This document shows, piece by piece, positions 1 through 64,000 of a stretch of DNA of 64,000 bases. Position 1 is the first letter of the stretch, and each line of letters begins with the position of its first letter. The notes beneath the pieces were generated by a model. That model did no database searches. It had not been told where the DNA came from and saw nothing but the letters and a program-made list of their open reading frames with translations. Origin of the DNA: Fimbriosthenelais zetlandica (lineage: Eukaryota); assembly GCA_977030845.1 (NCBI GenBank), contig OZ365110.1:26846001-26910000 (forward strand). Reading direction: 5' to 3'. Made by a program: the position numbers and the translations under genes.

Positions 1-13400: not shown

Positions 13401-14816
13401 TAGTACGTCATCCATATTAGACGCATGGCATCTTATTGTTCCATGATGATTTTTATTGTTCACAGATTTTTCACTTAATATCAAAGTATACTAATGTAGG
13501 CCTACTTAATTTAGGACTAATTCGTTTGAAAAGTGTCCATACGTTCATTGTCGGGGCTGAAAAACTAGTAGACCTCAGTTGAAAAAGCCACAGAACAACA
13601 ATTGAATAAATTCCCTATTCCCGCACTTGAAAGGAGGAATGTACAAGCAGCTGTTTAAAACGATTGCACTCTTCGCCCCGGGCAGTGTAGAGGAATGCGC
13701 ATTTCTTCAGAGACCTTTTACTCTACATCAGCGATCGACAGCTGAATTATCTGTCAGTCATTTTTGTCACAATTTTGTGTCCAAACAGAAAAGGTGCATC
13801 CTGTCTCAGTCTTTTCGTTATACATATAATCATGTCAAAATTGATATGATTAAACTTGAGGCATGGAGTTGTAACTGAGGTAGATTCAGATATCCAATCT
13901 GCACTTAGATTACTTAGCACTTTACATACAGGGTCACTCAAATGTACAGTTTCTCAATCCAGGCTAATAGATTCAGTGGCGATGCCATGCATTTACATTA
14001 ACACGCACGATATCACCTGCAAGTAAAGGGTCAAATCTTTGAAATGCCCTGAGTAATGTTTCCCAATGGGGATATAATGTATTATAACACAAAGTTTGGT
14101 AGGATCTTTTACCTCCATTATCTCCTAAAATTACGAAACTGTTTTTGTGATGTTTTGAATCACATCCTCGGCTCTAATTTAAACCTTCCACTCAAACCTT
14201 TATCACCCCTGATTCTAAGAGACCAGGATGTGTGAACGAGTGGTCCACTTGACTCGGATCTGTTTTTTAACTATAAACTTCCTTCACATAAAACGAATAC
14301 CAGTAGTTTCATTGTGGTCTATGGTCCTTTCCTGCTACTGGATCAGACCTAGGAGGTTAATCCCATGTTGATAGTGTTGCGTGTGCTATACTCTCCATCA
14401 TACTCCTATCTGTAGTGACCTGAGTGCTGGAGGGAGACAGGCTGGAGGGCTGGTAGGACCTGGAAGAAGGGGAGAGATCTCCAGGGCAGGATACCTCAGT
14501 AGCAGGCCTCCATCTGACACCCTGGAGGAATGATATACATCTCCATCAACAAAGCCTCGTCCCATACTGGCTATCTGACTAATACATACATGTATGTGTG
14601 TGTTGAATATACAACGTGATTTACTATTGACCTCACTGCCTGTCATTACATTCAACAATGATCGAGGTTGATTAAATTAGCTGTTTAAACTAATGTCGGT
14701 CTGTCTGTATCATTTCTTATTTTGGAAGTGAAATGAATTTAATAAGTAAAGGTACTCTATGCGTATTGAATGGTTTAAATTTAGAGCATCATTGGAACTT
14801 CATTAGTGCTTTTTTC

Positions 14817-14910
14817 ATGACGAGTTTATAAGACAGAGTCTAAAAGTTTTGTATGTATGACGAGTTTATAAGACAGAGTTTAAAAGTTTTGTATGTATGT
14901 ATGTATGTAC
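14817..14910 (+). repeat. 40-bp tandem duplication running into a (TATG)n microsatellite
   Basis: 14817-14856 vs 14857-14896 differ at one base, followed by ATGT repeats. Confidence 0.9.
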
Positions 14911-16420
14911 ATAGAAGAGGAAATGTCTCATTGGTTCGTCGCCTGTCGCGGTCAAGTCATGCAATACTTTTTCTGGGGCCATGTTGAATTCAATTGTTGG
15001 GAATGCCTTGCAAGCTTGGAATAGTTCAGTGTTTTGCTTTCATTCTCTGAGCCCTCAGAAGAGCTAAACAAAGAAGAAGATTAGGAGTTCTCTGGTTGTC
15101 CAGTCCCTTTGGCATTGATCTATTTCTAATACACATGGGTATACAGATCACTGGGCAGCCGTGACATCCACACTGTGCCCATCCCATTTAGGAGAGTTCT
15201 AATCGATCTTAATACCCTAATCTGCCAGGACCTCACGTCCACCTACTCTACTTGTACCCGTCTCTTATCAGTCCTCGACCTATACAACAAGGCAGCCATT
15301 GTTTCCCCACCCCCTCCTATCATTGAGTCTGGTTTTGCTTAGAGAGAAACAAGTAACTGGACACAGTAACATCTAGTAGACTACCATAACTCAGTCTCTT
15401 GTTTGGAGGCCAGAATATCATAATCAAACAAATAGAACCCAGTGGCAGGGTATTCCAAGCATGAAGTCTCCCTGATAAAAGTCATAGAATCATTAGTCAC
15501 TAATATTATTAGGAACTTGAAATATCCTTGATATTTTAGTGATAATATTACGGAAACATTGCATACATGTTTGAAATATTTATTTTCAATCAAAACGGCT
15601 AATATTAAGTTTGGATGAAATTGGTCCAAAATATATCTCATTTCAATAAAGGACCAATAGCAGAGAAATCCATCACTGGATATTCATACAAACACATATC
15701 AATGGGGGCTGTAAATTGCATATAAACCCATTGTGGGGAAAAAGAAAGCCTGATAGTGTTACATCACCCACCCCTGTATACCATGTTTTCCACTTTTCGT
15801 GCTAAAAGGATGACCCAATTGACTTGTTAGGATTTATTCTGACTTCATGTTATGGGTGCACCCTTTCCCCCTCATTAGCTCCTATTGCATGAGGACTCCA
15901 GTCCAGGCCATGTAATTGCGGTAAAGTACCGTGATAGTAACCGATTTATAGCACGAGTGTAGAGCACTCTCTCCTGATTCCCAAATCACGACCTCCCTCT
16001 CTTCCTCTCCCACTTCCCACTTCCCAACTGGCATGACTTATTGATTTCTCTTATTTTTCCCCATTCCGGTTTACAACAGATCGTTCGTATTCGCCTGGAA
16101 TCAAGGTGATATGCTACAAACTGGATCAACTCAGTGCAGTTAGGACAATTGAAAAACCTATCAATCACTTGAACAGTCGCCTCTTTTTCGGCCTATTCTG
16201 CTCTGCCTTGCAGTTTGCACTGATATTCATGCTGCAGCTTTTTGAGAGATCATCCCCAAAACTATGCACTATATAAGTTTAAAAGGATATCATTGGAAAT
16301 ATATTTTATCCGTAGTAAGCTCATTTTCTTCTATTTTGGGATGATTTGTTTACTAGAATTGGCGAATTCCTCTAGATAATCAATTTAATTTATCACTAAA
16401 TTGATTTTCATTTTCAACAG

Positions 16421-16480
16421 GCCCAGAACTTCCAATATTGTCCTGTATGTTTTTTTTTATGATAATCATGATCCTACAAG
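16421..16480 (+). CDS. Candidate cassette or ATG-containing exon (GPELPILSCMFFFMIIMILQ)
   Basis: Acceptor ttgattttcattttcaacag|, donor AAG|gtaaag; 60 nt, phase 1-1, open. An internal donor (CCT|gtatgt, 16445) would give a 24-nt in-frame version. Confidence 0.35.
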
Positions 16481-18910
16481 GTAAAGTTTGGTTTTTATCT
16501 CATTCATTACATCACAGACTAAATAGGGTCAATCTCCGGGCTCTCAAGTCAAAATGAATATCAGACAATGCCCGATGATCCTTACCATATGGTCCACCCC
16601 TCCCACCTCGGTCAGGCTCCATTCCTTTAGGTACATTCCATAGACACAAAAGATCCACTTTGTTGTGTCTTCCTATATAACGTAGACTGAACTAACCTTA
16701 AATGGCCCCATTTAACTCGTGCTATTTCAACTTGAAAGTCTGACCTGACTTTTTCTAAAAACAAATTGACGGTTTTTCCTCAAGTAATGAAAAAGGTCAG
16801 AGTTGAGTAGATGCCAATTCCGTCTGGCTTCACTTGAGTAGAGTAGCAAACTAGGTCTTCTCTAACCTTAAAACCGACTAACAGATGTTGGGTTTCATAT
16901 TAATTTAGAATACGCTTAAATCCAGACTTTGATCACAGAAAGAATACTATTTTTCCGGAATTTGTAGTTTCCTGGAAACATGGATGGTTTGATAAAAAAA
17001 AAAATTCATATGGTGAATTCATCTGTCTGGATTAATTTGGATCGATTTAAAAAACCCAACATATTTTGGTGAGTCCATCTGTCTGGGACTTCCAAGATGG
17101 ATTGTGAAGCCTATCTCAAACATTGGTCATAAACCATGAGACCTATTCAGGTACATATTATAACTATTTAGAAAATCGATATTTTACTTAAATCGCGAGG
17201 ATTCATTGTCATGACAGAGTGCCTCTGCCTGATTTGCTTGATTGATGATATAGATGTGCTCTGATCATTGATGATATTATGAGACTTTATGTGAAGATTA
17301 AGGCTCTCATTGTATGTCATGATCATTAATCAGGCCAGGATTGTCTCGCCTGATGGATATGGATAGTGGCAGACATTGTTGGTTTAGTCTTGTCATACTT
17401 TGTGAAGAATCACTCCATTGTTTGCCATTACTCCTCTTGTTCTTCCCACATTGTATTTGTGCTATAGATGGAACATGTCTCTTTTTACTACTCTAATATA
17501 ATCCGAGTTCCCTTTATAAGGAATACTATGGGAACTATTGTGTGCTACCTATATAATAGGGTATTTCTAGGTTACACGGATTTCGTAAGATATTTTTTAG
17601 AAACATTTTTTAATGGAAGGAAATAGAAAAGGCTTATATATTTCACTGCATTTCCAGTTCTAGAAATGAAAATTAATGGTCAAAGCATGTATCCCATCGC
17701 ATAAATGATAAACTATAAAAAAAATAGTCAAAGTTGAATCCTATTGTAATCCCAAAGAAAATCGAGAATATCCCACCACATATTTAGTTCTAAAATGAAG
17801 CATTCCAAGCTTACTTACAGTTGCAGACATTCATCTTGATATACAATGAATTGTTAAGCCTATCATTTAGCCTGGCTGTCCAGGGACCTGTAGCCCCACC
17901 CTCATCACCCAGTCCATCCCCCATTATACAGTCTACTCTGATAAAGCTAAACAGCATGGATATTGGCATGTTAATGCTTCACCTTCACTGCATCAGGATC
18001 ACGTCTGGAATCAGCAGCATGAGGGCATTTCATGGCTATGGCCTAAAACTGGTGAACCCAGTGCAAATAATATTCATGAATAAGTGTGTGGAGATAGAAC
18101 ATTTAGAAAGTATCCCCTTTCCCCAATTGCATTTCAGGTCGTTTTTTATGTCAACCTGAAATAAAGAGGGACATTATGCCACGGTTAAATGAATATGAAT
18201 ATATCCAGGGCCCTCGGATACTCCAGAAATTAAAATATGGTTTCAAAACTGTGGAAGAAAAACTTAAACCTAACAAGGTAATAAAGATTAGTATTCCCTC
18301 TTTTGCTTTGTACAAAAAAATGGTGTTTGGTGTATGGTCTAGTGTTCGAGTTATACATGCCCACTTCTGAAAGAACTGAGAGATCTTAGAGCACATAAAG
18401 CATTCCCCTTATCCTGGTTAACAACCTGAGAGGTCTGTATTTGTGGACCTTGTGCCATACTTGCAGCACGGCTACTTTCCCCCAGTTTCTCACCCTGTTT
18501 ATGGTTACTGTCACCGTTCTTGTGACCTGGGAGTACGTGAGGCAGACACCCCAGCTGCCGTCTCAGGTGTTACCCCCCCCCCCCCCCCCCCCTCCTTTTA
18601 TACAGGCCTCTCTGATATATGCCTCTTATTACCTAGGGGGCCAAGGCGAAAAAAGTCAAAATGTCTGCTGTAAAAGGTTGTTGGGTGGGAATGTGTTCTA
18701 TACAGGTCTAGCAATAAAATGTATATGGACAACCTTGTCATCTCGCTACTGGACCCTCGCAACAGGCTGTTTCCATGGCAACAATACATTTTTTTAAGGA
18801 ATTATGAAAAAAGGATGTTTTGGGCCATTACTTGATCAGAAATTGTCATAGAAAGCTAAAATTTGGTATGTTGGTGTATTATGCCAAGTTGCATTTTGGG
18901 ATGGAATTTA

Positions 18911-20320
18911 GTTGACCTTTGCCAAGGTCAAGGTCATTTGAAGTGACCTTGAACCTCTAAATTTGAGCATAAAACCATATAGGACCTTATTCCAACATCA
19001 TCCATTGCCTCATTATTGTATAGAATAGGTAAAAGTTGGTGTATTCATGTGTAGTGATATAAGAGCTTTGGATGGTGAGGTATTATGCGATAGTTTGACT
19101 GGTTGTTACCATGGTAACCAACACTTTATTTAAAAAATCCTTTTTAACAGACTGACCCCAGTGAAACATTTTTCACTCGAGTTTTAGGAGTTTAAATATA
19201 GATAGAGACTTTATATTTGGTAGGTTGATGTATCATGCCGAGATGCATTCTGGGATATAATTTGGTTGACCTTTGCCAAGGTCAAGGTCATTTGACGTGA
19301 CCTTGAAACCCTAAATTTGAGCATGAAACCACATCAGACCTTATTCCAATACCATCCATTGCCTCATTATTGTATAGAATAGTTAAAGTTGGCGTATTCC
19401 TGTGTAGTAATATAGAAACTTTGGTTGGCAAGGTATTATGCGGTAGTTTGACTGGTTGTTACCATGGTAACCAGCATTTTATGAAAAAAAAATCAGGCTG
19501 ACCCTGGTGAAACATTTATTTTCTGAGTTTTAGGAGTTTAAATAGAGATAGAGACTTTATGTTTGGTAGGTTGATGTATCATGCCGAGATGCATTCTGGG
19601 ACATAATTTGGTTGACCTTTGCCAAGGTCAAGGTCATTTGACGTGACCTTGAAACCCTCAATTTGAGCAAGAAACCATTTAAGATCTTATTCCAATACCA
19701 TCCATTGCCGTATTGTTGTATATAATAGTTAAAAGTTGGTGTATTCCTGTGTAGTAATATAGAAGAATTGGTTGGCAAGGTATCATTTGGTAGTTTGAAT
19801 GGTTGTTGCTATGGTAACCGGCACTGTATGAAAAAAATCATTTTTACCAGACTGACCCCAGTGAAACATTTTTTTCCGGAGTTTTAGGAGTTTAAATAGA
19901 GATAGAGACTTTATATTTGGTAGGTTGATGTATCATGACGAGATGCATTTTGGGATATAATTTGGTTGACCTTTGCCAAGGTCAAGGTCAGTTGACGTGA
20001 CCTTGAACCTCTAAATTTGAGCATAAAACCATATAGGACCTTATTCCAATACCATCCATTGCCTCATTATTGTATAGAATAGTTAAAAGTTGGTGTATTC
20101 ATGTGTAGTAATATAGGAGCTTTGGATGGTGAGGTATTATTTGGTAGTTTGACTGGTTGTTACCATGGTAACCAACACTTTATTAAAAAAATCCTTTTAA
20201 ACAGACCAACCCTGGTGAAACATGTTTCACTCGAGTTTAAATATAGATAGAGACTTTATATTTGGTAGGTTGATGTATCATGCCGAGATGCATTCTGGGA
20301 TTTGGTTGACCTTTGCCAAG
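18911..20320 (+). repeat. Left-arm tandem array: four ~350-bp units plus a stub
   Basis: Marker GTTGACCTTTGCCAAG at 18911, 19265, 19611, 19965, 20305 (spacing 354, 346, 354, 340). Confidence 0.95.
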
Positions 20321-20374
20321 TTTTTGGAAGAACCACATATGGGTCTTGAGGGTGTCAAATTGGTTGCTTGGGAG

Positions 20375-22415
20375 ATATGATCTTCCTGGTCAAGATATGT
20401 CGACCCTCCTCAATATTTGGCCCTTGCCGCTCAAGATATATGTACATTTCTGTCCAAAACATGGCCCTTCCTGCCCAGTATATGACCCTTCCCACTTAAG
20501 ATTTGGGCCTTTCAGTCCTATACCTAACCTTTCCAGCTCAACATATAGTCCTTCCACCTCAATATCTGGCCTTCCTGACCAAGATATGTCCCTTATTCCT
20601 GTCCTATACCTGACCTTTCCAGCTCAAGATCTGGCCTTCCAGCTTAATATCTGGGCCTTCCTGACCAAGATGTGGCCCTTCCCCCTCAATATCTGGCCCT
20701 TCCTGACCATTCCAGTTCAGGATAGGGACCTTCCTGTGCAAGAGCTGGCCCTTGTAACTCAACATCTGGACCTTCCATCATAATATCTGGCCCATCCTGC
20801 CTAAGACATGGCCCTTCCACCTCAATATCTCGTCATTCCAGCTCAAGATAGGGCCCTTCCATCATAATATCTGGCCTTTCCCACCCAAGACCTGGACCTT
20901 CCTCCTTAATATCTGGTCGTTCCAGCTCAATATATGACCCTTCCAGTTCAAGATATAGCCCTTCGAACTCAGGTCAACATCTGGACCTTCCCTCATAATA
21001 TCTTTCTGCCTAAGACATGGCCCTTGCACCAGAATATCTGGTTCATCCAACTCAAGATATACCCTGAGAGTTCAGGATAGGCCCTTCATGTCCAAGATCT
21101 GGCCCTTACTGCCTCAGATATGGTCCTTCCAGCTCTCACGATATGACCCTTCCAGCTTACGATATGTCCCCTCCTGCCAAAGATATGGCCCTTCCAGCAC
21201 AAGATATGGCCCTTCAAGCTCAACATCTCGCTCTTCCATCATAATATATGGTCCTTTCAAATCACATCTGGCCCTTCCATCATATCTGGCCCTTCCTGCC
21301 AAGATATGACCCTTCCAGCTCAGATTAGGGCCCTTACTGCTCAAAATATGGCTCTTACTGTTCAGGATGGACCAGATATTGAGCGCAAGGGGCAGATCTT
21401 GGGCAAGAAGGATATGTCATTGAGCTGAAAGGATATGTCATGGGCAAGAAAGGAGATGGGGTGTCCTATATATGTCAAATTATGTAATTCCGGAATAGGA
21501 ATATTTAAGTAAAGAAATAGGATGAGATCACTTCCAACAGTTTCAATAATTGAGGATAGGCATGTATATTTTACACCATATTACTCATTATACTGTAGAT
21601 AAGGCTTAATGAGATTAAGTAAGTCCTAAACACTTTAGTCAAATATAATTTTAACCGTTTCAAAGGATTTGTCATCGTCAAATGGACCCAAATTGCAGTC
21701 AAAATCTTTAGAGGGATACATGTATACGAAAAAGTGCAAATTTATATGGCCCTTCTGCCAAAGATTTGCCCCTTCCAACTCATCACCTGGCCCATCCGAT
21801 CCAAGCTCTGACCCTTTCAGATCAAGATACAACCCTTACTGCCCAAGATCTGGCCCTCCCAGCTCAATAACTGTCCCCTCCTGTCAAATATGTGATCTGG
21901 TTAGCTCAAGATATTAGCCTTCCAGCTCATGATAAGGCCATCTGCCCCATACAGCTTACAATCTGGCCCTGTCTGCCAAATATGACCCAGGTCAAAATCT
22001 GCTCTTTTCAGCTTAACATGTGGCCTTTCCAGTTTAAAATAAGGTCCTTCTTGTCCAAGATTTGCACATTCCAACCCTTCTAGTCCAATATTGGACATTT
22101 CCAGCTCAACATTTTCAGTCAAAAATATGGCCCTTGGAGCTCAAGATAAGGCCCTTATTGCTCACCATCTGGTCCTTCCTATGCAATACCTGGCCCTGCT
22201 CGCCTAGTACCCTTCGCCCAGTACCCTTTGACTCTTCCTGTCAGAGATCTGACCGTTCCAGCTCAGGAACTGGCCCTTCCTGTCAAGGATATGTGCCCTC
22301 CGGCTCAAAATATGACCATCCTGGCCATTCCAGCTTAATATCTAGCCCTTCATGTCCAATACATGACCCTTGTAGTTCAAGATCTGGCCCTTCCAGCTCA
22401 AGATCTATCCCATAA
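20375..22415. repeat. Degenerate 21-bp minisatellite (consensus about GCTCAAGATATGGCCCTTCCA) in two blocks with an inverted patch and an AT-rich spacer
   Basis: Forward units about 20375-21369 and 21745-22415. About four reverse-orientation units at 21370-21447. Unique AT-rich DNA about 21460-21740. Confidence 0.9.
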
Positions 22416-22544
22416 TACAATGTACCTGGCATTCCAAAAGTGGTGTACACAGACATACATTTTTTTTTAATTATATTTAATAATTAGACAATGGGTCAGA
22501 TTGAAAAAGGGATTTTGTGATATTTTATGTTGAAATTTATGGGT

Positions 22545-23899
22545 TCATGATCACCACATATCATATGACAAAATATAAAGTCACTATCTACAATTATTGT
22601 GACTCCTTAAACTCAAAAATTGATATAAACTGAGAGTTACCATGGCAACAACCACTCAAACCACCAAATAATACCTCGTCAATCAAAGCTTCTATATTAC
22701 TACACATGAATAGACCAACTTTTACCTATTCTATACAATAATGAGGCAATGGATGGTATTGGAATAAGGTCCTATATGGTTTTATGCTCAAATTTAGAGG
22801 TTCAAGGTCACGTCAAATGAACTTGACCTTGGCAAAGGTCCACCAAATTATATTCCAAAATGCATCTCGTCATGATACATCAACCTACCAAATATAAAGT
22901 CTCTATCTCTATTTAAACTCCTAAAACTCCGGAAAAAAATGTTTCACCGCGGTCAGTCTGGTAAAAATGATTTTTTTTCATAAAGTGCCGGTTACCATAG
23001 CAACAACCATTCAAACTACCAAATGATACCTTGCCAACCAATTCTTCTATATTACTACACATGAATACACCAACTTTTAACTATTCTATACAATAATGCG
23101 GCAATGGATGGTATTGGAATAAGATCTTAAACGGTTTCTTGCTCAAATTTAGGGTTTCAAGGTCACGTCAAATGACCTTGACCTTGGCAAAGGTCAACCA
23201 AATTATGTCCCAGAATGCATCTCGGCATGATACATCAACCTACCAAATATAAAGTCTCTATCTCTATTTAAACTCCTAAAACTCAGAAAATAAATGTTTC
23301 ACCAGGGTCAGCCTGATTTTTTTTTCCATAAAATGCTGGTTACCATGGTAACAACCAGTCAAACTATCGCATAATACCTTGCCAACCAAAGTTTCTATAT
23401 TACTACACATGAATACGCCAACTTTAACTATTCTATACAATAATGAGGCAATGGATGGTATTGGAATAAGGTCTGATGTGGTTTCTTGCTCAAATTTAGA
23501 GGTTCAAGGTCACGTCAACTGACCTTGACCTTGGCAAAGGTCAACCAAATTATATCCCAGAATGCATCTCGGCATGATACATCAACCTACCAAATATAAA
23601 GTCTCTATCTATATTTAAACTCCTAAAACTCGAGTGAAACATGTTTCACTGGGGTCAGTCTGTTAAAAAGGATTTTTTAAATAAAGTGTTGGTTACCATG
23701 GTAACAACCAGTCAAACTATCGCATAATACCTCACCATCCAAAGCTCTTATATCACTACACATGAATACACCAACTTTTACCTATTCTATACAATAATGA
23801 GGCAATGGATGGTGTTGGAATAAGGTCCTATATGGTTTTATGCTCAAATTTAGAGGTTCAAGGTCACTTCAAATGACCTTGACCTTGGCAAAGGTCAAC
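22545..23899 (-). repeat. Right-arm tandem array: four inverted ~350-bp units, innermost diverged
   Basis: Marker ends at 22843, 23198, 23545, 23899 (spacing 355, 347, 354), mirroring the left arm. Confidence 0.93.
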
Positions 23900-25333
23900 T
23901 AAATTCCATCCCAATATGCAACTTGGCATAATACACCAACATACCAAATTTTAGCTTTCTATGACAATTTCTGATCAAGTAATGGCCCAAAACATCCTTT
24001 TTTCATAATTCCTTAAAAAAATGCATTGTTGCCATGGAAACGGCCTGTTGCGAGGGTCCAGTAGCGAGATGACAAGGTTGTCCATATACATTTTATTGCT
24101 AGACCTGTATAGAACACATTCCCACCCAACAACCTTTTACAGCAGACATTTTCACTTTTTGCCCAAAATTGGCCTTTGGCCCCCTAGGTATATGGGCATG
24201 TTAATCTCATACAGGTCTCATACCGTGAAACCCTGTGGTATCCGCTCCTCCCAAATTTTAATTTTTCAGGTTTTCTGGTTCTCCTGATTGATTTCTTGAA
24301 CCATCAAAGTCCCTCAAATATTATTTCGGTGCCTACTGCCAAAATATTTTATTTTTATCCAGAATATCGATTAGGTGTTTGTACTTCTAAATTAGAAGCT
24401 GCTGTGCCCTTGGAAGACTTCTATACATTATTTACACCTCTCTTCCAGGTGAAGGGTCTTGTATTTTCTAGCCAGCCATAACAATGTCGAAGTATTTCCT
24501 TTGTACAGCTCAATTTTACATGTTTCTGTATCTCAGATCTTGGGGTTAGGGAGTAGGGGACACCTTTATATGTTTTTGGCTATCTGTAGAACTGATCTTT
24601 CAATCTTTCATCCCCGGTTTTATCTGACCATTTGAGTGAACTGAGTTGAGGAACCTCCCTGTCCGCCCACATAACCTTATTAGTGAAAATTAATAATAGG
24701 ACCAACTCCCCGACTGTTCTATGATTAGCTTAATCGATGTTACCCCAGCCCTGATTAACCAACCATTTTATCTGTCATACGAAACATATTTGTCGGATGA
24801 CTATTATGATTTCCTTCTGCCTCAAATGATGCTGGTAGATTTATTTCAGCTAATCTGTACTATATTGTAGTTCTACAAGGCATTATTATTGGTGATAACA
24901 GATCTTATTCTGTGTGTTGAAGTGAAGAATATTGTCACGCTAGATTGTCACGTTGACACCTAAATTGCTTGAGGTGTTCTGCATCAAAACCCAGGAGCGT
25001 TGTGTATAGAGGAAACATGCTATAGATTCGGCATTCCGATTACTATTTTGAAAAAATCAGATTGAGGGGATTTTCAGGGGGCTGAACCACTTTATAAAAT
25101 TTTAATTTCTCATGATTGCAAATGAGTTTGAATTCTCAATTTTAAATATTTCATGTACAAATGGTTAAATTGCCTCTCCATCTCAGTCTAAAATGGTGCT
25201 GTTTCTGCCTTATACTTTACAGTAAAAAATTCATTTGTTGGAAGTTATAATGAATTGAGTTTAGTGTCTGGGAGTGTTTCGCCTACCTGCAGTATCCATT
25301 GTGATCTTTGAGAGATTGAGTTTTCTCATTATA

Positions 25334-25340
25334 ATGAAAG
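25334..25340 (+). CDS. Candidate minimal first coding segment ATG AAA G (Met-Lys)
   Basis: tataATGAAAG|gtgagg: strong donor in phase 1, 2.2 kb before exon 27502. Too short to exclude chance. Confidence 0.25.
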
Positions 25341-27501
25341 GTGAGGGTTTATAGAGTGAACTTTACCACCCTTCCCCTACTACCCTGTCAGCAGGCAGGC
25401 CATGTAGCGCCTAGTTAAGCCCTGGGTTCACCGATTTTCATGGCCTGTTGAAATGTTCCCAGGGTGTGCTTTGACCTCCTAATGCCCTCTGTCATTAGCA
25501 ATAAGCAAAGTCAGGAGTAGCAAAATTAATGCGAAAGCTGCCTTTGTCTACTGTTTTGTTTGCATTCATAAAAACATTTCTATTTACAACATCATGAAAT
25601 CCAACCGTTAAGTACAGTTAATTGTCATGCAGCCCTGGCCATATGTATACTACAAAGTGCTCATCAATCATTATGTGAGGGGGGAAATAGAACCGATTTC
25701 ATGAAGCGCGTATCTGATTATAGCATGATCTAACTGAGTGTCCAGTGCACATTACAACTGATTGCCATACATGCTTATTATCCACATTTTTGTTACATTT
25801 CTAAATGTCAAACTCCCTCCCCAACCCTCCTCTTATACAGATCAAAAACATGTTTTTGTACTTAGTCTTTCCTTGTTCAGTGAAAGTGAAATTCCTACAT
25901 TAGTCATGCATGATGGTCCATATCCATTATAACAAACATAAAAAGATTAACTCTGAATTATAATAATATACACTGGCAGGGGCAGGACAAACAGTTGGAA
26001 ATCAACTCAGTCTGTTATGAATGCATTAAAATTCTCCCTCGGGGGGCAGAATCCAACGCCGGCAATGTGCCTTACATGAACCTCTGACACAACATGAGAA
26101 TGAACATTAAATGTTGGACGTGAAACCTCAGTGAGATGCCATCTAATTTGTTTATATACTGAGGTATGAACATGACCTGAATACAGTATATATACAGGGT
26201 TGGCTTATCATTCCTCAGATGGTCGAGTTGTGGCCATAAAAGGAATTATTTTGTTTCCAATCACATATTCAAAAATCGAAATTTGATTATTTTAGGCTCA
26301 TTGCTTGAAATGTGACATCGTTCTAGCATAGTATTTTTTCTCGTGTTGCAACATCAGTCTAGCCTTAGGCCCTGCCGCCCTATCAATGTAAAATATTTTC
26401 AGAAATATCTTTTCTCTGGGTTTTGTAAATAATAAGGAAGGACAAAATGTCTGAACTCCCATGACCATGATACACGAGATAAACGTGTACAACTGGGGCA
26501 AAACTAGAAGAAACATAATATTTTTAGCCTCAGTTGGTAGCACGACATAGTCCACCACCACAACATGGTATCTGGATGACATAGGAATGAATACAAAGGA
26601 CCCATCCCCCACCTTGACCCACTTCGTTTGGCTCCGCACCCACAAGAAGCCTGAGGCTAGAAACAATGAATCTATTCCACTTCAGTCCATCTCCCCTGTT
26701 TATCAGCGGCCATGATTTTAATTGAACAATAAAAACCTAACGAACACATTTTAATTAACCTGAACTGTGTTTCCTGTGGGTTTATTTGGTCGAAGGAGGT
26801 TGTTTTTAATATTTTAGCGTTGACTAAGAGTAAAATGTCCTAGAGCTACTGGTTAAAGACTATTCTCTTAGGCTTGGATTTTTGCTATTTAACCTCAGAG
26901 CAAGTCCCTTAAATCATGTATGTATACTACATGTATATTTTCAGATTATTTTTCCATTTTATCCATTATTTCTACAATAAAGAAAAATACAAATACAAAA
27001 GATTTCAGGGACCATCTAGTTCAGAGAAAGTATTTCATATCCAAATGTTAACTAGTAGCTTTTAGATTTGAGTGGAGATGATGTTATGTGAGTGGGTGTA
27101 GGGGTTAGTTTGGATGATAGATGCCCTCACTAACAGGATGCTCACATAATAAGTATTCGTGTTTGTATTTACTAACTATGTCGCCCACTCTGATTCATTC
27201 CCCATGCCGGGTCATCTTTAGTGCTTGTCCTAGATGATATGATGGATCTTCTCTTTTGTTTTTTCTCTTTTTTTTGTAGCAAGATGAAAGAACAATCATT
27301 GAACCGTTTCCTTCCATGGTCTATTTACGCGATTCAATTTTCTATGATTTCAGCAAGTTTTTAAACCCAGACTCAAGATTGTCACACTATATCTTTTTGT
27401 ATACATTTACATGTAGTTACAAATTTACATAGAAAAGTACTTGACTTGTGACTTTATATCTAGTCTTTTGTTAATGGTGTTCTTTTGTATTTTTTTTGCA
27501 G

Positions 27502-27567
27502 GTAAAACTCCTCAGTATTCCACACTACCTCGTCCAGCCGATAAGTCAGACACCGCCGCCAAAAAAG
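27502..27567 (+). CDS. PHACTR: PHACTR internal exon (GKTPQYSTLPRPADKSDTAAKK)
   Basis: Strong acceptor tcttttgtattttttttgcag|, donor AAG|gtgaga; 66 nt, phase 1-1, open in the required frame. Confidence 0.78.
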
Positions 27568-28443
27568 GTGAGAACACGTCCCCTCTATATCCAATAGTAG
27601 CCATCTATTGATCGTCTGTCTATTTTAGAACAGGTACAGCATCATTGTGAGCTTGGTGAAGCATAGCACCGAGCTACTATACACTCGGGTGATGGACAGA
27701 TTCTATTACCCACTCCAAACCCCTCCGGCTAAAGCTGCATTTGCCTTTTTCAACCCGAATCTATTGTCATAACTATAATGTATTATAGGTGCGCGAATAC
27801 GTCATTTCGTATATGTTTGGGATTTAATTTTTGTATAAAAGAATTTAATAGAGAAAGTCGATTTAAAGTGAACATTCCCTCCTGTTTGCCAACAGCATTG
27901 ATCAATGGAGGAGTCAAAGTCAGAATGTGCCATAGAGGCATGGTGGAGACTCCAGATTATCAACACATTTGGCATAGTCAACAGCAACTATCAGCAAAAT
28001 TGGCACGAATTGTTCATATAAGTCTCCACCTCTAAAGTAGACAGAACGCAAAGCAAATCGTATAACACGTCATAGTAGGACATTGAGCAGAACACTCTAG
28101 TACATGTATAAGGATATTTGGTAGGTCTACATACTATACTTGGCAGACCTTGTATCGTAAATGGTAATATTCTGTCTCCCTCTATGTGTAAATTTTGTGC
28201 CCCTTGTTATCGGTCTAAGGGTTCCGTGACCAATAACTTCAAGTAGCCAGTAGTGGTTACAATTGGGAGCTGGGCCAGGGCTGGTTTATATGGAGAAGAG
28301 TAAGTGATAATACACTAGAGTGACCACGCCTATTGGCACTTACCGACTATTACTGTCTTTGACCGGAGTATTACGGAGGAATTATGGGTAATGGCAAGTG
28401 CCTTGGCCAAAAATATTCCAGTTCTTGTAAAGAATTTTATTGT

Positions 28444-28469
28444 TCCACCGTCCACCGTCCACCGTCCAC
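28444..28469. repeat. (TCCACCG)3 short tandem repeat
   Basis: Directly visible. Confidence 0.85.
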
Positions 28470-29993
28470 GATTCTGATACTATTAAAGGTTGAACATTAA
28501 AACTATTGTGAGCACTTCGAGAATTAAAGTTGAATTTTGTTGACAAGGGTTAAAAAACTTTGAAAGGCAAGTTGTTGTTATGAGCAGCCTGCAACAAATT
28601 TTTATGAATTTCTAAAGGCCTCAGTATTTTGTTTCGTGACTGCTTCCCTGTCCTGGCTCTACACAACTCACACTCTTGGCAGGGCCGAAGAGTCTTGAGA
28701 GATGAAAAGTGGTCACGCTAATGTTCCTACACCTTTTCTCTCTAACAATAAGTGGAGAGTGTGAAAAGCAGAGACCTAACCCCTCGTCTCATGACGACTC
28801 GTATTATCAGTCATCCAAGGATATTATGTGCTTTGGATCAAACTTTGCAGTACCCAATTATCTGACGATGCTAGACAAGCAAATTGCTTTCTATATAGGC
28901 TCAAGTTTAGCAGAGCCAGAGTATTATTTTGCTTTGAGAAATATTCGTTTGCATATCTAGTCATGATTGTCGGGATGGAAGTAATACTATATTAGGTCTA
29001 TATATAGACAGATTCTATAGAATGTATTAGAGATGATGCTGAAAAAGTACCAAGGGTTTTTCTTCACTTTATGGAGAACCACATCACTGGTTCTCCTCAT
29101 CTATAATGCCAACATCCATAAGGGTGCTGAGGGATGATACTAAGAATACCAAGGTTTTCCCTTCTCTAGAGAGCCTGCTAATATTAGACCCACTGATCTA
29201 GCTCATCCCCCTTTTATAGAACGTAGATGATTGCCTTTTATAGAGACTTCTGATTGTCTGTAGAAGACGATAGGACTTGGGTGGATGGTGGTGATGGTTG
29301 GTCGGTCGGTGAATGCCCCATACTTTGATAGTTTATCACCACTCTGTCCTCACATGGCACCAAGAAAGGCAGCCAGGTCTGGTGGCTTACAACCGCCTCA
29401 AAGCTAGCCCCGCTACATTCTCCCACTCCCAGCCTTCATCAATATTAGAGAGATAAATGTGTCTAGAACCTGGGCAGTAGAAAGGACCCCATCCTCTGGT
29501 GTAGGAGTATATGATGGTCACTGCTCCTGATGAGTACCTCATTCACACTATGCCGACTCCTCTACAATAGCTTGTATGTGATGTGTTAACTCCAAACTGA
29601 CCAACCCATATACAACCGGTCCAGAGTCTTAATTTGTGTTAAATTAATAGTTGGCTCACAAAGAACTGAGAGAAGATTCTTCAGGTTAATGAACGACTGC
29701 CTATTACGTAATCAATCCATGAATCCTTTATGATTCACTGATAGATATGCCAAGGGAAATGACAGAAACAACATATGACGTAAGAGGATAGCCTTGTTTT
29801 AATATATTTGTCACCTGTGTTATCCCTATGAAGTGTTATTCAAAGTGTATGCCATGTGTAATTAATTCCATACTTTTGGCATCATTCCACACAGACTGCC
29901 AAATTAGAGCTAATTAGGCACTGTCATAATCCCAATTAAAGAGAGGCATTAAATCTAGCCAGCCCACTCACTTCCCATTCATCTCAATTACCT

Positions 29994-30325
29994 AGACCAC
30001 CGCGGTGGTGTAGTGGTTAGAGTGTCTGCCCCGTGTGTGGAAGGTCGCTGGTTCGAACCGCGGCCGGGTCATACCAAAGACTGAAAACATGGGACTAGTG
30101 GCTCCCTCGCTTGGCACTCGGCAAAAAGAGGACAGTACTAGGACTGGTCAACCCGGTGTCAGTATAATGTGACTGGGTGAGATATCATGTCATGTGCCTG
30201 CGACATGATACCTCAGTGAGGCAGCACTATAAAAGAGCATTGGGCTCACTGTCACAAGTAGGCACCGTCATGATATAACTGAAAAATTGTTCAAAAGTGA
30301 CGTTAAACCCCATTCAATCACAACA
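29994..30325 (+). mobile_element. Full-length tRNA-derived SINE (MetaSINE-like body)
   Basis: A box TGGTGTAGTGG (30006-30016), B box GGTTCGAACC (30050-30059), body GTCATACCAAAGACT..., simple CAA-rich tail. Perfect 13-bp TSD ATCTCAATTACCT (29981-29993, 30326-30338). The superfamily label is from recall, not from an alignment. Confidence 0.9.
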
Positions 30326-32736
30326 ATCTCAATTACCTTCATTCTGCCCAATTTAATATCTTTAAATAATATCCTCTGATGCATCGTTTTGTTCGTAAAT
30401 ATATTATCCACTATAAATTATCCCTACAATATAGTGGCCTGCTCTGAGAGGAAAAGGTAACTATAGGTTGCTATGATCCCCTTGCTTGTTTTGATACACT
30501 ATTTAGGTCTTAATGCTGAATTATTGCATTAATGGAGCTGGCATTCTGCTCGCAAAGTGTCCTTGATAATCTAAGGTGGCACTTGACCTATATTACCCTA
30601 GTGAGTAAGTCAATAGTAAGTGGAGAGCATTATAAATCATCACAGCTATTGACTGGAGGGTTATTGACTATATGATAGTTGTATTGATTCTATTGATGCT
30701 GTAGTGTTGGAGGAAGCATTGTGTTATAGCATGAGGTGTGGTGAGGAGTGAGTGACTCGAGGAGGAGGATGGGTTGGGACCACTGAGCAGCTCATTGTGT
30801 GACCTGGTAGGACCCTGAGGTGCTCAGAGCTGATCTCCTCCCAAAGATTCGACCACACTTCACAAGGTGGTTTCTGTAAAGAAAGACTATTTGAACAAAA
30901 AAGGATACTACACAAGTATGCATATTGAACTTCTTGTTGGTATTTAGGTTAAGTGCTTCAAATATTTCAAACCGGTGAAATTTTTAATTTGCCCTGGTCA
31001 CTGAAGTCACTGAACAATAATTTTTTGATAGTTCAGTTTTCCTGAGTTGCATCCCACTGAAATTAAACTTTATGCCTCTTCCAACAGAGAAATCCCAGTC
31101 ATTGTGAATACACATATTACACTAAATGTTCAGACTAAATGCTGTGTTTGACTCTGAAAGAGGGTACATGCCTCATGGATACTACATATTGCTGGCTCTA
31201 AACCCCAGATGCTGGACTATTCATCACCATGGTTACTCGACGTCAGGAGGTGAGGTCAGAGGTCAGATGAATGCTTGGTTCACCAGCCAAAACATGGGCG
31301 ATAATGTAAACTATAGAGAACAAACATAGGCCTGTAGAATTACCCTCCATCTATAATTGATATCTTACAGTTCACTGGGGTCCTTCCCTCATCCTCTACC
31401 AAGTGAATATAATGTACTGAACATGGCTGACAGGCAGTTCACTCTATCCTACCCATCTGCCTCTTTGTCTCTGCAAAGACCTTTACAAGCTATTTCATGC
31501 AGTACTGGGTTTCATAATGGCAAAACCTTCCATGATTGAAATTTTAGATTGGAATTCATTGCATCTTATATATGGCCTAAATGGTCATTTGTAGCATTGC
31601 TACCATTACAATAGGATATGAAATATACTTAGCAAGCAACCCAGTATCTTCCGACTGTGTGCTATTTTAACTATCACTAGCCTTGGTCAAATTACACAAT
31701 TAATTATCATGAGAGCAATTAGATAATTAATCAATGCCATCCCTCCCCCTGGAGGGGAGGCCATGATACAGGACTATCAATCAGCCCCTTAAATTAAATC
31801 TACCTTTCCCGTCGTTCATTTCGACGTTTAGGAAAACAAATGGATCGGTTTAAAGTTCAAAATCAATTAATATCAACTTTTAATTAGCTATATGAGTGGA
31901 TGCTAGACATGCGCTCATATAATTTAGACCGAGTACTTTATGGTAGATTTATACTGGGATTTCTTCTTGTCGGATCCCACCTATGGCAACCATTGAAATT
32001 TGTGGTTTGCTTGAAACATTCCCAAGGAAATTATGTCATTTTAAGTGAGTGTTTTGCCTGTCACAAAGAACTTTCATTTCCTCTAGCCATCCTGTGTAAA
32101 CTTGCACGTGTCAATAATAAAAATAGAAAGAGATCTGAGTCATTGACTATAGTGAGTAGTGCTCGGCATAGGAAGATTCTCTGGAGCCATCGGTTTCTAT
32201 TATAGACCAGTCTGGCATAACCTTGTGACCCTCACCTAGAGAGTTGAGTTTAGGGGGTATTTCACCCCCTTCCTCCAGGGTCCCTGGATCAGGGGGAGGA
32301 GGGGTGATCGCCTGGGGGCATGTCGTGGAGGGGGTGTCTGAGTTAATGTCGGTGCCTCGTGTATAACATGCCCTCGCTCATCTAGACACCCCTCTCTGCT
32401 GTAAGCCATCATATTCTGCTCAATTTTTAATGGATTTTAACTTCTTGAACTCTCCGACACGTGAGAGACAAAGCCCGAGGCGTACACCCTCACTGAATGT
32501 ACACATACTGAACCCTTCCTCCACGCCACTGTATCCACATACCCTCCAGATCGATATGATGTTTATAATAATTTCTTCCATGACAAATGTCTTCACATAA
32601 TAATTAGTACGTATTTCATTTCAACTGAAGTTACAGATTTATACATTGATACAAAATGCCAATATTCAGTCTCTTATCCAGCATCCAGTATTCAGTCTGC
32701 CATCAATATGTTCTTCGAGAAAAAAATACTCTCAAT

Positions 32737-32765
32737 GTGTAGCAGAGTCAGGGTCTCTCGGGCTA
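32737..32765 (-). mobile_element. Terminal fragment of the same TAG..CTA MITE family
   Basis: Reverse complement matches 6113-6141 at 28/29 nt. The other end is degenerate or absent. Confidence 0.75.
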
Positions 32766-34779
32766 AATATTGGTGAGAACATGAAAATACTAGAGACATA
32801 TAAGAGACACTTTGATTCTCTAGTCTTGATATAAACAAGCTGGCCTCGCATTTATTTTATTAACGATTGCGTAGGAGGCAAAACAGGGGAAAAACTTTTT
32901 TTGACCCTGGGCCAAACGATTCGCCCTGCTTGTGTCAAAGTCATATGTAGAGTACATTTATAGACACCCTAACCCCGGTGGGTGAAGAAAGAACAAGTGA
33001 CAGTATTTTTACTACCCTGCTACTACCATCCGGCATCTAGGTCAGATTGGAGAGATGGAAATAAGAGGGTGTGACTCCCAATTCATCATAACCACTGCCA
33101 GGAATATATTATAATGCTGACACTCTTTGTTATAATGCGCAGTAATGAGTTGCCAACACCATCCATTATGTTCATTTTATGCATCCCATAATATTCATAC
33201 CATAAAGATTTCATGTGGGTCCAAATTCATACAAAATTCATTGGACTCCGAACAGGGGAGTTTGGTAAAAACAGGACAGGACGTTTTTAAACACTAAACC
33301 TGCCAATAAGTCATTAATTTTCTCTTGAGTTTTGAATTAATTATTTCATCATAGAAAAGTTCTACATCCTACCTAGCTCTGTATTTAGGAGTCAGGGGGC
33401 CCTTCCTAGACCGTCCATAAAGATGGAAGGAGAAACTTCTACATCAAAAGAGGAATATGTACATAAAATGCATACATTGGTGATGCCTGGGTGTCACTAG
33501 AACAGCACGAATGACTCAATTTATGAGATCTTCAAAAGAGAGAGATCCCGGTGTTCCCCCATGTTTGTGTGATGATGTATACCAATGTAACACCATAGCG
33601 ACATTTTCCTGATGAATACCAATGATATGAAAAACTTATGACTCACAAAGATGCTCTCCCCTACAAATCATCCAAATGCCCCAAATGGACCAGAATATAA
33701 TGATTTGAACCAATAATGTCAAAAATACTAGTCAAAAACTTCTGCTAATACATGTATACTATGTCGCTGTGCTAACATGATGTGAAATGAAATTTAAATT
33801 TATAAATACATGTTCACTTCTTCGGACTTAATTTGCTCACTGTCTTACACATGTATACCCACTGCGTATGAATCGAATTGTGGAAAAAAGCCCTCGGGAG
33901 ATAGGAGTTGAGATTCCATTAGGAAACTATAGTAAGAGCTGAGAATGAGTCTATAGAATTCACGCACCATCTCACCCACTGTTTGTTCCATGCACTCTTG
34001 AATCTTGGGTCAACAAGATGCTCTGCTGTATCCGTCCCCTTAGCCTGGAGGTTTTTTTGTCTTCTGTGTTGGAATATATTTGTGGACAGTACTTTACATT
34101 TTATGTAGAATGCTCATGCTCGCCCCTGGCCGTACCAATCTTCCATTGTCATAAATGGGTTTACTCTTGTAATTCTTTCTTCTGCAGTATATTATTAATT
34201 CAGGAGTTCACGAGTTGATTTGACTTCATAATTACATTCTCTTTACATATCATCATTCTTGGATCGACATTATAGTAATTTCTCTCCAGATTCATTGGAT
34301 AATATATCATAGAATTTAGTTTCAACGTTTAGACAGTGATCCTCTTTGCTTACATTAGCATTGCCTTGATTTTATAGAAACATTAATTTTCATTAATAAT
34401 TGCTCAACTGTACATTTTCCCATTAAAGAGGAGAGAAATCGTCACGATGTGGTACAACTGCAATAATTATTATTTATCATTTTCGCACCTTTCTTGAACG
34501 CTGTTGACTCGTGCAATATTTTGGACCGCCATTCCTGCTCCCACTAGATTGCTGTTGGCAAGATAAGCGATTTCCAGAGGGCTGTATATTTGATCCTAGT
34601 GTATGTATTCTGGTCTATGTAAATATGTGATTAATTCCTCATTGCTACTGGAGCAGCTCCACAGAGGCCGCCGTCTCTCTCTACCTCCATCATATTGATT
34701 TTATAGGCTACTATAAACACCTCTCACTGACTATACATGTAATAATATATCCACTGATCCCCCGCACTGTCATGACTGT

Positions 34780-34945
34780 TCTCTCTCACTCACTTCTCCC
34801 CTTCTCCCCTCTGGTCCCTGTCCTTCTTTCCCATCCCCTCTCCCCTCCCTGTCCTCCCAGGGCTCTATGCCCTCCCCTCTCCCTTTTGCTTCTCCCCTCT
34901 CGCCCTCCCTTACAACCCCCTTCCTTCCTCCTCTCCCTCCCGATT
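34780..34945. repeat. CT-rich polypyrimidine low-complexity tract
   Basis: About 165 nt almost entirely C/T. It explains the L/S/P-rich and R/G/E-rich ORFs at this position. Confidence 0.8.
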
Positions 34946-37900
34946 GACCTTCGATCAGTCACTGGCTTCAATCCAAGCAACAGCTCCCAACTTCATCCCC
35001 TGTTTTGGGCTCGCCAAGGTTGGAATTTTTATAAATGGGAAACGCCAATATTCTGAATTCATTTAACCTTTCTGGGTTCCCTTGCTCTATGACCAATAAA
35101 TTCAATCTGTGGTGATTTTCTTCTGAAATCCACTCATTTATTGAGGACCAAACTCGAATTAATTACCGTTGATAAATGCCATCCCATATTAGGGTCAGAT
35201 TATCCATAATGGCTCCGAGCAGTTTCAGTCAGTCGTGATTTTTGGTTATTTTGTTGTTGTCAGAGAATGGCCAGCCTGGTTGTGACATCAATAAATTATG
35301 ACTGGACTTTGACAGGTCCTGTGTCAGTATTGTCCTCCAGGGAAAAGGTTCGGACCTCTGTGAAGGTTCCTGTCTCTGTTTGCTCGTATTGCTCTCAGCA
35401 TGGATGCTTTTATTTATTCTCGTCTCAATATGATGGCACCAAGATGGACTTTTGGCTCTGCTGCTCCGACATGCTCCCAATATCTACGATCCATATTAAC
35501 TCAGTTTGTGTTATCTTGATCTTGGAAGATCCAATTCTGAACAAACCGCATTTACTTCCCGGTGCTATCAGTTAATTTTGACATGATATTTCCATTTCAG
35601 GGAAATAATTCCAGTGAAATGTTTAAGTTTTAGTATGGTATCTAGCACTTGGCTTTATACCAGCGTGATTTTTGTTTGCCGGGCCATGCTGTGATGGACT
35701 TGGTATAGGGGTTGTAGAGGTGAGTGGAGGATGAGGGTTCATGTTTTCTAGATAGAGATTGATAGGCTGGTATTGGATCCGGGCTGAATGAGGGCAGGGG
35801 GCGGGGGTATGGCTACCACCACTCTCTGTTGATCCAAACATCCACCAAGCTAGCTTACATTGATCCCTCTAAGCTGGAATCACTCCCATCTCCGTTGACA
35901 ATGCACCCTGCTGCTTCCCTCCCCAAGCTTCTCCCTCTCCTTCTTCCAGTGTACATACTTTCTTTCACATCTATGCATTTGCACCGTGTCTCTGTTTGGA
36001 TATCTGTCTTTCCTAATGTGTTCATTCTCCAAATCTCCATCGCCTATTCCAGTTTTCTCCTAGCTTCTCCCGTTTCCAATCAAACCTCCTTACTTTCTGC
36101 TATTATTCCTTTTATATCAGAATTCCGTTGACAGTGACCCTTTTCAATTGTTCATACACAAAGTTGCGACAGTTAGATCGATATGGTAATGAACATGTAA
36201 ATTGGTCTTTATATCATATTTGAGAGAGTATCGATCATTTCAGGTGACAAGTGGGGGAGGCATGAATTCATCATGTTATTTTTTTAAAAGTTGGATCCAA
36301 TATCTTCATTGTATTTTGGAGTGGGTTCACCGAGTGTGGTTCACTTGCTCTCTCTTCCTTTCTCTCCCCCCTGCCTTCCCATCCCCCCCTTTCTAGTCAT
36401 CTCTCTAATTTCTCTCTCTCACCCGTGGTCAATGATTCCATTGTAGCTCGTCACTAGTTGTGAATTTCTCTGGGACCTATTCCATTTATGCCACTTTCCC
36501 AAATGGCGCTGTGGAGTGTTTACATTCCATTGGGTGGCTGATAGGACCATGTCCCCAAACAAACGCCATCACGTCTCTCATGTTACTCGGTTTATATTGT
36601 TACCGTAATTCTGACATTCAATAAAAATGTGCCCCTTTGATATTCTATGCTTCTCCCACAACAATCCTGAGCGACGAAGTTATAGATCTTATACAGTAAA
36701 ATATATGTTTACAAAATCTTAATTCATTGGGCTATATTTTAGGACCAGCTCTTATTACATTTCAGAACAGTTTAATGGTTTTAACAAGATTTTAATTTTT
36801 GTAGCAATTCTGAAAGTTGGAAAGATACTCAGCTCCACGTCCAGAAAAACAGAGAGTCATCAAATAGGGAAATGGGATTCTTTGGTTGAAGCTTTATTTA
36901 AGGCAATTATTCCTTTGATTGAATTAACTATTTATATGAAAGGGAGGCCCTTTGATAGCTTGGTTATGTCCTTTGCGTACCATCCTGTTGGAAAGGTTGA
37001 AATGGAGGATGTCTCGGGTTATTATGAACCTTTAGAACTGTCACGAATGAAGGATGGGTTCTTAGCTTTCACGGTTCTATTTACAGCTCCATTCAAAGTC
37101 CTGCCATCATTGCATGACTAAATAGACTGAGATATGTATTCCTTATGAAGCACTTAATCTCTAAGCCTCACCATCCTCTCACTCCCACTCTCCCATTCTT
37201 TCTCCTTCTCTCTCCAATTACACCATCTTCTAGTTGAGTGGTTCCGTGCCTTAGAAGATCTGTGGGATTAGATGTTTTGAATTTAATGATTTTTTGAGGA
37301 GAAAAGTATCGATGTATATAACGTTTAAAGGAAATGAAATATGACTCTGAGAATATAATGAAGGGATATAATGTACGTATAAATCTATAGAACGTACATT
37401 TAAATTAGGCTACATTTTAAAGACATTCAAAATTATGCAAATTAGTTCATGCCTTTAGGTAAGGAAAGCAATACTATACAAAACACTCAACTAAAGAGCC
37501 TCCCTAGGATGACTTATATTACATCAGATTTGATGTCTTCCAACCCTTTCAGTGTCCCTCCCCCATTGATTCAATCTTCAAATTTCATCTCACCAGATGA
37601 AACCTGGCCTTATGAACAGGATGTCAATTCTTCCCGGTCTTTGACCGGTAGGAAGCTTGACTTAAATCTTACGCTCCATCTACATGGAGTAGGGGACAGG
37701 GGATCTTCATACCAGGTCTAGCTTTACAATGTCAGAGAATGTTGGTAGGGGATGATAACATGGTAGACTGGCAATGTATGACATGCTACCACGCTGTGGT
37801 TATACCAAGAAAGCCTTTGTGTGTTTATAGCCTTTCCTCATAAAAAAGAAAAGCAAAAAAATTATTTGCATACCGAGCTTTCCTTTGTGCATTACACTAA

Positions 37901-38316
37901 AAAACTAGATTTTCACTGTGATATGACCTCTGCTTTTAATCTTAACATTCCTATGTACCTTAGTATTTTATTAGATTTCCGTTCCTTAAAACCAATATAA
38001 AATACCGTAGGTTACTCTCACCAGGGTTGTGTTCTATTTTCCCCCGGGCTAAGCCCTGGTTATAAAGGGGAGGTAATGATTAGTGTAATTACCCGCTAAT
38101 CTACCGCCTTAATCCACACCTTCTCCCTATAAGCGGTCCCCAGGGGAAGTAGGGTATTCTGATCCATGCCAAGGTTAATATCCCTCAACACTCCCTCTTC
38201 CTTACAGCTCTAGGCTCATGAAGGATTACCAGTCACTAAACTTGGCTTAGTATTTCAAAACCATGACCAAACCTGAGAAGTAAGAATGGGACGTATCTAA
38301 TTTAAATAGTCAAACC

Positions 38317-38341
38317 TAGCCCGAGAAACTCTCTCCAGCTA
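38317..38341. mobile_element. 25-bp internally deleted relative of the TAG..CTA MITE
   Basis: First 19 nt identical to the reverse complement of 6180-6198. Ends TAGC..GCTA, flanked by the direct repeat (TA)GTCAAACC(T) at 33-nt offset. Confidence 0.7.
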
Positions 38342-39195
38342 GTCAAACCTTAAAGCAATTCCAGTGACTAGTGAACACTGCATGCATGCTAATCCACCAA
38401 TTCCTTTGGGTATAGTACATGACACCATATTTTCTGGAACACGTTCATAATTATAATGTGAACAGTTTTTCTCGGTCCCCTAAGTGTTCACATAAATATC
38501 ACGGTTAGAAGATTTCACAATAATGCAATTAGTTGTTATTAGAAAGTTTTATAAATGAGCTCTTCATAATTTCTTAAAATATAAATTTCCATTAATTAGA
38601 TCCCAGTTCAAAACATGTCATGATCAACTGCATGAGTTGACATCCTTATGTTATTCACTGATTCACTGGAAGTTCCTCATTGATCTTTGCTTCAGTTAGA
38701 CTGAGTTAGCATCCCAAGAGGTTTCTAGAGCTGAGTTTACTGGTCTGAACGATTGAAGCCATGCCTTTCAGACACAACATGACCACACAGCTCCGTGACT
38801 GGGAGACTGGGCTCTTCTCTCTTTGTGTAAAAATCAAGTACACAAAGGTGGCTCATTCTCAAACACCGCTTATCGTGTTTACAGTCCATGTTCTTCACAG
38901 CCTATTGTTCAGCCACGATTACATGCTTCCTTTATCGGGAAAATGCCCTTTTATGAAGTGCTGATGTTCGAGACGAAATGCCTTTTTCCCATTTGTAACA
39001 GAGCTCCGACAATTATATACTCCGACGTTTATGATATATTCCTTTATTCGTATCTCGGGGAATTTGCATAGGTATATGATCTCCTTGTAATCTTATATCC
39101 TTGAGATAACACACATAGAGCAATTAATTTTAAGTTAGTATTAGTATCCCCCCTGTTTCCTATTTATGATGTTCTATTTGATATTCTTGTTTCAG

Positions 39196-39240
39196 CAGAG
39201 GATGAAGAATATATCGTTGATCCAGAAAGCCTATTAAGAG
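39196..39240 (+). CDS. PHACTR: PHACTR internal exon (AEDEEYIVDPESLLR), tandem CAGCAG acceptor
   Basis: Acceptor ttcttgtttcag|cag|, donor GAG|gtgaga; 45 or 42 nt, phase 1-1, open. Confidence 0.72.
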
Positions 39241-39452
39241 GTGAGAGGATGTGCTATGATATTATAAATATGCTGAGGCCTATTGCATAAATCGCGTTGC
39301 ATAGATATTGCGCATCACTCTGGGTATTCTGCTTGCTTGCTTTCTCCCCTCCAGCATAGAGGTGGCCATGTCTATAGCTTATTGCTGTGGCTTTGTGGTG
39401 TATATTTTCATAGCCTATAAGTTAGGATGCCATACATTTAAACGCTGAACGC

Positions 39453-39518
39453 TAATGCATACATTCCATTATGTGTGCATTAAAACCCTAATGCATATAT
39501 TCCATTATGTATGCATTA
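39453..39518. repeat. Tandem pair of 30-bp imperfect palindromes
   Basis: TAATGCATACAT-TCCATT-ATGTGTGCATTA, 6-bp spacer, TAATGCATATAT-TCCATT-ATGTATGCATTA. Confidence 0.9.
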
Positions 39519-41239
39519 TAAATGCTATTGTACGTGACCTTCATAAGTAGGTTTATATCATGCTAAGCTGTATATTATTTCTAGTTTTTAATGATATTTT
39601 TTCTAGTAGTGCATTTCATGTTAAACATAGCAGTAGATTTCTTGGCAGGGATCTGATGCAGGGAACACATTGGCTGAACAAACCATGTTTGATGAATTGT
39701 TATACATGTATCCTTCACCAATATTTACCCAAGCAGGGCAGGTCCAATGCATAAATAGTGAATAGAGGCAAATATGATGATCTGTTAGCTCACTATGCTC
39801 CCAGCTTAACTGACTTTGATTTATGAGCTGCCTTTGATGCAAATTTTATTTCTAGGGAAAGATGGGAGTAATATAAATATGGCAGTACTATTCACATTAT
39901 TTCCTCACAACTGCTTTATATCTCCCTGCTAGCTTGCTTCATGTGACAGTGAAGTGGCCTAGTGAGGGGTATCCATCACCAACCTGTGCTTTTTCTGGAA
40001 TTTGCCACGAGGTGGCGACACCAATCCAGATAAATACTTTTAACACTGGAGCCTATGGGAGATCACACTTTCACATTTCCCCAAAACATTTTCTCACTTA
40101 TATTATCCGTCCAATTTACAAATGATACAGTATACAACATACTTGAACAGACTATAATATTGACTGAATCATCAATGTTTAAGCCAAATTCCCACTTAGT
40201 TATATTTGACCACTGGTGATCTGAATGACCGGTCAGTCCAGGTGAAATGACCAGTTCACTATGTATAGACAGTTACATAACTGGTCAGGCCCTTAAGCTG
40301 TATTTATTTAGGCTTAACCATAAAATAAACCATAAAGGCTAGGTCTATACTGGGAAGGTATTCATGAGTCATACTAAATTTGTTTATACTGACTAAGCCT
40401 TTACATACAATTATTCCCCTTATACATTCTATAATGGCCAGGGATTTTTTTTATTACACTCAAAACACATTGCAAAAAGAAATGTTGGTATAAATTAGAT
40501 GCTATTGTAATGTATATCTGCATGTGTAATAGAACGTGCTTTGAAGCGTCTGGCGTTTACATGTGTGTAGAGATATATGTGTGGCTGCTATGATGTGTCC
40601 TGTCCATGCTATACTTTACCATTATAACCTACACCAACTTAACTTAACCCTTCTATGAACACCTGGCTCAGGTGAGCTTCACTCCACTCTACCCACATGC
40701 ACACCTTTTGTACTCAACCTGGTGTATATTAGACATCAGTCTGTCTGTTTCAATATATAAACAACATAGGCCTACATCCCCGGTACACTCCCCTATCTAA
40801 CCTGAGAATCTACACCGATACTAACGTTGGCAGAGCTTTGATCTTTATGCATTTAAATCCAACGCTCCCATTGTCACAGGAACGTTTGGTTTACCTATAG
40901 GGGAATGGCCATCAGAACTGAGATTTCTTATCAGACTGACCTCATATCGTATCTATATAGATCACTGATATAAGGCGTAGGAGTCAGAGTGAACGCCTAT
41001 ACAGACTTACTCTAGAGGTGGCCGTTTTCAACATAAGGAAATAATAACTTACGCCCAAACCATCAGCTTGGAGATCTATTGCTACGGTTAAAAAGACAAG
41101 CTCGTCCGGCGTGTGAGGAAGTTTATGAAGTTCTATATCACAGTTGAGAGGTGGGAGGAAGCAAAGAAGGTTGAATTGTTATTGAAAAGACGCATGGATT
41201 AGAACTGAAAGGTGTAATATATATCACAATACAGGAAAT

Positions 41240-41501
41240 ATGGAAGGTGCTGGGGACATAGGACCTACTATAACCCGAGAAATGGGCTGGAATCAGCTCT
41301 GTCCAAATCTCCATAGTTCACTTGCCGATTTAACCAAAGGTAGGTTGGAGAATTCCACTCTAAATAAACATCAATCTACAGAAAACGGGCGGTTTTATTG
41401 GGGCTTATTGTACATGATTGTCTCTCTATATCGTAGAGACTTAAGATGGAAAATAATCATTCAAACCCATGTGGGTTCAGGATGTGTATTTTGGCCTGTA
41501 G
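41240..41501 (+). CDS. Candidate alternative first coding exon (87 codons)
   Basis: The supplied ORF 41240-41527 hits a consensus donor TAG|gtaagt exactly in phase 1. The peptide has no recognisable motif. Confidence 0.25.
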
Positions 41502-44500
41502 GTAAGTGGCAATGGCGTCCTTTATAACGGTCAATGTATGGTATCACATGATTGTACATTATTCTGAATTTCACGTGTACATTTTGGAAAATACTGTATA
41601 GTGACTCAGACTGGGATGTTCAAATTGTACAACCATGTACATGTACATGCTTTCTTATCAGACTGGGTTATCCCCACCATTATGCCTGCAGTGGTGATAA
41701 TCATGTGTCTTCAACATAACGCTACGTGAGTGGCGGAATGCTCTTTTTCTGCCTACCACCTGTTGAGAGATGCTAGGATTTATGCACCACGTTGATACAG
41801 ACAGGAACAAAGAGATCCAGGTGCACTCCAGCCAAGCCTGTGTAAACCTAACTTATGAGACGTTTTCCCCATTATTTTAAGATCTTGACATATTAATGGG
41901 ATAAGGCCTGTTTCATTTTCAATTTACTGTATGGGTGGAGAATATTGATTCTAGTTCTCTAGTTTAATCACAGTGATGAGTTTTTTTGGTTATAAATAGT
42001 AATAGTACTAAGTAGGTAAATAAACAGGCATGATCTCATAGGTGGAAGTGCACCGATGTCATCAGCAGATGGACAGAATATCCGGGCATAGAGAAACCAC
42101 CCAGCAAACCATTCATATCAGTCTACATGGAGTACATGATTAAATAAACTACAGGAATACCAGCCCCACCATCCCATCAAACCCCACCCACCAACACCAC
42201 CTCATCCCATCCAACCCCACCCACCACCGCCACATTTCCCGATGGCAATCACATCAGACAGACCATGGCTGACCATTTTTGTCACCTACCTCGTCTTTCC
42301 TCATCCATGTGACCCTTTTCCAATCAGCAAGCCTGGAGGAAGGCACTGAAAGCAAGTCTCCCCTGAGCCACATTTACCTCCATATCCCTAATGCATAGAG
42401 AGAGGCTGGAGGTAAATGATTTACAGGTCGGAATCTGGGCACCGCTAAGGTCTCTCTGAATTGGCCCTTTTGGCCTCTATATATTTGTGACAGGAATCCC
42501 CTGCCACAAAGAGCATGACATAGGACATTTATTGATCCATCTGAGGTTTTCCTACTCTCTATTAGGTTGCGCCCATGCTTCAAAACTGCCATTCGCTTTG
42601 CTTTCTCTGTTTAGCCCTAGGCCAGAGCTTTTGAATAGAGAATTCAAAATGGGTTATTATGATGGTTCCCCCATACAGATGAGTTGCTGACATGGCGTAA
42701 ATATCTAGATTCATTCTGTGGTTTATTCTCTCCTTACATATAATTATTACATATTTGGAATGGAGTTGATTCCTTCATTTTCACACTAGTCTATTTTCTT
42801 ACTTGATATCTTCATTAAATAAAACCCATTTCTATAACTCCCTGTATAATATTGGCCAAAATATTTATAATACATTTAATCAAATGTTATGATTGGCAAG
42901 TTGCACTGTGTGGCTTGACTTGAATAATAAGAGATTTACATATTGGTATTTAATAAACCTGTTGTTGGTATTATCCGTTAGAGCTGATAGTTTTAGGGCA
43001 GCAGGGGGAAGTGTTTATGTCTAAGGTGGACCCTTGACCGTTAGCAAATAGCTGACCAGTTAGCCAGTGAGTAATGGAAGTGGCTCATCAATAATTCAAA
43101 CTCAGGCTTAGCAGTAAATGGCTTTATTGCCTAATTGCACAAGGCTATAGTTGTGACGTGACAACATTGATGTGGGTAATATAAGCAATTTAGCCATATG
43201 TTTATTGAAAGGAACAAAAGGGAAATCACTAGTCCTAACAATCTTAATGTGAGGGGAATCAAGACTGAAAGATCAATAAATAACCCAAAATCGAAATCAT
43301 CTCTTGCAATAATTATATTATTCAGTCCACCTCCATATAAGATATGTATGTATTATGTCGTACGTAATCGACTGCTCATGGAAAAATAATTACTTTAAGA
43401 TTAAAATTTGACTATAATATTTCAATCTGAATCCCGATGCAAACTCATACTGATTAAACAATAATTAGGTGACTTAAGCTTCCATTTTCACTTGTAAGGT
43501 GATCCTGGCAGAGGCAATGACTTTAGTTTAATCCCTATTTTTCTGTTTTAACCCTGCTGCTTCCTCAGTCTCTCAGACTTCTTACAACCCAAACTCGGCC
43601 CGTGCTCTCATTGCAGCAGCAAAGATTGGGAACAAATTGACTCCCAGCCACGCCCGGAGCGCCAGTATCTCTCCTGCCATCGCCACCATTCTGGCTCCTC
43701 TCTTTTTCTGGTGGGAAAAAGGACAGAGGATGATCCCAGACAATCAATATAGATCGACACAGGTATGGCAGGCCAGGAATGTGTGCTGGGAGGTTGGTTG
43801 AGGTGGGATGGAAGTGGGGTTGGGGGTGTTATGAGTGGGGGTTGCCAAATTATACAAATGCAACTATTATTCATTGATTTCAACACACTTTTCAGAAATT
43901 GACTCCAATTTCAATTTGCAACCATTTTAATTATCAACGATAAATGGCTCAGTTCTGCTCTGGATTATGTGTTTCAGATTATTTTCATCAACAGTCAGTT
44001 GGGTGCGATCTATGTCTTGAAAATTTTAATATTTTGAAATACAGATTTCATAATTTTATCTTTGACCCATGTCTTGAAGGAAAGGTTTCTACATGGACAA
44101 TACTACCAAGCAGCCTTGGTATTCATATCCATCTAATTCCACTGTCCACCAATGCTAGAATGAGCCTCGCCTCCCCGCTTCTCCCATCATCTTTACATTC
44201 TTTTTCCTGACCTAGGAAGATTCATTTCCTGGCCCTGTATCGACCCTTGTCTTGATGTTGAGGCCCCTGGTCGCTGACGCGGCCTGATGGGGCGAGGGTG
44301 GGAGTGTCCAGCTAATGCTTACTCTCACCTATTGTCCAGCTACTATAGCCGTCAGTTGCTACCCACTCCATATTCCATCCACTATAGACTCTTGTATATT
44401 GCTCCACCGACAACCTCCAGAGCATCGCTCTTGTCTTTTCTATGCAGTCCGCCACCCTTCACATAGCAATAGCTCATTGTTAGAAGTGTTGAAACGATTG

Positions 44501-47500
44501 CAGCTATATTGATTAATGGAGCCTTCTGCGAATTGGCAGTTGAACAATACCACTTGGTTTAACTATTTAAGCGGGACATATTGAATTGAGGAGATATCAG
44601 TGGATCTATATTGACAGGATAGCATACATGCATGTATTCCATTGGGAATACTACCACTACCTTAAACATGGAAACTTTACATGTTACATGCATGTTATGC
44701 GGACCCCACAAGACCTTTTAATGGGAGATCCCGAGAGATCATAATATCCCATGGGCTTTTCTCCCTCGGTTCTGAAACACTCTAAAATTTGAGAGATACA
44801 GCCTCATTTTGTGTGAACTTGCTTCCTATATGCCAGTCAGTTCACTCCCTCTCTAGACGGAACTGATCCCCTAAGCGCTTGGATACACTTAACTCATGCA
44901 TATTAACAACAATTTCCTTACAATACTTGCCACAAGTAGATTGGAGGAATAATATAATCAGTATGCCATCTATTTGGATATATATATTCAAGGACGCTTT
45001 CCCAGACTGTATTACATTGTTGTGGAATTTTAATTCAATGTCTGAATGAATGAATATTCATGTACTGGTAGCTGAGGAATTTCCGACCTAATCATATATG
45101 ATTCTCTTATTAGTCGGACCTTCTCATCAGGAGAGAATAAGCGGGTGAGATAAATAAAGCGAACTCCACTGGTCTACATTAGACTTGCAGATGAGCCGCT
45201 TATGATCCAGGTGGCATTGGGGAGGTGGAAGATCAGAGCCTGGATTATAAGACCCAAACAAGAAAAAGTGTTTCTTATACAACGCAAATTTTCTTCTCAA
45301 AAAGCCTTTTTTCAGCATTTTGGACTGGAAATGGAACTGATATAGCATGGCTAAATGACTGAACAATTAATAGAAATTCCAAGTGAGAGTTGACATTAGG
45401 TCGCGAGAGGAACAAATTCATCGGACTCATTTCTCGAGAGAAATACTTGTCTACACAACAGATTACTTGGCCGGGAGAGTTAAGCATTTTGATTGGTTCA
45501 TATGTACTTGGTCGACAAAGTGGATTGACTGTTAATTGGAGAGAGTTACCAATTTGATTGACCCCTATAGGTCGACAGTGTAGATTGACTCCTCGGTCGA
45601 GCGAGTTTACAAGAAACGTTCATCTGTGGTGGCCTAATTCATGCAGCAAGGATCAGTGCCTATCTGTGGCTTGTCATACTGTCTATAATCAGATTAACAT
45701 AGACCAGCACCATACGCCATTGGTTATTGATAGGTGCCTGTAAGGTTGGTATCAACCCTGGGTGGAGAATGTCAGGGCACGTCATATTAACACTGATACA
45801 CAATGGCAACTTGTGGGCCGTGAAATGAAAGGCTTGGAAGGAACAGGTTAATGCACTGTTTACATGATGGACCCCCCACCCCCGGGTTATTTACAGGGAT
45901 GTCCTGGTCCGCCCATCTCTGGTAGTAGCTTCACCTTATCTGTGGGTATTAAGCAGGATTAGTTCACTGGGAAATAAATACACCCATTAACCCACTACCC
46001 GCATTTGGGAGCACTGGGAGTGGTACTATTCTCCAGGTGTATCCCTCGACAAATCCTCTTTGGTACTTGTAGTAGTTGGGAAGAATCTCTGGGCTTTATA
46101 CCCAGGCAAGGGAGGTGGGTTTTAATTTGGTATGGACATCATTGAGTGCTGGAGGAAGAATGATAAATGGTGCGCTGTCCCTACAAGGACATCCCTGCCT
46201 TGCTTCCCACCATTCTTCCACCAGTGAGCTGCTCCCTGGGTGACTCATCTCTTTTCCCAGGGTGACTCGAGGCTCTTCCCAATGGCATTTCTACCTGCAT
46301 CCAACATTTCCATCCTTCCTCTACCCCCTCCCCCACCGCCCCCGCTCCTCTGCTGTTTCCCATTGATATCAATGGTTCTTTGGCTTGACTAGGATTGCTT
46401 TCATTGCCATTTAGCAATCTGACCTTACCTCCATGCTAGTACACATTGCCCTTTACTGCTCGGGCCAATTTGATTAAAAAGCTACTAGGTCAAGATTGCA
46501 TTTCGTTATGTTTCTAAATCCCTCACATTGGGTATTCTTGTTTGTATCTGTGACATATTCATGAAGGGGATCATCACTTTTTACTAGTAAACTCGTGAAT
46601 ATTCATGACCGCCGAGCGGCTTTTCAGAGGCTTGAAAGTATTATGAGTCCAGCAATATTTTTTTAGATAAAAGCTCCAGATTTAGCTGTTTCTCCAGCAA
46701 TCAACTCTGCTTCTGTAATAAATTGCAAGTCTGATGGACTTTTGTGTAGTTCTATTTTCACCGAGTGTACAATATGAGACTTAAATATCCATAGAATAAC
46801 ATCTCACATAGCAATATGTATAAGATAGTGGCATCACAATACCATTTCAGCTGAGATGCTTAGAGATAAAACGCCTTTTCTTTTAAGAAAAAAAAACCGC
46901 TCCTCTCTTATGCAAGATTGCTACTTGAAAAAAAACCCAACCCCCACATCACCATTACTTGCAGGCCTTCATCTTGACCCAATATTTATACACTGACAGC
47001 CTTCCCGCTGCAGGACGGGCCTTTATTAGATTAATCCCTAAAAAGCATCCACGGCCCGCTGCCATAAATAGCTCCTTAGTGTTGAGGAGGGGAGGGAAGA
47101 AGAAGAGGCGAGGGCATATGGTGAATATGGAAGAAACACGAAGCATTGGTCTCTCTAGTCCTGCATGCCAAGTGATCACCGAATCATCCACCCTGACACT
47201 CCCACAATGTGCAGCTTTTTCATGCTGAACATCTAGACTTGGATTTGTAGCGTGATAGAGAAAAAGCAAGGCTAATTTTACAGTCTGCTTATGTTATTCC
47301 ACGTCTAAAAACCCTTTCAACGTCTGTAAAAAAGCATCTCCATTTCCCTTGTATTACAATTGCTGAAAGGAATTGAGGTATTGATCCCATGATGGAAGAG
47401 AGAGCTGGAAAGGACGAAGGTTTTTGTTCATTTTTATGACTTTTATACTAATCCCTTCCATGTTAATCACCTGAAAGCAAATGGGCGAGGTTCGAGTGTT

Positions 47501-50500
47501 TGGCATTGGAAATGAAGATAAGGAAAAGTCCTGTTAAAAGAATTCTAATCAGATAATTCCAATTTAGCGGTCATAGCGGTACATTGCTCTTGTCGAACCA
47601 ATGACCTTTGAACCTGGAAGAAATTTGGTTATTAATTTTGTCCATTCATGTTTCGGGGAGCTAGGGAAAAATCACGACCTATAGACCTATTATCCAGAGA
47701 AAAGCCTGAAATCTGGGACTATCTGTTCTTGTATTGTTGTGATAATACCAAAACATATACCATATATACATCCGGCTTTAGAAGTGATAAGCTGGTGGAA
47801 ATATAAAAAAGAATTGGTATCGCAGGAACTGATCTATTGGAGAAATAGCTGTATTCGACCTATGTTGGAGAGGTAGTAAGAGTGGAAGGTGGAGGAAGGA
47901 GGAGGAGGAGATTGGATTAAGATAGCAACATTGAGAGCAGTTGGTCCTGTGGCTGGCGAGCAGCTCAGTTTGTCTATAGGCCTTCATCATCAGATGGCTC
48001 TGGTGTGTGTAGGAGCTGCTCTCTCTCTCCCTACTCCTCTCACTCAGTCACTCCCCCACCAACGCCAGCACAACCACCCAACTCTCCTTACCCACTGACA
48101 AGGCTGAGAGTGAGAGACAGATTCCCCACTATCTCTCATTCGCTCACTCGCTCTCATTGACTTTCCCCATATGGCAGTTCCATATAGGTATGTTGTCACC
48201 CGATCACCCAGGAAACCTTTGTTAGCTTTCGCTAATGTATAATGCTCAACATTAGATCCTCCAGACAACCATCTCGCTGATTCCCACATAAGTGACATAG
48301 AATTACTTAGGAGCTTTGTGTGGCAACTCCAAAGGACTATTACATTGGGATTGTCAGCGTGTCACACTGATTTCTCCTGATGGATTTACCCCTGAGTACA
48401 TCTTCACCATACATCATACATAGCCCTTCTGTGACAATACATCAGCGGGGTGGATGTGAAGGTAGGGAGAGTGGAGCCTGGTTCAGAACCCCTGAGTAGT
48501 AGCAGTACTAGGGTTGGAGGGCTGAGTTGGGAGGAGGAGGAGGAGGAGGAGGCGGCCTAGGTCTCCTGGCTTTTGGCCCTCTTGTACTACAACTGGTACG
48601 ACTGAAGGCGGGAAAGAACAGCGGGGCGGTGAATAATACCTCTGGACAGCGTTATTGATTCCACACCCTGGAGGAAGAAGAATGGAGGAATATAACAGGT
48701 GCGAGGAAGCATATTCGGGATTTCCATGACAACGCAGTCTGCTGTCAAATGATAATTTATATACCCCAAGAAAGGCGGTCTACATGTTACCCCTTATTAG
48801 CCCATTTCCAGTCTTTGCCACCTAAAGACCATTCATTCTCCCTCTCTCTTCTTCCCCTAGAGCTGGGTGTATGTAATGTTGCTCAGTTCTGGGGCTATAG
48901 ATTAAGGCGTTTAGTGGTTGTGTATGGGGTATTAAGAATTCATGGGCTGGCATGGAGGTGGGTAAGGAAACAATATTGTCAGCCCTTCTGTCACTCGGCT
49001 ACAGTCCTAGAGCTTTCTTTCTACTTGGAAATGTTTTACTTTTTTCTCTGTGAATCAGTGAATTCTCGAGGGATGTTATATATTCTGACCTTTCCATAAA
49101 TAGCTGGTTTGATGAATGGCCACCCAATCAAAAGTTTATTTGAAATTTTTGTAGAATTGTTTAGATTCATTATTCAGGATATTAATATTATAAAACCCCC
49201 AAAAGATTGTCAGAAAGAAACGGGATTCATGGTAAAACAACTTTAGGAATGGTTTAAGATGGCAACACAGAGAGCACAAAAAAGATATGTCAGGGAGTAA
49301 TTATATGTAAAGAAAAGTTCACAAGCACTATTCATAGTTCATGTCGGCCCTTGACATATAGAGTCACAACACTAATTTAGTCACCACTCATTAACAACAG
49401 ATGACTATTGAACAATTAGCCTGAAGGTGGACAGCATTTGGTGGTGGTGGATGATGGACCACCAGCCCACTCAATCCTTAACTGATCTTTTGTCCACTTT
49501 TCACATGCTAATGTGATCAATATGGTAGAGGTCGAGTAAGGGGGGATCCTTCAATTTAGTATTCATAAAAAATAAACCAATTGTGGTGGATTGTTTCTCT
49601 GTGGAATTATAGGAACCACACCGCAGACAGTCACTGGAGGAATAGTGCTGGCTCGTGGCCTTTGTGTGCTCGCGTGTGTTGTTGAGATTTTTGACTTTTT
49701 TTAAAGGTTGGTTGGAGTTTTTTTCAGTATTTTGGGTGGGATCTAAGTGGCCTCATTAACAATGGGCCTTTATAGAGTACAGAGCTCGGTGTGAGCTAAG
49801 TGGCTCATTGTAGCTTGCCTGCTCTCTCTCTCATCCAGGCATTGTTCCCATAGGCAGAGAGGCTCATAACTGACTTCAACTTCAACATCTAAACATGGAC
49901 CAACCATTGATGCACACATTTTATCAGATCTCTTGAGAAAAATATATTCAAGGAACTACTAGAAACCAACAGTGTTTGAAAATACTGTGTTGAAACTTAA
50001 ATCTTCAAGTTTGCTCTTGTTGGAGAAATACATTATCAAGAATCATAATAATTACATTGGAAACATTGGAAATCAAGGGAAATATAGGAAAAACCTTCTG
50101 AGATTGATTGTTTAATATAACGGAATATTAATAAGGCTTGGATAAATGGCTCACTTCCTTCCTGTGATAACAATCATCTCTTTGTACATTACCAATGTAT
50201 GTCAAATGGTTCTGTTCCCAATTGGCTAAAATATAATTAGCGAATTAGTGCAGTGGTTAACATAGGGAGTAATTACTCCCGGTTCCATTAGGGTCTCTCT
50301 CGTTCCCTTGCCTTCCATTTGGGTTCGGTTCCCGAAGGATACAAGTTCATTGGATGTAATTTTCCCTCCGGTGGAAACGAATAACAGTTGCCCTCTTTCA
50401 ATCTGGATCATTGAAAATTGAGAGAAAATTTAAGGTTAATGATACCAATTCTGGGCACCATTGTATGCTTGGAACCTCTTGGAGTTCAAATGATTCAATG

Positions 50501-52384
50501 TGTTTAAGTAATTGGAATTACAACAATGTTGAGCACTTCCACCGCACTAGCCTTCCTAGTGTATACATGGCCCAGTGGCTTATCTTTGTTATTTTGATGT
50601 GGAATAATAGTGCTGATAAAGTGGTATTATTGCAGCTAGTGTTTACATAAAGGATCTTTTCTGTTTGGATCCCTGGGGAGTGGAGGCCTTTGGATTAGTT
50701 TTACATTATTATCAATTGGATGGTGTAAGATTGCGCGTGGCAGTTATGCGGAGTTGTAACCTCAGTGTAATCCTCTGAGTTGACCAAGGCCTGATAAACA
50801 CTGGGCCTGAATGTGCGTGGAATAGTGATGCAACGGGTACAGTTCAAGCTTACATTGGAGCCCGGAGAAAGCCCTGAGATAGGCCAGTGATCAGATGATG
50901 GTGGTGATGGTGGTAGATGGCTTGTATACAAGAAGGATAACATCTCCAATGCTACTTAGAGAGCTCCCAGTCATGACATAGCAAACGTTGGCACAAGCTG
51001 GATTTAACACTTGAGCCTTTCTGGAACCCATACCAATACTTCACAAGGTCTACTACCACCATAGAACCCAATAGCCATACCTTGGTTATAACCCATTTAG
51101 GGTCAGTCCCATGGTTTTGTATCTATGACAGGGATCTATAATATAAAGGATAATCTATATCATGGATTGGATGAGTGAGTTATTATAGTGACATTCAATA
51201 TGGCCAGTAAATATAGGATCTGGTCATCCGTGGACAGTGGGCGCAGTGTTTCATGCTTCAGGGAAGAGGCTTTCTTCTACCATAGTGATGATGAGGCATT
51301 GGAACTCAAAAAATATTATCCCATCTCAGGTATACACTTAGCACTTTAAATGATTATTCACCCGAGAAATTATTTTAAATTAATCTAATGGTTTCGGATT
51401 GCAAAATCCTAATACAATGTAATACTGTACATATAAGTTGCAGACACTTGTAATACAGTATTTAATGTGAAACTGTAAGTGTGACGTAAATGACTGAATC
51501 ATTCCGATCTTATCTCAAAAAAATCCCTAGAACACATGTCTTGACTATGTACCCGCATGATACTTTATCAACCAGTATTACCAACCAAGTCAATTATACT
51601 CTTGTCTTCTAACTTCCCCTTTTGAGGCATTCCCCTCAAAGCTAGGAATATAAGTCAATTCTTTGATAACTTGCAGGCGTCCTATTCGAGGAGGGGATGT
51701 GATTTAATAGTGAATTCCCTATGGACTTGAATGATGAAAGCTTCTAGATACAACAGCTGTTTAATGACTAAGTGCATGTATGGGAAACAAAGTGTTTGGA
51801 AGCATATTTTAGGTTGTCTGTGTGGAACACCATAGTAACAATAGCATTGTCTTTATTGTACACCTACATCACTATGACAATATGCTAAGATTCACTACTA
51901 GATCATTCAATCACATTGCCATGGCCTTTTATGGGTATATGACGTATATTTTCCATGGACATGGTATGGGATATGGGAAATTAAATCAAAATGTTTTGTC
52001 AACTCGTAATGACGTATCATCATGGAGTATGCTAAAATTTCCTGACATGCACAATACCACCAATGTAGGATTTGCATTTAATGATTGTCATCATTCCAAT
52101 CAAAGTCTTTTTCGTGTGAATTTTTAAGCCAATCCCTTCACTCACTTTGTCATAGAAGAAACTCATTGAAGCGCCAGATCATAACTACACGTTTGAAAAA
52201 TTCTTCTGACATTGCGCCAGACTATTTTTGCTGTTTTAAATCTATGTACCACAAAATATTGGTCCATTTAAGGTTGATATCTGTGATACATATCCCTCTG
52301 TATATATCAAGCTGGCCATGATGGCAGAGATTGCCCTAATTAACATGTAATATGAAGCTAACTGACATGTTTGACATATTTCAG

Positions 52385-52552
52385 ATGCCCAGCACACAGC
52401 CAATGGCGACACCCGGACGGGCACCAAAGCCCCGCGCTCGCCTACCACCGAGAGGAAACCAAGCCGATTCGCAACCCTCGGCAAATTATTCAAACCCTGG
52501 AAATGGAAGAGGCGGAAAAAACCGAGCGAGAAAATCGAGGCCAAGGCAGTGG
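52385..52552 (+). CDS. PHACTR: PHACTR exon with conserved basic/NLS motif (SRFATLGKLFKPWKWKRRKK)
   Basis: Acceptor atatttcag| at 52384, donor G|gtaagt at 52553; 168 nt, phase 1-1. The translation matches the hallmark F-x-x-L-G-[RK]-[IL]-F-K-P-W-K-W-[RK]-[RK]-K-K segment of PHACTR1-4. This frame is not in the supplied ORF track. Confidence 0.95.
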
Positions 52553-52795
52553 GTAAGTCTCAGTGCAATAGCAATCCATGTCCTATGGCCAAACTATTAG
52601 AAGCTGACCAAACAGACAGACAAATGGAAAAATGAATATTACATTCGGCTGCAGATCTGCTATTTATTGAGATTAATAAGTCATTGGGTATTTCTTCCGA
52701 TTCATAAAAATAAGTTCCATCTGCCCGTTGGGTTGGTGTAGGCCTCCTCTTTAATTTCTGGGAGAAATAGGTTGACTAAAGTTTAAGTTAATTTC

Positions 52796-52859
52796 ATGTG
52801 GAAGGTCGCCAGTTCGAACCTCGGCCTGGTCAAACCAAAGGTACTGGTGGCTCCCTCGT
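52796..52859 (+). mobile_element. Degraded fragment of the same SINE family
   Basis: TGTGGAAGGTCGCCAGTTCGAACCTCGGCCTGGTCAAACCAAAG-GTACTGGTGGCTCCCTCG aligns to about 30036-30110 with one internal deletion. Confidence 0.75.
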
Positions 52860-53053
52860 GAGGCTCCATTTATTGAGCTTGATAATAATCCGATGATTGG
52901 TCCGATTCATATGATTCCCCCCTGTCTGTGAGCGGGAGCTTTTATTTCTAAGAGAAATAATTTGTCTTTAATTATCTGCAAGTATTTGATACTCTAAAAG
53001 ACACTTGTTTTTGCAGTACTTCATTTCAGTCTTGGTTTCTCTTTGATTTTCAG

Positions 53054-53155
53054 AACTTGAAAGGCAAATGTCTTTACGAACAACTCGGGAGGAGTTAATA
53101 AATCGGGGAGTACTAAAAGATGAGACTATACCGTCTTCTATATCAGAGGAATCAA
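53054..53155 (+). CDS. PHACTR: PHACTR exon encoding the N-terminal RPEL (G-actin-binding) motif
   Basis: Acceptor ctttgattttcag|, donor A|gtaagt; 102 nt, phase 1-1. ELERQMSLRTTREELINRGVLKDE parallels the PHACTR RPEL1 ([22 protein letters not shown]). Confidence 0.95.
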
Positions 53156-54024
53156 GTAAGTCTGCCCTGCTTTGTTTTTGACCTTCAAGATGTATATTGA
53201 TTAATTATAGACCTACCTCTGCCCCGCCCATTCCTTTTACTTTCTCCAGTCCTGGCTGCCAGGCTTGTCAATTAACACATGAAGACCCGTTGACAGGTCT
53301 CCTTTAATTAAAAAAATAACTTTGATTTGGATAACAAATTGGTTTCTTACTAATCAATTTCCTCCTATCCCTGGTCCAGTCCTGACCCTGTTACCAAAAA
53401 TAAAAGGAATTGAAACGATCATGATGAAACTCAATTTCAACCTAATTTTGAATCCAAATACGAATGAAACCAAAATGATTAGGCTACTTGAGGAATCCAT
53501 TCCCATAATGTGATTATTTACATTTTAAGATGATGCCATTAATTTGTTGTCTAGTCATGTGGAAAAGAAACGCACAGACAAAATGCATTTAGAAATTTAA
53601 GTATAAAATTTCAAGTCCTTTACTGATTGGGATGTTGAGTTAAGATGCCAGGATCCTCGAGTCAAGATTCAAAGTTAATGATTGCCAATTAGTGTCCTCC
53701 CATCCACTCCATCACGCCCGGCTAATATTTATTTACCAAAACCCTGCTGGTATCTAGTGCCAAGTCAGCATCTTACCCCCTCCCCTGCCTCCCCCTCCCA
53801 CCTTCCTCATCCTCCTATTCTTCCACCACTACCTACATCCTAACCTACTGTACTGTAGGCTCCATCCCTCGAGAGCCCAGCCCCGCCTCCTGGAACATCC
53901 CACACACACTAAAATACCACGTCATCGTGGCTGCATTTATTTTAACCCTCACCATCTGAGACTGGTTCTCCCTGCCCCTGTATTTTTGTGTGTGTGCTTA
54001 TGTTTCCTTGATTTGTTCCTACAG

Positions 54025-54057
54025 ATATTGTCAGAAATGGCCGTAGGCCTGAATCAA
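54025..54057 (+). CDS. PHACTR: PHACTR 33-nt microexon (NIVRNGRRPES)
   Basis: Acceptor ttgatttgttcctacag|, donor CAA|gtgagt; phase 1-1, open, 870 nt after the RPEL exon. Confidence 0.65.
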
Positions 54058-56372
54058 GTGAGTACTGGCCGTTATTGCCTATAATAATTATTAACATCTT
54101 TATGATAAAAGCTTCCTGGTTACTCATACCATACGGAAGCTTTTATAGCACTCATCTCGTCTGCTGCTAAATATAACTCTCTCTACTAACGCTAGATGTC
54201 CTCACGGTGCTTTCGTTTGGTTTGGGGGGCCTCTACATGTACTTGCTTGTGATGCTCTGTGGGGTTATGGTCTTGCAGGGTAGGGAGAATGCTTTCCCCT
54301 TGTTTTCAGGAAAAGTCAGGGTATCCCATTTTGAAAAAAGGCCCCAAATCAGGGAAAATATGAGATAATCTAATGAGATGATCCATTGAATTGGAAAATT
54401 TATCAGGAATAATATAAGGGAAGTTTGCTTTCATAAAATGCTGGGAAACTTTCCTTGCCTCTCTCTCTCTATTTTTGTGATGGCATATATATGCTCAGTT
54501 GTGTTGGTCATCTTGACTGGTACCCATCTTCTTCTAAGCTGTATGTCAAATGCATGTGAACTGGACAAGATCACTTCCTTTTAGGATTCTCACTTTTTCA
54601 GTATCCCGTGTTGTCATTGTGGGATTTTGCCTACATCAGGATAATATAATTATGATGATTCCATTAAATATTCGATATGAGATAGGGTCACCCCTATCTA
54701 TTCCCTACCAGTACTCTTATTATCGGTTAACTCTTATTGGTTGCCCATCGAACAACTATGAGACAGGCTGATTTAACATTTTCCAAGAAGGACGTCCTGT
54801 ATTGGGACGGAGGTGGACTTCCCCTTGGCAGGCTCAACGCCATCATATTATTGGCCTGATTAATTAATGGTACCGGTATATGTAATAATTATTGAGGTAC
54901 CAATTATTTCCTGTTTTTCCTCACACCTTCCCTGTACAATAAATCATTGATCCGTTCACTCCCCAACCTTCATACATGTAAAAATTCTCTCCCCCTCCAT
55001 CTCTGTTCCCCTATCTCTGTTCCATCATTGTTCCCCTATCAGTGTCCTGATTTTTGGGGCCTGACAAGCTGAGCTAGAAAACATTATTTCCTTCCCGAGA
55101 CTATTAGAGATTTGCTTTGAATTTTCTTCCATACACACCAATGCATATTAATCTATACTAACATTTGTATATATGTCCAGTGAGTCGTGAAACTCCATCC
55201 ATTCATGCTAGCTTCTCAAGACATAAGCTCTAACCAAATCCCTCAAGTCTTCTACATATATATGGGTGGGGGTATGGTGGTCTACATTTATGATACTTTT
55301 CCATGGGGAAAACCTACGGAATCTAGCCGCCCAACAATAAAACCTGGCCACATTGTTAGGAATGGCCCTTAATTGACACCAGTCTCAACGTATCCAAAGG
55401 CATGGAGAAGTGATGAATGATTAATCCAGGCGAGGACTTGATTAAAGCTACAACTGGCTCCCTTCTCATATATTACTCATGCCTTTCCCTCCTCCTCTGG
55501 GGCCCTCTCTAGGCTTGCTTCAGGCATTGTCTTCCTTTTAATTTTATCACAGACGTTTGACAAATTTGTGGCTGTAACCTTGAAGTTAGGCATTGAAAAT
55601 CAGATGCATATTAATGTGTTGGAGATGAGGTCTCCTCTCACCTTCCTCCCTCCCACCTCCTCTCTCAAGCCTGCAATTAAAGCAGCGTCTATTAGACCTG
55701 TGTGGAACCTCAAGCCCATTGTTTGTTACCTGAGAAGGTATTTACTACCACTCATCTCCAGTAAGCAATGGAGGCAAGTGATGTAAACAGGAGGATGTAT
55801 AGTATGTGTAGTGTATGTATGTGTGTGTATTGGGTGGTGGTGGTGAGGTACACACAGACAGACACTCACTCTCCACACTCTCCTCTCCCCGAGTGTCAGA
55901 CCCTTATACAGCTGCTGCCACCCCTTTAATAACACACCGATGGTATCGTCCGCCCACCCTCAGCCTTGTGTGGGCAGCTGGATTGTGTTATATTAAGGGG
56001 AGGTGGGTGTGTCTCTTTAGTAAGGGAACCTCAGCCTATCTCCTACTGTCAGTGTCGGAGAGGTTGGGAAGGTAGCATATATTCCTCCCAGATTTAAAAC
56101 ACTCGTCGAGGGGAGGAGCAGCACTCGTGGATTTAATCCTCGTGGAATTTACACAAGGTTTACTCGGTGTGTACTGGAGTAGTGACCCCAGGAGTGGAAT
56201 AAGCAGGACCTGGGGTTATTTCTTCACGGTCACGTTTTAGCTATGGCAGCCAGGTTGGTCCAGTCTGCAATATGACGGCTGTAGGAAAGCCATGGAATCT
56301 ATACACACCACCCCACCACAACAACAACATTCACATCGGACGGGAGTAATACTCAATCTATAGCCACCCACA

Positions 56373-56397
56373 ATGGGCTCTGCCTGTTTATCTAAAG
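56373..56397 (+). CDS. Candidate internal first coding exon MGSACLSK
   Basis: cacaATGG context, donor AAG|gtatgc in phase 1. Gly2 plus Cys5 resembles an acylation signal. Confidence 0.4.
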
Positions 56398-59300
56398 GTA
56401 TGCTTTTACCAATAATACAAATAAACCGATGGGCGGGGCTGTTGGGGAAGGATACATGTTACATTCTTATAGGACGGCAACACATTTCACCTCCAGGACG
56501 AGGAGGAGGAGGTGGGAGGAGGAGGGAAGGCCCCAGTGTAGGCTTGTTGTTGAAGGGAAGTACAGCCATCTCTCCCCAGATGTCCTCCCCCTGTCTTCTC
56601 CCATCACAGCCTGTCTTATTCACATAATAATCAGATAATCTGTCCTACATCTATCCTCCCCATCCCCGAGGAAGGACCAATCTCTGACCCCCAGTCTAGA
56701 CTCTAGCATTTACATGAAATGCCCCCAAAACATGCCCTACATTCCATCGTCCTACATCACCAATGACCCTTCTCCTCCTCCTCCCTCCTATCTTGTGAAT
56801 TTAGACATATTCTGTGAAACACTCCATTATGTGCAAGAAACCATATAACCTTTACTAATGTGACTGCGTATAGAGTCTGTATGCTTTATACTGATGGCCC
56901 ACACTTAGGGCCTAAAATACATCCATTAATACATTGTATGGCCGACCTACCCCAGAGAGCCTGGTACCTGATGTGTATTCAAAATACACTGATTTTGTAT
57001 TCAAGTCTCGCTGAACCAAGCCCCCCTTCTTTCTCTCTCCTCCTCTTCTCAAGGGGAATTCTATTGGAATCTTGCTGGTTAGAATGAATGACCCATATAA
57101 AAGTACATATTGTCCCTCACCTCTACCTCTAACTATTTATAGCATAGGTAAATAGCGTGGGAACGTGGACAGGTGAGAAGGTAATGGTCAATTGATTGAA
57201 GTTAGGCTGAGGACAATCCAACCCTAGACTCCCCACTGCTGCTCTTCCCTTTCTTCTAGCTCAGATACTGTTTATTGCGTCAAACGCATACAATACATAA
57301 TTTGTGGCATACAATAGACACACCTAGGAGTCTTATACCCAATTAATGTGTAGGTAATACCAGTGTTGTAATGTTATGTCATCTCTGAAGGCCTTGTTTT
57401 ATGTCAGGCCTGGTAAAACACCCGTAAACTCTCCAAAATATAATCTTGGGATATAATTCCTTATATGCATCTTTCCTGGTACCCATATATTTGTTTAATA
57501 CACATGAATATATTGACCTACTGTTACAATAGATTCCTTGTGCTAAATCAGTGTCATCACTGTTTCAAAGTGGATAAAATACTGCTGCTTCTTGGAATTT
57601 CCATCAGAATGGCCCAAGGCATCTTCTATGAATATTGATATTAAATTAATTATGAATCAGACCCAGACAAGACGACCCATGACCAGTGGGGGTTAGTTCA
57701 AAAATGTTTTTAACAAAATATTCAAAATAGTATTAACATAAAATACTGCCAAGCTGGTCGCTGAGGATATATGTGACCTGTCAGACCTGTTCACCATACC
57801 GCTACGATACCACATGTTAAACTTAGAAATTTCTCCTCTTTTTCCGTCCCTTCTTCTCTCCTGTCTTTTTCTTTTTCTTCTGAGCGGTGGTCTCAGACTT
57901 ACCAAGTGTTCTAGTTCTTCCAGACCATGACCTATATGTATGTATATCTACGCCATAAACTTGATAAGTTCTTATATAAAAATTGAAACATTATCCATTA
58001 TATAATACTCAATAATCGCCTACATATTGGTAATGTCAACACAGGGGCAAAATGAGTTAGCAGTATATATTTCACAGCCTTCTTGTTGTTTTTGACCTCA
58101 CTCAACACGAGAACTTTACATTGCATTAAATGGAGATATTTAGTGTGTATCAAGGGGAAATCAAATTTATAGAATACAGTGAAATTATGCTTAAATAAGA
58201 TTCATTATCCGCAAGGGTTACATGTTGAGTATCTAGTAGGATTCTGTTAGTAAATCAATTACTAAGAACGTTGCTAAATTAAGGTCACTGTGTCCCGCAT
58301 TGTCACATATGCTCGTAGTGTAGAGTCCATAATTAACATTAATAAGGCTATGTACCGGGTATATGCAATAATTATATGGCAATGCCTGGATGGTTTTACC
58401 ACCTATGTGCCAGATGTATATATTTTATGTTCGTATATTATAGATGAAGAGGCCAAGATCATATTTACTTTACTGAGCATATCTGGGTGGAACTGGCCTA
58501 ATAATTTTTTTTATAGATTTTTTCCACCAGCAAATTATCTCAACAATTTTAAGTCTACGCTATTTTTGTGCATGTAAATATTTGATTATATGTACATGGT
58601 TCTTTACCGTCAATTAATCTTTTCTTTCTGTTTTAACACTAACAAATTGAGTTGATAGTCAGCACATTAAGTTAAATCGTGGTCAAGTCAGGTCAATGTA
58701 AACTCATCGACCACCTTTGGGGACACGACTGGTCGACTTGGCTCAATTTTGACTCCTGGAATACCGTATTCCTCCCTTAATGTACCTGTCTTCTAAAGGT
58801 ATAAAAGAGACTTGACTGTGTTGATCATTTTGACTTTTGGCATTAACTAAAGGCTAGTATTTAACTGTGAATCAATACTACTGATCTGTGATTACTCTGA
58901 GCTCAAATATAAGCCTTGCTAAGCCTGGCCCAAATAGAAATAATATGAGCCAAAGATTTCACTCTGACAAATACAGCATGCCAGTAGTTGGATCGTCCAT
59001 GGATCGTATATTGATATGATAAATCAATACCACAATAGGAAATGGGCTGACCCCTGGCCAAACCTTGCTGTAGATGTATAAACACGAGCATACAGCCCTT
59101 CTCTCATGGGAACTATTGGCTATAACCGCATCAGCTACTGTCATTGTTCAAGTCCACTGTCACATAGGCCTCCCTCATTGACATAGATTTAACCATTGTC
59201 TCTCAACTACTTATAATGCATGTGTTTAATTTGTCACAGTTCTGGCATGTTCAGTGATGCTAAAATATATATCGCCATTAATGAACACATTCATGTATAT

Positions 59301-60459
59301 TGATTATATTGGTGAAATAATAATATCAATATGTCCATATTATTCAGCTATATAATATGTTGTCAGTGGTGTAAGAAGTCTTGGTGGATACATAAGTAAG
59401 TAAAGATGATCATACATGACGTTCTCGTATATCTCAATGTGTGAGTCAGTGAACCTTATTATGTGAAAGTAGTTCACTGGATGGGAGCACATGTTGCAGC
59501 CTCATATTTCAGAAAACATCTAGTCAGTCCTGTCTGAAATTTCAGTGGGTAATTTCTAGTGAGAGGGAGTGTGAGTGAGCCAGTGGCCTGAATAGTCCCG
59601 TTCTTTATTAGCTTCATTTACACAAGCAGGTTGCAGTTTATCTGGTCTCACACAGGCACTGGAATCCCGTCATTTAGCCAGAAAAAATCAGAAATTCCAA
59701 ACTTGTTACTAGGCGCCTAATATTTTCAACGCGTCTGAGGGTATTTTCTGACTGGTCGAAAAAAATCCTTTCCATGCCATTCCATGCTGGCCTTCAATTA
59801 GCTCTAAGGCGGACTTTGTCTTAATTAGCTCGAGCTTTTGACATTTAACATGGGCGTCCCAATTACTCTAAGTGCACATTGTGCTCCCTGTTTATGACCA
59901 TATTCAAGTAGTAGTGGTGAGGTATGGGGCTTAGGGAGGCCTAAATATGGTTAAAAAGACTACTGGAAGAAATGTAATTTTATTTAGGTTTCAGTAATAC
60001 GGAAACTGTAACACTGTTACTGTAACTGTAAGATCTCAGGGATTTGGTGGGAATATTCTAAAGTGCTGCTGGATATTTTAGCAAGAAAACTGTTGGAAGA
60101 CAGGCTATTTGGATGTAATTCCTACTCAGAAATTTTAAACAGTGAAACTGAGATCTGGCTTTCTTGATCAACCAGATAGTCGTGGATGGATAGAGAGAGA
60201 GAGCATCAGTATTCATTACTCGTTAGATCCCAGCTTCTCACTCACCAGTCCTTGCTCCTCTCTTACCTAACTCTCCTAATGGTATTGAATCCTGGTGGAT
60301 TATTACACGATCCAATGCTGACCAAGCCAGTCTCCACCCCCTCCCCTAATCCTCAATGATACATTCCACACTGCTTTTCCTACCACTATCAACAGAGTGA
60401 CCTTGCTGCAGTAGTAGGCCTCAGACTTGTAATTGCTTCTCAGGTGGAAAATATCCATT

Positions 60460-60523
60460 ATGTCGGCAGAGCCTCAGGTAGCTGATTACCGTATTCCTAA
60501 TGATGAGAGCTCAGTTAACCCTG
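60460..60523 (+). CDS. Candidate internal first coding segment MSAEPQVADYRIPNDESSVNP
   Basis: Acceptor ttgcttctcag| at 60443, ATG at 60460, donor CTG|gtaaca in phase 1 (moderate strength). Confidence 0.22.
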
Positions 60524-61415
60524 GTAACATGAGTGGGAGGAATTGGTTGTGCGGGGTGGGGGTGGAGGGGGGGGGGGGGGGGGTGTTACGTGTCAGCATG
60601 GACTTTATACTTCATGACATGCTGGTACATATTGATACATTAGCTCAGGGTTACCAAGAGAAGATTTTAAATGTTTTCTAATGTAAATTATATCCAATGT
60701 AGTGTTCTGACTATTAAATATTAGGGAAAAGATTAATTTTGCGAACTAAATTCCATATTAGAAGAACTGTCTTGAACAGACATTTATATTAACCTACCCA
60801 TGAATACCCAAAATGGATAGGATATTGCCATCCCCAACATAAGCTTTTATAAATACATGTAATATGTACTTAATTGCTGTTAATTCTTGGTATTTTCCAC
60901 AGCAGCATAATTCATGATATGAAATTGTTTGTGGGAAGAAAATTGCATATGACTGTTATGTCAACAAAGAGGCCATTCATCTAAATCATATTCCACTTAG
61001 TATAATAGATGGTAGTGACAGAGATGGATTTGTGAGTTTTTACTATAAGCGGCCTCTAACCCGGCCAGGAAACCCACATTTTGGCCTTGCTACTCATTGC
61101 TCGTATCGTAGGCTAATCTACCCCCATATACATACACCCATAATATAGGGGTCAACAGTATTGCTTTTGTAAGATCTCCCTTAGTTGTCATTTCCACTTA
61201 GGTTTCGACTTTGAAATGTTACTACTTTGCTGTAAATCTAAAATAGTCTCTGAACTATATTTGTCCATGTTATATTAAAATAAATGGAATATTAAGTGTC
61301 GCACAAAAGGAAAATAAGATGAGCCCCCCACACACCTTTTTTCCACATGTTATTTTACTTAGTTCTATCTGTTTTACTCTCACAGGCACATGACATTAAT
61401 GAACCTCTTTCACAG

Positions 61416-61463
61416 AGCCTATGCCCCTTTTTTATCCCACCAATCCACACGGTCCGCGACCCA
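61416..61463 (+). CDS. Candidate PHACTR Pro-rich exon (PMPLFYPTNPHGPRP)
   Basis: Acceptor cctctttcacag|, donor CCA|gtaaga; 48 nt, phase 1-1, open. Pro-rich, as the PHACTR central region is. Confidence 0.42.
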
Positions 61464-64000
61464 GTAAGACCCCGGAAATGATCACCAATTACCTTTCTTT
61501 AAAGTCTCTGCATCTGTGAAATGAGGTCAAAATATTGCGTTCCCAATTATTCCATTCCATTATAAAAATCAGTTATATGTTTTAACACATTCACAAGAAA
61601 TGGAAATACTCCACAGATATATAAGTCCATTTTACATGCATTTCCCTTAGTTTAATTATAGTTTGATGACCAATACCCTAGTTACACATACCCAGCCTTC
61701 GTGTCCATGTTCTGCTTCAGTTCACACTAACTCGGTCACTTCTATTTGCCACCACTCTAACTTTCCCACCCAAACACCCTTCAATCTTTTCACTACGGCC
61801 AGACGGATATAGCCACCTATATTAAGGCTGAAAGTACTTTTATGTTCAACCAGGACTCAATTTAAAGGTTTTACCAAGGCTATAATTCCCACTTGTCCGG
61901 ATCAAGTTTCGTCTCAATAATTTAGTACTTTGTGGTCAGGAGTGCGCCCGTAAAATATACGTGAGAAGATTGTAAATTCTTACACAGGATAAAACAAACC
62001 AACAACCTAGATTTCTAATAACTCCTTAAAATATTTAACCCAATTTTTGAGTCTGATGAAATAGATGTAGCTATTTTAAATATTAAATCACGTTTTAAAT
62101 ATACCATACACAAAAAAACTTTTTTTTATTCTAAGAAAAATATTTGCTCTAGTGTTTGGATTTGTGAGATGTTAGCAGAGTAGACATTAATTTTATTGAT
62201 ATTCTGTGAAGCATTGACGAGTTAGTGTAGGAGAGCTGGTGGAATAGTGTTTAAACAACCTGTGTAGCACACACCACCAATGAAACCTGTTGCTTGCTTG
62301 GTCAACAAGTATTCAATACACTTCTAAGGAGCAAGCCAAGCCGCCCCCCCCCCCCCACCCCTCAACCCCTTCTTTTATACAGGCAGCTGTTCTGCACCAA
62401 CCCCCACCCCCACCCACTTCAACCCATCCCATGTTTTCTTACATAGGAAATGAAAATTGATGTTCCCCCTCCTCCTCCTCTCCTATTCTCTAGGATTCCT
62501 TATACCTATCCTGGGGGTATTTTCCCACAATACATCAAAAGCTTGGAGCACATCAATTACCCCGGCCTTCTCTCTACCCGAGGCCTCCTCTCACCTCCAG
62601 CAATGGAGAATAAAATCTCTTATACAAGACCATGTGGGGGTGGTATCGATTTGAGATGAACATTGAGACTGCCTATATTATGTACTAAATGGTGATATGA
62701 AGGTGATAATTATGACTAATCCAGTGTTAACATGCAACCTGTGTCATCTAAATCTGAGATCAAAAGTCTCCCTATGCCCCAAGGAGATACAAAAGATCAA
62801 TCGACAAACTTTTGTACTTTTTCTTTCAACATATTAGGTATCCATATTTCCAATCTCTTTTGGGATAGAAGTGCAGAGCTCTGGTTCCATGGAAAAGAAT
62901 TACTTTATTGTCATAACGTTCATATATATCTGAACATTATGTAAAATTTAGTGGTTATTTTTAGTGCTTGTAAATTCGCGTAGGCCATGTCCAAGGCCCA
63001 TATCTCAGCCACGAATGTTCTAGAATGACACACTGTAATAGCTTATATATGTTGCAAAGGCAATATATCTAAGCGACCTCCAGCAATATATATCTCAGAA
63101 CTGCTATGTTTTGCTTCTGATGGCTGGGAGGGGACGTGGAGATGAGGCCAAATTGGTGGAAAATGATGAGTATTTTTTTATGAGGAAATGATGCCTGGCT
63201 TGGCTCTGCTTCTCACTATGATGACATGATATAGCCAACTATGGAAAAGGTTGGTGGACAAGTTTACAAGTCAACTCAGCCCTGCTCCCTCATTTTGTAC
63301 CGGCTGCAGTTCTCCTTTTAACTCATTTTTGGAACCATATTTATGTTTTAGTAAGTGTCTCAGATTTAGAGAACAATTTCACAATGCAATGCAATGCAAA
63401 AGTAAGCCTAGATGCCCCACTGACTGAACGTACTGAAATAATAGGCAGAAATGGAGAATAAAACATTGACAGACAATTGATGAAACTTACAGTAGAATTA
63501 ATCATTCCTATCCTGCCACATATAAAACGTTTATTATGCCCAGGCATTTTGATAAATGGATAAATAGAAACCATCCTGTGAATATTTACCCTGTGGCAGT
63601 GGAATGGACGAGACAACCCTAATTTTTTCACCCACCTCCGCAAAGCTGAAATGATAATAATGATTGACATGCAATAAGGACATCTGTCTCACCCCCAGCG
63701 CCCCTACCGACCACTGGCTGAAGTACTTAGCTCTGGGACCATGATGGATGAATCTCCACGAAAGAGGGGAGATCTCGATCCTGTTTTGGTCAGCCTTTTT
63801 TCTCCTATTTTGGTCATAGGCCCAATTTCTTTAAAAGATTTATGGCCTGTCTCACGATATTATATTATCGGGTTTTCCCAACATTAATCTCCTAAAGTTA
63901 AAATTCATATATGAATTTCTTCCCTGTGTACAGTTAATATACCATACCACCCAGAATTAGTTGCACACTTTTTATAACACCAATTTCGTGGGATAGTTTA

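What the first reader, a model, noticed from the sequence alone, without database searches (positions are those of the whole stretch)
18632..24188. 5.6-kb foldback element with satellite-built arms and a minisatellite core inside a PHACTR intron
Seen: ~1.7-kb inverted arms, each made of an outer ~280-bp domain plus four ~350-bp tandem units, enclosing ~2.2 kb dominated by an unrelated 21-bp minisatellite. No transposase. Known: foldback elements (Drosophila FB, sea-urchin TU) have modular tandem-repeat arms, but with much shorter repeat units, and they promote rearrangements. Inference: this is a non-autonomous foldback family with unusually long arm units, young enough that its arms remain near-identical. 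If the intron is transcribed through, it could form over 1.5 kb of dsRNA in the pre-mRNA.
Basis: partly seen in the sequence, partly recalled or inferred. Interest (0 to 1): 0.75.

Follow-up and report, generated by a model that had tools for sequence, protein, structure and literature searches.

The report
Gene-less foldback Academ-type jumping element
This 5.6-kb stretch is one young copy of a gene-less "foldback" DNA transposon family that is almost certainly moved by a single 12.5-kb partner elsewhere in the genome, which encodes a transposase fused to a flap-type nuclease (Academ-type). It is a well-preserved example of a known kind of element, not a new kind.

Summary
Window 18630-24190 (5,561 bp) has inverted arms that are 97.5% complementary over 1,523 bp. 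Each arm is a ~220-bp outer domain plus about four 354-bp tandem units. They enclose ~2.2 kb of degenerate 21-bp minisatellite with no coding capacity.

It is a real mobile family, not a one-off duplication. The genome holds 59 exact termini and 25 paired copies, every one flanked by a perfect 3-bp target duplication (TAT here). The copy here is the 6,217-bp standard form minus 624 bp.

A single 12,548-bp element on contig C13 shares the terminal ~300 bp (96-99%), including the same end-to-end asymmetry. It carries an intact 1,508-aa ORF with two predicted folds: an RNase-H/DDE transposase core (best matches P element and Hermes) and a C-terminal FEN/XPG-type 5' nuclease. Together with the 3-bp duplications, this fits the AcademX lineage.

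New details:
- The centre lies in both orientations relative to the ends, with at least 3-4 independent flips and gene-conversion tracts between arms.
- Each unit keeps a palindromic AAGGTCA/TGACCTT block.
- Insertion sites favour C-N-[NNN]-N-G.

The PHACTR-intron location and dsRNA formation remain unverified. The scan noted a similar Academ foldback family on another contig of this genome.

The parts
18627..18629 (.). Left copy of the 3-bp target-site duplication (TAT)
   Evidence: Identical TAT at 24191-24193. All 25 paired family copies have a perfect 3-bp direct repeat outside the TA...TA ends.
18630..24190 (+). Whole non-autonomous element, 5,561 bp, written from the 'G-type' end to the 'A-type' end
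   Evidence: The ends are an exact 15-nt inverted repeat beginning TACCTAGGGGG. There are 59 exact termini in the genome against 0 for the reversed control. It is 98.85% identical to a 6,217-bp copy on C37 apart from a 624-bp deletion.
18630..18847 (+). G-type outer domain (non-repeated terminal ~218 bp)
   Evidence: 100% identical in eight other copies. 98% identical to the same domain of the coding C13 element. Identity to C13 falls inward from 99% to about 70-89%.
18848..20320 (+). Left tandem array, about 4.2 units of 346-362 bp
   Evidence: TRF period 354, 86% matches. All listed matches of the unit lie in or beside the family's terminus coordinates.
18912..19990 (+). Four copies, one per unit, of the conserved palindromic block TTGACCTT-n4-AAGGTCAAGGTCA-n7-TGACCTT (starts 18912, 19266, 19612, 19966)
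   Evidence: Exact 25-mer matches, with 0 expected by chance. This is the longest stretch invariant between this family's units and the diverged units of the C13 partner.
20320..20321 (.). Junction of a 624-bp internal deletion relative to the 6,217-bp standard form
   Evidence: Pairwise alignment with the C37 copy.
20321..22550 (+). Central core, non-coding and C-rich on the + strand, dominated by degenerate 21-bp minisatellite blocks (20424-21458, 21729-22434)
   Evidence: Its ORFs have no Pfam match. The core is 98-100% identical in 19 other family copies and 90-91% in two more, and 70-84% similar minisatellite occurs at many unrelated loci. It is absent from the C13 partner.
22551..23962 (-). 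Right tandem array (about four units, reverse complement of the left array)
   Evidence: TRF period 355, 3.7 copies, at 22636-23949. Inverted-repeat pairs I1-I25.
22818..23898 (-). Four copies of the same palindromic block on the minus strand (22818, 23173, 23520, 23874)
23963..24190 (-). A-type outer domain, about 228 bp. It carries the 10-bp indel (about 24161-24175) that distinguishes the two ends.
   Evidence: All 25 paired copies have an A-type end opposite the other-type end; 24 have the exact G-type end and the C39 copy has one mismatch at terminus position 16. The C13 partner has the same asymmetry.
24191..24193 (.). Right copy of the 3-bp target-site duplication (TAT)

Best explanation
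The stretch is one copy, with a 624-bp internal deletion, of a young non-autonomous cut-and-paste DNA transposon family with foldback architecture. It encodes nothing. It is most likely mobilised in trans by the 1,508-aa protein of a single 12.5-kb partner element (G000 contig C13:40786280-40798827), which has the same ends.

That protein joins three parts: an N-terminal cysteine-rich region, a DDE (RNase-H-fold) transposase core with a large helical insertion, and a C-terminal FEN/XPG-family 5' nuclease. This combination, together with 3-bp target duplications, matches the AcademX lineage of the Academ superfamily.

Shown here:
- family membership, ends and the 3-bp duplications;
- a weak symmetric target preference;
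- shared, asymmetric termini with the coding partner;
- the predicted folds and the conserved acidic residues;
- recurrent inversion of the centre and gene conversion between the arms.

Inferred:
- the DDE core cuts and joins the 3' ends, with a 3-bp stagger at the target;
- the fused flap nuclease processes the other strand or a structured intermediate;
- the palindromic AAGGTCA/TGACCTT block repeated once per 354-bp unit is a multi-copy transposase-binding site, as shown for Galileo's repeats;
- the arms stay alike through intramolecular recombination.
For: Family and ends. There are 59 exact 16-nt termini against 0 for the control. All 25 of 25 paired copies have perfect 3-bp duplications of varied sequence. 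Sizes run from 107 bp to 12.5 kb, with a mode of 6,213-6,218 bp. G is enriched at position +2 outside the duplication in 29 of 50 half-sites, p=1e-9.

Youth. Core terminal branches have a median of 0.0011 substitutions per site.

Partner. The C13 element has the same first 60 bp (100% and 98% at the two ends) and the same 10-bp end asymmetry. Identity is 96-99% over the terminal 300 bp and falls to about 70-89% further in. Its own arms are 99.3% alike over 1,049 bp. It carries an intact 1,508-aa ORF, which is the only full-length copy in the genome. A second, broken N-terminal fragment (86% identity) lies 6 kb from an unpaired A-type terminus on C21, in the same relative orientation.

Protein. 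Invariant residues are D481/D484, D659 and E914. The core model has pLDDT 84. Its best structural matches are P element transposase (Z 8.7, 340 aligned) and Hermes (Z 8.5), followed by Tn5, ISCth4, RAG1, Transib and integrases. The C-terminal model has pLDDT 86.5. Its top 17 matches (Z 9.1-12.9) are all FEN/XPG/XRN-family nucleases (XRN1, EXO1, T5 FEN, FEN1, GEN1, XPG), while unrelated folds score Z 7.4 or less. Seven conserved acidic residues are spaced as in FEN1, a comparison made from memory.

Literature. AcademX makes 3-4-bp duplications and encodes a nuclease (PMC10045372).
Against: No reference Academ transposase, Repbase or Dfam was available, so superfamily assignment rests on architecture, fold and duplication length rather than on sequence similarity to named Academ elements. 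Pfam gives only DUF6589, just below its cut-off (26.5 against 27 bits). The core's structural Z-scores (8.5-8.7) are in the range the tool itself calls middling. The C13 ORF lacks the roughly 85-aa C-terminal cysteine-rich (CXC) tail present in most relatives, so it may not be fully functional. The partner's 354-bp units are only 78-86% identical to this family's units. A weak 113-bp, 75% inverted repeat flanks the ORF inside C13. No transposition, expression or insertion polymorphism could be tested.
Confidence: 0.78

Rival explanations
1. The family belongs to another DNA-transposon superfamily that makes 3-bp duplications (CACTA/EnSpm-Chapaev, PIF/Harbinger, Zator), or to a so far unnamed one. 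Under this reading the DUF6589-plus-nuclease protein is not an Academ transposase.
For: No sequence comparison with named Academ references was possible. Pfam hits only a DUF below its cut-off. The best fold matches are P and hAT transposases with middling Z.
Against: The termini are not CACTA-like. There is no Pfam hit to Transposase_21, DDE_Tnp_4 or THAP. A single protein fusing a DDE core with an XPG/FEN nuclease, plus 3-bp duplications, is what is reported for AcademX (PMC10045372, and my recollection of Kojima 2020).
Confidence: 0.12
2. The family is extinct or is moved by some other protein. The C13 ORF would then be a passenger, a nested insertion or a crippled relic, and its resemblance at the ends would reflect common descent only.
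For: The ORF lacks the C-terminal CXC tail of its relatives. Inner arm repeats are only 78-86% identical to this family's. A weak inverted repeat flanks the ORF. The genome holds at least 20 other divergent paralogues, many with open frames.
Against: The ORF is intact over 1,508 codons. The terminal 300 bp and the end asymmetry are near-identical between partner and family. Several copies have zero-length terminal branches, which implies very recent movement. The next closest paralogue is only 33% identical. The same ORF-terminus association recurs on C21.
Confidence: 0.15
3. It is a one-off inverted duplication or an assembly artefact rather than a transposon.
For: Long near-perfect inverted repeats are a known assembly failure mode, and no reads could be laid on the region.
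Against: 25 independent loci on 10 contigs carry the same ends with different flanks and perfect 3-bp duplications.
Confidence: 0.01
4. It is a Tc1/mariner-type element with a TA target duplication.
For: Every copy is flanked by TA next to CCTAGGGGG.
Against: The 3 bp outside the TA form a perfect direct repeat in 25 of 25 copies, which by chance would occur about once in 64 per copy. So TA belongs to the inverted ends. The partner protein has no Tc1/mariner domain.
Confidence: 0.01

Closest known systems
Academ superfamily, AcademX lineage (Kapitonov and Jurka 2010; Kojima 2020, cited in PMC10045372)
   Same: 3-bp target duplications. A single large protein combines a DDE transposase with an XPG/FEN-family nuclease. 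Terminal inverted repeats are present. It occurs in marine invertebrates, and the closest named relative is a Strongylocentrotus purpuratus protein at 55% identity.
   Different: Membership by sequence could not be tested here. I do not know of 1.5-kb arms built of 354-bp tandem units, or a minisatellite-filled non-autonomous derivative, as described Academ features (from memory). The partner lacks the CXC tail of its relatives.
Galileo (P superfamily foldback-like element of Drosophila; PMC3573991, PMC3688188)
   Same: Long, internally repetitive inverted ends. There is a coding master plus many shortened derivatives, including two-end-only forms. Rearrangement and sequence exchange within and between copies are frequent. 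Transposase-binding sites are repeated in the tandem units, which is shown for Galileo and inferred here.
   Different: The superfamily differs: Galileo has a THAP domain and a P-type transposase, with 7-8-bp duplications from memory. Here there are 3-bp duplications, no THAP domain and a fused flap nuclease.
Tetris (foldback element of Drosophila virilis; PMC4079207)
   Same: Non-autonomous and modular, with arms containing about 220-bp tandem repeats. It shares its extreme ends with another element mobilised by the same unknown master.
   Different: Tetris repeats also form kb-scale satellite arrays outside the element. Here all listed matches of the 354-bp unit lie in or beside the family's terminus coordinates. 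No master is known for Tetris, whereas one is identified here.
Drosophila FB and sea-urchin TU foldback elements
   Same: Long modular inverted arms made of tandem repeats around a variable middle segment.
   Different: FB makes 9-bp duplications and is linked to a MuDR-type transposase (from memory), and its repeat units are far shorter. TU could not be compared because no sequence was available.

Membership tests
Academ (AcademX) | Target-site duplication of 3 or 4 bp | tested here: met
   25 of 25 paired copies have perfect 3-bp direct repeats. The criterion is taken from PMC10045372.
Academ (AcademX) | The autonomous element encodes a DDE transposase together with an XPG-type nuclease | tested here: met
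   The partner ORF has an RNase-H/DDE fold with invariant D, D and E residues. Its C-terminal domain matches only FEN/XPG/XRN nucleases at Z 9-13.
Academ (AcademX) | Transposase sequence similarity to reference Academ proteins or the catalytic-domain profile | not testable with these tools
   No Repbase, Dfam or Yuan-Wessler alignment was available. Kojima 2020 and Yuan and Wessler 2011 are not held. Pfam gives only DUF6589.
Non-autonomous derivative of the C13 element | Same terminal sequence and same duplication length as the autonomous element (Repbase rule: positions 1-11, at most 1 mismatch; PMC4455052) | tested here: met
   The first 60 bp are 100% and 98% identical at the two ends, the same 10-bp end asymmetry is present, and both have 3-bp duplications.
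Foldback (Drosophila FB / MuDR-related) | 9-bp target duplication (from memory) | tested here: not met
   3-bp duplications in all copies.
Foldback (structural class) | Long inverted arms built of tandem repeats, with most copies lacking coding capacity | tested here: met
P superfamily (Galileo-like) | THAP DNA-binding domain and 7-8-bp duplication | tested here: not met
   No THAP hit in the partner or in 15 relatives. Duplications are 3 bp.
Tc1/mariner | TA target duplication | tested here: not met
   TA is part of the inverted ends, and the true duplication is the 3 bp outside it.
CACTA/EnSpm and PIF/Harbinger (other 3-bp duplication superfamilies) | CACTA-type termini with a TNP2-type transposase, or TWA duplications with a DDE_Tnp_4 transposase | tested here: not met
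   The ends start TACCTAGG. Duplications are varied (17 different triplets). There are no such Pfam domains.

The most novel reading that the evidence does not exclude
The foldback arms and the fused nuclease may be co-adapted. Under this reading the partner's XPG/GEN1-like structure-specific nuclease acts on hairpin or cruciform DNA extruded by the 1.5-kb satellite arms. That would explain three things: why Academ-type families in this genome carry foldback arms, why the centre flips repeatedly, and why the arms are kept homogeneous. The pair would also be a currently active Academ system, with one intact master and very young copies, and so the first open to biochemical reconstitution.
Probability: 0.12. 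Interest if true: 0.7.

Novelty: new member of a known kind. Interest (0 to 1): 0.4.

Why it matters
As far as I know, no transposase of the Academ superfamily has been studied biochemically. This genome offers a compact natural test set:
- one intact master;
- about 25 near-identical gene-less copies;
- natural mini-elements of 107 and 363 bp;
- clear 3-bp duplications with a weak target preference.

The set could show what a flap nuclease fused to a DDE transposase does. The recurrent flips and conversion tracts give a clean natural example of how long inverted repeats keep themselves identical. For genome annotation, it explains a repeated 5.5-6.2-kb hairpin-forming structure that could otherwise be mistaken for an assembly error. 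If transcribed within a gene, the element could produce long double-stranded RNA.

Tried and rejected
Readings rejected:
- TA duplication (Tc1/mariner) was rejected by the 3-bp repeats outside the TA.
- A nested-insertion origin for the partner's ORF has only a weak 113-bp, 75% inverted repeat flanking the ORF in its favour. It was judged unlikely but is not excluded.

Searches that found nothing:
- Rfam found nothing in 18-25 kb.
- Pfam found nothing for ORFs in and around the element.
- Sequence searches of the partner protein, its C-terminus and its family profile against solved structures gave only chance-level rows.
- Foldseek on the 711-aa core found nothing significant. Only the exhaustive aligner showed the DDE fold.
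- The protein atlas gave only unnamed or DUF6589 clusters.
- The left flank is unique in the assembly, so there is no paralogous empty site.

Tools and sources that were unavailable:
- No sequencing runs were listed. As a result there is no test of long-read support, an empty allele, expression, editing or small RNAs.
- Kojima 2020 and Yuan and Wessler 2011 are not held.

The host species was not identified.
Full report
OBSERVATION.
- Inverted arms: the repeat finder reports arms of up to 843 nt at 98% complementarity. A gapped comparison joins these into one pair, window 18650-20172 against 22636-24160, with 36 mismatches and 2 gap columns in 1,525 columns and a longest perfect run of 171 bp.
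- Tandem units: each arm contains a tandem array of period 354-355 bp, with 4.2 copies on the left and 3.7 on the right.
- Core: between the arms lie about 2.2 kb of C-rich, degenerate 21-bp minisatellite.
- Coding: no ORF of 80 aa or more tested in or beside the element has a Pfam match, and Rfam finds nothing.
- Refinements: the outer non-repeated domains are about 218 and 228 bp rather than 280. The true ends are 18630 and 24190.

IT IS A TRANSPOSON FAMILY.
- Copy number: the 209-bp outer domain and the 354-bp unit each match many loci in the window's genome at 95-100%. The genome is 447 Mb in 79 contigs, and the window is C10:26846001-26910000. An exact 16-nt terminus pattern occurs 59 times, against 0 for its reversed control. 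These pair into 25 elements.
- Target duplication: every copy is preceded by TA. That TA is part of the inverted end, because the 3 bp outside it form a perfect direct repeat in all 25 paired copies, with 17 different triplets. The target-site duplication is therefore 3 bp; it is TAT at 18627-18629 and 24191-24193.
- Target preference: insertion sites show a symmetric preference, with G at the second position outside the duplication in 29 of 50 half-sites (p about 1e-9). The target is roughly C-N-[NNN]-N-G around an AT-rich triplet.
- End asymmetry: the two ends are not identical. One (A-type) carries a 10-bp indel at positions 16-30. Every paired copy has one end of each type (the C39 copy's G-type end has one mismatch at terminus position 16), so all descend from one asymmetric master.
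- Sizes: they range from 107 and 363 bp (ends only) through 1.8-3.6 kb to a mode of 6,213-6,218 bp (eight copies). Larger copies carry nested insertions, for example a retroelement with reverse transcriptase in the C11 copy.
- The window's copy: it is 98.85% identical to the C37 copy. It differs mainly by a 624-bp internal deletion at window 20320/20321 and the loss of one 21-bp unit.
- Age: core sequences differ very little. The median terminal branch is 0.0011 substitutions per site, several are zero, and the window's copy is 0.0027.

THE CODING PARTNER. One element, C13:40786280-40798827 (12,548 bp, duplication GTA), has the same ends.
- Shared termini: its first 60 bp are 100% (G end) and 98% (A end) identical to the family's, including the 10-bp asymmetry. 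Identity is 99, 96, 96 and 90% over successive 100-bp windows, then drops to about 70-89% in the tandem units.
- Own arms: they contain about three 356-bp units and are 99.3% alike over 1,049 bp.
- Interior: the 10.3-kb interior shares nothing with the family's minisatellite core.
- ORF: the interior contains an uninterrupted 1,508-aa ORF. This is the only full-length copy in the genome. A broken fragment (86% identity, residues 1-109) lies 6 kb from an unpaired A-type terminus on C21, in the same relative orientation. At least 20 divergent paralogues (24-33% identity) also exist, many with open frames.

WHAT THE PROTEIN IS.
- Sequence searches: Pfam gives only DUF6589, just under its cut-off; 10 of 16 family members hit it. 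Relatives of about 1,590 aa at 39-56% identity include Strongylocentrotus purpuratus XP_030833483. Sequence searches against solved structures find nothing.
- Catalytic core: the alignment shows invariant D481/D484, D659 and E914. A model of residues 400-1110 (pLDDT 84) puts these on strand 1, just after strand 4, and on a later helix of an RNase-H-like fold, with a helical insertion of about 230 residues. Exhaustive structural comparison ranks P element transposase (Z 8.7, 340 residues aligned) and Hermes (Z 8.5) first, followed by Tn5, ISCth4, RAG1, Transib and retroviral integrases. Foldseek alone missed this.
- Nuclease domain: a model of residues 1134-1508 (pLDDT 86.5) matches only the FEN/XPG/XRN 5'-nuclease superfamily at the top. 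Those 17 matches score Z 9.1-12.9 and include XRN1, EXO1, T5 flap endonuclease, FEN1, GEN1, XPG and T4 RNase H. Unrelated folds score Z 7.4 or less. Seven conserved acidic residues (D1148, D1191, E1295, D1297, D1322, D1324, D1380) are spaced as the metal ligands of FEN1 are, a comparison made from memory.
- Missing tail: the ORF lacks the roughly 85-aa cysteine-rich tail of most relatives, and no such tail lies downstream in any frame.

CLASSIFICATION. A DDE transposase fused to an XPG-type nuclease, making 3-bp duplications, is what is reported for the AcademX lineage. PMC10045372 states that AcademX makes 3- or 4-bp duplications, that AcademH makes 9- or 10-bp ones, and that the two lineages encode a nuclease and a helicase respectively. 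The single-protein fusion is my recollection of Kojima 2020, which is not held here. Direct sequence comparison with named Academ references was not possible, so I hold the superfamily assignment at about 0.8.
- Drosophila FB: 9-bp duplication, from memory. Excluded as a family.
- P/Galileo: THAP domain and 7-8-bp duplication. Excluded.
- Tc1/mariner: TA duplication. Excluded.
- CACTA and PIF/Harbinger: excluded.
Foldback here names an architecture, as it does for Galileo (PMC3573991) and Tetris (PMC4079207).

HOW IT MOST LIKELY WORKS.
- Shown: the element has no gene. It shares the cis-acting terminal 300 bp with an intact coding master. It inserts with a 3-bp stagger.
- Inferred: the master's protein binds the ends and moves the element by cut-and-paste. 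The DDE core acts on the 3' ends, and the flap nuclease acts on the other strand or on a structured intermediate.
- Candidate binding site: within each 354-bp unit, the longest block invariant between this family and the diverged units of the master is a double palindrome, TTGACCTT-n4-AAGGTCAAGGTCA-n7-TGACCTT. It occurs eight times in the window, four per arm, against none expected by chance. By analogy with the THAP sites repeated in Galileo's arms (PMC3688188), I take it as the likely multi-copy transposase-binding site. This is untested.

- Flips: relative to the asymmetric ends, the central segment lies in one orientation in 12 copies, including this one, and in the opposite orientation in 6. 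On a tree of the core the two states are intermixed. At least 3 changes are forced by well-supported branches and 4 are most parsimonious. One sister pair with 100/100 support differs in state.
- Crossovers and conversion: arm-specific variants show that the switch points differ between copies. Some arms also carry conversion tracts from the other arm; for example, the C11_362 A-arm is G-type over columns 1041-1542, which explains its 99.5% arm identity.
- Consequence: the arms recombine with each other repeatedly. Their near-identity therefore reflects homogenisation as well as youth.

CONTEXT.
- PHACTR-type coding sequence lies on the + strand: an exon with the KPWKW motif near window 52.4 kb, an RPEL repeat at 53056-53124, and three more RPEL repeats 34 kb beyond the window.
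- No recognisable exon or other gene was found in 1-52 kb. The element may therefore lie in a 5' intron or upstream of the gene; this is open.
- If transcribed, the arms would pair almost completely. A 700+700-nt test hairpin folds at -1,242 kcal/mol with 97% of bases paired. No RNA data could be consulted.

EARLIER NOTES OF THE SCAN. After I had reached the Academ reading, a word search showed two notes on another contig of this genome. One describes a 5.9-kb gene-less foldback family with an 11.3-kb Academ-type partner. The sizes differ from this family's, so it is probably a sister family. I could not fetch it to check, and I count it as a lead, not as evidence.

VERDICT. This is a young, well-preserved, non-autonomous Academ-type foldback transposon with an identifiable, apparently intact master: a new member of a known kind. 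Interest is moderate. It rests on the possibly live Academ system and on the clear record of flip-flop recombination.

Noticed in passing
window 18912-19990 and 22818-23898: The conserved block in each 354-bp unit contains CCAAGGTCA and TCAAGGTCA, which look like extended nuclear-receptor half-sites of the ERR/FTZ-F1 type (from memory). With eight blocks the element could act as a cluster of such sites near the PHACTR-like gene. This may equally be coincidence with a transposase site.
   Followed up: no
G000 C27:6734941, C13:30974017, C25:30445136, C1:31552020 and many others: The 21-bp minisatellite of the core occurs at many loci outside this family at 70-84% identity, with 2,146 first-look candidates. 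The core is therefore a captured or shared genome-wide minisatellite, not something derived from the coding partner.
   Followed up: partly
G000 C10:35664451-35664557 (L052) and C25:24269191-24269553 (L051): These are natural mini-elements of 107 bp and 363 bp, consisting of little more than the two ends. Each has a perfect 3-bp duplication (CTG, ACA). They may be useful as minimal substrates.
   Followed up: partly
G000 C11:38512706-38522737 (L043:1651-4374): One family copy carries a 4-kb nested retroelement, with a 393-aa ORF that has a CCCH zinc finger and a 483-aa ORF with a reverse-transcriptase domain.
   Followed up: partly
G000, about 30 loci listed (e.g. C37:23182245-23186708, C21:2859041-2863117, C13:34490331-34494611): There are many divergent paralogues of the DUF6589-plus-nuclease protein (24-33% identity), several with open frames of 1,300-1,600 aa. 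This points to a diverse and possibly active Academ-like population in this genome.
   Followed up: no
G000 C15:755118 and C15:1024333; C21:3026564 and C21:3717440; C10:13257952; C10:39296324; C34:152663; C37:9562260; C38:986579: Nine termini have no exact partner nearby, including two A-type ends 269 kb apart on C15. They could be truncated copies, ends with point mutations, or products of rearrangement between copies.
   Followed up: no
G000 C21:3711069-3711401: An 86%-identical fragment of the transposase N-terminus (residues 1-109) lies 6 kb inside an unpaired A-type terminus, in the same orientation as in the C13 element. It is probably a second, decayed coding copy.
   Followed up: partly
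window 52492-53124 (+ strand): PHACTR-type exons: one holding the motif at 52492, encoding ...FATLGKLFKPWKWKRRKK..., and an RPEL repeat at 53056-53124. Three further RPEL repeats lie at C10:26943994-26944924, beyond the window.
   Followed up: partly
L041/L042 composite 2043-2148 and 8609-8714 (C13 element interior): A weak inverted repeat (113 bp, 75%) flanks the transposase ORF inside the coding partner. It may be a decayed inner tier of the arms or the remains of older ends.
   Followed up: no
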